This document shows positions 1 through 30,695 of a stretch of DNA of 30,695 nucleotides, piece by piece. The DNA is taken from the NCBI GenBank assembly GCA_017556845.1, contig JAFYMA010000147.1:1-30695 (forward strand). The letters run 5' to 3'. Position 1 is the stretch's first letter. The number at the start of each line of letters is the position of its first letter. The notes under the pieces were generated by a model. The model saw nothing but the letters and a program-made list of their open reading frames with translations. It was not told the DNA's origin and did no database searches. The position numbers and the translations under genes are program-made. Source of the stretch: Clostridia bacterium. Lineage in GTDB: Bacteria > Bacillota > Clostridia > Oscillospirales > CAG-272.

Positions 1-2484
1 ACCCATGTGGTTATCAAGCTTTGCAACCATGCCGCCGCCTGCAAGGTTTTCAAACGTCACCGCAATGTTTCCGTTTCCTCTGAATATCGGATATGCCTTT
101 CTCATTTCGATAAGTCCCTTATAGAAAAGCATCGTCTTGTATTCATCACTGTCAGCAGTCAGAACGTCCCACTTGATATTGTTTATTTCATCGCTTGACT
201 TGTAGCTGTTTTCATCACCGTCTTTCGTGCGGAGCATTTCCTCGCCCGCCTGCATAAACGGCGTACCCTGCGAGATCATCAGTATAGCCGCGCCGAGCTT
301 GTTCATGGCAATTCTGTCCTGAACGGAGCTGTCGCCGTTTGAAAGCTGGAGCTTATCCCAAAGAGTGTGATTATCGTGCGCACTCATATAGTTTATCACT
401 GCCGCGCGCTTTACCTTCCAGCCTGCAGCCGCCGTAACGCCGCCGGAAATACCGAATTTAACCTTATCGGCATAAGCTGAATATGCGCCGCTTATATAGC
501 CCTTTGAGGTCTTTTCAAACACACTGCCCTTAAGACCGTCTCTTATTGCATCGTTGAATACGGAAATTGCGCCTGCTGCTCCGTCGGTAACAGTAATATT
601 GCTGATATTGCTCTGATTTGCCTGAGGCTTGCCGTTGATGGTGTGTCCCATCGTCCAGCCCTCACCGTAGATAAGTGCATCGGGGTTTACACCGTGTACA
701 GCCTGCTCTACCTTTTGCATAGTTGCAAGATCGTGCAAGCCCATAAGGTCAAAACGGAAGCCGTCAAGGTCATATTCCTCAGCCCAATACTTCACGCTGT
801 CAACCATAAATTTACCGAACATATATCTTTCGGAAGCCGTATCGTTTCCGCATCCGCTTGCGCTGGAGTTTGCACCCGTCGCCGTATATCTGTAATAGTA
901 GTACGGAACGATCTTATTGAAAGCGCTGTTTGCATCGTAAGTGTGGTTATACACGACATCCATAACAACGCCGATACCAACGTCGTGAAGCGCCTGAACC
1001 ATTTGCTTATATTCTTTTATACGAACCTCGCCGTTATACGGGTCTGTGCTGTAGCTTCCCTCGGGAACGTTGTAGTTTTTGGGATCGTAGCCCCAGTTGA
1101 ACTGCGTATCGGGAGCTGCCTCGTTGACCGTAGCGTAATCGTATACGGGCAAAAGATGAACGTGCGTTATGCCAAGATCTACAAGATAATCAATGCCGAC
1201 GCTTACGCCCGCTTCGTTTTTAAGTCCCGTTTCGGTAAACGCAAGATATTTGCCCTTATACTGCGACTGCTTTATCTTATTGCTGAAGTCTCTTACGTGT
1301 ACCTCCCAGATAACAGCATCCGTATACTTTTCCGTCTTTATAGGCGTTGCGCCGTCCCACTTTTCGGGGTTGGTCTTTGAAAGATCGACTACCATACTGC
1401 GATCGCCGTTAAGGCCTGCTGCCTTTGCATACGGGTCAGTAGCCGTCTGTGTTCCGACTGACGTTGTAACGGTGTACGTGTAATACGTGCCGTGACCGCA
1501 TTTTTCGGTATATTCCCATACGCCCTTTGCACCCTTCGTCATATCAACGGATTTATATGCGTCAACTCCGTTGCCCTTTTCGTAAAGATCAAGCACTACC
1601 TTTGATGCAGTAGGTGCCCATACCTTGAACGTAGTATTCTCACCGTTGATGACTGCGCCGAGATCATCGCCGTCATAGGTGTATTCGGATATAAATCTTT
1701 CGCTGTCAAATACAGACGTGGGCACTACGGGCTTTGAGCCGTAGCCCTCTATCTCAACTCTGTACGCTTTTGATATATCAAGCTCCTCTGCAACAGTGAT
1801 TATACCGTTTACGACCTCGTTATTAAGGCTTGAAAGCTCGTTTATCGCTATTTCTCTGTCGCCCTCGTATACCTTTATCTGATCGAATGAGGTTATACGC
1901 ACCTTCGGGGTGACGTTGTACTGTATTTTATCAAACGCCGTCATACCCGCAATAGTGAATTTCTTTATCATGGTTAAGGTCTTTCCTCCGTCATCGCTCG
2001 TATACTGTGAGCCGTCACCGCTTTTAAGATAGATAACGGTGCTTTTTCCGTCAAGCACTGCAAATCTGTCCTCACCGAAATCCTTCGTTGCATTTCCCCA
2101 CGCACTGCCGCCGGGCTCTGAGCAATCGTAACGGGTTATAAAGCCTACCTGCTCTATGCCCTCAGGGACGTTTACAACTACCTTAGCGCCGTAAGCGCAG
2201 GGGTGAAGCACGTATCCGCTTCCCTCTTTGCCATCCCACCACATCCAGATGTCTGCCGTGGATATATCACCCGAGTAATTCCAATAGAACGTGAGCTGAT
2301 TATAGCCGTCCTCCTCGGGAAGCGTATACTCATCGCTCGTTTGTGCATCCGTCGCCGCGGACGTATTTTCCGATGTTCCCGGTGCATTCGTTGACTGCGG
2401 ATCGCCCGTACAAGACGTAAGCACCGCACTTAACGCCATTATGAAGCACAGCAGCAACGATATTCTTCTGATCGATTTTGTCAT
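1..2484 (-). CDS. pulA: Type I pullulanase (GH13) lipoprotein with N-terminal CBM41-like and CBM48-like modules; truncated by the window edge
   Basis: Manual translation from ATG at 2484 (RBS AGGAG upstream) stays open to base 1. It begins MTKSIRRISLLLCFIMALSAVLTSC (lipobox). It contains FKVWAPTA, FNWGYDP (type I pullulanase signature), DGFRFDLMG, YGEGW and YMSAHDN (catalytic D/E/D). Confidence 0.95.
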   Translation of the reverse strand, partial: MTKSIRRISLLLCFIMALSAVLTSCTGDPQSTNAPGTSENTSAATDAQTSDEYTLPEEDGYNQLTFYWNYSGDISTADIWMWWDGKEGSGYVLHPCAYGAKVVVNVPEGIEQVGFITRYDCSEPGGSAWGNATKDFGEDRFAVLDGKSTVIYLKSGDGSQYTSDDGGKTLTMIKKFTIAGMTAFDKIQYNVTPKVRITSFDQIKVYEGDREIAINELSSLNNEVVNGIITVAEELDISKAYRVEIEGYGSKPVVPTSVFDSERFISEYTYDGDDLGAVINGENTTFKVWAPTASKVVLDLYEKGNGVDAYKSVDMTKGAKGVWEYTEKCGHGTYYTYTVTTSVGTQTATDPYAKAAGLNGDRSMVVDLSKTNPEKWDGATPIKTEKYTDAVIWEVHVRDFSNKIKQSQYKGKYLAFTETGLKNEAGVSVGIDYLVDLGITHVHLLPVYDYATVNEAAPDTQFNWGYDPKNYNVPEGSYSTDPYNGEVRIKEYKQMVQALHDVGIGVVMDVVYNHTYDANSAFNKIVPYYYYRYTATGANSSASGCGNDTASERYMFGKFMVDSVKYWAEEYDLDGFRFDLMGLHDLATMQKVEQAVHGVNPDALIYGEGWTMGHTINGKPQANQSNISNITVTDGAAGAISVFNDAIRDGLKGSVFEKTSKGYISGAYSAYADKVKFGISGGVTAAAGWKVKRAAVINYMSAHDNHTLWDKLQLSNGDSSVQDRIAMNKLGAAILMISQGTPFMQAGEEMLRTKDGDENSYKSSDEINNIKWDVLTADSDEYKTMLFYKGLIEMRKAYPIFRGNGNIAVTFENLAGGGMVAKLDNHMG

Positions 2485-2520
2485 TTTTCTCTCCTATATT
2501 CTTTTCTGTATATTGGCATT

Positions 2521-4026
2521 TTATCCGTTATTTTTTTCAAATGATCTGAAATATACCCTGTTTATTTTTGCAAAGTATTCCTTATCTATACGCGAAAGCT
2601 GTTCTGAGGTGAAGCGTGGACGCCAATTTCCCTCTGCAATACCGGGACAATTCATTCTCGTATCGCCGCCGTAGCCGCACATATCCTGCACGGGAATTAC
2701 GACAAGACCTGCACATGATGACCAGATAGTTTCGATAATGGCTCTGCACGAGGGGGAATACTCTCCGCCCTGTCCCCAGTCGCCGTAGAACTTACAGTAT
2801 TCCAAAGCCTGCTCTCTGCTTGAAGGATCGGTATCATAAAGCCAGCCCAGAAGCGTATTATTATCGTGTGTCCCCGTATATACTACGCAGTTTTCCGTGT
2901 AATTGTGCGGCAGATGCACGCTGTCGTCGCCGCCGAAGGCAAACTGAATGACTCTCATTCCGGCAAAGCCCGTGCTTTTCAGAAGCCTTACGACGTCCTT
3001 ACCGAACACGCCGAGATCCTCTGCAATTATCGACGGGGAATCTATCTGTTCATTTACCGCCTTGAAGAGCTTCATACCGGGGCCCTTCATCCACTTGCCG
3101 TTACGTGCCGTTTCCTCGTCAGCTTTGACCGCCCAGAAGGAAGCGATTCCTCTGAAATGGTCTATTCGCACCGTATCGTACAGCTTAAGGCTGTGCTTTA
3201 TACGGTCTATCCACCACTGAAATCCGTTTTTCTCCATCTCAGCCCAGTCAAATAAGGGATTTCCCCAGAGCTGACCGTCCTCGGAAAACGCATCGGGCGG
3301 AACGCCTGCCACGAGATTCGGTCTGTAAGTATCGGGGTCTATCAAAAACAGATCCGTATGCGCCCATACGTCAGCGGAATCAAGTCCTACATATATCGGC
3401 ATATCTCCGATTATATTTACCTTTTTTTCATTTATCTTCTTTTTGAGCGCAAACCATTGCTTTGTGAATATATACTGGCAAAATCCGTGGAAAAGTATAC
3501 CGTCGGCAAATTCTTTTTTGTGCTTGAGCGCTTTTTTGTAGTTACGGAACTCCTCATCCCACTCGTAAAACGGCTTGTTATCAAAATGCTCCTTCAATGC
3601 TTTGTAGTAAGCATAGTTGAACGCTTCCCTATCCTTAAGAAACCTCTCAACGTCCTTTTTGCATTTATCGGTTATGGAAGCATATGCAGCTTTCAGCAGG
3701 TGCGTTACTGCCTGCATTGCAAAGCCGTAATCGACCGAATACGGTGAGCCGTTGTAAATACACGCCTGAACGTCCTGCTCGGTAACGTAGCCCTCCTCCA
3801 TCAGCGCCAACGGGTCAATATACATGATATTTCCCGAAAACGCACCGTCCGACGAATACGGGCTTTCACCCGCACCAACGGTATTCAGCGGAAGTATCTG
3901 CCATTCGGAAAAGCCCATTTTCTTTATGGATGCAGCAAATTCTTCTGCCTCTTTTCCGAACACGCCTATTGCAAACGGCGACGGCAAAGACGAAATATTC
4001 ATCAGTACGCCGCTTCTTCTTTCCAT
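2521..4026 (-). CDS. malQ: 4-alpha-glucanotransferase (amylomaltase, GH77)
   Basis: RRSGVLMNISSLP N-terminus, ESPYSS, GDMPIYV, GVPPDAFSEDGQLWGNP, RIDHFRG, IIAEDLG, YTGTHDNNT, RMNCPG. Confidence 0.97.
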   Translation of the reverse strand: MERRSGVLMNISSLPSPFAIGVFGKEAEEFAASIKKMGFSEWQILPLNTVGAGESPYSSDGAFSGNIMYIDPLALMEEGYVTEQDVQACIYNGSPYSVDYGFAMQAVTHLLKAAYASITDKCKKDVERFLKDREAFNYAYYKALKEHFDNKPFYEWDEEFRNYKKALKHKKEFADGILFHGFCQYIFTKQWFALKKKINEKKVNIIGDMPIYVGLDSADVWAHTDLFLIDPDTYRPNLVAGVPPDAFSEDGQLWGNPLFDWAEMEKNGFQWWIDRIKHSLKLYDTVRIDHFRGIASFWAVKADEETARNGKWMKGPGMKLFKAVNEQIDSPSIIAEDLGVFGKDVVRLLKSTGFAGMRVIQFAFGGDDSVHLPHNYTENCVVYTGTHDNNTLLGWLYDTDPSSREQALEYCKFYGDWGQGGEYSPSCRAIIETIWSSCAGLVVIPVQDMCGYGGDTRMNCPGIAEGNWRPRFTSEQLSRIDKEYFAKINRVYFRSFEKNNG

Positions 4027-4036
4027 CGTAAAAACC

Positions 4037-6820
4037 TCACTTTCTCTTTATAAACATATTTTTAAATCTGTTTGTAAGAACGCCGCCTTTGCGTGTGTCA
4101 ATAACGATGACAGTCACGGCAAGGCATATCAGCATAAACGCAGTGACCGACACTGCTGCAGCAACAGATGTTTTATCATTTTCTTTTTTAACATCATCAG
4201 TATCCGGATCCGTTTGTTCCGATCTTTCGGTTTCGGCGGGCAAGGTATGCTCATGCTCCGTCAGGGTACTGAGATATATGCCGTATACGCACAGTCTTGG
4301 AGTTATTCCGTCTTGTACACCTACGTATATTCTGTCAATTTCATCGTATGATCTTACCTTATCAAGATCAAGCATCACGGTAACGTCTCTCTGCCCCTGA
4401 ACGAACGATGTGCCAGAAACGGTAACGCCTGCACACTCTGCACTGACGGTTATCGACACTCCATCATCCGTGCCGAGATAATCAGCCTTCATATGAACTT
4501 CGAGGATCTTTCCTTCACCGCTTGTATTTTCATCGGGGAAGAATACGGCTGAGCCTTTTTTTAATTCTCTTACGTCGAATGACAGTGCAATATATCCGTC
4601 ACCGTCATTTGCGACCGACGTACAGCCCTCGCCGCACAGCCATTTTCCGCCGTTATCCGACGGAGAATACACCATATTTCCGTTTTCGTGCACCAAACCG
4701 TATTTTACATCAAGGGTTCTTTCGAGCTTTGTGTTATGATTAAAATGCGTGCTGTCGTATCCGTCTATGTCGAACAGCTCGGGATACACGTTTCCGAACA
4801 GATTTTTTGCAGATCTTTCATCCATATGTGTGAAGATGCCGCCCATTTTTTCGGCAAATGCGCTTTCTACGGCGAAAGCATCTGCGCCGCCGAATATACA
4901 TTTATAAAAATCGACAGCCGCCTTACCGTATTCATCATCTCCGTATCCGACCGACAAAACGAAAGCCTCGCATTGAGTACGCACGCTGATATATTTGCAG
5001 AACTCCTCGGTATTTTTTCCCTTTTCCGTTACGAACATAACTCCGTCAACAAAAGGACAAACGGGAAGTATCGTATTGAGCACGCTTTTGTAGTCAATGT
5101 CACCGTCATATCTGACGGGAAATATTATCTTACTTCCTCCGTTGACGCTTTTTGCGGCGGCATTTACCGTATAAAGCGCGGCAGCACACTGAACTGATGC
5201 GGAATACACGGATTTATCCGTTATATTGCCGCCGTTTCCGACTACGAAGCCGTTGAGAACACAGTCCTCGCCGTTATATCTCTGCGTCAAAAAAGCAGTC
5301 AGTGCATACAGCTTTATTGCTGACGCCTCATCGTATATGCCGGCCATTGAATAATACCACTCGTACTGCAGATATACTGCTTTGCCGTGGGCATACAGTC
5401 TCGGAACGAGCACGTCCAGCATGCTTATAACATCATTCGATATGTAATATTTTTCTCCGCAATATTCGTAAAAATACTCTGTTTTTTCTGTTGAGACCGC
5501 AATATCCGCATCTATCGGTAAAAATACGCCCGAAGCATCAAACGATGAGCCGAATGCAAATTTTTCCGTCACGGGCTTTACGTATTTGTTGAACTGTGCC
5601 GTTTTTTCTGCACCTTGCACGAACGTCGGCGGGCATAAGGTCACACCGTTTCCATCTTCGTCATAATACACTGACGTGTAGCTGTAAAAAAGTCGGCTTT
5701 GCCCGTTATTTCCCGCGCTGTCAAATGTAAATTCTCCGCTTCCGTCCTCATTCACCGCAATCGGTTGTGACAGATCAGCCGTACCGTTGGGCAGTGCCTT
5801 GTAAAGATAACATGCACCGTTTTCGGCTTGCGGTCCCTTGAACGATATTTTTCCGTCGTCACCGACGTAGCATTCTGCCGTATTGCCGCCCGATATATTA
5901 CAAGAAAGGGCGATGTTGTATATCAATATTTCCCCATCAGGTTTTCCCTGAAACTCAAATTCAAAGCGGCATACGCTTTCAACCCCGTCAAGAGAAAAAA
6001 CGTATGTGTTAAGCCCCTGCACCATTTCCGCACTTACGCTTCGCGCCGAGGAATATCCCTGACCTGCATCTGCGTAGTACAAAACGATCTTAGTGCATTC
6101 CGCGCGGTTGTCCGCGGTAAACGTAAGGGCATTCGTGCTTTCATCAAGAAGCGTGTCGATTCTGCCCGTTTCCAGAGTACAGTCTCTGCCGTAGGTGCTC
6201 AGAGTAATGATATCCTGCTGAAATTCAACGTCCGCCTTCGATGCGGTATATTCATCAGTCAGAAACTTTTTCTGATCTGACGGAGCAACGGTGTTTGACG
6301 TGCAAACGTAATCAACATACAATATTCCCTCACCGTCACATTCAAACGAAATGTCAATGCTTTGAAGCACGCTTGAATCTCTGTTTCTTATGTCAGAAGT
6401 AACCGTGAACCATTTTCCGCCCGATATTTCACCGCTCACACTGTATCCGTCACCGTCCGACAGAGTTATAACGCCGTCACACGAGGTCTTGCAGGCGAGC
6501 ATTATGCTTTTTGCGGAAGAAACGTTGAATTTGTCAAACTCAGCAAAAGCACCGAGCTTGTCAGTACCCGTTATCTTCATTCCGTACGCACCGCAGACAC
6601 AGTCCTCACTTTGCCTGATATTACAGTCATCATAAGGCCTCCAAATCGTCAGATCTGTCTCAAAATCGTCAATAAGCTCGTGGCAGGAAAACGAAAATTG
6701 CTCAGGTTGGATAAGTGAAAAGAAGCCGAGTGATGTTTGATCATGTCCGTTTGCGAGGATCGGAACATCCATTGCAAGCAACGCCAGCAGAACGCATACA
6801 AGCTTAAAAATACGCTTCAT
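4037..6820 (-). CDS. Secreted, C-terminally membrane-anchored multi-domain protein with beta-sandwich (CBM-like) modules and a degenerate DUF5722-like glycoside-hydrolase-type core
   Basis: Signal peptide MKRIFKLVCVLLALLAMDVPILA; C-terminal TM helix followed by a basic tail. The central YCGEKYYIS...LDVLV...AFLTQRY...GFVVGN pattern resembles DUF5722 proteins from memory. First gene of the operon with malQ and pulA. Confidence 0.6.
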   Translation of the reverse strand: MKRIFKLVCVLLALLAMDVPILANGHDQTSLGFFSLIQPEQFSFSCHELIDDFETDLTIWRPYDDCNIRQSEDCVCGAYGMKITGTDKLGAFAEFDKFNVSSAKSIMLACKTSCDGVITLSDGDGYSVSGEISGGKWFTVTSDIRNRDSSVLQSIDISFECDGEGILYVDYVCTSNTVAPSDQKKFLTDEYTASKADVEFQQDIITLSTYGRDCTLETGRIDTLLDESTNALTFTADNRAECTKIVLYYADAGQGYSSARSVSAEMVQGLNTYVFSLDGVESVCRFEFEFQGKPDGEILIYNIALSCNISGGNTAECYVGDDGKISFKGPQAENGACYLYKALPNGTADLSQPIAVNEDGSGEFTFDSAGNNGQSRLFYSYTSVYYDEDGNGVTLCPPTFVQGAEKTAQFNKYVKPVTEKFAFGSSFDASGVFLPIDADIAVSTEKTEYFYEYCGEKYYISNDVISMLDVLVPRLYAHGKAVYLQYEWYYSMAGIYDEASAIKLYALTAFLTQRYNGEDCVLNGFVVGNGGNITDKSVYSASVQCAAALYTVNAAAKSVNGGSKIIFPVRYDGDIDYKSVLNTILPVCPFVDGVMFVTEKGKNTEEFCKYISVRTQCEAFVLSVGYGDDEYGKAAVDFYKCIFGGADAFAVESAFAEKMGGIFTHMDERSAKNLFGNVYPELFDIDGYDSTHFNHNTKLERTLDVKYGLVHENGNMVYSPSDNGGKWLCGEGCTSVANDGDGYIALSFDVRELKKGSAVFFPDENTSGEGKILEVHMKADYLGTDDGVSITVSAECAGVTVSGTSFVQGQRDVTVMLDLDKVRSYDEIDRIYVGVQDGITPRLCVYGIYLSTLTEHEHTLPAETERSEQTDPDTDDVKKENDKTSVAAAVSVTAFMLICLAVTVIVIDTRKGGVLTNRFKNMFIKRK

Positions 6821-6850
6821 TTTTCTCTCCTTCCTTATGCAGTAGTTAGC

Positions 6851-6879
6851 ATTATATCAAATTTTTTCTCATATTGCAA
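6851..6879 (-). promoter_or_regulatory. sigma-A promoter for the surface protein-malQ-pulA operon
   Basis: TTGCAA-17 bp-TATAAT with extended -10 TG, on the minus strand. Confidence 0.75.
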
Positions 6880-6980
6880 TAGAAAATTTTCATTGTTTTG
6901 ATTTATTACAGCGAATTTTATGATATATTTATTGACAGAAAGCGAAATTTTCGCCGTTTTACCGAAGGGGGCTTGGAATT

Positions 6981-8282
6981 ATGGCATATAAGATCGGTAT
7001 TCTTACGCTGGGATGCCGTGTAAATCAATACGAATCGTCATCGCTTGCGAAATTGCTTATTCAAGAGGGCTTTTCGGTGTCTGCGTTCAACAGTATGTGC
7101 GATGCGTACATAATCAACACCTGCACCGTAACGTCCGAAAGCGACAGAAAATCACGGCAGGCAGTACGCAGAGCAAGAACGAAAAATCCAAACGCGCTCA
7201 TCGTTGCGTGCGGATGCTCATGCCAGCTTTCCCCGTCCGCATTTGCAAATATCGGCATAAACGGCGTTTTCGGCACGAGAAACAAGCTGCAATGCGTGAA
7301 ATTCATAAAGGAAAGACTCGGTACGGACTTAAGGGGCGATGAGATCAACGTACTTGACCCGTCGTCACTTCCGTACGAAAAAATGAACGGCGCCGTGACC
7401 GAAAGAACGCGCGCATACGTAAAAATACAGGACGGATGCGACGGAAAGTGTGCTTACTGCGCTATAAAGAACGCAAGAGGCGCGTCCGTGTCAAATGATG
7501 AGGAAACGATAATTGCCGAATTGAAGCAGCTTGCTCTTGACGGCTTTTGCGAGGTCGTCCTCACGGGAATAGAAACCTCGTCGTACGGACTTGATACAGG
7601 GTCAGATCTTCATACTCTCGTCAGAAAAGCATCTGAAATAGACGGAATAAAGAGGATACGGCTCGGCTCGCTTGACCCCGCTTATTTAAAGAAGGAAAAC
7701 GCCAAGTCGCTTTTGGAGTGCGAAAAGCTGTGCCCGCATTTTCACCTTTCTATTCAAAGCGGAAGCAGCAGGGTTCTTGCTGCGATGCGCCGAAAATATA
7801 ACGGCGAAATGCTGAGAAGAAACATCGAAGATGCCCTGTCCGTTTCTCCCGATCTGCGTTTCAGCTGCGACATCATAGCGGGATTTCCGACGGAAACAGA
7901 ATACGATCTTATGCAGTCTGCCGAGCTTTTGCAAAAATATCCGTTTTTACACGCTCACGTTTTTCCGTATTCCGAACGTCAAGGAACTGACGCCGTACAC
8001 TTTGACGGAGCAGTACCGATGGCGGAAAGAAAGGCGCGCGGAGCGTATCTTGACTCACTCGGAAGGGAATCTCTTGCACGTCTTTTACAAAATGACGTCG
8101 ATACACACCGCAGACACTCCGTTCTTTTTGAAACGTACGAAAACGGAATGCTTCACGGTCACAGCTCGGATTTTACACCCGTGACTGCCGATGGCCCTAA
8201 AACGCTGAAGGGTAAGATCGCGAACGTCACATCCGAAAGCGTAAACGGCGGTGTACTGCACGGAATTATCGAAAAGGAATAG
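6981..8282 (+). CDS. mtaB: tRNA t6A37 methylthiotransferase (radical SAM)
   Basis: TLGCRVNQYES, INTCTVT, KIQDGCDGKCAYC (CxxxCxxC), RIRLGSL, HFHLSIQSGS, HVFPYSERQGT. Confidence 0.93.
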   Translation: MAYKIGILTLGCRVNQYESSSLAKLLIQEGFSVSAFNSMCDAYIINTCTVTSESDRKSRQAVRRARTKNPNALIVACGCSCQLSPSAFANIGINGVFGTRNKLQCVKFIKERLGTDLRGDEINVLDPSSLPYEKMNGAVTERTRAYVKIQDGCDGKCAYCAIKNARGASVSNDEETIIAELKQLALDGFCEVVLTGIETSSYGLDTGSDLHTLVRKASEIDGIKRIRLGSLDPAYLKKENAKSLLECEKLCPHFHLSIQSGSSRVLAAMRRKYNGEMLRRNIEDALSVSPDLRFSCDIIAGFPTETEYDLMQSAELLQKYPFLHAHVFPYSERQGTDAVHFDGAVPMAERKARGAYLDSLGRESLARLLQNDVDTHRRHSVLFETYENGMLHGHSSDFTPVTADGPKTLKGKIANVTSESVNGGVLHGIIEKE

Positions 8283-8285
8283 CTA

Positions 8286-9248
8286 ATGAAAGAATTTATA
8301 ATAGGAAAAAACGATGCGGGAAAGCGTCTTGATTCGTTTCTGACGAAGGTGATACCGACACTGCCCGTATCATTGATGTATAAATCCATCAGAACGAAAA
8401 AAATAAAGGTCAACCGCAAGCGTGCGGAGCTTTCGTACAAGCTTGTACAGGGTGACAGCGTTCAGTGCTTTCTGAGCGAAGAATTTTTCACCGATGAAAA
8501 AAAGCCCGATATGCTTTTCACGTCGTTGCAGGGCAACGTAAATATCGTATACGAGGACGAAAACATTCTTCTTGCGGATAAAAAGGCAGGCATGCTGACT
8601 CATTCCGGTGACGGCACATCCGAGCCGACTTTAATTGATGAAATAAAGGCGTATTTGTTCAAAAAAGGCGAATACGAGCCTGAAAACGAGTTGTTTTTCG
8701 CCCCTGCTCTGTGTAACAGAATAGACAGAAATACCGCCGGAATAGTAATAGCTGCAAAAAATGCAGAGGCTTTGCGTATAATGAACGAGATGATAAAGCA
8801 GCACAAGGTGGATAAATACTATCTTTGCGCCGTACACGGCAAAATGGAAAAAACACACGGCATACTTACTGCATATCTTTTCAAGGACAGCACAAAGGGC
8901 AGAGCCTTTGTTTACGATAATGCAGGCAAGGGCAGAACGAAGATCGTGACGGAATATACCGTCAAGCAGTACAAAAACGATCTTTCCCTGCTTGAAATAC
9001 ATTTGATAACGGGAAAGACACACCAGATAAGAGCACATTTTTCACACATCGGCCATCCGTTGCTCGGCGAGGGCAAATACGGCATAAACCGTCAGGACAA
9101 AAAGCTCGGATACAGCCATCAGGCGTTGTATTCCTACAAGCTGAAATTCAACTTCGGTTCTGACGGCGGTATACTGTCATATCTTTCGGGCAAGGAATTC
9201 ACCGTTGACGAAAAAAATATTTATTTTTTGGAGGAATTCGGAATATGA
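8286..9248 (+). CDS. RluA/RluC/RluD-family 23S rRNA pseudouridine synthase with S4 domain
   Basis: N-terminal RLDSFL S4 domain, KKAGML, NRIDRNTAG (catalytic Asp), TGKTHQIR. Confidence 0.93.
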   Translation: MKEFIIGKNDAGKRLDSFLTKVIPTLPVSLMYKSIRTKKIKVNRKRAELSYKLVQGDSVQCFLSEEFFTDEKKPDMLFTSLQGNVNIVYEDENILLADKKAGMLTHSGDGTSEPTLIDEIKAYLFKKGEYEPENELFFAPALCNRIDRNTAGIVIAAKNAEALRIMNEMIKQHKVDKYYLCAVHGKMEKTHGILTAYLFKDSTKGRAFVYDNAGKGRTKIVTEYTVKQYKNDLSLLEIHLITGKTHQIRAHFSHIGHPLLGEGKYGINRQDKKLGYSHQALYSYKLKFNFGSDGGILSYLSGKEFTVDEKNIYFLEEFGI

Positions 9249-10840
9249 GAATACTTTTTCTGATCCTCAGCGGTGCAGTCAGCGGAATGGCGTATGCCGC
9301 ATACGATTATCCGATAATAATATATCTGTCGCTCATTCCGTTTTTCTATATAATATTCGACCGTGTTCAGCAGTCGTCTGCCGTGAAGATGTACGGATAC
9401 GGATTTGCGTTTTTTTACCCGTATTACCTGGCTGTATTTCACTGGTTCGTTTATCAGTATCCGCTTGATTTTCTCGGATTTTCAAAGCTGCAAAGCGTAG
9501 GATATATATTTCTTGCGTGGTTCGGCGTATCGCTTCTGATGACGGTGCTGTTTTCGTTCGTACCCGTATGTCTGTATCTGACAGTCAGACTGATAGGCAA
9601 ACGCAATATGCTATGTCCGCTTTTGGCAAGCTGCTTTTTCTGCATTTTTGAATGGCTCAATTCAAAAACTTTTATGGCAGTTCCGTGGGCACGCCTTGCA
9701 TTGACTCAGCAAAACAATATATTTGCTTTGCAGACGGCAAGCATCTTGGGCTCATTTTTCGTTTCGTTCACCATAGCCGCATTTGCAGCCTTCGCCGCTT
9801 ACGCTTTGCTGATACACAAAACAGATCTCAGGTGTGCCTTGATATGCGGTCTGTGTGCTTCGGTAACGGTAACGGGAAACTCCGCTGTCGGTATGGTGCT
9901 TTATAATCTTGACACAACAGGTCAGGACGGTGACGTTATAACGGTTTCAGCGCTTCAGGGAAATATTCCGTCAGGCGACAAATGGCAGGATAATTCATCG
10001 TACAAGGCACTATCAACGTACGTAGATATGATATACAACGAAAGCAAATTATATAACACAGATGTATTCGTTATTCCCGAAACGGCGATCCCCGTGACGC
10101 TTGATTACTATCTGTCATATACGGATACGCTTAAAAAAGCGGCAAAGGATACAGAATCGGTAATTCTCGTAGGCGCATTTGACGTTGACGATGAGGGCAG
10201 ATCGTACAACTCCATATTCGTTTTCACCGCCGACGGTGAGCTTCACGAAAGAGTATATAACAAACAGCACCTCGTTCCGTTCGGAGAATTTTTGCCGTTC
10301 CGCTCCGTCCTTGAAAAGATATTGCCCATGCTTTCCGATATCAATGCACTCGGCGAGGATATCGAGCGCGGAGAGGAATCGGTGGTGTTCAATACAGAAA
10401 GCGGAAATATAGGCTCGCTTATCTGCTTTGATTCGATATTTGAGCTTCTGGCAGCAGAAAGCGTATCAAACGGAGCAGAGCTGCTCGCAATATCGACGAA
10501 CGATTCGTGGTTTTTGGATTCTGCGGCAATATACGAGCACAACGGTCACGCGATCCTCAGAGCGATAGAGACCCGCAGATGCGTTATCCGCGCGGCAAAT
10601 ACGGGGCTTTCCTCCGCTATCGACCCGCAAGGTCAGGTATACGCAAGTCTTGCTCCCTTGCTCACGGGTGCCGTTACAACGCAGGTGCTTTTGAGAAACG
10701 ATATTACGTTTTTCGTTGCCCATCCCAATCTTTTCATCGGGCTTTGCATCGCTTTTTGCGTAATAACGCCGTGTGCATACAAGGGCATTCCTCTATTCAA
10801 AAAGCTGAAAAGCAAATACGCATCAGCACAGAAGATCTGA
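9245..10840 (+). CDS. lnt: Apolipoprotein N-acyltransferase (nitrilase fold, multi-TM)
   Basis: N-terminal TM bundle, VPWARL, QGNI, PETA, YNKQHLVPFGE, ICFDSIF, TNDSWF, RAIE, RAANTGLS. ATGA overlap with the upstream gene. Confidence 0.9.
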   Translation: MRILFLILSGAVSGMAYAAYDYPIIIYLSLIPFFYIIFDRVQQSSAVKMYGYGFAFFYPYYLAVFHWFVYQYPLDFLGFSKLQSVGYIFLAWFGVSLLMTVLFSFVPVCLYLTVRLIGKRNMLCPLLASCFFCIFEWLNSKTFMAVPWARLALTQQNNIFALQTASILGSFFVSFTIAAFAAFAAYALLIHKTDLRCALICGLCASVTVTGNSAVGMVLYNLDTTGQDGDVITVSALQGNIPSGDKWQDNSSYKALSTYVDMIYNESKLYNTDVFVIPETAIPVTLDYYLSYTDTLKKAAKDTESVILVGAFDVDDEGRSYNSIFVFTADGELHERVYNKQHLVPFGEFLPFRSVLEKILPMLSDINALGEDIERGEESVVFNTESGNIGSLICFDSIFELLAAESVSNGAELLAISTNDSWFLDSAAIYEHNGHAILRAIETRRCVIRAANTGLSSAIDPQGQVYASLAPLLTGAVTTQVLLRNDITFFVAHPNLFIGLCIAFCVITPCAYKGIPLFKKLKSKYASAQKI

Positions 10841-10850
10841 CGAAAATACG

Positions 10851-10892
10851 AAAGGCTTACTCATGATAAGAGTAAGCCTTTTATCTGTTTTT
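10851..10892. terminator. Bidirectional intrinsic terminator between lnt and the YwaF-like gene
   Basis: Perfect 12 bp stem AAAGGCTTACTC / GAGTAAGCCTTT with 7 nt loop, between convergent genes; T-rich 3' side. Confidence 0.85.
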
Positions 10893-10912
10893 TATCTCTT
10901 GAATATCGCATT

Positions 10913-11689
10913 TTATACGGTTATCGGCTTTTTTTCGCTGCCTTTGGCAAGCAGTCTTTTCGCAGTGACGTATATGCCCGTAATAACGGTACACATCCCG
11001 AACACCGCACCTCTTACCGCAAGCGGCATAAGCAGCTTCGGAACGAACGAAAACATCTCTCCGCGCACAAAGCACCAATCGTATATATGCGTTTCGGTGG
11101 AATACACGTGACTGCCGAGCGTTCCCCACAAAATAGTGGCGATCATAAGCACAAGGACCTTCCAAAGCTTTTTAAACCGAAGGACCACATCACCCGTTGT
11201 AAGACACAGTATTCCCCAGCCCATCAAACAACCGTGAAACATGAACGTCTGGATCACCTTGTAGCAAAACGGAGGTATTCCTCCGAGCGCAGAGCCGGGA
11301 TAAGTTATATACATAAGACTCGTCACAAGACCGAGACAGCAAACGGCATCCTTGACACGTGCAAAGCGTCTGTTGAACTGCACGAACGGGACAAGAACTC
11401 CCATAGCCGTACAGAAATGGAACGGCAGCTTATCTATATCTATTGCATTGTCTCCTTCGGACAGCGGCATTATGAAAAAATCAGCAATATACAGCGTTAT
11501 CACCGTAAGAGCATATATGGAAAGCGCCTTATTTTTCGTCTTTTGCGGTTTGTTTTTCAAATACAGAGCCGTAGAGAATATCACGCCCAGAATAACGGCA
11601 ATATAAAGTATGTGCCACACTGAAAACAGTGTTATATCATATTTGCCCTCCGGGGCAAAAAATTTCAGTAAAAACTCTCTCAAAGCCAT
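10913..11689 (-). CDS. YwaF/TMEM164-like integral membrane protein
   Basis: Multiple TM helices; LFSVWHI, LPFHFC, FMFHG motifs typical of YwaF-family proteins. Confidence 0.7.
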   Translation of the reverse strand: MALREFLLKFFAPEGKYDITLFSVWHILYIAVILGVIFSTALYLKNKPQKTKNKALSIYALTVITLYIADFFIMPLSEGDNAIDIDKLPFHFCTAMGVLVPFVQFNRRFARVKDAVCCLGLVTSLMYITYPGSALGGIPPFCYKVIQTFMFHGCLMGWGILCLTTGDVVLRFKKLWKVLVLMIATILWGTLGSHVYSTETHIYDWCFVRGEMFSFVPKLLMPLAVRGAVFGMCTVITGIYVTAKRLLAKGSEKKPITV

Positions 11690-11722
11690 TCACCTCAAAG
11701 CAAAATGGGATTTTATGCCCGA

Positions 11723-11751
11723 ATTATATCACCGTTTTGCCCGATTTTCAA
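11723..11751 (-). promoter_or_regulatory. sigma-A promoter for the YwaF-like gene
   Basis: TTGAAA-17 bp-TATAAT with extended -10 TG. Confidence 0.7.
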
Positions 11752-11794
11752 TAGAAATCAAGAAAATTTAAGGAATATTGTAAAAACGTCCCGT

Positions 11795-12955
11795 TTAAAG
11801 TCCCCGCACGGCGATATCCTTTACGCTTGCATAAAGCTTTTCCACGTCTGATGCGGTATTGAAAACGCCGAAAGAAGCACGCACGGCGCCGTTGTGCTGT
11901 GTGCCGATGTATCTGTGTGCATCGGGGGCGCAATGCAGTCCGCCTCTTACACACACGGAGCGTTTATCAAGCTCCGATGCAAGCGTTTCCGACGGTATTC
12001 CGTTCAGATTAAACAGCACAGAGCTTTTATGTTCGGCGCCATTCGGTATTGAGTAAACGGTAACGCCCTTTATACTGCTCAGCCTTTCAAATGCACTGTC
12101 CGAAAGGGCTGAAACAGATGAGAGAATACTTTCAGTGCCGACCTTCAAAACATATTTTGCACCCTCGCACAGCGATGCTATCGCAGGGGTGGAAAGCGTG
12201 CCTGCCTCAAGCCTTTCGGGAAGAAGCTCCGACATGAAATACGACTGTGACATAACGCCGTTTCCGCCTTGAAAAACAGGCCTTATCCGCTTTTCGTCAA
12301 CGTTTTCTCCTATACACAGCGCACCCGCTCCCTGAATGCCTAAAAGCCCCTTGTGTGACGGCAGGCACACAATATCTATATTATCATTTTCCATATCTAT
12401 ACGGTGAAGTCCCGCACTCTGAGCGCAATCGGCAATAAACAGCACGCCCTTACTGCGACACAGTGCTCCGATTTTTCCCATATTGAGCACGATCGGCAAA
12501 ACGTTGCTTGCGTGAGATAAAACGACCGCCCTCGTTTTCGGATTTATAAGCACGCTCAGATGCTTTATCAGCTCATCCGTATTGCACGTATCAACTTGAG
12601 ATAACGCTATCATTCCCTCTTTTTCCATGGATTTGAGCGGACGCATCACTGCATTGTGCTCGATTTTACCGGTTATCACGTGATCGCCGCGATTCAACAC
12701 ACCGTAAAGTGCGGTGTTTATCGCGTACGTCGTGTTATATGTAAACACTACTCTTTCGGGCTTTGAAAGCCCTACGAGCTGTGCTATAACGCTTCTGCAC
12801 TCATATATTTTTTCGGATGCAGCAACGGATAATGTATGAGATGCTCTGCCTGCATTTCCGCAATACGTTCTTACACACCGATCAAGCTCACGGTATACGC
12901 ATGCGGGCTTCGGAAACGACGTTGCACCGTTATCAAGATAAGTAAGTGCTCTCAT
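11795..12955 (-). CDS. Cysteine desulfurase family protein (class V PLP aminotransferase, group II)
   Basis: YLDNGATS, SHKGLLG (PLP lysine), RGGLHCAP (catalytic Cys), VRASFG. Confidence 0.92.
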   Translation of the reverse strand: MRALTYLDNGATSFPKPACVYRELDRCVRTYCGNAGRASHTLSVAASEKIYECRSVIAQLVGLSKPERVVFTYNTTYAINTALYGVLNRGDHVITGKIEHNAVMRPLKSMEKEGMIALSQVDTCNTDELIKHLSVLINPKTRAVVLSHASNVLPIVLNMGKIGALCRSKGVLFIADCAQSAGLHRIDMENDNIDIVCLPSHKGLLGIQGAGALCIGENVDEKRIRPVFQGGNGVMSQSYFMSELLPERLEAGTLSTPAIASLCEGAKYVLKVGTESILSSVSALSDSAFERLSSIKGVTVYSIPNGAEHKSSVLFNLNGIPSETLASELDKRSVCVRGGLHCAPDAHRYIGTQHNGAVRASFGVFNTASDVEKLYASVKDIAVRGL

Positions 12956-13170
12956 TCGCTCGTTATACCGTTATACGGTATCCCCTCCTGCAGCAGAAGC
13001 TTCAATGCTCTGTCTGCATTTTTCTTATCTACGGAAAGCCCGTAGGAGCACCCGTTTGTCCCATTTTTGACCTTCGTTACACGCCTCTTGATGCCGTTTT
13101 TAGCCAAAAGCTCAGCCCCCTTCATAGCATACGTAACGGAGCTTACGGATATTACGCTTTTATCGGTCAT
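12952..13170 (-). CDS. DUF3343-like small protein (putative S/Se carrier-associated)
   Basis: 72 aa; SVTYAMKGAELL...GCSYGLSV pattern; ATGA-coupled to the desulfurase. ATG at 13170 is preferred over GTG at 13179 because of its spacing from the AGGAGG RBS. Confidence 0.7.
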   Translation of the reverse strand: MTDKSVISVSSVTYAMKGAELLAKNGIKRRVTKVKNGTNGCSYGLSVDKKNADRALKLLLQEGIPYNGITSE

Positions 13171-13367
13171 ATCGACCACCTCCTTATGCTATCCGTAATG
13201 CAGTATATGCACGCATTATTGATTTGGTTCTATTGCTTTTATAAAAAAGCTATCAGCGCACTTTAAAGTATTGTTTATCTTATTAACTTTGATTGTTAAT
13301 AGTTGTGTTGTAAAATGTACAATATCAATCAAGAAATAGCATAAAAAAACAAAGAAAGAGGTAAATT

Positions 13368-16300
13368 ATGCCGAATTCGTTTCCTATCAACTTTTCCGGA
13401 TCTCCCCTTTACACCGTAATGCTTATGGTAGCGGCGCTATCCGCTTTTATAATGCTGAACGTTTTTATGAAAAAGGGCGGGTTTTCAAAATTCGTTAAAA
13501 AGCGTGTACGCCGCAGCTTAGGCTACTCTGCTATACTTGCGTGTATTTTCTCAAATATGGCAAACTGGTGCTTTCACCGTGAAATACTCAGTCTGTCCGT
13601 GTTTGACCGTTTTGCTAAGGGCGGTACAGCCTTTATCGTGTGGATAATATGCTTTATCGGCTTTTCCGCACTGTTTTTAAGGCTATACAAGCTTGATTTG
13701 AAAAGGTGTCTTGACATTATCGCCCCGCCGCTGCTTCTCGCCACGGCTGCAGCGCGCATCGGATGCCTTTTTGCAGGCTGCTGCTACGGAGCTGAAATAT
13801 CGCTCGGTGATAATATCGTACACTTTCCGATTCGTGAAACGGAAGCAGTATTTTCTTTCATACTCTCTATCATTCTCTGCTGCAAATTCAAGGGCAAGCG
13901 GCTTTCAGTCTATTTGATAGCGTATCCCGCTTTCCGTTTTTTTGCTGAATTTCTCAGAGGTGACGACCGAGGAAGCCTTTTCAATATAAGCGTTCTTTCT
14001 CCGACACAGATCATATCCGCCTTGATCGTTATTACGACCGCAACGGTTCTTATAATAAATGCGGTAAAAAGATCAAAAGCAAAAAAGAATATCGAGGCGA
14101 TAAAAGCCCAAGAGATAAAAACAGATCCTGCACATAATACGGACGTCCTTGATACAAACACCGAAGGGAATACGGATACAGAATGCGAAATAACGCAGAC
14201 GGAGCAAAAAAACGAGCCTTCAGACACCGCTTCCGACACTGCCGCACCTCAAGTGCAAGAAAAAAAGGTGCAGAAAAAGCAAAAGAAAAAATACACTCCG
14301 AGGCCCGTTGACTTCAACGATCCAAGCATCAAAAGCAATCCGCTGAGAATAATTCTGACAGTCATTGCAGTTATCGCCGCGATCGTTGCGCTGTTCATTA
14401 TGAACAACCCGTTCGGTCTCGGCTGGGTATCAAATGCGGATTATTACATAAGAGATTCGCTCGGCTTCATATTTGACAGCGGAGCATTCTCAAACGAGAT
14501 AGGATATACGGACGGCAACAGTGCGCTTGACGTATCAGGCTGTGACGAGGTCAAGAACGGCAACGAAGCGTTAGAGCTTATCAGATCGCACAGCACTTGG
14601 AGCGATCATTCGTACACCGCATTCAGCACAAGGACTCTTACGGGCGGATATAAAGCATATACGTTTGTCCGTACAGAAAACGGTCTTCCCATATTCGGCA
14701 GATCGTCGTCCTTGATAGTGGACAGTGACGACCGCCCCCTTTTCATCATAAACGATGAAGCAAACGATACGTTTACAAATGATACAGTCGGACAATACGC
14801 CGTAACTGATACAACGTACAAAAAATACGTTGCGGAAACCGACGAGATCGTAAACCGCACAGAATGTCTGTACGATGTCGGAACGGGGCTTTTGCACGCT
14901 GAGCTTTTGCAGATAAAAGGCAGTAACGGCTCCTCTTACGGAATACTGATAGAGCCCAAAAACGAAACTGTAATAAAGCTTTTATCCGATGCAAGCGTTT
15001 TGTCACACAACGTCCGCGCCGACGTCATTATTGATGCGGCGGAAAAGGCCGAGGCTCTTATTTCAGAAGACGAAACAGAGATGATCAAGCAGTTGAACTC
15101 AAAGAAGGCAAAAACGCTTGAGCTTGAATATTTGTCAACGGCGATGCAGGGTGCTATCGGCAGATCGTATATCAAATCGAAACTGAGCAGTGAGGATTTC
15201 TCTGCGGCACTCCGAATGACGATTGAAATAGCGTATACCGTCCCGGATCTTAACGAGCAGTTATTCTGCGATATTCTTTCCAAGACGGTAGAGCAGACGG
15301 CTAAGGACAACGGAATTTCCGACAGCGATGCCGAAAAGCTCGGAAAAACCGTAAAAAGCTCTTTTAAATCAAGCGGAATCAAGCAAACGAAGGATGAAAA
15401 GACCGTTCAGCTTGACGTAAACAAAAGAAAGACGGTCATCAAAAATACGATCGGATGTGCAAGCGACGTTGACACAGTAAAGCTCCATATGCCCGAAAAC
15501 TCGTATATGAAGCTCGAAATATCGGGAAAGGTCAGCGTTGATATTGAGGTATACTCAGAAAGCGGAAATCATATCGTTACAACGTACTCCTCGTCAGCTC
15601 AAGAGATAACTCTCTATCCATCAGACGGAACGGACTACGTTCTTAAAATCAAATCATCGGATGCGCAGCTGGTAAGCTGGTCGGGTGAAGGATCGTACAA
15701 GATAAGTGCGTACTCCGAGGAGGACGACGGACAGACGCCGTTTTATGTAAATACCACTCTGTACGGAATATCCGCCGCATTCTCAACGTCAAAAAGCAGC
15801 GTTTTCGGACTTATCTTCTATGGCGATGCCGCTTATTCCGGCGACGAATATATGGCACTTTGTATGCTTCCCTCTCTTGACGGCTGCTACACGATGAGCA
15901 ATAGCTGTGCCGGCGGAGAGTTTCAGCTTACGGATCACGTAAAGGAAGAGATATTGCGAAAGCTTCTCGTGTCTGAGGATATGATCGACGGCGTTACGAT
16001 CGCTCCGGATACGGTGATGGAAATATCGTGCTTCAGATTTATCAATGTTGAAAACGGAACGCTCGTAAAGGCGAGGATAAACGTAACTGACGCTGCGGGC
16101 AATTCCCGCCAGGGATACAGCTTCTTTAAGCTGGAGCTTGTAACGGATATAGAAGAATTTGACACGAACGTGGAAAGTCCTATCTGGACAAAGGAAGAGC
16201 TTGAAACGTTAAGCGCCATATTCAACGCAATTTTCAGCAACAAGTATTATATAACCGAGCTTAATACAGAGGAGCTTTTGTCATCATTCGGCGACACCTT

Positions 16301-16874
16301 CGATAACATCAGCGAGGAAGGCGGAATGCCCTCGTTATACGATTTCTGGACGACAACGCCGGGCGAATTTGCATTTGTAAAGGAATTTGACAGACAGGCG
16401 GCACTGAATGCAGGATACAGCGAAGAACGTGTTGATGAATTTGAAAGATTCACTCTCAGGCACAACGCCGCATACTTTGACAAGATGTGCGAAAACATCA
16501 CGTTAATACACGATTCGCTTGAATTATACAGTGCGGGGATCATCAGCGGAATGAAGCTGTATGACTTTATCGACGATCCCATAGGTGCACTGATTGATTC
16601 AAGCACCGACGATATGACGGTAAAATCGTGCTATCGAATAGGAAAGATCGTATGGGGCGTATTCACCGGCAATATAAAGGACATAGCCGAGGCAGTCAGC
16701 GACGTCGCCTTTGAGGATTATGTTAAAATGGGTGTTAAATCCTACGCTGAACAGCTTGCGCTTGACGCACAACAGCTTTCGGATCAGCGTTTAAAGATCG
16801 AAATGGCTGCCGCTGAATACAGAGCAAGGGCTGAGCAGACGGATAAAAAATACTTCTGGGAGTACATATTTTAA
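13368..16874 (+). CDS. Fusion protein: N-terminal Lgt-like (prolipoprotein diacylglyceryl transferase family) membrane domain plus a large extracellular region with FTP/PepSY-like and beta-sandwich domains
   Basis: Residues ~1-235 carry RIGCLFAGCCYG and YPAFRFFAEFLRGDDRG. A charged linker and an extra TM (~aa 326-345) follow, then YTFVRTENGLPIFG..SLIVD (FTP-like). RBS AGAGG. Confidence 0.7.
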   Translation: MPNSFPINFSGSPLYTVMLMVAALSAFIMLNVFMKKGGFSKFVKKRVRRSLGYSAILACIFSNMANWCFHREILSLSVFDRFAKGGTAFIVWIICFIGFSALFLRLYKLDLKRCLDIIAPPLLLATAAARIGCLFAGCCYGAEISLGDNIVHFPIRETEAVFSFILSIILCCKFKGKRLSVYLIAYPAFRFFAEFLRGDDRGSLFNISVLSPTQIISALIVITTATVLIINAVKRSKAKKNIEAIKAQEIKTDPAHNTDVLDTNTEGNTDTECEITQTEQKNEPSDTASDTAAPQVQEKKVQKKQKKKYTPRPVDFNDPSIKSNPLRIILTVIAVIAAIVALFIMNNPFGLGWVSNADYYIRDSLGFIFDSGAFSNEIGYTDGNSALDVSGCDEVKNGNEALELIRSHSTWSDHSYTAFSTRTLTGGYKAYTFVRTENGLPIFGRSSSLIVDSDDRPLFIINDEANDTFTNDTVGQYAVTDTTYKKYVAETDEIVNRTECLYDVGTGLLHAELLQIKGSNGSSYGILIEPKNETVIKLLSDASVLSHNVRADVIIDAAEKAEALISEDETEMIKQLNSKKAKTLELEYLSTAMQGAIGRSYIKSKLSSEDFSAALRMTIEIAYTVPDLNEQLFCDILSKTVEQTAKDNGISDSDAEKLGKTVKSSFKSSGIKQTKDEKTVQLDVNKRKTVIKNTIGCASDVDTVKLHMPENSYMKLEISGKVSVDIEVYSESGNHIVTTYSSSAQEITLYPSDGTDYVLKIKSSDAQLVSWSGEGSYKISAYSEEDDGQTPFYVNTTLYGISAAFSTSKSSVFGLIFYGDAAYSGDEYMALCMLPSLDGCYTMSNSCAGGEFQLTDHVKEEILRKLLVSEDMIDGVTIAPDTVMEISCFRFINVENGTLVKARINVTDAAGNSRQGYSFFKLELVTDIEEFDTNVESPIWTKEELETLSAIFNAIFSNKYYITELNTEELLSSFGDTFDNISEEGGMPSLYDFWTTTPGEFAFVKEFDRQAALNAGYSEERVDEFERFTLRHNAAYFDKMCENITLIHDSLELYSAGIISGMKLYDFIDDPIGALIDSSTDDMTVKSCYRIGKIVWGVFTGNIKDIAEAVSDVAFEDYVKMGVKSYAEQLALDAQQLSDQRLKIEMAAAEYRARAEQTDKKYFWEYIF

Positions 16875-16917
16875 ATAAAAGCACGGCGTGCTTGAACAAG
16901 TCCGATAAAAACGGACA

Positions 16918-16973
16918 ATGACAAAAAGAACCCTCCTATGGTATAATTAGAAAAAACCATAGGAGGGCTTTTT
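16918..16973 (+). promoter_or_regulatory. IS internal promoter overlapped by an RBS-sequestering/terminator hairpin
   Basis: ATGACA-18 bp-TATAAT with extended -10 TG. Perfect 12 bp IR CCCTCCTATGGT (16931-16942) / ACCATAGGAGGG (16956-16967) covers the AGGAGG RBS and is followed by TTTTT. Confidence 0.75.
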
Positions 16974-17309
16974 ATGCCAAGAAGTTACCAACATATCAAG
17001 AAATATGAGTCTGAAATAGTCAAGCTGAAGGAACAAGGATATACAAAACGAGAAATTGCAGAAAAGTTGGGATTTAGTAAAGAACAAATAAAAGGATTAC
17101 TAAAAAGAAAGAGAAAAAGAGAAGAAAAACAAGCTTATGGAATCATGCCGAAGAAAAGAGGTAGACCCACAAAAGATTATGTTGTAAGCGAACAAACAAA
17201 AGTTGCCGAACTAAAATATATTCTTGCTCGTAAAGAGGCCAAGATAAAGAGTTTGGAGATGGAGAATGAACTGATGCGGGATTTTCTCTCTCTCACAGAA
17301 AGGAAGTGA
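16974..17309 (+). CDS. IS3-family transposase OrfA (HTH)
   Basis: GYTKREIAEKLG HTH, KKRGRP, C-terminal coiled coil ENELMRDFL. Confidence 0.9.
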   Translation: MPRSYQHIKKYESEIVKLKEQGYTKREIAEKLGFSKEQIKGLLKRKRKREEKQAYGIMPKKRGRPTKDYVVSEQTKVAELKYILARKEAKIKSLEMENELMRDFLSLTERK

Positions 17310-18160
17310 GAACAAGCGTAAAATATATGGTAATCTATCGTCACAAAGATAAATATTCAATTAGTGAGATGTGCCAGTTCTTCGAGGTGTCGAGAAGTGG
17401 CTACTATGACTATGTCAAAAGAATGACTAAACCTGCATGGTATCTGCCTCTTGCCAACAAGATCAAAGAATGCCCGGACAAATGCGGAAAAACCTACGGT
17501 TATCGCCGCGTGCATATATGGCTTGAGCGCAACGGCATACATAAGAATCCCAAAACAATATTGCGAGTTATGCAAAAGTACAACTTGTTATCGGTAATCA
17601 GAAGACGCAGATTCTACAAACATACCGAGCATCTTCATAAATACCAAAATCTTTGGAAACAGAATTTCCAAGCAGATCGACCTAATCAAAAATGGGCAAC
17701 GGATATTTCGTACATACACACAAAGCAAGGTGTGCTATATCTTTCTATCATTCGAGATTTGTATGACGATAGCATTGTGGCATACAACACCGGGACTCAA
17801 CAGACGGTTAATCTTGTATTAGATACAATAAAAGCAGCTAAAAGAAAAGAGAAGGTCACTGCAGAGTTGCAGCTCCACAGTGACCAAGGCTTTCAATATA
17901 CTTCCCATGCATATTTCAAGCTTACTCAATCATACAACATTACACCGTCAATGTCAAGTAGAGGTAATCCTTATGACAATGCTATGGCAGAAAACTTCTT
18001 CTCAATTCTCAAAACCGAATGTATTTATCGTACAAAGTTGAAAACCTATGAGGAGGCGCGCCTCCTCATAGGCGAATACATACGTTTTTATAACAATGAA
18101 CGTATCCAAATAAAAACAAAACTGACTCCGCTTGAAAAACGAAGTCAGTATGTCGTCTAA
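17306..18160 (+). CDS. IS3-family transposase OrfB (DDE integrase core)
   Basis: YGYRRV, WATDISY (D), HSDQGFQY (D), DNAMAENFF (E), YNNER. In the -1 frame relative to orfA, with a GTGA overlap. Confidence 0.93.
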   Translation: MRTSVKYMVIYRHKDKYSISEMCQFFEVSRSGYYDYVKRMTKPAWYLPLANKIKECPDKCGKTYGYRRVHIWLERNGIHKNPKTILRVMQKYNLLSVIRRRRFYKHTEHLHKYQNLWKQNFQADRPNQKWATDISYIHTKQGVLYLSIIRDLYDDSIVAYNTGTQQTVNLVLDTIKAAKRKEKVTAELQLHSDQGFQYTSHAYFKLTQSYNITPSMSSRGNPYDNAMAENFFSILKTECIYRTKLKTYEEARLLIGEYIRFYNNERIQIKTKLTPLEKRSQYVV

Positions 18161-18220
18161 AATTTAATGCTATACCATATGGGGCTTTTTTGTGCTGTTC
18201 GTACAATTTGGGGCACAACA

Positions 18221-18267
18221 GCTTTGCGGTGAATTTAGATAAGTTCACTTCAGAGCACGTCTTTTTT
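18221..18267 (+). terminator. Intrinsic terminator (originally of the Lgt-fusion gene, now downstream of the IS)
   Basis: GCTTTG..GTGAA-TTTAGATAAG-TTCAC..CAGAGC stem followed by TTTTTT. The stem extends to CGTGCTTTG/CAGAGCACG when the IS is removed. Confidence 0.75.
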
Positions 18268-18311
18268 CTTTATTGTTCTGCAGACACCGTAATTCGTTTT
18301 TTTCGTCCCTC

Positions 18312-18340
18312 TTGACTTATCACAAATTAGATGATATAAT
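18312..18340 (+). promoter_or_regulatory. sigma-A promoter of rarA
   Basis: TTGACT-17 bp-TATAAT with extended -10 TG. Confidence 0.85.
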
Positions 18341-18376
18341 TATTATGGTTAATTGTCGAAGGATGGTGAAGGACTT

Positions 18377-19642
18377 ATGATGGGCAGACCGTTGGCGGAC
18401 CGTATGCGCCCTACGGATTTTGATGATATCGTCGGGCAGGAGCACCTGTTCGGTAAAAACGGGGCACTGCGGAGAATGATCGAAAGCGGACATATAGCCA
18501 ATATGATCTTCTTCGGCCCTCCCGGCACGGGAAAGACGACGTGTGCAAACATAATCGCAAAGCGCTCGGGAATGACTCTTTACAAGCTGAACGCAACGAC
18601 GGCGTCACTTGCAGACGTTCGGCAGATAGCAGAGCAAACGCAGTCTGCGTTGGGCGAGGGCGGCATTCTTCTTTATCTCGACGAGATCCAATATTTCAAC
18701 AAAAAGCAGCAGCAATCGCTTCTTGAATATATCGAGGACGGGCGCATAACGCTCATAGCGTCAACCGCGGAAAATCCGTTTTTCTCCGTATACAGCGCCG
18801 TGATCTCCCGTTGTGCAGTGTTCGAATTCAAGCCCGTCAAGCCTCAAAGCATCGCTTCAAGACTGCAAAGTGCGGTCGATATACTCAATTCCGACAACGA
18901 AAGACAAGTATCTCTTGAAAACGGCGTCGGTGAATACATAGCAGGTGTATGCGGGGGCGATGTCAGACGTGCCATAACCGTGCTTGAGCACATATATTAC
19001 GGCTCAGGCGATATAATAACGAAGGAAACGGCGGATATGTTCATTCCGGACGCTATGCGCGGTGTCGGCGCATTCGCCAAGGACGGCGACAGCCACTACG
19101 ATCTGTTATCCGCTTTTCAGAAATCAATACGCGGCTCGGATGCAAGTGCATCTGTATTCTATCTTGCAAAGCTGCTCGGTGCAGGTGAGCTTCTCAGCGT
19201 TATACGCCGTTTGTCAGTCATAGCCTCCGAGGATATAGGAGCCGCTTATCCAATGGCAAGCGCAATAACGTATGCGTGCTGTCAGCAGGCGCTGTCACTC
19301 GGTCTTCCCGAGGCGAGAATACCTCTTGCAAACTGCGTTATAATGCTGGCAACGAGCCCAAAATCCGTAAGTGCGCTCGATGCATACGAAAAAGCCGCAG
19401 ACGATATATCAAAGGGGCTTGGAAAGAATATTCCCTCTCATCTTCAGGACAGCCATTATTCAGGTGCCGAAGCCATCGGCCACGGAAACGGCTACAAATA
19501 CCCGCACGCCTTTGAAAACGATTACGTTTTTCAGCAGTATCTGCCAAACGATATAAAGGACAGAGAGTATTACGTATACGGCTCAAATAAGACCGAGCAG
19601 GCTGCAAAGGCATATTGGGACAAGATCAAAAATAAAAAATAA
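18377..19642 (+). CDS. rarA: Replication-associated recombination protein A (MgsA/RarA AAA+ ATPase)
   Basis: PLADRMRP, GPPGTGKT Walker A, YLDEIQ Walker B, TAENP, SEDIG, HLQDSHY, YKYPH. Start placed at the ATG after the GAAGGA RBS. Confidence 0.95.
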   Translation: MMGRPLADRMRPTDFDDIVGQEHLFGKNGALRRMIESGHIANMIFFGPPGTGKTTCANIIAKRSGMTLYKLNATTASLADVRQIAEQTQSALGEGGILLYLDEIQYFNKKQQQSLLEYIEDGRITLIASTAENPFFSVYSAVISRCAVFEFKPVKPQSIASRLQSAVDILNSDNERQVSLENGVGEYIAGVCGGDVRRAITVLEHIYYGSGDIITKETADMFIPDAMRGVGAFAKDGDSHYDLLSAFQKSIRGSDASASVFYLAKLLGAGELLSVIRRLSVIASEDIGAAYPMASAITYACCQQALSLGLPEARIPLANCVIMLATSPKSVSALDAYEKAADDISKGLGKNIPSHLQDSHYSGAEAIGHGNGYKYPHAFENDYVFQQYLPNDIKDREYYVYGSNKTEQAAKAYWDKIKNKK

Positions 19643-19716
19643 TCTGTTGACAGAATTCTGCCGCATTCCTCACTTTCGATGCGGTAATATAAAGCTCTGT
19701 CAGGAAAGACGTAAAA

Positions 19717-20352
19717 ATGCAAAGACCTATTTTCGTGGTCATATCAAAAACCGATACAGCAATGCCAAAGCCTGCAGGAAGCTACTACAATCACGTTGCA
19801 ATATCGTTCCAGAAGGAGCTGAACGTGATGTATTCGTTCACAAGATACCGTGTGAACACCCCATACGTTGGCGGCTTCGTTGCCGAAAAGCCTTCAAGAT
19901 ACATGTTATGCGACGAACCTACGCCGATAAAATTGTATATACTTATGGCAGACGATGAGGATTATCAACGCATACGTGACAAGGTAGATGCTTTTTCAAA
20001 AAACAGAAAAAATTACGTATACGATATTTTCAGCGATATTTCATCAAAAAAATCCGATAAACAAATAAACGGAGCCTTTACGGACGTTGGATTTGTTTGC
20101 AACATACTCGAAATACAGAACGTTCACACCGTAAAGCAGCTTGAAGGTGAATTGGAATTTTGCCGTGTATATACGGGAACGATGCAAAAATATCTGCACG
20201 GAGAATACGAGTGCGACGACGTGTACTATACACGCCAGAGTTTCGGCAAGGTGTTTTTTACCACGGTGGGCCATTTTCTGACGCTGGCGGTTCGGCACAT
20301 CAAATGTAAGTCCAAAAAAGAAAATAACGGCAAAAAGGAGCAAAAGAAATGA
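19717..20352 (+). CDS. Hypothetical protein, distant permuted papain-like (YiiX/YebB-type) resemblance
   Basis: YNHVAISF...MYSF..Y...P..GGFV.E pattern; ATGA-coupled to the next gene. The fold call is tentative. Confidence 0.5.
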   Translation: MQRPIFVVISKTDTAMPKPAGSYYNHVAISFQKELNVMYSFTRYRVNTPYVGGFVAEKPSRYMLCDEPTPIKLYILMADDEDYQRIRDKVDAFSKNRKNYVYDIFSDISSKKSDKQINGAFTDVGFVCNILEIQNVHTVKQLEGELEFCRVYTGTMQKYLHGEYECDDVYYTRQSFGKVFFTTVGHFLTLAVRHIKCKSKKENNGKKEQKK

Positions 20353-21011
20353 TAAAAACAGAAGATCTGTTCGATCTTGAGCATACGCTGGCAAAGGACT
20401 TTCTTAAAAAATTCGAGCATCCGTACGATGCCCTTCCGAGCATAAAGAGCTTCGTTACGGAGCTTATACAGACTCTTGATAAAAGCGAATATTATTCGCC
20501 CGCCCCGAACGTATGGATATCAAACGAGGCGACGGTTGCAAAAAGTGCGTATATTGAAGGCCCTACCGTCATATGCGCAGGCACGGAAATACGCCACTGT
20601 GCGTATATAAGAGGCAGTGTTCTCGTCGGAAAAAACTGCGTTATCGGCAATTCAACGGAGCTTAAAAACTGCATTATCTTTGATAATGCTCAAGTTCCTC
20701 ATTTTAACTATATCGGAGATTCGATCCTCGGTTACAGATCGCATCTCGGCGCAGGAGCTATAATATCAAATCTGAAAAGCGACAAAACGAACATCGTCAT
20801 TAAGAGCGACAACGTATGTATAGAAACGGGATTGCGCAAATTCGGCGCTATGGTTGCCGATTTCGTTGAGGTAGGCTGTAACAGCGTTCTTAATCCCGGT
20901 ACGGTCATAGGAAGAAATTCAGTAGTATATCCGACAAGCTGTGTCAGAGGAATAGTTCCCGAAAACAGCATATTCAAGGGTGTAAAGGGAATATCACCCA
21001 AAAGATCTTAA
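20349..21011 (+). CDS. Stand-alone left-handed beta-helix acetyltransferase homologous to the GlmU C-terminal domain
   Basis: Hexapeptide repeats; EIRHCAYIRG, GNSTELKN, PHFNYIGDSILG, GAGAIISN, KFGA. No N-terminal nucleotidyltransferase domain. Directly upstream of glmM and glmS. Confidence 0.85.
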   Translation: MIKTEDLFDLEHTLAKDFLKKFEHPYDALPSIKSFVTELIQTLDKSEYYSPAPNVWISNEATVAKSAYIEGPTVICAGTEIRHCAYIRGSVLVGKNCVIGNSTELKNCIIFDNAQVPHFNYIGDSILGYRSHLGAGAIISNLKSDKTNIVIKSDNVCIETGLRKFGAMVADFVEVGCNSVLNPGTVIGRNSVVYPTSCVRGIVPENSIFKGVKGISPKRS

Positions 21012-21056
21012 AACAAAAATATTGCCGCTTTTGCGGCGGAACGGAGATAAATCAAT

Positions 21057-22412
21057 ATGGGACGTTTATTCGGAACAGACGGTGTAAGAGGAATCGCCAA
21101 TAAAGAATTGACCTGCGAATTAGCATTAAATATAGGACGTGCGGCAGCATCGGTGCTTGCGGGCGGAACAAGACGCAGACCGTTGTTCGTCGTAGGAAGC
21201 GACACGCGTATGTCGTCTGATATGCTTGCCTGTGCAGTCACCGCGGGACTTTGCTCCGTAGGTGCTGACGTAATAAATTTAGGAGTAGTTCCCACGCCTG
21301 CCGTAGCGTATCTCGTAGGCAAATACAAGGCAGATGCGGGCATTATGATATCGGCATCTCACAACCCTGCAAAATTCAACGGAATAAAGCTGTTTTCCGG
21401 CGACGGCTATAAGCTGCCAGATATGATCGAAGAGCAGATAGAACGCATCGTTCTTGACGAAGAGGGAGACGTCGGCACGTTGCCCATAGCAGGTGCAATA
21501 GGCAAGATATACGTCGGATACAATCCCGTAAAGGATTATACGGACCATGTAAGAACGTCTGTACCAAACTCCCTTGACGGACTTAAGATAGCCGTAGACT
21601 GTGCAAACGGCTCGGCATCGGTTACAGCCGAAAAGCTTTTTACGTCTCTCGGTGCTGAATGCGTATTTATGCATTGCTCTCCCGACGGAGAAAACATAAA
21701 CGAAAAATGCGGTTCAACTCATATGGAAAGCCTTGCTCTGTACGTCAAGGAAAACGGATGCGATGCAGGTATCGCCTTTGACGGCGACGCCGACAGATGT
21801 CTTTGTGTTGACGAAAACGGCAATCTGATAGACGGCGATATGATAATGGCTATCTGCGCTCTCGACCTTGCGAGCCGAGGCAAGCTTAATAAAAATACCG
21901 TCGTCGGTACTATAATGACCAACTTCGGCTTTAGCAAATTCTGTGAGGAAAACGGATTACGGTTTGAAGCCACAAAGGTCGGAGACCGCTTCGTTCTTGA
22001 AGAAATGCTTCTTGAAGAATACGATTTCGGAGGAGAACAGTCAGGTCATATCATTTTCCGTGATTTTGCGACCACTGGTGACGGTCAGCTCACCGCAGTA
22101 CAGCTTTTATCACATATGAAAAGAAGCGGCAAGAAGCTTTCAGAGCTTGCAAGCGTTATGAAGCGTTATCCGCAGGTAATGGTAAACCTTGAAATATCCG
22201 CAGAGGGCAAGCTTCATTTCTATACAAACAGAGTTATCAAAGAGGCTATGGAAGAGGCAAAACGCACGCTCGGCAAGGAAGGCAGAATAGTTGTTCGTCC
22301 GTCGGGCACAGAGCCTTTGATAAGAATAATGGCAGAGGGCGACGACCACGAAAAGATCACGGCGGTTGTAAATTCTCTTGCAAACACGATAAAATCCGAG
22401 CTTGTAAATTGA
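21057..22412 (+). CDS. glmM: Phosphoglucosamine mutase
   Basis: LFGTDGVRG, MISASHNP (phosphoserine), FDGDADR, VGDRFV, GGEQSGH, RPSGTEP. Confidence 0.97.
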   Translation: MGRLFGTDGVRGIANKELTCELALNIGRAAASVLAGGTRRRPLFVVGSDTRMSSDMLACAVTAGLCSVGADVINLGVVPTPAVAYLVGKYKADAGIMISASHNPAKFNGIKLFSGDGYKLPDMIEEQIERIVLDEEGDVGTLPIAGAIGKIYVGYNPVKDYTDHVRTSVPNSLDGLKIAVDCANGSASVTAEKLFTSLGAECVFMHCSPDGENINEKCGSTHMESLALYVKENGCDAGIAFDGDADRCLCVDENGNLIDGDMIMAICALDLASRGKLNKNTVVGTIMTNFGFSKFCEENGLRFEATKVGDRFVLEEMLLEEYDFGGEQSGHIIFRDFATTGDGQLTAVQLLSHMKRSGKKLSELASVMKRYPQVMVNLEISAEGKLHFYTNRVIKEAMEEAKRTLGKEGRIVVRPSGTEPLIRIMAEGDDHEKITAVVNSLANTIKSELVN

Positions 22413-22529
22413 TCATCTGATTTCATTTTTGATCCGTATATACTGCTTGACCGAAGAATAAATAATTCACGTTTGGGAAAAAACAAGATAAGAAAACGTT
22501 GAAAATTTATATTTCGGAGGATATATATC

Positions 22530-24326
22530 ATGTGCGGAATCATCGGATACACGGGCAAAGATCAGGCTTTACAAATAGTTATGCGCGGACTTGCTGCATT
22601 GGAGTACAGAGGGTACGATTCATGCGGCTTGTCCGCTTTTTCTTCTGACGGTGATGAAATAACGGTCATAAAAAAAGCAGGACGGCTGAAAGTGCTTTCC
22701 GAGGCACTCAGCACCGTACAGTTAAACACCCGATGCGCCATAGGCCATACCCGCTGGGCGACACACGGAGCGGTAACGGAAGAAAACGCCCATCCCCACA
22801 GAGTCGGCAAAACGGTCATAGTCCACAACGGCATAATAGAAAATTACAAGCAGATAGAAAGCGAATTGCAATGCTCATTTCAAGGCTCGACCGACACTGA
22901 ACGGGCTTGCGCTTTGATCGACCGCTATTACGAGCAGACACACGACGGAAAGCAGGCTATAATCAACGCCTGCTCACAGATCGAAGGCTCATACGCCTTT
23001 CTCATTATGTTTGAGGACGAAAAAGATACTATCTATGCAACGTCACGTGCGTGTCCTCTTATCGTTGGACACGGCGAAAACGGCTCTTGCGCCATCTCCG
23101 ATATATCTGCGTGCAGGCTTGATACTTACTGCCGGCTGAATGACGGTGAATCAGCGCGTTTGACTCCCGACGGAATATCAGTTTACGCTTCTGACGGGCA
23201 TGAGCTTAAAGGCAGACTTTTACCGACGGACGTAAAGACGGAATTGCCAAGCAAAAACGGATATCCGCATTTTATGCTGAAGGAAATAAATGAAATACCG
23301 ACGGTGCTCAGAAAAACGGTCGATGCAAATACAAAGGACGGTCTGCCTTTTTTCAAATCAATACCCGACAGCGTTTTAAAGGATATGAAGAGACTTACCG
23401 TTATCGGATGCGGTACGGCATATCACGCAGGTCTTTGCGCCGTTCACACAGCAAGAGAGCTATCCGGAATTGACGGGGCGGCGTATATTGCATCTGAATA
23501 CAGATACTCACGTCCGACGGTGAAAAAGGGCGATGTCGTCGTCTTCATATCTCAATCGGGAGAAACCGCTGATACGCTGGCGTGCATAAGAATGTGCCGA
23601 TCGCTCGGTGCGTATACGCTTGGAATAATCAATGTTCCGTATTCTACAGCATCGTTTGAATGTGACGGAGTGATATACACGCACGCAGGATTTGAAATAG
23701 CCGTAGCAAGCACGAAGGCATACGTTTGCCAGCTTGCCGCTTTATATCTGCTTATATTCAAGGCGTCTCTTTTACAAAATGCACTATCCGAAAAAAAGGT
23801 AAGTGAATATACGAAAATACTCAAAAATGACGTACCCGAGAACGCTTATATCGACGAGGAAAAACGCAAGACCGTATACAATATTGCAAAAAAGCATAAG
23901 GATTCTGAAAATATGTTTTATATAGGCAGAGGCATTGACAGTATTCTGTGCAGCGAGGCATCGCTCAAGCTGAAAGAGGTATCGTATATCCACAGTGAAG
24001 CGTATCCCGCGGGCGAATTGAAGCACGGGGCGATCTCGCTTATAACTCCCGACGTTTCAGTATTCGTTATAGCGACCGACAAAAAGCTGATCGGAAAGAC
24101 CGAAAACAATATGCAGGAGGTCTCGTCAAGAGGCGGCAGACTGATACTGCTCGGCGACAGCGAGATGAAGAGCTGTGACATAATTCCGTGCAATTCTTTA
24201 CAAGGCATCTTTTCACCGTTTGCCGCATCTCCGCTTTTCCAGTTATATGCATATTACACAGCTTTACTGCGCGGATGTGACCCCGATATGCCGAGAAACC
24301 TTGCAAAATCCGTAACAGTTGAATAA
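22530..24326 (+). CDS. glmS: Glutamine-fructose-6-phosphate transaminase
   Basis: MCGIIG, GHTRWATHG, HNGIIENY, SQSGETADT, VASTKAY, GELKHG, PRNLAKSVTVE. Confidence 0.97.
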   Translation: MCGIIGYTGKDQALQIVMRGLAALEYRGYDSCGLSAFSSDGDEITVIKKAGRLKVLSEALSTVQLNTRCAIGHTRWATHGAVTEENAHPHRVGKTVIVHNGIIENYKQIESELQCSFQGSTDTERACALIDRYYEQTHDGKQAIINACSQIEGSYAFLIMFEDEKDTIYATSRACPLIVGHGENGSCAISDISACRLDTYCRLNDGESARLTPDGISVYASDGHELKGRLLPTDVKTELPSKNGYPHFMLKEINEIPTVLRKTVDANTKDGLPFFKSIPDSVLKDMKRLTVIGCGTAYHAGLCAVHTARELSGIDGAAYIASEYRYSRPTVKKGDVVVFISQSGETADTLACIRMCRSLGAYTLGIINVPYSTASFECDGVIYTHAGFEIAVASTKAYVCQLAALYLLIFKASLLQNALSEKKVSEYTKILKNDVPENAYIDEEKRKTVYNIAKKHKDSENMFYIGRGIDSILCSEASLKLKEVSYIHSEAYPAGELKHGAISLITPDVSVFVIATDKKLIGKTENNMQEVSSRGGRLILLGDSEMKSCDIIPCNSLQGIFSPFAASPLFQLYAYYTALLRGCDPDMPRNLAKSVTVE

Positions 24327-24332
24327 AAATAC

Positions 24333-24368
24333 AAAAAAGGACCGACAGAGGATATCCTCTATCGGTCC
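24333..24368. terminator. Terminator hairpin between convergent glmS and the surface-protein gene
   Basis: GGACCGACAGAGG-ATAT-CCTCTATCGGTCC (12 of 13 bp). The A6 run upstream gives a U-tract on the minus strand. Confidence 0.8.
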
Positions 24369-24398
24369 CTTGCATTAAATACCCGATTTGAAATTCAA

Positions 24399-25172
24399 TT
24401 ATTTCTTGGACTTCTTAACGAGAACTACAGCAACTACTGCCGCTACAGCAACTACTGCTATTATAATGATTATGGGAAAAACGGGGCTGCTCTTGCCGTC
24501 GTCTGCCTTGTCATCACTGTTCGTTGCAGCGGGAGCCTTTGTGGAGGCGTCCGTTGAAGCGTTTGTTGCAGGCGCATTTGTTGCAGGAGCGTTCGTTGCA
24601 GGAGCGTTTGTAGCAGGTGCTTCGGTTGTAGCATTTGTTGCAGGAGCGTTCGTCGCAGGTGCTTCGGTTGCAACGTCTGTTGCAGGAGCGTTATCGCCAC
24701 CCTCTGTCTTTTCAACGAAAGTTACGCCGCTTATGGAAATACCGTGATTTGAAAGTCCGCTTACAATATAAACAAGACCGCTGTAATCACTGCTGATCTC
24801 GATCTCGCTTTCTCTGATAGCCTGACCCCAGAAGCCGTAGGGAACTGAGGGCTGGAAGCTGCCTATTTTATTTCCTTCTGCATCCTGAAGAAAAACGTTA
24901 TCACTGATATCATAGTATGCAGAAGGATCGCTACCGTAGTATACGATAACCTTGGAATAATCAGCAAGATTAAGATCGCCAAGGCAAGCCTTCGGAGCGT
25001 CGCTGTTAAGGAAGTTGATAGTAACTCCGTCAAATTGTGCACCCTCATGTACAAAAACGCATCCGTTTGTGAAATCCGTAATTGAAGAAATGTCTACCTC
25101 GTAGTCAGCGGCAAAAACGCCTAATGTAAAGACCATCATAAGAGCGATGGTAAGTGCGAAAAACTTTTTCAT
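24399..25172 (-). CDS. Secreted, membrane-anchored protein with a CBM-like beta-sandwich, Thr/Ala/Pro repeat stalk and C-terminal TM
   Basis: Signal peptide MKKFFALTIALMMVFTLGVFA after a GGAGG RBS; ATNAP repeats; TM IIIIIAVVAVAAVVAVVLV followed by KKSKK. Confidence 0.8.
   Translation of the reverse strand: MKKFFALTIALMMVFTLGVFAADYEVDISSITDFTNGCVFVHEGAQFDGVTINFLNSDAPKACLGDLNLADYSKVIVYYGSDPSAYYDISDNVFLQDAEGNKIGSFQPSVPYGFWGQAIRESEIEISSDYSGLVYIVSGLSNHGISISGVTFVEKTEGGDNAPATDVATEAPATNAPATNATTEAPATNAPATNAPATNAPATNASTDASTKAPAATNSDDKADDGKSSPVFPIIIIIAVVAVAAVVAVVLVKKSKK
24559..24693 (-). repeat. Degenerate 15 bp tandem repeat encoding ATNAP/ATEAP
   Basis: About 8-9 degenerate units of GCAACAAATGCTCCT-like sequence, translating as PATNAPATNATTEAPATNAPATNAPATNAPATNA. 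Confidence 0.9.
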
Positions 25173-25203
25173 GTTTTTCCTCCTATAATTATTTGTTAAT
25201 TGA

Positions 25204-25232
25204 ATTATATCACACAACTTTATTGTTGTCAA
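25204..25232 (-). promoter_or_regulatory. Perfect consensus sigma-A promoter of the repeat-stalk surface protein
   Basis: TTGACA-17 bp-TATAAT with extended -10 TG. Confidence 0.9.
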
Positions 25233-25265
25233 TAGAATTTTTCACCGTTCTGCTCATTGCATCCG

Positions 25266-27185
25266 TTAGTAACAGACGTATTTTATGAGAAGAGATTCTC
25301 TTTTGTTCGGTATTTTAAGCTGTATACCGTTTTGCGCAAGCTCTTTTCCCGAAAATATAAAGCTTTCGTTTGTATCGGCATTTATAAATTCATACGTTTT
25401 GCTTTCATCAATTCCGCCGAGCATAACGTCTGCCGCGGCAAACGGGCATTCTTCTCTGCGGAAGGCAAGTATTATACCGCTGCTCGTTTCAGGCTCGTCG
25501 TATTGCGATGCCGCCCAAGATACAGTTTCCTTTGAGTTTTTTATCAAAGGATAGAAATCGCAAGTAAAATAGTGCTGAACGGACAAATACTCATTGAAAT
25601 ACTTTCTCGCCCAATCGAACGGCTCGTTCGTCGCTCCGACCTCCCACTCAAAATCGGCATGCTCCCACGTACGAACAGTCATTCCGGGTGAGTAAGCACT
25701 TCTGAAGCTGTACGTATCACCGAGCGTAGGGCCGTATCCTACGCCTGAATAAGGATACCACCACGCATTTCCTATCGTCTGAAGCTGATAGCCCTCAGGA
25801 GCGTTATCCCATATACTGCAATAATCGCTTCTCCAAAGCGTTATAGACCTTGCAAGCGCTTCTATGTCAAGTCGGTGTCCGCCGCCTGCACAGTTGTCGA
25901 TAAGCAGATACGGGAACCTTTCAAGAAGTGTGTCCCAGAATCTGTAAAGGTTGTTTATGTATCTTATCTCATTTACACCGTCACGGTCATTTTCGTCGTT
26001 CAATCTCCAGAACGGGATTGGACCTATGTTGAAATCCTGTCTGTAAAGCGTTATGCCGAGCCTTTGTATAAGCTCGCTGACCTTTTCTATCAAAGCTTCC
26101 GCGACCTCATCCTTATGCAAAGCGATTATGACGTTTTTATCATTGGGATCGTGCATCGGCTTCATATATTCAGTCCACGGCTCTACGTTCAGATTGATCC
26201 TTTCAGGCTCAAACCAAAGCTGGAATTTTATATTCTTTTCCTTAAGCCATTGCACAGCGTCCGAAAGGCCGCCCGGATGATAAAGCTTGCTCACCTGCCA
26301 CGTTCCGACGGTGCCCCATTCTGCCGACTGCTCTGCACACGTTTTGCCCTTCATAGGCTCATACCATCCGGCATCCATCCAGCAATAATTGAACGGAAGA
26401 GCTTCCTTGAAGATACCCTGCCACCGCCTTTTTAAAGCATCGGTGGAAATTCCGCCCCAGAATATCGCAGAAAACGGGCATTCCTTATCACGCTGCTGCT
26501 TTCCGACGGGAGAAACACAGTCCTTTATGTATCTTCTCCACATATTGTGAGCGTTGTCCTGACCGTTGTCGTATTCAAGGACAGTTACAGATGACGTTCT
26601 GAATTTTTCGCCCGGCTTCATGTAAAATCGGACGCCCTCTATACGAGAAAGAAGCCTTACGTCCTTTTCTCCGCGCTCAAACTGAGCATTCCACTGGCCC
26701 GTCCAACCTATCGCCATGAGAACGCCCTTTTCCCGTCTGTTAAGATCAAAAAACGGTGACGTTCCCATTCCGCTTCTGCCCGAATGATTGGCTGCCTTCA
26801 GCGTTTCATTCGGCCAAAAGCGTGTGGCGTACGCCATATTATCGTAATCGGTGATGTTCGCTCCGTCTGTAATATAGAGCTTCAGCGTGTCAGTCGTCCA
26901 CACGGAATGCTTGTTTTTTCTGTTTTTCGCAGGATCTGCATCAAATTCAGCCGTAGTATCGCAGTCCCACAGATCTGATACTATACCGCTGTTACGGTCG
27001 GTATCATTGTACCAGTAATTCGTCCATTTTATTACGTTGTACTTTAGAAATCTTTCTATACGGCATTCTATGCACAAGCCGTCAGACAGAGTATATTTTA
27101 TTCCTTTTTCGGTTTCAACGATCGTTTTTTCAAGCTCCTCAAACGGAACGCCGTTATATTTAAAAGAAAAACCGGGATTTATCAT
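25266..27185 (-). CDS. Alpha-galactosidase (GH36)
   Basis: CWMDAGWY, LWFEPER, YRQDFN (nucleophile), IDNCAGGGHRLD, WRSD (acid/base). No signal peptide. Confidence 0.88.
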   Translation of the reverse strand: MINPGFSFKYNGVPFEELEKTIVETEKGIKYTLSDGLCIECRIERFLKYNVIKWTNYWYNDTDRNSGIVSDLWDCDTTAEFDADPAKNRKNKHSVWTTDTLKLYITDGANITDYDNMAYATRFWPNETLKAANHSGRSGMGTSPFFDLNRREKGVLMAIGWTGQWNAQFERGEKDVRLLSRIEGVRFYMKPGEKFRTSSVTVLEYDNGQDNAHNMWRRYIKDCVSPVGKQQRDKECPFSAIFWGGISTDALKRRWQGIFKEALPFNYCWMDAGWYEPMKGKTCAEQSAEWGTVGTWQVSKLYHPGGLSDAVQWLKEKNIKFQLWFEPERINLNVEPWTEYMKPMHDPNDKNVIIALHKDEVAEALIEKVSELIQRLGITLYRQDFNIGPIPFWRLNDENDRDGVNEIRYINNLYRFWDTLLERFPYLLIDNCAGGGHRLDIEALARSITLWRSDYCSIWDNAPEGYQLQTIGNAWWYPYSGVGYGPTLGDTYSFRSAYSPGMTVRTWEHADFEWEVGATNEPFDWARKYFNEYLSVQHYFTCDFYPLIKNSKETVSWAASQYDEPETSSGIILAFRREECPFAAADVMLGGIDESKTYEFINADTNESFIFSGKELAQNGIQLKIPNKRESLLIKYVCY

Positions 27186-28438
27186 ATTTCCTCCGCAACA
27201 TTATATTTTTGCATTTTTTCATTTTGAAGTGAAACACTCTGATCGTTTTTATAATATTTATTCACAAGGCTCACATAGCCCTGCTCTTTCATGTCGCCGT
27301 ATCTGAATTCAAACCGTGATTTATTACGTTTTCCCGTGGCTATATATCTTATACAGTCCTGCATATACAGATCTATCTGATGCAAGGAGCGATCTGTGCT
27401 TATCACGGGAAAAAACCACCTCGTCCACGTCAGCTCGTTCGATCTTGGATTATCGAAAAGCTTTCGGTTGAAGCACCGTATAAATACACGGCAGGCTTTT
27501 ATTCTGTCTACGTTGTTTTTGTCTGCCCAGCGGCACAGCGCCCTGCTTTTACGGCGCATCTTCCGTTTCAGTTTTTCCACGGATGCTCTGCAAATATCAA
27601 TTTCGCCGTTATTGTACGAAAAGCCCAAAAACGTCCATTCGGTATACGGCTGTGATACAGATTCCTTTTTTGAATTTATCTTAAGTCCCTTTTCATCCAA
27701 AACGCTTTTTATGTAGGAAATGCACGCTTCAAGCTCGTTTTCATTTTTTGCAAAAACGATAATATCGTCAGAATACCGTGCATACGGTATACCTCTGTCA
27801 AAAAAATATGCATCAAGCTCACTCAGATAAAGATCGGCAAGAAAGCCCGACACGGGAACACCCGCCATTATTCCTCTTTTCTGATATGTAGGCTCGTCGT
27901 TGTATAAAGCGTAGGGATATTCAAGAACGGAACGCAAAAACGAATAAAGGGCAGGATCGTTTGCCAAAGCGTTTTCAAGCATCGGCAACAGCTTTTCAAT
28001 GTCAACGGAATTGAAATAATCGCTGATGTCAAGCTTATACGCATAGTATCCGCTTATGCCGTCGAGCTTCAGAATATCGTTTATGGCATTTTTCACACCG
28101 TTGTTTTTTCTGAATGAATAAAGGTTGGGCGAAAAAATGCCGTCATACTCCGAAAGCATATACGCTATCAGCTTCAATACGTAGTTTTCTTCACGGCGGT
28201 AAACGTATACGGTACGCTTTTTATCCGTATTTGACTTGTTGAGAAGAACCTTTTGCGGTGGTGAAAAACAGCCGTTATTCAATATATCGTCCGCTATCGG
28301 AAGATATTCGCCGTTTTCAATGAATGTAAATAGATCGCCTCTTTCATCTATTGAAAGATTTCCGCACCTTTCTTTATGCTCAAAAAACGCAAGCCATTCT
28401 TCTTTATTTTTCAAACGCTCAAGTATACTGATGTGCAT
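27182..28438 (-). CDS. Stand-alone group II-like reverse transcriptase (YSDD), not within an intron
   Basis: RT1 PQKVLLNKSNTDKKRTV, RT2 FSPNLYSFR, RT3 KLDISDYFNSVD, RT4 GIMAGVPVSGFLADLYL, RT5 YARYSDD, RT6 GLKINSKK, RT7 FLGF, then a thumb-like C-terminal region with no endonuclease domain. GGAG RBS. Confidence 0.92.
   Translation of the reverse strand: MHISILERLKNKEEWLAFFEHKERCGNLSIDERGDLFTFIENGEYLPIADDILNNGCFSPPQKVLLNKSNTDKKRTVYVYRREENYVLKLIAYMLSEYDGIFSPNLYSFRKNNGVKNAINDILKLDGISGYYAYKLDISDYFNSVDIEKLLPMLENALANDPALYSFLRSVLEYPYALYNDEPTYQKRGIMAGVPVSGFLADLYLSELDAYFFDRGIPYARYSDDIIVFAKNENELEACISYIKSVLDEKGLKINSKKESVSQPYTEWTFLGFSYNNGEIDICRASVEKLKRKMRRKSRALCRWADKNNVDRIKACRVFIRCFNRKLFDNPRSNELTWTRWFFPVISTDRSLHQIDLYMQDCIRYIATGKRNKSRFEFRYGDMKEQGYVSLVNKYYKNDQSVSLQNEKMQKYNVAEEI
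27200..27228 (-). promoter_or_regulatory. Candidate promoter for the alpha-galactosidase, embedded in the RT 3' tail
   Basis: TTCAAA-17 bp-TATAAT directly before a GGAGG RBS; the resulting leader would be very short. Confidence 0.45.
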
Positions 28439-28452
28439 AAACGCTCCAAAAT

Positions 28453-28590
28453 AAAAAGACAGAGAGAAAATGCTTTAACAGCATAATTTTATGCTACTAA
28501 ACCGTACACGGACAAGCTACCTGCAAAGCTGTATGCAGTCCGTGCTTTGTTCACCGCAGGTGCAATAATGCGTTTCTCTCTGTTTTAAGC
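28453..28590 (-). ncRNA. Putative RT-associated structured non-coding RNA
   Basis: An 11 bp perfect IR (28459-28469 / 28573-28583) encloses three hairpins: CACC/GGTG, GCACGGAC/GTCCGTGT and AGCATA/TATGCT. It fills the gap directly upstream of the RT. Expression is not shown. Confidence 0.6.
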
Positions 28591-28603
28591 TGTTTTGACG
28601 TAT

Positions 28604-29056
28604 TTACAGATTTTCCTTTATTCTGTTCAATACGTAATTCTTTTCGTTTTCCCAACCGATATAAAATCTCATATACGGTATATTCTGCTCGTCAAGAATC
28701 GTATACGTGCCGACGGCGGGCATCGTCGTACGCTGATTTACACGCATTATCATAACTGCAAGGACGGGTGATCCATCCTTTTTGAACAGAAAAGTGATAG
28801 GAAAGCATTTCGGGTGGGCGTTACTGTCAAATCTGGACAGCATCACGTTTTGCTCTATACTGTATCCGGGAAAATTATCCTCGGTAAGCAAGGATGCGAA
28901 ATACTGAACGTTTGCGTTCGGGTTCGTGTCAACGAATTTTTTGAATTTAACGCTCTGCTCCTGCATTACAGGCTCTTTTTGTTCAGGCGTTTTCTGTGTG
29001 TTACCATCGGATGACGGCGAAAGCACCGCCTTAAGCAATTTATCTAAAAATCCCAT
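28604..29056 (-). CDS. Hypothetical 150 aa protein; C-terminal domain resembles a degenerate PD-(D/E)xK/DUF2726-like fold
   Basis: AAGGAG RBS before MGFLDKLL; IEQNV...PITFLF...PVLAVMI...IPYMRF pattern. The ORF is well supported; the fold call is tentative. Confidence 0.6.
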   Translation of the reverse strand: MGFLDKLLKAVLSPSSDGNTQKTPEQKEPVMQEQSVKFKKFVDTNPNANVQYFASLLTEDNFPGYSIEQNVMLSRFDSNAHPKCFPITFLFKKDGSPVLAVMIMRVNQRTTMPAVGTYTILDEQNIPYMRFYIGWENEKNYVLNRIKENL

Positions 29057-29080
29057 AAGTATCAACTCCTTTACAATTGA

Positions 29081-29109
29081 ATTTTATCACACAAAGTAAA
29101 AAAAGTCAA
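29081..29109 (-). promoter_or_regulatory. sigma-A promoter upstream of the hypothetical-ncRNA-RT unit
   Basis: TTGACT-17 bp-TAAAAT with extended -10 TG. Confidence 0.82.
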
Positions 29110-29164
29110 TAGCAAACGGCTATGAGCACACATTGACGCAATGCGGTATTAAAAAGCGGATCCG

Positions 29165-29710
29165 TCAGGATTCAAGATGCCTTGATAAGAAATTGCAGGC
29201 GGACAGAGTGAGCTTCAGCTCAACGTCGCTGCAGGCAGGATCGCTTTCTGAATCCTTGGCTATAATACATACACAGCCCGATACGTCGCCGCCCGAAATT
29301 ATCGGCGATGCACATACTATATGATAGCGGCTGTCGGGGCAGATATACAGCTTGGCACTTTCCCCATTGAACGCAAACGTCTTGCGTTTTTCCATAAGCT
29401 CCTCAAGCTCTCGGCTGATCTTTCTGTCCGAAAGCTCCTTTTTCGAAGCTCCCGCCAAAGCTACTATCTCGTCACGGTCACAAACGGCAATGCAAAGCCC
29501 CGATGCCTTGTTTATCGACTCAACGCAGTCGGTGGCAAAGCCGCTGAGCTGTGCCATATGCGAATACTTTTTAAAAATGACCTCACCGTCTTTATCGGTA
29601 AATATTTCAAGCGGCTCTCCCTCTCTTATTCTGAGAGTGCGGCGTATCTCCTTAGGAATGACCACCCGCCCCAAATCGTCGATTCTTCTCACAATACCTG
29701 TTGCTTTCAT
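29165..29710 (-). CDS. spoVT: Stage V sporulation protein T (AbrB-type DNA-binding domain plus GAF-like domain)
   Basis: MKATGIVRRIDDLGRVVIPKEIRRTLRIREGEPLEIF, C-terminal PIISGGDVSGCV and FLSRHLE. AGGAG RBS before ATG at 29710. Confidence 0.93.
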   Translation of the reverse strand: MKATGIVRRIDDLGRVVIPKEIRRTLRIREGEPLEIFTDKDGEVIFKKYSHMAQLSGFATDCVESINKASGLCIAVCDRDEIVALAGASKKELSDRKISRELEELMEKRKTFAFNGESAKLYICPDSRYHIVCASPIISGGDVSGCVCIIAKDSESDPACSDVELKLTLSACNFLSRHLES

Positions 29711-29793
29711 ATATACATTTCTCCTTAAATTACAAATTGTGTTGTTAGTATTTGTCAGCAAAGAAAAATTATACTGCTTTTAAAAAACGTTTA

Positions 29794-29822
29794 TTGACTT
29801 TTTTATCTACATATGATATTAT
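29794..29822 (+). promoter_or_regulatory. sigma-A promoter, divergent from spoVT
   Basis: TTGACT-17 bp-TATTAT with extended -10 TG. Confidence 0.75.
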
Positions 29823-29900
29823 TGAAGGGATGTTGCAGGTTGAGTAGGAAAGCAATATTTATAGCTGAACTTGTTTCTAAAATGATAGGAAGAAAGAAAA

Positions 29901-30272
29901 ATAGCAAAAAATACCATCCAATACGTTGAACCAAATATCTCAGATTTAGTAAATGGTTGGCTCAAATCATATAAAGTAGATTATAAGTTAGAGCAAGAAT
30001 CTTTGAACACGGAAATAGATCAGGCTCTCAATGACTATTTTTCTAAAAATGGCGGTAATCGTCCCGATACCAAACTGATTTTGAAAGCCAATGACGGCAA
30101 GGATTATCCCGTTCTTATTGAGTATAAAGGGTATAAAGATAAGCTCCTCGTTAAACTGGATGATGAGGGGAACGTTGCTAACAAAACTTCAAAGAATCAG
30201 CCCGACTTTGCTAACATCAACTCTTATGCAGTAAACGGTGCTGTTCATTATGCAAACGCTGTATTACATTAT
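29901..30272 (+). pseudogene. 5' fragment of a BcgI-like/type IIG restriction-modification enzyme (N-terminal nuclease domain)
   Basis: The frame reads (ATA)AKNTIQYVEPNISDLVNGWLKSY...EQESLN.EID.AL...NRPD...LIEYKG...YAVNGAVHYANAVLHY. There is an in-frame TAG at 29886 and no ATG, so the start appears mutated to ATA. Similarity stops abruptly at ~30272. Confidence 0.75.
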
Positions 30273-30369
30273 TATTACTCAGTATGTTCAGTTCCTCAGA
30301 ACTAACATTGAGCAGGGTTATTTCGATACTGAAACTCAGAACATCGGCCTTGCTGACGCTTTTAAATAA
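30268..30369 (+). pseudogene. Possible orphan 3' end of an unrelated gene
   Basis: A different frame reads IIITQYVQFLRTNIEQGYFDTETQNIGLADAFK* with biased codons (ACT, AAC, TTC, GCT), followed by a strong hairpin. It has no start of its own. Confidence 0.4.
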
Positions 30370-30383
30370 GAACAATTGGCAAA

Positions 30384-30418
30384 ATCGGGAGCCGTCGATG
30401 CTCTCGACGGTTCCCGAT
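30384..30418. terminator. 15 bp GC-rich hairpin (terminator or stabiliser)
   Basis: ATCGGGAGCCGTCGA-TGCTC-TCGACGGTTCCCGAT with one G-U pair. The U-tract is weak on + and short on -. Confidence 0.6.
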
Positions 30419-30487
30419 GAATTGCCCACTAACTTTAAAAAATGTTCCGAAATATGGATTTATATATTGATTACGGGAGTAGGAAAA

Positions 30488-30695
30488 ATGAAAAGAATTA
30501 TATTTCTTGTGATGATTACTTTGCTTGTTGTGGGGGCGTGCGGCTGTATGCGAGGTAGAACGAACCCTGGAACCGTTGATGAAAAAGATAAGACAGCAGA
30601 AGACTACCTAATAACTAAGTATGGTAGTGAGTTTTCTTTTTTATCAAATGGTGATGATGTTTGGTCATCGAAATCTAAAAGCTTGATTTTTTCAG
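30488..30695 (+). CDS. Putative lipoprotein, truncated by the window edge
   Basis: Manual translation: MKRIIFLVMITLLVVGACGCMRGRTNPGTVDEKDKTAEDYLITKYGSEF... with lipobox-like GACGC and a GGAG/AGGA RBS; open to the end of the window. Confidence 0.75.
   Translation, partial: MKRIIFLVMITLLVVGACGCMRGRTNPGTVDEKDKTAEDYLITKYGSEFSFLSNGDDVWSSKSKSLIFS

Follow-up and report, generated by a model that had tools for sequence, protein, structure and literature searches.

An Lgt-family membrane domain joined to a large extracellular region in gut Clostridia

The locus and the integrity of the gene

The window analysed here is a stretch of 30,695 nucleotides (contig JAFYMA010000147.1) from a fragmented MAG of an Oscillospirales-type gut Clostridia bacterium (268 contigs, 74% complete). 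Positions 13368-16874 of the forward strand are occupied by a complete ORF of 1168 residues (protein P0001), whose coordinates in the window ORF list agree exactly with those first annotated, and a Shine-Dalgarno sequence (AAGAGGT, 13356-13362, +) lies 6 nt before the ATG. Further upstream, positions 13213-13355 are rich in A and T and contain hexamers that weakly resemble promoter elements; the promoter-like sites at 13289-13323 did not exceed chance in a promoter scan, and the terminator scan gave the same outcome. The encoded protein consists of a 7-TM Lgt domain, a cytoplasmic K/E-rich linker, an eighth TM segment (TM8) and an ectodomain of ~830 residues, in which an FTP-PepSY pro-domain-like pair is followed in turn by a bundle of helices, a beta-sandwich like those of PPC/collagen-binding domains, a putative NTF2-like domain and a long hairpin of helices. 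The first-pass annotation, made from the sequence alone, had described a non-protease surface protein carried on an Lgt-family membrane domain, and this parsing was right in its essentials.

By blastn, the window is homologous to the closest related genome (G017) up to 13212 and again from 18221, and ~75 bp lie between the same flanks in G017. The gene sits alone on a 3.7-kb island (13213-16889, no strand assigned) that is absent from G017. An IS3-family insertion sequence (16919-18196, +) follows, with 24-nt terminal inverted repeats at 16922-16945 and 18171-18194 and with orfA (16974-17309, +) and orfB (17306-18160, +) encoding HTH and rve domains. A strain contig of run X4 lacks this element and joins 16889 directly to 18221, giving the island without the IS, and the metagenome depth of the element is very high and multi-copy; the IS3 element is a later insertion just past the gene and outside its function. 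In one sequencing run, guessed to be RNA but possibly DNA, fragments of the gene are present at low depth.

The fusion gene is an accessory gene in a genome that carries a canonical housekeeping lgt elsewhere, and a search of 200 other genomes from the source's family did not recover the fusion. The lnt gene that had been pointed out 2.5 kb upstream is indeed an lnt equivalog (9245-10840), but its proximity is coincidental because lnt belongs to the backbone shared with G017 and the fusion gene lies on the inserted island. No gene neighbourhood is conserved across the window and three further loci (L003, L005 and L006), and no client is indicated there. The phage collection yielded weak Lgt-domain matches on three faecal phage contigs only, the plasmid search yielded none, and no PADLOC family was matched.

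The fragmented state of the MAG raises the concern that the long ORF is an assembly chimera, or two genes fused by sequencing error. However, ~30 representative full-length relatives from many assemblies share the fusion, with the ectodomain beginning near residue 300 (ten full-length homologs are 29-98% identical to P0001, and Pfam LGT is found in 29 of 40 relatives), and contigs of three independent studies run without a break across the Lgt domain, linker, TM8 and ectodomain. Strain variants along the ORF comprise 30 synonymous and 6 non-synonymous changes, three of the latter in the linker, and the whole gene is under strong purifying selection. The chance of an artefact is therefore practically negligible. 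The junction is supported, relatives do not encode the halves as separate genes, and the C-terminal region is not an ordinary protease. Two apparent variants of the architecture were discarded. A shorter form of 594 aa (P0056/P0057) is represented by P0056, a truncated copy that is 82% identical to P0005 and ends inside the helical bundle, and P0058 (229 aa, on a 907-nt contig) is a contig-end fragment of a fused gene.

The Lgt-family membrane domain

Residues 1-235 (13368-14072, +) form a Cys-type, short-head, 7-TM Lgt-family domain. Pfam LGT (PF01790) matches residues 14-229, scoring 73.3 bits where the cut-off is 24.9 (77.7 bits when the genome was searched), and hydropathy together with the positive-inside rule predicts seven TM segments with the N-terminus outside and the C-terminus inside, the predicted cytoplasmic loops containing 8, 4, 4 and 17 K+R. 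The motifs quoted in the first-pass annotation (ARIGCLFAGCCYG, GGTAFIVW, FPIRETE and FRFFAEFLRGDD) are all found in P0001, and the family shows little or no variation in them. On the other hand, the fused domain falls far below the equivalog cut-offs (TIGR00544, 29.5 versus 118.9; NF000778, its best NCBIfam match, 65.3 versus 334), which are passed by the controls, namely the genome's own canonical Lgt (184), Cys-type Lgts from genomes with no other Lgt (158-170) and L019 (391 on NF000778).

By residue mapping onto E. coli Lgt (5AZB/5AZC; TIGR00544), which has the same 7-TM fold family and inferred topology, the equivalents of Y26, R143, G145, G154, P197, E202, Y235, R239, E243 and R246 are kept in P0001, whereas H103 is replaced by I, G142 by A, and N146 and E151 by Cys. 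The signature variant R130-I-G-C133-L-F-A-G-C138-C139-Y-G141 (13755-13790, +; DNA pattern match at 13761-13789) corresponds to R143...N146...E151...G154 of the E. coli enzyme, and its R, G, three C and final G are 100% conserved in 33 fused-clade proteins. In the same set, the residues Y15, R130, G141 and R190 (equivalent to the essential Y26, R143, G154 and R239), as well as Y186, R197 and G132 (Y235, R246 and G145), are 97-100% conserved, and C133 and C138, which occupy the Asn146 and Glu151 positions, are both invariant. The H103-G-G-L motif at the start of TM3 is lost and reads I-V-W-I in P0001; across the fused clade the H103 position is Y in 55% of cases, and F, V, Y or A stands in place of G104. 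This motif is thought to dock the lipobox peptide, and its position reads Y/W-GGL in Firmicutes and Actinobacteria. The periplasmic head between TM4 and TM5 is also missing: 12 residues separate the G154 and P197 equivalents, compared with 43 in E. coli (a head of ~45 aa reduced to 12 aa), and hhalign places a gap of ~40 residues relative to the genome's own canonical Lgt.

No other module of the protein is as well conserved as the Lgt domain. Among the 33 fused-clade proteins, at a mean identity of 41%, 19 positions are at least 94% conserved, and 11 of these 19 are known Lgt functional sites (odds ratio 41). The alignment shows that nearly all that stays invariant within the fused clade is the Lgt phospholipid-binding and catalytic network (the equivalents of Y26, R143, G145, C146, C151, G154, P197, E202, Y235, R239 and R246), while the HGGL motif of the putative acceptor site has decayed.

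The Cys-rich signature had been taken as a peculiarity of a repurposed domain; instead, it defines a common Cys-type, short-head Lgt subclade that occurs in 69 of 401 genomes of the class. A Cys-type Lgt is the sole Lgt in two genomes that are 99-100% complete (G302 and G521), and both of these proteins pass the NCBI lgt equivalog cut-off, which implies that replacement of N146 and E151 by Cys does not by itself exclude activity. Since it supplies the only Lgt of some complete Clostridia genomes, the Cys-type subclade is probably active, and L. interrogans Lgt with N146C complements E. coli in part (PMC13251419). The stand-alone members (NF000778-like, 230-300 aa, GRIGCFFAGCCYG) share with P0001 the signature R-x-G-C-x3-G-C-C-Y-G, the motif FRFxxEFLRGDDRG and the short head loop, which in the nearest stand-alone relatives (P0059-P0065) has 12 residues as in P0001. 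Unlike the fused clade, which lies on a long branch and scores 50-65 bits on NF000778, they retain [Y/I/L]GGL in the place of HGGL and lack an ectodomain. In a quick IQ-TREE tree, all fused Lgt domains fall into one clade (SH-aLRT 99) with a long stem branch (0.91), and the best explanation is that the fusion arose once, from a Cys-type short-head Lgt paralog and a type-II single-pass surface protein.

Linker, TM8 and ectodomain

The charged linker and extra TM segment proposed at the outset are supported by hydropathy and the positive-inside rule. The linker (residues 236-322; 14073-14333, +) is K/E/T-rich, of low complexity and predicted to be cytoplasmic, with 17 K+R, and ends in the conserved motif KKYxPRPVDFxDPxI (alignment A1). 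TM8 (residues 323-350; 14334-14417, +) has a hydropathy peak of 2.94, and the conserved motif NPF marks its outer end. Relatives without an Lgt domain keep the NP motif too. A role of the TM8-NPF end as a mimic of a signal peptide that blocks the acceptor cleft of Lgt was rejected, NPF being equally conserved in those relatives. Self-lipidation of the protein, as suggested in the first-pass annotation, found no support either: no Cys lies at or after the outer end of TM8 that could serve as a lipobox Cys, and the conserved Cys cluster of the ectodomain (C840, C847 and C888) has D/E at -2, is placed inside a predicted helix of the NTF2-like domain and lacks a lipobox.

The ectodomain evolves faster than the Lgt domain. 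Its first module, a pair of FTP- and PepSY-like domains resembling the M4/M36 pro-domains (residues 383-541; 14514-14990, +), was modelled by AF2 with a pLDDT of 84.8 (m06387ef02c85). The alignment of this model with 4k90_B, the FTP-PepSY pro-domain of fungalysin, extends over 153 residues and gives Z 9.8; Foldseek also matched the model to YpeB and the vibriolysin pro-domain. Pfam FTP (PF07504) is not called in P0001 itself but is called in 8 of 10 close relatives and in 17 of 40 from the wider set (best E 6e-8). For the PepSY-like half, there is support at the fold level from the C-terminal PepSY domains of YpeB (E 1.7e-5, but a TM-score of 0.35), whereas Pfam PepSY (PF03413) appears in only one of 40 relatives (E 0.0019). 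A six-helix bundle follows (residues 549-668; 15012-15371, +; DSSP of the model, helices 204-323), for which no informative match was obtained.

The next module (residues 675-787; 15390-15728, +) bears out the predicted PPC-like beta-sandwich, with Foldseek E-values of ~1e-5 to ~4e-5 to PPC, collagen-binding and GOLD-like folds. It reaches Z 10-10.7 to the collagen-binding domains of ColG and ColH and to a B. anthracis PPC domain, and Z 11 to GOLD domains (VIA); P0001 has no Pfam PPC match, and the assignment is made at the fold level. The helical C-terminus was correctly anticipated, but a putative NTF2/cystatin-like alpha+beta domain preceding it had been missed (residues 786-967; 15723-16268, +; AF2 model m2ca5f542517a, pLDDT 82.6). 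This domain matches dozens of NTF2-like chains at Z 8-9, a range graded middling by the tool, and its Foldseek probabilities are 0.93-0.99 but with E > 0.05. The long antiparallel helical hairpin (residues 1019-1165; 16422-16862, +; DSSP helices 234-373) gave generic coiled-coil matches only (Z 8-9) and is followed by a subfamily-specific tail, YFWExxF. A search of the ESM Atlas returned no usable match for residues 786-1168 and, for residues 346-800, a 'peptidase C-terminal domain' (score 0.77) that serves as a lead only.

As had been noted for P0001, HExxH is absent, and this holds for all 54 family proteins; Pfam likewise gave no peptidase match. In general, the models show an ectodomain composed of binding-type folds only, which is predicted to be non-catalytic. 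The ectodomain module with its own TM segment also occurs in relatives in which a Zn-ribbon is all that accompanies it, and there are relatives that carry a lipase, its GHSxG intact, in place of the C-terminal module.

Possible function and relation to known systems

Based on the sequence comparisons above, we give a probability of roughly one half to the reading that the protein is a specialised lipid transferase of Lgt type, accessory in the genome and under the direction or regulation of the binding ectodomain tethered to it, and neither a protease nor a housekeeping Lgt. The membrane domain would still bind an anionic glycerophospholipid in the cavity at its centre. Most likely it would also still transfer the diacylglyceryl group of that lipid, but to an acceptor that is non-standard or dedicated. 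With its binding and chaperone-type modules, the ectodomain may stand in for the missing head over the outer face, where it would recruit or position the acceptor or gate access to the cavity. A narrower form, a client-specific or ligand-gated diacylglyceryl (lipid) transferase acting on a non-lipobox or dedicated surface target, in a mobile family with an exchangeable distal module, is put forward as speculation only.

The FTP-PepSY pair could instead act as a membrane-tethered inhibitor or chaperone of a secreted M4/M36-type protease, or of another hydrolase encoded elsewhere, with the Lgt domain being incidental. FTP and PepSY domains are known as pro-domains and inhibitors of M4/M36 peptidases, the PepSY domains of YpeB stabilise the hydrolase SleB, and the fold matches to both groups agree with such a role. 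However, the 74%-complete genome yielded no FTP-bearing gene and hence no M4/M36 pro-enzyme, no protease gene is linked to the fusion gene in any locus examined, and the conserved Lgt active-site network would be left unexplained, which makes this role highly improbable. A more serious alternative, possible though on balance doubtful, is that the Lgt-derived domain is catalytically dead and serves as a phospholipid-binding platform for the localisation or oligomerisation of a surface adhesin or scaffold, all of the biology residing in the ectodomain. In E. coli Lgt, mutations at H103, at neighbours in the G104 region, at G142 and in the head domain abolish or impair function (PMC4728403; PMC13251419), and the absence of these features from the fused protein counts against retained activity. 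The scores under the lgt equivalog cut-offs, the long stem branch and an ectodomain built of binding folds point in the same direction, and the conserved buried Arg and Glu could be retained for lipid binding or folding without catalysis. On the other hand, the invariant residues are exactly the head-group-binding and catalytic ones, and the Lgt module is the slowest-evolving part of the protein. The role of an anchor, which the first-pass annotation had also considered, is unlikely for the Lgt part because the ectodomain brings its own TM segment, and a Zn-ribbon anchor is enough in relatives.

Ligand gating, with the ectodomain as a sensor of an extracellular ligand or of the surface state that turns an Lgt-type activity on or off, would have a parallel in the VanZ/Skillet Lipocone enzymes, where a polytopic lipid enzyme is likewise joined through one TM to a variable extracellular binding domain, PepSY-like and beta-sandwich sensors being among those listed (bioRxiv 10.1101/2025.01.14.632903). 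The faster evolution of the ectodomain, the exchange of the C-terminal module for a lipase and an occurrence that is patchy and tied to islands, as is typical for niche or conflict genes, would fit such a switch. Nevertheless, the analogy is one of architecture alone, to a superfamily unrelated to Lgt in which the regulatory reading is itself a prediction, and the PADLOC, phage and plasmid searches gave nothing in its favour; we regard it as rather unlikely.

Returning to the preferred reading of a directed accessory transferase, a conserved core combined with a remodelled acceptor site and a binding ectodomain would point to the recruitment of Lgt chemistry to a second, specialised task. On the narrower, speculative reading, P0001 could be the first enzyme of the Lgt family with a recruiting or sensing domain of its own built in on the extracellular side, and part of a horizontally transferred surface 'lipid-editing' toolkit of gut Clostridia, with the hairpin here and an active-looking lipase in relatives. 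In the current view, Lgt is an enzyme that stands alone, has a single housekeeping function and is a candidate target for antibiotics. Some 14,700 PF01790 matches were covered by a recent survey, which described paralogs and one unexplained C-terminal extension, with no fusion to extracellular domains, and the Lgt-ectodomain fusion is an architecture new to descriptions of the family. M. tuberculosis Lgt (Rv1614) also has a long C-terminal extension (PMC13251419), for which no homology or extra TM has been reported, whereas the extension of P0001 (830 aa outside the cytoplasm, after an eighth TM) crosses the membrane and folds, as modelled, into defined extracellular domains. The fold modelled for residues 383-541 matches the fungalysin pro-domain and, less clearly, the PepSY domains of YpeB, but the P0001 family differs from the M4/M36 enzymes in lacking a peptidase domain, in tethering the module to the membrane and in the unrelated domains that follow it. 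Finally, the occurrence of Cys-type Lgts (N146C/E151C) as sole Lgt bears on the roles proposed for N146 and E151 and on the interpretation of paralogs such as M. smegmatis MSMEG_5408, which with the L. interrogans N146C protein is a further Cys-type comparator (PMC13251419).

The Lgt-ectodomain fusion and its modules

The ORF at 13368-16874 (plus strand) comprises 1168 open codons with a good Shine-Dalgarno sequence 6 nt upstream of the start. In a Pfam scan, LGT was matched at residues 14-229 (73.3 bits; cut-off, 24.9), and no other match was found in the remaining ~930 residues. The 1168-aa Lgt fusion described in the first-pass annotation is borne out by 10 full-length proteins sharing the architecture (29-98% identity, 92-100% coverage), and all the motifs quoted there are present and invariant or nearly so when these 10 homologs are aligned. 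With the ectodomain alone as the query, an exhaustive HMMER search recovered just 46 representatives among 1.8 billion, most of them ~1100 aa long with the match beginning near residue 300; Pfam LGT is present in 29 of 40 ectodomain representatives. A chimera produced during assembly is excluded by the full-length relatives and by Logan contigs from three different studies, which run unbroken over the Lgt domain, linker, TM8 and ectodomain (13658-14656 in run X1, 13751-15037 in run X4 and 13503-14867 in run X8). Among the strain variants listed in the gene, 30 of 36 are synonymous, against a chance expectation of ~22%, and the low-complexity linker holds three of the six non-synonymous ones. 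Purifying selection acts along the whole gene, and the gene is real.

Hydropathy and the positive-inside rule predict an outside N-terminus, seven TM helices, a K/E-rich cytoplasmic linker (residues 236-322), an eighth TM (TM8, residues 323-346) and an extracytoplasmic remainder, in agreement with the charged linker and extra TM noted earlier. AlphaFold2 models built from the family alignment are confident for residues 346-801 (pLDDT 84.8, pTM 0.83) and 786-1168 (pLDDT 82.6). Residues 383-541 are modeled as a pair resembling FTP-PepSY pro-domains, which matches the fungalysin pro-domain at Z 9.8 across 153 residues and, in Foldseek, YpeB and the vibriolysin pro-domain; Pfam FTP is found in 8 of 10 close and 17 of 40 wider relatives. 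A six-helix bundle (residues 549-668), for which structure comparison gave no informative match, is followed by a PPC/collagen-binding/GOLD-type beta-sandwich (residues 675-787, Z 10-11), an NTF2-like alpha+beta domain (residues 786-967, many consistent matches at Z 8-9, a middling range) and a long antiparallel helical hairpin (residues 1019-1165, generic coiled-coil matches only). The FTP-like and PPC-like segments and the helical C-terminus suggested from the sequence are recovered in the models, the PepSY-like segment more tentatively, and HExxH, reported missing from the C-terminal region, is absent from every family member. Every recognizable ectodomain fold appears, from these models, to be a binding or chaperone-type module.

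The possibility that the Lgt domain is a mere anchor is not favored. Distant relatives have the TM-NPF-FTP module in common with just a cytoplasmic Zn-ribbon ahead of the TM, and because they carry this module without an Lgt domain, the ectodomain protein is likely a self-sufficient type-II membrane protein, to which the fusion would have added a 7-TM enzyme domain superfluous for anchoring. The distal module is also exchangeable. In P0040 and P0042, a C-terminal class-3 lipase or alpha/beta-hydrolase follows the Lgt domain and the greater part of the ectodomain. Five relatives (P0040, P0042, P0045, P0047 and P0052) share the FTP-containing ectodomain and end in such a module, as indicated by Pfam Lipase_3 in P0040 and an intact GHSxG in the other four; at the N-terminus they carry the Lgt domain or just a Zn-ribbon and a TM.

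Residue conservation in the Lgt domain and the Cys-type subclade

By pairwise alignment of the window protein with E. coli Lgt (5AZB), R130, G141, Y186, R190, E194 and R197 correspond to R143, G154, Y235, R239, E243 and R246 and are kept; N146 and E151 are changed to C133 and C138, and H103 is lost (I90). The window gene is an Lgt paralog, since a canonical lgt lies elsewhere in the genome, on a separate contig (Pfam, 241 bits; TIGR00544 equivalog, 184 bits against a cut-off of 118.9). In this canonical Lgt (contig C139, L001:2-1126, minus strand), H103 is replaced by Tyr, the head is long (about 55 residues), and the strongly acidic, D/E-rich C-terminal tail continues past the contig end.

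A search for shorter relatives of residues 1-240 returned many stand-alone Lgt-family proteins of 230-300 aa, which share the signature GRIGCFFAGCCYG and the FRFxxEFLRGDDRG motif, have a head loop of just 12-28 residues and show Y, I, L, M or F in place of H103. The Cys-rich variant noted initially is thus the hallmark of a whole subclade. Of 401 genomes sampled from the class, 69 carry the Cys-type motif, and these represent 47 of 219 genera (reversed control, 0 matches). In two small Clostridia genomes of 0.9-1.1 Mb (G302 and G521, 99-100% complete), the sole PF01790 match is a Cys-type gene (G302:C8:1631-2344, L017; G521:C3:490547-491260, L018) scoring 158-170 bits, above the lgt equivalog cut-off. 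In each of three other genomes, a canonical copy is accompanied by a Cys-type one; NF000778, the best NCBIfam match of the window protein, is passed by one of these three Cys-type copies. One study describes distant Lgts with C or C/D in place of N146 and E151, partial complementation of E. coli by L. interrogans Lgt (N146C), and Y at H103 in Firmicutes Lgt (PMC13251419). Taken with the sole-Lgt genomes, this means that neither N146C/E151C nor the loss of His103 is a sign of a dead enzyme, and the G302 and G521 genes are relevant to the proposal that Asn146 is essential.

A quick ML tree places every fused N-terminal domain, including those of relatives with a different C-terminal module, in one clade (SH-aLRT 99) on a long stem. 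The nearest stand-alone proteins are mini-Lgts of 244-251 aa with the same 12-residue head loop, a weakly supported grouping. When 33 representatives of the fused clade are compared (identity 41% on average, 26% at the lowest), conservation reaches 94% or more at only 19 of 235 positions, and 11 of the 19 correspond to Lgt residues with a function defined in the literature (Y26, R143, G145, N146 as C, E151 as C, G154, P197, E202, Y235, R239 and R246), an enrichment with an odds ratio of 41 and a Fisher p of 8e-10 for sequences that are mutually related. The Lgt module is the slowest-evolving part (mean identity 62% vs 35-53% for the ectodomain modules). On the other hand, conservation in these 33 proteins does not extend to the HGGL motif, G142 or N149, and the head domain is absent from the window Lgt domain. 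HGGL is the proposed docking site of the lipobox peptide, and E. coli H103 mutants are inactive (PMC4728403); the head domain of E. coli Lgt is described as important for function and substrate specificity (PMC13251419). Judged from the alignments, the putative phospholipid-binding and catalytic network has been selectively retained in the fused clade, and the presumed acceptor-docking motif has decayed and the head has been lost.

Origin, setting and possible function

The sequence comparisons indicate that a Cys-type, short-head Lgt paralog and a single-pass FTP/PepSY surface protein were joined once, in an ancient fusion. The gene is accessory and island-borne, beside the canonical lgt. In the closest related genome (G017), the cysteine-desulfurase gene and mgsA are adjacent (92-95% protein identity to the window flanks), and window 13213-18220 takes the place of ~75 bp. 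Part of this segment is an IS3-family element (~16919-18196; orfA/orfB, 24-nt inverted repeats), which is a later insertion, because in one strain contig that lacks it 16889 is followed immediately by 18221; without the element, the island is 3.7 kb long and holds a single gene. In gut metagenomes the summed contig depth of the IS3 element is in the thousands vs ~5-12 for the flanking gene, so the element is present in very many copies or spread over many organisms. A search for the ectodomain in 200 further sampled genomes of the same family (97 genera), including three of the same genus that are 96-98% complete, gave no match, and no conserved gene neighborhood was found among the loci. GTDB species representatives with the gene are Clostridia and Acutalibacteraceae MAGs from cattle guts, yak guts and two samples without a host in the record titles; the runs holding it are pig, bovine, manure and other gut metagenomes from 10 studies.

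We infer that binding of an anionic glycerophospholipid has been kept by the membrane domain and that Lgt-type transfer probably has been too, with a non-standard or dedicated acceptor as its target; the tethered binding ectodomain would stand in for the head by recruiting, positioning or gating. One rival is a catalytically dead Lgt domain serving as a lipid-binding platform, which would fit the decayed docking motif; the retained catalytic residues and the sole-Lgt Cys-type genes speak for an active enzyme. By analogy with the proposal for 'Lipocone + TM + X' architectures, the protein may instead be a ligand-gated enzyme. A further, unlikely candidate is a role as tethered inhibitor or chaperone of a secreted hydrolase. 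The Lgt family, the Cys-type substitution and the FTP/PepSY, PPC and NTF2 folds are already known. The Lgt literature examined, including a survey of ~14,700 PF01790 hits, describes no Lgt core covalently joined via an eighth TM to a large multi-domain region outside the cell.

Other genes of the window

The lnt gene placed 2.5 kb upstream in the first-pass annotation is present (9245-10840, plus strand; TIGR00546, 262 bits with the cut-off at 133; CN_hydrolase and LNT_N). It lies on the backbone common to the window and G017, so its closeness to the fusion gene is coincidental. Lnt is classically linked with diderms and Actinobacteria, and here a bona fide lnt equivalog is found in a Clostridia MAG, a monoderm lineage. 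Between lnt and the cysteine desulfurase is a TMEM164-family polytopic membrane protein (10913-11689, minus strand; Pfam 45 bits, NCBIfam name absent). A 927-aa ORF (4037-6820, minus strand) with only a sub-threshold DUF5722 match adjoins starch/glycogen genes (GH77 4-alpha-glucanotransferase and CBM48/alpha-amylase). In addition, a reverse transcriptase ORF (27182-28438, minus strand; RVT_1, 86 bits), possibly from a group II intron or a retron, has a 4-bp overlap with the start of the Melibiase-family (alpha-galactosidase-like) gene downstream of it on the same strand (25266-27185, minus strand).

Follow-up and report, generated by a model that had tools for sequence, protein, structure and literature searches.

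The class 2 UG/Abi reverse transcriptases (RTs) form a lineage that includes DRT2, DRT9 and DRT10 together with UG26, which is an experimentally uncharacterized group. Among these relatives, DRT9 (UG28) consists of a noncoding RNA (ncRNA) and an RT that carries out C-terminal protein-primed poly-dA synthesis, and DRT10 (UG17) follows rules in which the template has an A-B-A′ arrangement, SL1 is formed from paired ends, SL5 acts as a boundary and a C-terminal Ser/Tyr serves as primer. UG27 combines an RT and an ncRNA with accessory proteins and is carried by gut phages (Mestre et al. 2022; PMC9226505). UG26 itself, along with its association with a COG2852/YcjD-like protein, is already listed in the same work (Mestre et al. 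2022; PMC9226505), and the RT-1 to RT-19 motifs that adjoin RT genes were already listed by Weinberg et al. (2017; PMC5737381). A full-text literature search retrieved no experiments on UG26, and the name occurred as that of an RT group only in Mestre et al. (2022) and in one survey.

A complete UG26 cassette in a Clostridia genome

The stretch of DNA analyzed here (herein the window; 30,695 nucleotides from a Clostridia bacterium, GCA_017556845.1 JAFYMA010000147.1:1-30695) carries on its minus strand, at 27182-29109, a three-part cassette composed of a small nuclease-fold protein, a pseudoknotted RNA of ~135 nt and an RT. The cassette is genuine, but its three families are already catalogued and a new class is not implied: judged from profile matches, the RT almost certainly belongs to UG26, the RNA to RT-5 and the partner to RTasCOG2852. 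With all three parts in place, the UG26 cassette is complete, and it is a good candidate for study. A sequence-only reading of the locus had proposed an RT–ncRNA–partner module outside the recognizable classes; the promoter, the 150-aa gene, the structured gap of 165 bp and the intact YSDD RT are all present where it had placed them, and the module stands as a conserved one whose RT is of neither intron, retron, DGR nor CRISPR type, but the claim of novelty does not, all three parts having database models. Its comparison with DRT2, DRT3 and DRT9 was apt because the RT belongs to class 2 UG/Abi. The present analysis adds a 12-bp closing stem (P1) with a U-run, a 7-bp pseudoknot, an A-B-A′ repeat at UUUAA and a Tyr pair near the RT C-terminus. 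As a whole, the locus is best explained as a UG26 cassette that copies the RT-5 RNA internally, a reading to which we assign a probability of roughly 0.6.

The RT (418 aa; 27182-28438, minus strand) matches the PADLOC profile RT_UG26 over its full length (positions 2-396 of 398; E = 8.6e-164, 543 bits), with UG27 second at 118.8 bits, UG17 third at 109.4 bits and Drt9 at 87.6 bits. It shares with the published group this full-length match, the lack of a fused extra domain and the upstream partner RTasCOG2852 (cluster 1531) (PMC9226505). RVT_1 is its sole Pfam domain (E = 4.7e-24), a class 2 architecture with no fused known domain. The polymerase active site is intact and of the YxDD type, YSDD at residues 222-225 (27764-27775, minus strand) being invariant in 36 homologs. 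An AF2 model (pLDDT 91.8) comprises fingers, palm, thumb and a C-terminal helix, and it is in this helix that the motif GYxSLVxxYY sits, with its conserved Tyr pair Y395-Y396 (27251-27256, minus strand).

Membership in UG17 (DRT10) was rejected on the profile scores (RT_UG17 109.4 bits vs 543 for UG26), as was membership in DRT9 (UG28), for which Drt9 reached 87.6 bits and the RT-5 consensus lacks a long internal U-tract. DRT9 resembles the present system in its upstream ncRNA and is the closest solved defense-RT structure (TM 0.65, 21% identity); however, its template loop is poly-U, whereas RT-5 has only UUU beside an invariant AA, and a partner gene is usual in UG26, unlike in DRT9 with its ncRNA and RT. 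UG27, which at 119 bits ranks second among the PADLOC families, likewise has a structured ncRNA beside the RT and occurs among gut Bacteroidota and Bacillota, but it is phage-borne with different accessory clusters, whereas UG26 is chromosomal.

The solved fold nearest to the RT model is GsI-IIC RT (TM 0.74), ahead of DRT9, and the nearest sequences are likewise group II intron RTs (E = 1.1e-27), with TIGR04416 scoring 108 bits; these similarities would suit an RT that belongs to no separate system and is either group II-like (G2L) or part of a group II intron that has degenerated or fragmented. This alternative is scarcely credible, however, as the TIGR04416 score falls far below the cut-off of 300 and no intron RNA domain was found in the window, unlike in a control locus (L021). 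Indeed, an Rfam scan of the whole window found no group II intron RNA (Intron_gpII), with RT-5 the sole family to reach its cut-off, which bears out the sequence-only reading that no intron RNA surrounds the RT. The RT is, moreover, intact and conserved at 36-95% identity across homologs, and it is accompanied by a dedicated RNA and partner in many different contexts.

The RT-5 RNA and its linkage to the RT

The gap between the partner gene and the RT (28439-28603, 165 bp) folds with a minimum free energy of −54.8 kcal/mol (z = −3.4; 0 of 200 dinucleotide shuffles fold as well) and contains, at 28466-28565, a match to RT-5 (Rfam RF03026) that scores 82.3 bits against a cut-off of 45.7, covers model positions 1-104 of 104 and ends 27 nt before the RT begins. 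The whole model is matched above the gathering cut-off, in the setting that defines the motif, immediately 5′ of an RT gene. The functional RNA seems to extend beyond the Rfam RT-5 model, which is flanked by the covarying 12-bp P1 and the U-run; with the RT-5 core, P1 and the 3′ U-run included, the UG26-associated ncRNA spans 28450-28588 (minus strand), where a covariance model built here (R1) scores 129 bits. R1 has 85 homologous matches upstream of UG26 RTs among 96 sources. Across these 85 RNAs 89.3% of cells pair, vs 71.3% in shuffles, and compensatory changes are present at 34 of 35 pairs, so that the closed multi-hairpin structure previously called in the gap is upheld by its z-score and, among homologs, by covariation.

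Overall, the RNA folds as P1 around a pseudoknotted core with the U-run at its end. P1 (helix 1) joins a 5′ strand, ACAGAGAGAAA (28573-28583, minus strand), to a 3′ strand, UUUCUCUCUGU (28459-28469, minus strand), after which the U-run occupies 28453-28457; 97.3% of cells are paired across its 12 pairs, changes on both sides are seen at 12 of 12, and the consensus retains a UUU run after it, giving a terminator-like 3′ end. The pseudoknot pairs ACCUGCG (28555-28561, minus strand) with UGCAGGU, which lies in the P4 hairpin loop (28519-28525, minus strand), and its 7 pairs are 98.7% paired in 78 distinct sequences, vs 25-45% when the partner strand is slid, with double changes from GC to AU, CG to UA and UA to CG. 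Relative to the Rfam model, this 7-bp element joins the 5′ tail to the P4 loop, though the original motif drawing may already show it; the word pseudoknot is absent from the one DRT10 paper that was text-searched. P2, P3 and P4 have 86-97% of cells paired and compensatory changes at nearly every pair, and hairpin P5 (AGCAUA/UAUGCU; 28480-28495, minus strand; structure from Rfam; helices 6-7) differs in length among homologs.

An inverted repeat closing an RNA directly upstream of an RT resembles the a1/a2 repeats of retrons, and Weinberg et al. (PMC5737381) speculated that many RT motifs might be retron parts. Were P1 to act as a1/a2, priming would proceed from the 2′-OH of a conserved G to give an msDNA product. 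We consider a retron-like element very improbable: a motif search of the RT found neither NAxxH nor VTG, as had been claimed from the start, NCBIfam retron_St85_RT (NF038233) reaches 63.3 bits against a cut-off of 235, retron RT models in PADLOC reach much lower scores than UG26 does, an RNA of ~135 nt is too short to hold a long msd stem, and the partner is not among the known retron effectors. A diversity-generating arrangement (DGR) was likewise rejected, as a repeat search of 24000-30695 found no long TR/VR-like pair, in agreement with the sequence-only reading, and the Rfam match is to RT-5 and not to the DGR-linked RT-10.

The association of RNA and RT is recurrent. In nearly all of ~100 related loci the RNA lies upstream of the RT, and in 66 of 81 a homolog of the 150-aa partner gene lies just upstream of the RNA; by comparison, Mestre et al. 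(2022; PMC9226505) recorded the partner in 9 of 35 UG26 members and described no UG26 ncRNA. Of the 15 genome loci that match UG26 strongly, 13 have RT-5 upstream of the RT at a distance of 25-77 nt. The two exceptions retain the RNA in cis, ~1.2 kb upstream in L006, where a gene on the opposite strand intervenes, and ~7.3 kb upstream in G158, and the RNA therefore need not be a 5′ leader.

A single promoter precedes all three parts on the same strand, in the order partner gene, RT-5 RNA, RT. This sigma-70-type promoter (29081-29109, minus strand; TTGACT, 17-nt spacer, TAAAAT, extended −10 TG) ranks first among 11 promoter-like sites in 27000-29400, with 10 of 12 matches plus the TG. Metatranscriptome contigs span all three parts of the cassette, albeit at low depth and with DNA carry-over possible; two near-identical ones (X15, X17) end at 29061 and 29057 and reach no further upstream at this low depth, and these ends fit the promoter and lend it weak support. 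In loci without a partner gene, a TATAAT box lies 7-12 nt before P1. We hypothesize that the RT-5 RNA is a separate, abundant transcript, which would be either ended at P1 and the U-run or begun from its own −10 box.

The same data bear on whether the RNA is a cis-acting leader, that is, an attenuator or autoregulatory RT-binding site that controls RT expression only and templates no cDNA. Stem and U-run end ~15 nt before the RT ribosome-binding site, as in a terminator or attenuator, and RNA contigs from the same low-depth data continue from the RT-5 RNA into the RT gene. The distances of 1.2 kb in L006 and 7.3 kb in G158 argue against a leader, however; a covarying pseudoknot and multi-helix core far exceed what an attenuator needs, and the characterized class 2 UG RTs (DRT2, DRT9, DRT10) all use their ncRNA as scaffold and template (PMC9226505). 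We therefore regard a purely regulatory leader as improbable.

Candidate template and partner protein

Our preferred reading is that the RT binds the RT-5 RNA and copies a short internal template; RNA-templated cDNA synthesis by the UG26 RT is a probable activity. The likeliest template would be the single-stranded junction between P5 and P1, GUUAAAGCAU (28470-28479, minus strand), whose UUAA core is near-invariant in the alignment. In many homologs a direct A-B-A′ repeat of 4-6 nt (period 7-11) flanks the invariant UUUAA core just 3′ of P5, as in GCUUU-AAC-GCUUU and CUGUU-AAAUU-CUGUU, and in some a palindrome replaces it; the window (UU...UU or GC...GC) and its closest relatives have an A-A′ repeat of just 2 nt. 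Self-matches exceed cross-matches (mean longest 3.52 vs 3.20, p ~0.016, 27 dereplicated sequences), a modest signal.

These features recall DRT10, which is also a class 2 UG RT with a tripartite layout and an ncRNA whose 5′ and 3′ ends pair to close it. Many UG26 homologs have a hairpin immediately 5′ of a single-stranded loop bearing an A-B-A′ repeat, a tentative parallel to the DRT10 template, and as in DRT10 a conserved hydroxyl residue (Tyr in UG26) lies near the RT C-terminus. On the model of SL5 in DRT10, P5 is a candidate 5′ template-boundary element, and Y395/Y396 may serve as a protein primer. The A-B-A′ repeat of many homologs would permit repeats to be added in the manner of DRT10, the unit being ~8-9 nt long and predicted to be TGCTTTAA for the window; a tandem-repeat cDNA product is nevertheless only a tentative prediction, which we think somewhat unlikely.

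The partner gene (28604-29056, minus strand; ATG at 29056, stop at 28604-28606) encodes 150 aa. An MGFLDKLLK motif at the N-terminus is connected by a disordered linker (residues 8-44) to a Vsr/DUF559/DUF2726-like domain at the C-terminus (residues 45-150), which AF2 models with pLDDT >93. The protein's match to PADLOC RTasCOG2852 (E = 2.2e-7) marks it as a divergent, short subtype, and 41 of its 44 aligned relatives match the same profile (best 9.4e-79). With structural matches to 3hrl_A (Z 9.6), I-Bth0305I (Z 9.0), Vsr (1cw0, Z 8.3) and DUF2726 clusters in AFDB, the protein is an RTasCOG2852 member of Vsr/DUF559-like fold and no longer the unknown gene it was taken for. The partner alignment (A4) contains no conserved D or ExK of a PD-(D/E)xK catalytic site, and a single Glu (VVEL) kept by most family members is absent from the window's partner; with no catalytic residues apparent in its sequence, effector activity is therefore not evident.

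The partner may interact with the RT or with the DNA product, in the role of sensor or effector. Where DRT10 has a SLATT membrane protein as its effector, the UG26 partner is soluble with a degenerate nuclease fold, and the gene order is partner-RNA-RT as opposed to RNA-SLATT-RT. A more speculative proposal, and a less likely one than the repeat product, is that the A-B-A′ junction beside P5 is the template on a pseudoknotted scaffold, with a catalytically dead Vsr-fold protein, which bears an N-terminal peptide motif, as the read-out that replaces a SLATT pore. If true, this would make the system a novel DRT type whose effector logic is novel as well.

Genomic context and biological role

The cassette is a self-contained unit in many different chromosomal contexts of gut and rumen Clostridia. 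Across the related loci there are no recurrent neighbors other than the RNA and partner, and no SLATT gene; in the window the neighbors encode GlmS, GlmM, RarA, SpoVT and a GH36 enzyme. Almost no defense models were matched among 93 proteins flanking other cassettes, the flanks being housekeeping genes with no sign of a defense island, and close UG26 homologs are absent from the phage, plasmid and viral-contig collections searched, where viral contigs hold only distant RTs.

We hypothesize that the biological role of the UG26 cassette is most likely phage defense or abortive infection, although we put a defense role at about even odds. The same RNA-templated DNA synthesis might serve a non-defense role, as a selfish addiction module or in DNA-metabolism housekeeping, and this would accord with flanks that are housekeeping and not enriched in defense genes, with the absence from phage and plasmid records, and with Mestre et al. 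(2022; PMC9226505), where the defense association of UG26 was inconclusive and not scorable. We consider this distinctly less likely than defense, however. UG26 is patchy (present in ~15 of 399 sampled genomes of the class) and its insertion sites vary, a pattern typical of accessory, horizontally moving genes, and the tested class 2 relatives are all defense systems, UG27 and UG4 excepted (PMC9226505).

A cassette assembled from catalogued families

The cassette occupies ~1.9 kb of the minus strand and has three parts. A promoter-like site (TTGACT-17-TAAAAT with an extended -10 TG; 29109-29081) precedes a partner gene of 150 aa (ATG at 29056, stop at 28604-28606), which is followed by a 165-bp gap carrying the RNA (28603-28439) and by a reverse transcriptase (RT) gene of 418 aa (28438-27182) whose YSDD motif comprises residues 222-225. 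The sequence-only reading had described exactly this arrangement of promoter, small gene, structured gap and intact YSDD RT, and was correct in every detail. Its structured noncoding RNA is likewise borne out: the gap folds at -54.8 kcal/mol (z = -3.4; 0 of 200 shuffles equally good) and contains a whole-model match to the Rfam RT-5 RNA (RF03026; 28565-28466) of 82.3 bits against a gathering threshold of 45.7.

Full-length comparison with the PADLOC model RT_UG26 returns 543 bits for the RT (E 8.6e-164); on these profile scores, on which its kinship to UG groups rests, the runner-up families are UG27 (119 bits), UG17/DRT10 (109), Drt3a (97) and Drt9 (88). Identity as a group II intron RT/maturase was rejected (108 bits vs. 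a cut-off of 300), as was identity as a retron RT (63 bits vs. 235), and the retron NAxxH and VTG motifs are absent from the RT, as had been noted from the sequence. The accompanying claim that no intron RNA surrounds the RT also holds, since no Rfam family other than RF03026 exceeds its cut-off anywhere in the window. The partner matches PADLOC RTasCOG2852 over its C-terminal 100 residues (E 2.2e-7); no Pfam family covers it, and a PDB sequence search likewise gave no name.

UG26 was defined as a class 2 UG/Abi group in which a COG2852/YcjD-like cluster is co-located with 9 of 35 members, its defence prediction was called inconclusive and no UG26 ncRNA was described (Mestre et al. 2022, PMC9226505). 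The RT-1 to RT-19 motifs were described only as RNAs near RT genes (Weinberg et al. 2017, PMC5737381), and a full-text literature search found UG26 as an RT group in Mestre et al. 2022 and one survey only. Taken together with the profile matches, this literature places the locus in catalogued families, and the proposal that the system lies outside recognisable classes therefore falls for RT, RNA and partner alike. Judged by its sequence, the locus is one more intact and unremarkable representative of the UG26/RT-5/RTasCOG2852 cassette family, and it is not new as a discovery: family, RNA motif and partner are already in public databases.

The interest of UG26 stems from the fact that each class 2 UG RT investigated to date has turned out to make DNA in a surprising way (de novo gene synthesis by DRT2, poly-dA by DRT9, telomerase-like repeats by DRT10). 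What we add to the catalogue is an extended RNA model, evidence that RNA and RT can be uncoupled, a defence-island test with a negative outcome, and a specific hypothesis for UG26 in which template and primer are DRT10-like. The RNA boundaries, a pseudoknot, a candidate template with its boundary hairpin, candidate priming tyrosines and a partner with a degenerate nuclease fold turn a catalogue entry into something testable.

Linkage and genomic setting

A sample of 399 genomes from the class to which the window belongs contains 20 with a match to the UG26 profile at E <= 1e-40, ~15 of them scoring above 460 bits. Among Clostridia of gut and rumen UG26 is frequent: a single metagenome scan returned >456 relatives, of which 80 loci were retained. 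Of the 15 strong genome loci, 13 have Rfam RT-5 at a distance of 25-77 nt upstream of their RT. R1, our covariance model consisting of RT-5 with flanks added, matches at full length 85 times in 96 sources, with further matches in the loci that remained; a conserved structure does accompany the homologous RTs. The two apparent exceptions keep the RNA in cis and on the same strand: at locus L006 (G290:C38) it lies ~1.2 kb upstream of the RT with an opposite-strand gene between, and in genome G158 (C18; L113:7366-7508) ~7.3 kb upstream. These two loci, which belong to one genus, have inserted genes separating the RT-5 RNA from the RT, and the RNA is hence not obligatorily the 5' leader of the RT mRNA. 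In loci that have no partner gene, a perfect TATAAT stands 7-12 nt before the closing stem of the RNA (P1), which suggests that the RNA can be transcribed on its own.

Near-identical contigs from bovine-gut metatranscriptome assemblies, where DNA carry-over is possible, cover all three parts; some span the junction from the RNA into the beginning of the RT, and two terminate at 29061 and 29057, a short way downstream of the promoter. Their depth of 2-10 is too low to read RNA ends or abundance.

The synteny of the 150-aa gene, which the sequence-only reading had singled out for checking, is broadly kept: in 66 of 81 loci an HMM detects a partner homologue whose end lies immediately before the RNA, and 41 of the 44 aligned partner members match RTasCOG2852. 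Clustering of all flanking ORFs yielded no further recurrent neighbour. Among the 93 flanking proteins, housekeeping functions predominate by far (tRNA synthetases, PdxA, GlnA, FolD and others) and matches to defence models are all but absent, making the defence-island test negative. No close homologue was found in the phage or plasmid records searched; viral contigs, phage and plasmid records held only distant RTs (<=35% identity) and thus provide no evidence that mobile elements carry UG26. The linkage, the lone recurrent partner and the neighbour data together identify the cassette as a chromosomal unit of three parts that is self-contained and patchy in its distribution. Four weaker UG26-like RTs (L017-L020; 272-353 bits) come without a clear RT-5 RNA, L017 alone giving a marginal match (24.7 bits). 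Two of them (L019:85-435 and L020:3748-4102; 272-284 bits, no RT-5 RNA) lie beside the tmRNA gene and a tRNA, a setting well known as a hotspot of integration.

The neighbours in the window are SpoVT, a GH36 glycosidase, GlmS, GlmM, RarA and an IS3-type transposase (rve, HTH_21; 17306-18160), the last ~9 kb from the cassette. Through a shared ATGA (27182-27185) the RT stop codon overlaps the beginning of the GH36 (melibiase-like) gene, and the glycosidase may therefore be translationally coupled to the RT in the window; this neighbour is confined to one lineage (the window and two related loci, L001 and L002). Two promoter-like 38-nt copies on the minus strand (25198-25235 and 29075-29112; 76% identical, CTATTGAC-N17-TGTGATAnAATTCAATT) precede a 277-aa surface-protein gene and drive the cassette, respectively, and the partner-RNA-RT-GH36 block between them may be a trace of the block's insertion.

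The RNA and its candidate template

The RNA spans ~135 nt (28588-28453). The check for covariation among homologues that had been proposed from the sequence gives a clear result in the 85-sequence alignment: 89.3% of cells are paired, vs. 71.3% in shuffles and 44-47% with slid partners, and 34 of 35 pairs show compensatory changes. Two elements extend beyond the Rfam model. The closing stem P1 (12 bp; 28583-28573 with 28469-28459) has 97.3% of cells paired, all of its pairs covary, and a conserved U-run directly after it forms a terminator-like 3' end. A 7-bp pseudoknot joins ACCUGCG in the 5' tail (28561-28555) to UGCAGGU in the P4 loop (28525-28519); it is paired in 98.7% of cells across 78 distinct sequences, vs. 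25-45% when slid, with double changes from GC to AU in 16 sequences and from UA to CG in 7.

The junction between hairpin P5 and P1 contains a near-invariant UUUAA, and in many homologues the bases before this core recur after it, mostly with a period of 8-9 nt (GCUUU-AAC-GCUUU, GGAUU-UAAU-GGAUU, GAUUU-AAU-GAUUU, GUUUU-AAA-GUUUU, UGAAUU-UAA-UGAAUU, CUGUU-AAAUU-CUGUU, UAUUUC-AAAAA-UAUUUC). An unanchored direct-repeat search of the 3' part of the RNA was discarded as confounded by the low-complexity P1 strand and was replaced by an anchored comparison of within-sequence and between-sequence matches. The within-sequence match is the greater (permutation count 0 of 2000; 62 unique sequences), also after dereplication to 27 sequences of <70% identity (mean match 3.52 vs. 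3.20 +/- 0.14, p = 0.016). The repeat signal in these sequences is modest and not universal: in the window and its close relatives the repeat is only 2 nt (UU-AAAGCA-UU), and some lineages have a palindrome at the junction in place of the direct repeat.

This arrangement resembles the A-B-A' logic (a direct repeat flanking a core) of DRT10, for which it has been shown experimentally that the template A-B lies just 3' of the boundary hairpin SL5 and that A' resets the primer. By this analogy we put forward, as a tentative and on balance improbable hypothesis, that the P5/P1 junction is a DRT10-like template. The product would then be tandem 8-9-nt units, TGCTTTAA for the window locus and ATTAAATC-like for the consensus. 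Genomic 'fossil' tandem repeats were sought near the 85 cassettes and seen at L013 only, where (AACTTAA)x6.9 (L013:1441-1490) lies ~5-50 nt downstream of the ncRNA and before the RT start; it was rejected as a fossil of the product, its 7-nt unit differing from the predicted cDNA unit. In the window subtype (28470-28485), the P5 3' strand finishes with UGCU, which is able to pair with an AGCA lying four bases beyond the UUAA core; locus L099 shares this pattern, and the pairing would give a small alternative hairpin competing with P5.

The RT C-terminus and the partner fold

The structure model of the RT is confident (pLDDT 91.8) and most resembles the group II intron RT GsI-IIC (TM 0.74) and DRT9 (TM 0.65). 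The RT family has in common a C-terminal G-Y-x-S-L-V-x-x-[YF]-Y motif, after which comes a short, variable tail; residue Y396 is Tyr in 30 of 36 sequences. In DRT9 and DRT10, a C-terminal Ser or Tyr located after a conserved helix primes DNA synthesis, and we therefore infer that Y395/Y396 are candidate primers.

The partner is modelled confidently over residues 45-150 (pLDDT above 93; order alpha-beta-beta-beta-alpha-beta-alpha), and residues 8-44 are disordered. Foldseek against the PDB gave nothing significant with this model; only an exhaustive VIA structural search revealed a Vsr/DUF559 fold, ranking the DUF559-like 3hrl (Z 9.6) ahead of the I-Bth0305I catalytic domain (Z 9.0) and Vsr (Z 8.3), and AFDB clusters and the protein atlas point to DUF2726/DUF559. 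In the alignment of partners, strand 2 lacks a conserved Asp and strand 3 lacks an ExK. One Glu (VVEL) is kept by most members, and the window subtype has lost even this residue (LAVMIM). Conserved positions are Y52, F53, F62, L99, R130, N137, Y141, V142 and R145, together with an N-terminal motif M-[GS]-[LF]-[LF]-x-K-L-[LF]. The partner may be a non-catalytic protein that binds nucleic acid or the RT, with its N-terminal peptide a putative docking or membrane motif. In the partners of three loci (L028, L036 and L025; 257-275 aa), an N-terminal zinc ribbon (MKLTCDLCGG...) replaces the MGLFSKLF motif.

Follow-up and report, generated by a model that had tools for sequence, protein, structure and literature searches.

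An intact UG26-group reverse transcriptase encoded with an RT-5 structured RNA and a Vsr-fold partner protein in a Clostridia genome

The reverse transcriptase (RT) gene located at positions 27182-28438 (minus strand) of the window, the whole 30,695-nt stretch of Clostridia DNA analysed here, encodes an intact member of UG26, one of the Class 2 groups within the UG/Abi RTs (Mestre et al. 2022, PMC9226505). This gene is not an orphan, and the chief result of the analysis is the clarification brought by its family membership. The RT is part of a cassette of about 2 kb, in which the gene for a small protein is followed by a conserved structured RNA and then by the RT gene itself. The earlier note on this DNA had seen no endonuclease or intron context for the RT; the RT-5 RNA found upstream and the adjoining gene for a partner with a Vsr fold now provide it with a context.

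The predicted protein (418 aa, ATG start) was matched by the PADLOC profile RT_UG26 with an E-value of 8.6e-164 (543 bits), residues 4-399 corresponding to positions 2-396 of the 398 in the profile. The runner-up profiles were UG27 (7e-35, 119 bits) and UG17/DRT10 (5e-32), and a weak match to the DRT2 profile was also recorded. Pfam returned RVT_1 alone (4.7e-24), and the absence of any fused known domain agrees with Class 2 as defined by Mestre et al. (2022), whose members consist of the RT domain only. Eight of the most divergent relatives of this RT were likewise assigned to UG26 by profile, and UG26 relatives were found in at least 447 species-level genomes, forming 252 clusters at 50% identity. 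The AF2 model (pLDDT 87.4) shows one RT body, in which a helical extension at the N-terminus precedes the fingers and palm and the C-terminal helices resemble a thumb, while the tail (approximately residues 400-418) is not conserved and runs into the next gene. A Foldseek search with this model retrieved the group II RT GsI-IIC (TM 0.68), G2L4 (TM 0.65) and DRT9 (TM 0.63).

The proposal of a free-standing, non-intron RT was borne out, with all catalytic residues intact. The Rfam scan of positions 24000-30695 recovered RT-5 alone and no RNA of a group II intron, in agreement with the earlier argument that the short upstream interval (165 nt) and the overlap with the next gene (4 nt) leave no room for intron domains. 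Two other RT classes were compared. The group II intron RT/maturase model TIGR04416 gave 108 bits, its cut-off being 300, and intron RNA is lacking. The RTs of diversity-generating retroelements (DGRs) carry the motif-4 signature GxxxSQ, whereas motif 4 reads G-V-P-V-S-G here, with Gly and not Gln after the Ser. A confident profile assignment to a characterised class with these same motifs had been named as grounds for giving up the idea of a domesticated RT with altered fidelity. The class now found has exactly these motifs, but it is a catalogued and not a functionally characterised group; the literature search retrieved no functional study of UG26, the RT-5 RNA, RF03026 or DRT11-13.

Family membership also explains the active-site motifs. 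Motif 4 (B), GIMAGVPVSGFLADLYL, is encoded at 27824-27874 (minus strand) and has A192 at the position of the canonical Gln, and the catalytic loop YSDD, which is motif 5 (C), is encoded at 27764-27775 (minus strand), both as read from the translation. In profile alignments to the GsI-IIC and retron Ec86 RTs, A192 was placed opposite the Gln of P-Q-G. The close relatives (n = 35) all share G189, G193, P195, Y222, S223, D224 and D225, and conservation of A192 among them is 90% or higher. A broader set of 40 UG26 representatives, spanning 26-49% identity, carries Ala (25), Pro (10) or another residue (5, with Ser, Leu, Cys and Glu seen) at the motif-4 Gln position and in no case Gln. The variable residue of YxDD is Ser in 23 of these representatives, Ala in 13, Thr in two, and Cys and Phe in one each; G193 and D224 are invariant, and D225 is retained in 39. 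As judged from these alignments, the UG26 family is marked by the absence of Gln from motif 4, and YSDD or YADD is its usual loop. The description of the motifs as atypical was accurate in that the Gln is truly replaced and the YSDD loop was confirmed by translation, but both are usual within UG26, being family traits and not the peculiarity of a single gene.

Other elements of the active site are preserved: the protein retains K74-R75, D224-D225 and an LGF primer grip, and D137 with Y141-F142 aligns to the D..FF of group II RTs. Judged from these intact catalytic residues, the RT is predicted to be catalytically competent. It is plausible that the Q-to-A replacement changes nucleotide handling, and this natural swap of a dNTP-contacting Gln makes UG26 a ready-made case for studying the role of that residue in RT chemistry. 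No strictly invariant terminal Tyr or Ser, of the kind expected of a protein-priming site, was found in the 40 representatives, although three C-terminal Tyr residues are widely conserved (Y380 in at least 90%, Y388 in 35 of 40 and Y395 in 32 of 40).

Upstream of the RT gene, 165 nt (28439-28603) separate it from the preceding ORF. The earlier note had given this length correctly; the interval is filled by a conserved structured RNA. This non-coding RNA (28451-28596, minus strand) comprises an RT-5 core (28466-28565), an internal pseudoknot and a 12-bp closing stem with the arms ACAGAGAGAAA and UUUCUCUCUGU, the 3' arm being followed by a U-run. The Rfam model RF03026 (RT-5), whose gathering score is 45.7, scored 82.3 bits here, with all 104 model positions matched and the match ending 27 nt before the RT start. 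A purpose-built covariance model (R1) scored 144.5 bits here and matched all 76 of the 76 loci that have upstream sequence. In the RNA alignment, 97% of the cells are paired and compensatory changes occur in 31 of the 37 pairs, with covariation extending to the closing stem and the pseudoknot, while none of 500 shuffles matched this pairing and slid controls were 38-47% paired. Folding of the RNA gave an MFE of -48.9 kcal/mol (z = -4.5).

Two further sequence features stand close to the closing stem. In 54 of the 58 sequences compared, a GC dinucleotide lies 2-3 nt past the 5' arm, and the arrangement GC-N3-8-GC after the closing stem is invariant. A search of the RNA for a template of the DRT10-like A-B-A' type gave a negative result, as the bases flanking GC-N3-8-GC match at chance level (9 and 12 of 58) and no homology extends beyond 2 nt; GC-N3-8-GC could equally form a 2-bp mini-helix.

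The small partner protein (28604-29056, minus strand; 150 aa) was recognised by the PADLOC profile RTasCOG2852 (E 2.3e-7), and an AGGAG located 9 nt upstream of the ATG at 29056 points to this codon as its likely start. Its layout comprises a conserved N-terminal MGxFDKLxK, a disordered linker and a C-terminal Vsr/DUF559-like domain of the PD-(D/E)XK type. In the AF2 model residues 46-150 have pLDDT values above 90, and structure comparison (VIA-align) returned 3hrl (Z 9.4, rmsd 2.3 Å over 86 residues), I-Bth0305I (Z 8.9) and Vsr (1cw0, Z 8.1), while no Pfam family, DUF559 included, was matched in 27 homologues. Residues F53, F62, L99, V101, Y128, N137, Y141, R145 and L150 are invariant, and Y128, R130, N137, Y141 and R145 represent the conserved polar residues; no invariant Asp, Glu, His or Lys was found among the 27-44 aligned family members. 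From the alignments and the model, the protein is predicted to be a nuclease-dead version of the Vsr-like fold. The claim that the RT has no endonuclease context is therefore to be revised, since the adjoining upstream gene encodes a protein folded like an endonuclease, albeit one without conserved catalytic acidic residues. In about 60 of the 76 loci (approximately 79%) this gene is found upstream of the RT, and all three divergent homologues of the small protein lie beside an RVT_1 gene; where it is missing (about 20% of the loci), the upstream genes are unrelated housekeeping genes. The small protein is a dedicated partner of the RT. Complex prediction for the two proteins gave a score of 0.00, which counts as evidence neither for nor against an interaction.

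A promoter-like site (TTGACT, 17 nt, TAAAAT, with a TG before the -10 element; 10 of 12 consensus matches) is located at 29081-29109 on the minus strand, some 25 nt ahead of the small gene, and is probably the promoter of the cassette. In a comparison of two distant loci, sequence similarity sets in roughly 120 nt before the small gene. At the other end, the RT stop overlaps the start of a GH36/melibiase-like gene (25266-27185) by 4 nt. The overlap that had been reported for these genes is thus real, but it is not conserved: in a 95%-identical relative the two genes are about 25 nt apart and the C-terminus of the RT is shorter. The block formed by the small gene, the RNA, the RT and GH36 lies between spoVT and a mucin-like gene, two genes that are adjacent to each other in two relatives, and in two genomes the GH36 gene is found on opposite sides of the cassette.

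The cassette behaves as an accessory gene set that is patchy among relatives, being present in six of the ten genomes of the genus and eight of the 36 of the family, with one copy per genome. Similarity between distant loci stops exactly at the cassette borders, and the flanks are varied. Beyond close relatives, no conserved third gene was found in the cassette. The window genes around it are housekeeping genes, and the 144 non-redundant flanking proteins collected across loci are mostly metabolic, with one type II restriction-modification pair, two TIR_2 proteins and a few other matches, which amounts to a weak defence context. No UG26 was found in the sequenced phage and plasmid collections; the phages gave only UG27 at 24-28% identity, and the plasmid records listed were group II RTs at about 25% identity.

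Taken together with what is known of related enzymes, we consider it reasonably probable that the RT and the RNA form a particle making DNA templated by its own RNA, with the small protein in an accessory function. The RT would bind the RNA transcribed just upstream of its gene, part of the RT-5 RNA would serve as template for a defined DNA product, and the small protein would either assist the reaction as an accessory factor or read that product. Templating by the RT-5 RNA is proposed because the characterised Class 2 relatives copy their own non-coding RNA (10.1101/2025.10.16.682844), DRT9 yielding poly-dA, DRT10 telomerase-like repeats and DRT2 rolling-circle concatemers. The biological role might be to counter phages or other mobile DNA, which is the weakest step of the proposal and one to which we give slightly less than an even chance. 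In a bolder version, which we hold only tentatively, UG26 and RT-5 would constitute a distinct, undescribed DNA-writing particle. Here the loss of the Gln would retune nucleotide selection or affinity (e.g., dependence on dNTP levels), the template would lie beside the closing stem as its boundary, and the nuclease-dead Vsr-fold protein, with its conserved N-terminal amphipathic segment, would read the product. The role in this version might be other than classical phage defence, because in gut and rumen Clostridia the cassette lies among genes of core metabolism and not, as judged from the flanking proteins collected, in defence islands. Each Class 2 UG/Abi RT studied has revealed an unexpected form of DNA synthesis, including genes, homopolymers, telomerase-like repeats and hairpin cDNAs, and UG26 is among the groups of this class still to be studied, being both common and compact (about 2 kb, three parts).

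Several alternatives were weighed against this RNA-templated particle. The system might be retron-like, with the closing stem as a1/a2, the invariant G 3' of the 5' arm as 2'-OH primer, a short branched msDNA made from the 3' half of the RNA, and the small protein as effector. The order of RNA, then RT, plus an accessory gene would suit such a system, as would the covarying 12-bp terminal inverted repeat that closes the RNA, the near-constant GC past the 5' arm and the fact that the best single-sequence PDB match for the palm region is the retron Ec86 RT; in addition, many RT motifs were guessed to act in retrons (Weinberg et al. 2017, PMC5737381). We nevertheless regard it as improbable, as the retron RT profile NF038233 scored 63 bits against a cut-off of 235 (compared to 543 bits for UG26), the pseudoknotted interior of the RNA is unlike msr/msd, and RNA priming occurs in no Class 2 UG RT studied, DRT9 and DRT10 being protein-primed (10.1101/2025.10.16.682844). 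There is a similarly small chance that the RNA is a mere cis-acting leader (attenuator or terminator) for RT expression, the enzyme working on other templates or untemplated, as Class 1 Abi and DRT4-type RTs do. The U-run after the closing stem immediately precedes the RT start, the RT ATG of several loci stands directly against it without a Shine-Dalgarno sequence, and the Gln loss could fit unusual nucleotide handling. However, the strictly conserved pseudoknot and invariant single-stranded nucleotides surpass the needs of a terminator, one locus has two RNA copies, and a 226-aa gene separates the RNA from the RT in four loci, so that the RNA is not always an RT leader; untemplated synthesis, moreover, is a trait of Class 1 (10.1101/2025.10.16.682844).

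The suggestion that this is a group II-like RT domesticated for DNA repair like G2L4, with altered fidelity, now appears quite unlikely. It draws on the fold similarity to GsI-IIC and G2L4 and on the housekeeping neighbours, with no defence island seen in the flanks collected, but the likeness to G2L4 comes down to the general RT fold that the two share (TM 0.65). G2L4 reportedly has the catalytic loop YIDD, not the YSDD found here, and there is no close sequence relationship between the two (51 bits in the profile comparison and 23 bits with a single sequence), while the group II RT/maturase score is far below its cut-off. An obligate dedicated RNA and a partner are not features of G2L4, and the obligate RNA together with a distribution that is patchy even within one genus, ill-suited to core repair, argues against a housekeeping repair role. 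A selfish retroelement spreading by reverse transcription of its own transcript would account for the patchy occurrence in varied flanks, the similarity ending exactly at the cassette borders and the GH36 gene on either side of it, but is very unlikely given a single copy per genome, no integrase or active endonuclease, no terminal repeats seen and no copy in the sequenced phages or plasmids. Least credible is gene synthesis of the DRT2 type, in which a rolling-circle copy of the RNA interior would yield a concatemer encoding a stop-free effector. Both RTs belong to the same class and the RNA is closed by a stem, as in DRT2; yet the DRT2 profile match is weak, and the concatenated inter-arm region is stop-free in just eight (sense) and five (antisense) of 58 sequences, that of the window not among them.

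The RNA-templated particle that we favour finds its closest parallels among other UG RTs with RNA partners. UG27 from gut phages is the sister RT group, each being the second-best profile of the other. It has been shown experimentally to produce short hairpin cDNAs (50-100 nt) from its own RNA, whose units, each some 150 nt long, contain a pseudoknot and a hairpin at the base, and to require accessory proteins (10.64898/2026.09.22.753630). Both groups have YSDD, but the phage UG27 RTs also keep the motif-4 QG, are phage-borne and come with two accessory proteins of unrelated kind and with diverse RNA units arranged in arrays, whereas the RT-5 RNA of UG26 is usually single-copy and chromosomal. 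Nothing credible resembling RT-5 was found in the UG27 phage RNA-array region (R1 model with filters off; Rfam E up to 1), and the small-protein HMM detected no homologue in the UG27 locus, so the parallel is to be read as one of architecture, without demonstrated homology of the partners. The characterised defence RTs DRT10 (UG17), DRT9 (UG28) and DRT2 (UG2) belong to the same class and pair an RT with a dedicated non-coding RNA template; DRT10 also has a third, protein part, and DRT9 is the second-closest solved fold to this RT (TM 0.63). Their RT sequence matches are, however, far weaker than that to UG26, their partners are SLATT proteins or none, and they are found in defence islands, unlike UG26 as judged from the flanking proteins collected here. 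GsI-IIC and G2L4 provide the best whole-chain structural matches (TM 0.65-0.68) and have the same order of motifs, with the difference that here there is no intron RNA, the Gln is replaced and a dedicated small RNA is present instead.

The small protein has its fold in common with the Vsr/DUF559 endonucleases, but differs from them in its extra conserved N-terminal segment and disordered linker and in having no conserved acidic or His catalytic residues. With regard to the RNA, the Rfam model RF03026 omits the covarying 12-bp closing stem, the element described here being about 146 nt long, and the only guess at the function of the RT-5 motif was retrons or DGRs (Weinberg et al. 2017, PMC5737381). 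For UG26 itself, Mestre et al. (2022, PMC9226505) reported a COG2852/Vsr-like neighbour in nine of 35 members, gave no RNA and called the defence prediction inconclusive. The RT described here matches the same full-length profile, has no fused domain and adjoins a COG2852/Vsr-like gene, so that nothing fundamental differs, apart from the non-conserved C-terminal tail with which this copy extends into the next gene; compared to that earlier description, the RNA is universal in the present loci and the partner is far commoner.

The ORF at positions 27182-28438 (minus strand) encodes a 418-aa reverse transcriptase (RT) for which RVT_1 is the only Pfam match. It reached 108 bits with the NCBIfam group II RT/maturase model (cut-off 300) and 63 bits with the retron model (cut-off 235); the PADLOC profile RT_UG26 covered residues 4-399 (E 8.6e-164), and was followed by the profiles for UG27 (7e-35) and UG17/DRT10 (5e-32). 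Mestre et al. 2022 defined UG26 as a group within Class 2 of the UG/Abi RTs; they listed 35 members, nine of them adjoining a gene annotated as COG2852 'very-short-patch-repair endonuclease', and their defence prediction for the group was inconclusive (PMC9226505). A literature search retrieved no functional study of UG26. The RT of the window is an ordinary member of this catalogued, unstudied group, accompanied by an RT-5 RNA (Rfam motif RF03026) and a partner protein with a Vsr-like fold, which together form a cassette of about 2 kb.

The earlier note had drawn attention to RT motif 4 (GIMAGVPVSGFLADLYL, 27824-27874, minus strand) and to the YSDD of motif 5 (27764-27775, minus strand), as well as to the 165 nt upstream of the ORF and its overlap with the next gene. 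The ORF, its translations and the profile alignments to the group II RT GsI-IIC and the retron Ec86 RT confirmed all four: A192 lies opposite the Gln of the canonical P-Q-G, and the RT ORF shares its last 4 nt, stop codon included, with the start of a GH36/melibiase-like gene (25266-27185). Although the Gln replacement is real, the description of the motifs as atypical did not hold within UG26, where both are normal. Among 35 relatives (51-69% identity), G189, G193, P195, F199, A201, Y204, L205 and the whole Y-x-R-Y-S-D-D are invariant and A192 is conserved in at least 90%. The comparison was widened to 40 representatives from a library clustered at 50% identity, in which 252 clusters reach E ≤1e-30; these 40 are 26-49% identical to the window RT, and the eight most divergent are UG26 by profile. 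Ala (25), Pro (10), Ser (2), Leu, Cys and Glu (one each) occupy the Gln position in these representatives, Gln in none, while G193 is invariant and the variable residue of YxDD is Ser (23), Ala (13), Thr (2), Cys (1) or Phe (1). Since two phage RTs assigned to UG27 by profile (E 1e-212 and 1e-228) keep QG, together with YSDD, loss of the Gln is a hallmark of UG26, and YSDD is common to UG26 and this sister group. The motif anomaly is explained by UG26 membership, and the family-wide loss of the Gln, compared to its retention in UG27, is new here. In 8bgj, the solved RT domain with the best score, Leu takes the place of the Gln, so the position varies in other unconventional RTs too.

All catalytic residues are present, namely D137 with Y141-F142 (aligned to the D..FF of group II RT), K74-R75, D224-D225 and the LGF primer grip. 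In HIV-1 RT the corresponding Gln, Q151, contacts the sugar of the incoming dNTP, and by analogy its loss could plausibly change nucleotide affinity or selection in UG26. Built from the family alignment, the AlphaFold2 model has high confidence (pLDDT 87.4); disorder is confined to the last ~15 residues, a non-conserved tail running into the next gene. No solved UG26 structure exists; the nearest solved chains are the GsI-IIC RT (TM 0.68), G2L4 (0.65), DRT9 (0.63) and DRT2 (0.52).

The 165 nt upstream of the RT are an RNA gene. The RT-5 core (28466-28565, minus strand) scored 82.3 bits compared to an Rfam gathering score of 45.7, and in the window it is flanked on both sides by a perfect 11-nt inverted repeat. 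The motifs RT-1 to RT-19 were described by Weinberg et al. 2017 only as motifs found near RT genes (PMC5737381). Our own covariance model, which included the flanks, was built from 20 loci and run on 80 related loci, and matched 76 of the 76 having any sequence upstream of the RT; this universality of the RNA among related loci is new. Across 59 distinct sequences, 97% of the alignment cells were paired and 31 of 37 pairs showed compensatory changes, a level reached by none of 500 shuffles, with slid controls at 38-47% paired. Covariation is seen at each of the 12 closing-stem pairs, and a pseudoknot, in which a 5' GCRCCUGY pairs with a loop GCAGGY, has 100% pairing and covaries at three of its pairs. 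In most loci a U-run follows the 3' arm. In several loci (L005, L007, L013 and L048) the RT ATG abuts this U-run, without a Shine-Dalgarno sequence.

Upstream of the RNA lies a gene for a 150-aa protein (28604-29056, minus strand; PADLOC RTasCOG2852), whose likely start is an ATG preceded by AGGAG, with a promoter-like site just upstream. In about 60 of the 76 loci a relative of this protein is encoded directly ahead of the RT and on its strand; in most of these, a steady gap of 144-206 nt to the RT start leaves room for the RNA. Conversely, all three divergent homologues examined (25-32% identical) lie 170-250 nt upstream of a ~405-aa RVT_1 gene. The link holds from both sides, and the upstream gene is a dedicated partner of the RT. 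A large database lists 896 members of the family, none of which has a name or a Pfam domain. Residues 46-150 are modelled as a confident alpha/beta domain, matching the DUF559 protein 3hrl (Z 9.4, rmsd 2.3 Å), the I-Bth0305I catalytic domain (Z 8.9) and E. coli Vsr (Z 8.1). The earlier statement that an endonuclease is absent thus stands for the RT chain but not for the cassette, where the small protein carries an endonuclease fold. Because the family has no invariant Asp, Glu, His or Lys, the protein is very probably not a nuclease. Both the partner specificity seen from two sides and this probably nuclease-dead status are new.

An N-terminal MGxFDKLxK segment (first 12 codons, 29021-29056) is kept family-wide, including the most divergent clade, with low AF2 confidence; it is similar to amphipathic helices that bind membranes, for example the N-terminus of Vipp1/PspA. 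Around 20% of the loci are without the small protein and have unrelated housekeeping genes in its place. A subgroup of four loci (L051, L053, L063 and L075) has no Vsr-fold protein; here the interval from the RNA to the RT codes for a 226-aa SAP + DUF6434 protein, whose ORF overlaps the 3' part of the RNA match. In L051 the RNA spans 3216-3362 and the ORF 3284-3964, and the RT starts at 3992. The accessory slot is exchangeable. A Bacteroidaceae MAG contig (L077, JAFQEZ010000093.1) carries two RT-5 copies (2315-2460 and 3850-3999) and an upstream 452-aa ORF (2486-3844) with up to three tandem small-protein domains, a mini-array reminiscent of the UG27 RNA arrays.

The source genome is a 1.66-Mb MAG, 74% complete, with one copy of the RT. 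Within the genus 6 of 10 genomes carry this RT, within the family 8 of 36 do, and of 24 other families sampled in the order one has it. Gene order is unchanged in a 95%-identical relative. In two congeners without the RT, spoVT is directly followed by a mucin-like gene, which identifies small gene, RNA, RT and GH36 gene as an inserted block. A third congener has the cassette at another location, with an 86%-identical GH36 gene upstream instead of downstream; GH36 gene and cassette travel together in permuted order (25266-29109 in the window compared to loci L091-L094). No neighbour is conserved beyond close relatives across 74 loci, and among distant loci similarity ends at the cassette borders. 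The window genes are housekeeping ones (glmM, glmS, spoVT, rluD, lnt) plus one IS3 transposase. Nearly all of 144 non-redundant flanking proteins have metabolic functions; the exceptions include one R-M pair and two TIR proteins. No UG26 was found in the phage and plasmid collections searched. The apparent lack of a defence-island or mobile-element context for the cassette is new.

The IS3-family transposase (HTH_21 + rve, 17306-18160), at a distance of 9 kb from the cassette, lies within the kilobase where the GC content of the window is lowest (0.38). A 277-aa surface-type protein (24399-25232) begins with a signal or TM segment, contains Thr/Ala/Pro repeats of the APATN type and has a TM segment at its C-terminus; it is represented by two side-by-side paralogues in relatives without the RT block. 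Of 18 loci scanned with Rfam, three have tRNA genes no more than 1-1.5 kb away from the cassette (L041, 3053-3244; L056, 5493-5567; L061, 5271-5352), which could be coincidental or point to insertion hot spots.

By analogy with Class 2 UG RTs and UG27, the UG26 RT would bind the RT-5 RNA and copy a defined part of it, and the small protein would act as cofactor or as reader of the product. The template was not located within the RNA. In 54 of 58 distinct RNAs, the closing stem's 5' arm is directly followed by two invariant GC dinucleotides with 3-8 nt of U/A-rich spacer between them (28567-28579 in the window; columns 26-48 of the RNA alignment A4), without extended homology; this element could serve as a template next to its boundary stem, provide the setting of a retron-like branch G, or form a mini-helix of 2 bp. 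Rival readings are a retron-like system, an RNA that is a cis-leader, a repair RT and a selfish element, and the role of UG26 may lie in defence or in something else. A DRT2-like endless ORF in the RNA was not supported when tested.

Every Class 2 UG RT examined to date reverse-transcribes a dedicated ncRNA, by rolling circle in DRT2 and on a U tract in DRT9; DRT10 uses an A-B-A' template that a stem upstream delimits, with priming from a C-terminal Ser or Tyr (10.1101/2025.10.16.682844). The nearest characterised analogue of UG26, a connection that is new here, is the UG27 system of a September 2026 preprint, in which a YSDD RT is combined with RNA units of ~150 nt that contain a basal hairpin and a pseudoknot; two accessory proteins are also required, and the system is reported to yield 50-100-nt hairpin cDNAs (10.64898/2026.09.22.753630).

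Follow-up and report, generated by a model that had tools for sequence, protein, structure and literature searches.

A structured RNA of the RT-5 family as the probable cognate partner of UG26 reverse transcriptases

What is the long inverted repeat, with several hairpins inside it, that lies directly upstream of a reverse transcriptase (RT) gene in the clostridial sequence studied here? An original prediction, made from the 30,695-nucleotide (nt) stretch that we analysed in full (the window), took it for the template and primer RNA of an RT that is not itself retron-like. Here we compare the element with its counterparts across bacterial genomes and metagenomes. We conclude that it is probably the cognate noncoding RNA (ncRNA), catalogued in Rfam as RT-5, of a cassette that consists of a COG2852-like protein, the ncRNA and an RT of the UG26 group, in which the RNA would serve the RT as scaffold and template. 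The window itself is ordinary, being another copy of a known cassette of which both the RNA and the RT had already been catalogued. UG26 is uncharacterised, and its studied sisters (DRT2, DRT9, DRT10 and UG27) each make an unexpected DNA from a small RNA of their own. RT-5 as a near-universal partner of UG26, an RNA that is longer than the Rfam model and a loop of fixed length together offer a design for first experiments.

RT-5 is one of 19 'RT' motifs that were found near RT genes and for which a role in retrons or diversity-generating retroelements (DGRs) was only speculated (Weinberg et al. 2017, PMC5737381). UG26 belongs to the class 2 UG/Abi RTs; a COG2852 cluster was reported in 9 of 35 members, the evidence for a role in defence was inconclusive and no ncRNA was listed (Mestre et al. 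2022, PMC9226505). Our literature searches returned no paper that connects RT-5 or RF03026 with UG26, no experiment on a UG26 or RT-5 system and no UG26 paper later than that of Mestre et al.

Comparative sample

We searched 400 genomes of the same class, 18 of which carry true UG26 RTs, and a metagenome scan added 80 loci. A further 400 genomes of the phylum yielded no new UG26 match (none in about 388 other genomes), and IMG/VR contains no close UG26 relative, only RTs of 24–25% identity. Among the 17 related loci of the class, the 13 closest were scanned with the Rfam model, and 12 have RT-5 directly upstream of the RT. With a covariance model that we derived from 13 extended sequences, the RNA is found in 89 of 99 sources, and about 85 related loci were compared. 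Over the whole alignment 88.3% of cells pair, against 72% in shuffled alignments and 44–47% when the partner strands are slid. The recurrence of the element together with its covarying long-range stem bears out the view that it is a discrete, conserved and structured RNA tied to the RT.

The reverse transcriptase and its accessory protein

The RT gene lies on the minus strand (27182–28438), with a ribosome-binding site, GGAG, at 28447–28444 and an ATG at 28438, and encodes a protein of 418 amino acids with a YSDD motif. PADLOC assigns it to RT_UG26 (8.6e-164, positions 2–396 of 398); the next models are UG27 (6.9e-35) and UG17 (4.6e-32). Pfam finds only RVT_1 and no fused domain, which places the protein in class 2. 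It is not retron-like, as had been surmised from the sequence: the PADLOC model RT_II-A reaches 1.6e-17 and the NCBIfam model retron_St85_RT reaches 63 bits against a cut-off of 235, and none of the NCBIfam models of group II intron, retron St85 and Drt2 RTs comes near its cut-off. On these family scores from PADLOC and NCBIfam, a retron identity was rejected. UG26 RTs keep a motif near the C terminus, LGYRSLV(H/N)(E/A)YY, that is followed by a short variable tail. The nearest solved structures are generic group II-like RTs, DRT9 and DRT2, and none of a UG26 RT was found among them.

Upstream of the RNA, on the same strand, is a gene for a 150-amino-acid COG2852-like, RT-associated protein (28604–29056), recognized by a weak match to PADLOC RTasCOG2852 (2.2e-7). 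In 67 of 80 loci a homologue immediately precedes the RNA, the gene ending 10–25 nt before the closing stem. Compared with the earlier census of UG26, in which the accessory gene was seen in 9 of 35 members and no ncRNA was listed, the RNA is almost universal here, and 67 of 80 loci have the accessory gene. In members of this protein family a linker joins an N-terminal helix, MGF(L)xKL, to a C-terminal domain that has about 90 amino acids and includes IPYLRFY..GWWN. The window copy has M in place of the acidic residue of VVEL (VMI), so this copy may have lost nuclease activity.

A pseudoknotted core

The core of the element matches Rfam RF03026 ('RT-5 RNA') over the entire model (28565–28466, minus strand; model positions 1–104 of 104) with 82.3 bits, compared with a gathering threshold of 45.7, and E = 2.2e-16. 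Helices P1–P4, the conserved loops and the position next to an RT are common to the Rfam family and the window.

Read in the direction of transcription on the minus strand, the 5′ arm of the closing stem (P0), which a conserved CGC follows, leads into a linker, J0 (CGCAUUAUUGC, 28562–28572), in which a small GCA/UGC mini-hairpin can be seen by eye and which forms longer hairpins in some relatives. The strand ACCUGCG (28555–28561) then pairs with UGCAGGU (28525–28519), which forms the apical loop of the central arm, and so makes a pseudoknot. In the RT-5 consensus the central arm (28498–28553) consists of P1 (28553–28549 with 28502–28498), P2 (28545–28538 with 28513–28506) and P3 (28530–28527 with 28518–28515). 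It is the most sequence-conserved part of RT-5 and is locked by the pseudoknot. The P4 hairpin, AGCAUA-AAAU-UAUGCU (28480–28495), is present in the Rfam alignment and in relatives; the single strand J4/0 (GUUAAAGCAU, 28470–28479), our candidate template loop, links it to the 3′ arm of P0.

Covariation sorts the hairpins that had been proposed from the window alone. The 8-bp helix GCACGGAC/GUCCGUGU, which is P2, the inner AGCU/AGCU helix, which is P3, and the AGCAUA-AAAU-UAUGCU hairpin all agree with the RT-5 consensus and covary; in the alignment of relatives, helices 2–5 are 87–95% paired with changes on both sides. Two further proposals did not hold. A CACC-UGC-GGUG hairpin pairs in 84.5% of cells with zero compensatory changes, every change breaking it, and its 5′ half is instead one strand of the covarying pseudoknot. 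The alternative inner helix, UGCA/UGCA, would occupy the pseudoknot loop. At the 7-bp pseudoknot itself 98.6% of cells are paired, against 28–45% in slid controls, and covariation is seen at 5 of the 7 pairs. A hairpin of at least 5 pairs stands at the P4 position in all 81 distinct relatives, formed by 79 different sequences, and J4/0 is exactly 11 nt long in 75 of the 81, with the family consensus UUUAANNNNUU.

A closing stem beyond the Rfam model

From one end of its closing stem to the other, the RNA measures about 132 nt; this stem, P0, has 12–14 bp. In the window, the purine-rich 5′ arm (AAAACAGAGAGAAA, 28573–28586) pairs with a pyrimidine-rich 3′ arm (UUUCUCUCUGUCUU, 28456–28469). The arms had been reported with the right letters and positions (AAAACAGAGAGAAA, 28586–28573; UUUUCUCUCUGUCUUUU, 28470–28454), and the count of pairs is also confirmed: 11 perfect pairs run from A28573–U28469 to A28583–U28459 and are followed by an A28584·C28458 mismatch and two more pairs, that is, 13 of 14. 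The C28458 mismatch is specific to the window; two close relatives (L002 and L003) have U at this position, and a related metatranscriptome contig lacks the base.

A 172-nt stretch spanning the element folds at −51.8 kcal/mol (z = −3.35; none of 200 shuffles as good), and the minimum-free-energy fold includes the closing stem. Perfect 11-bp inverted repeats with arms 60–160 nt apart are not rare at the scale of the window (1 seen against 1.3 expected from Markov resamples of the 30.7 kb), so the case for the closing stem rests on where it lies and on how it covaries among relatives. That the stem would be conserved and would covary among RT homologues was borne out, with 96.4% of cells paired and compensatory changes at 12 of 12 pairs. 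The relatives pair, for example, GGGGCCGGGA with UCCCGGCCCC and CGCUGAUCAAA with UUUGGUUAGCG, and almost without exception purines dominate their 5′ arm and pyrimidines their 3′ arm. Because the alignment had been fitted to the structure, we added an alignment-free duplex test for P0. Folded as a duplex, the 5′ and 3′ flanks of the same RNA average −23.6 kcal/mol, whereas shuffled flanks reach −11.8 and non-cognate ones −15.6, and the cognate duplex beats all 100 of its own shuffles in 63 of 81 sequences.

The RF03026 model lacks the 5′ arm of P0 and most of the 3′ arm, so the closing stem extends the catalogued RT-5 motif. New beyond RF03026 are this stem, the U-run that follows it, the link to UG26 and the accessory gene, the promoter and accessory-gene layouts described below and, as a proposal, a template loop of the DRT10 kind.

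Directly 3′ of the stem is a U-rich tract (UUUUUAUUUU, 28448–28457), of which the first two U residues are paired in P0. At least 5 U residues occur within the first 8 nt 3′ of P0 in 65 of 80 relatives, and in about a fifth of loci a further GC-rich, U-tailed hairpin can be made out by eye ahead of the RT start. The stem end is 17 nt from the RT start codon in the window (median 22 nt in relatives). The U-run and the extra hairpins fit the original suggestion that stem and U-tract set the 3′ end of the RNA and limit RT expression; the effect itself is a predicted one. A simple terminator scan makes no call at the stem and U-run, because the 'loop' is about 104–108 nt, and RNA contigs cross the stem.

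The spacer between RNA and RT varies in other ways. In L012 it holds five tandem copies of CTTAAAA (1449–1515), a unit that loosely resembles the complement of the UUUAA loop; the sister locus L089 has the same RNA and no repeat. In L077 a terminator-like unit of about 50 nt occurs as a tandem duplicate.

Locus layout and expression

On the minus strand of the window, a promoter-like site is followed by the 150-amino-acid gene (29056–28604), a 165-nt gap that contains the RNA, the RT gene (28438–27182) and a GH36-type gene. The probable operon promoter, upstream of the accessory gene, is TTGACT-17-TAAAAT with TG (29081–29109; 10 of 12 matches), which is the best minus-strand match of a simple sigma-70 scan in the window and the sole good one. 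A weaker local promoter that had been proposed for the RNA, TTGAAC-18-TAAATA, fails the same kind of scan, and its −10 box is not kept in the close relatives L002 and L003. Relatives without the accessory gene have TATAAT 7–12 nt upstream of the closing stem.

The neighbours in the window are housekeeping genes (glmS-like, phosphoglucosamine-mutase-like, GH36 and SpoVT). The RT stop codon overlaps the ATG of the GH36/melibiase-like gene (ATGA, 27182–27185); in L002, which is 95% identical, 24 nt separate the two genes, so the coupling in the window is probably incidental.

Expression data came from low-depth Logan contigs of four metatranscriptome runs from animal gut. Contig X17 spans positions 29057 to 28540, and the contigs bridge the accessory gene to the RNA and the RNA to the RT, so read-through transcripts probably exist. 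An abundant discrete small RNA is not seen in these data, which are of a type that would not reveal one. Logan contigs of three RNA runs all end within the RNA core (28503–28540), a pattern that probably reflects assembly trouble at nested inverted repeats and not biology.

Loci that depart from the layout

In L005 (2857–4048) 1.2 kb separate the RT-5 RNA from its UG26 RT, which is intact; a GH43 gene lies between them on the opposite strand, and the RNA has its own TATAAT promoter and a hairpin-plus-U terminator. L008 (2695–3909) has a UG26 RT without an RT-5 RNA in its 4.2-kb locus; its RT start adjoins an open reading frame (ORF) of 404 amino acids that matches nothing in Pfam, and L007 has an ORF of equal length downstream of its RT. 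The ORF may represent a mobile element. Four distant UG26-like RTs (L017–L020; E values of 1e-105 to 1e-81) have no RT-5 upstream and may use a different RNA; two of them, L019 and L020, have tmRNA and tRNA genes as neighbours.

Alternative readings of the element

The most likely job of the RNA, judged from its relatives, is that of a scaffold for the RT and a template for DNA synthesis, because DRT2, DRT9, DRT10 and UG27 use their RNAs in this way. Among the readings that compete with this one, the least probable is that the repeat arose by chance or is a generic element, REP-like or a terminator, with no tie to the RT; the comparative data refute it. One perfect 11-bp repeat at such a spacing is about what 30.7 kb should contain, but the element occupies the same place beside about 85 diverged RTs with 12 of 12 pairs compensated, and it is single-copy in its own genome (a metagenome-assembled genome (MAG) that is 74% complete). 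This check for a generic repeat, which the original prediction had raised against itself, therefore leaves the link to the RT standing. A retron msr–msd, in which the inverted repeat would be the a1/a2 pair and a G beside the 5′ arm would prime through its 2′-OH to give a branched msDNA, is very unlikely. An inverted repeat that encloses hairpins directly upstream of a same-strand RT, and the conserved CGC after the 5′ arm, are what such a reading would expect; however, the RT is UG26 (RT_II-A, 1.6e-17; retron St85, 63 bits against 235), the RNA is Rfam RT-5 with a pseudoknot and there is no retron effector gene. Of the retron-like architecture that had been pointed out, the closing a1/a2-like repeat is real, and the msr–msd interpretation falls with the UG26 assignment of the RT and with retron models that stay far below threshold. 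A closing stem of the a1/a2 type is also present in DRT10, as SL1, and is not diagnostic of retrons. Rolling-circle copying of the stem-enclosed core into concatemers with a stop-free 'neo' frame, in the manner of DRT2, is just as hard to credit. The closing stem does bring the ends of the core together, and of the 34 cores with a length divisible by 3, 32 have a circular frame free of stops, but around 70% of 108-nt cores would be open by chance (an estimate), core lengths modulo 3 show no real preference (0, 2 and 1 in 34, 27 and 20 cores) and the 104-nt core of the window has stops in all six circular frames. The neo-frame candidate was rejected on these last two counts.

Two further readings deserve more weight. 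The RNA might act purely in cis, as an attenuator, a terminator or an autoregulatory site bound by the RT, and never be a template; we regard this as improbable. Its nearness to the RT start (17 nt in the window, median 22), the U-run 3′ of the stem, the extra terminator hairpins in about 20% of loci and the RNA contigs that continue through the element into the RT all suit a leader. Against it stand L005, in which the RNA lies 1.2 kb away behind an opposite-strand gene with a promoter and terminator of its own, a pseudoknotted multi-helix core with invariant loop bases that far exceeds what an attenuator needs, and the characterised class 2 relatives, all of which use such RNAs as templates. 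A rather better, still unlikely, alternative is that the RT copies the P1–P2–P3 arm once, yielding a hairpin single-stranded DNA (ssDNA) of about 50–70 nt and requiring the accessory protein. This would follow UG27, in which the central hairpin of pseudoknotted units of 135–167 nt is copied into ssDNA of 50–100 nt and both accessory proteins are needed (bioRxiv 10.64898/2026.09.22.753630). UG27 is the second-best PADLOC model for the RT (6.9e-35), and UG26 also has a conserved accessory gene. However, the hairpins of UG27 arrays are diverse in sequence, whereas RT-5 is a single unit with a central arm that is its most conserved part and is locked by the pseudoknot, and inspection of RT-5 by eye does not bring out the motifs that mark the UG27 boundaries (AUC...UANAG and UUYA).

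Possible mechanism of templated synthesis

For a scaffold-and-template RNA, the sub-mechanism that we prefer, and hold only tentatively, is DRT10-like copying of J4/0, the loop between P4 and the closing stem. The RNA would bind the RT as a scaffold and offer part of its own sequence as the template for cDNA. P4 and the closing stem, which flank J4/0, would be the anchors of the RT, and the loop would be copied, perhaps more than once, into short A/T-rich repeats that contain TTAAA; the conserved Tyr-Tyr at the C terminus of the RT might provide the primer. The closing stem and U-run would probably end or attenuate transcription, leaving the RT to be made by read-through.

A bolder version, which we consider doubtful, is that UG26 with RT-5 constitutes a further telomerase-like system that adds repeats, in which a nuclease-fold accessory protein takes the place of SLATT. 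Here the fixed 11-nt J4/0 loop would be gripped within the RT active site by P4 and the closing stem. An A-B-A′ repeat of the loop (such as GCUUU-AAC-GCUUU) would let the protein-primed cDNA slip back, and the cDNA would grow as tandem repeats of 8–9 nt containing TTAAA. Among family members, the sequence made up of the final bases of P4 and UUU often reappears 8–9 nt further downstream, for example in GGAUU-UAAU-GGAUU and GCUUU-AAC-GCUUU. The direct repeat that spans the junction has a mean length of 3.53 nt, compared with 3.17 (s.d. 0.09) when permuted, and none of 1,000 permutations is as high; the base before UUUAA matches position 8 of J4/0 (A with A in 18 of 40, C with C in 13 of 20). 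A phylogeny-controlled version of the test comprises 3–5 independent pairs, most of them in the same direction, and does not reach significance (sign test, p ≥ 0.25), and J4/0 of the window itself has only a 2-nt repeat, GC..GC. At the level of sequence, the direct-repeat signal in J4/0 is suggestive for the family.

Comparison with DRT10 and UG27

In DRT2, DRT9 and DRT10 alike, a neighbouring ncRNA serves as the cDNA template. In DRT10, the 5′ and 3′ ends of the RNA pair as SL1, the template loop lies between SL5 and SL1, both of which anchor the RT, an A-B-A′ repeat permits repeats to be added and synthesis is primed by a Ser or Tyr at the C terminus (bioRxiv 10.1101/2025.10.16.682844 and 10.64898/2026.06.29.735271). 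The cassette studied here resembles DRT10 (UG17), whose ncRNA has about 137 nt, in the position of the ncRNA upstream in the operon, in a stem that pairs the ends of this RNA and in a class 2 RT with a conserved C-terminal hydroxyl residue, which in UG26 is a candidate primer. Flanked 5′ by P4 and 3′ by the closing stem, J4/0 occupies the place that loop B has in DRT10, a likeness of topology alone. The two differ in RT group (UG17 model, 4.6e-32; UG26 model, 8.6e-164) and in their neighbours, as no SLATT gene lies beside the window RT, which is flanked by the COG2852-like and GH36 genes. RT-5 also has a pseudoknot, and its A-B-A′ repeat is suggestive in the family and absent in the window. 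UG27 is the nearest RT group by hidden Markov model (HMM) and shares with UG26 the YSDD motif, a pseudoknotted RNA of similar length and the association with accessory proteins. It differs in organization, with multi-unit prophage arrays and two accessory proteins, whereas UG26 has one RNA unit and one small accessory protein.
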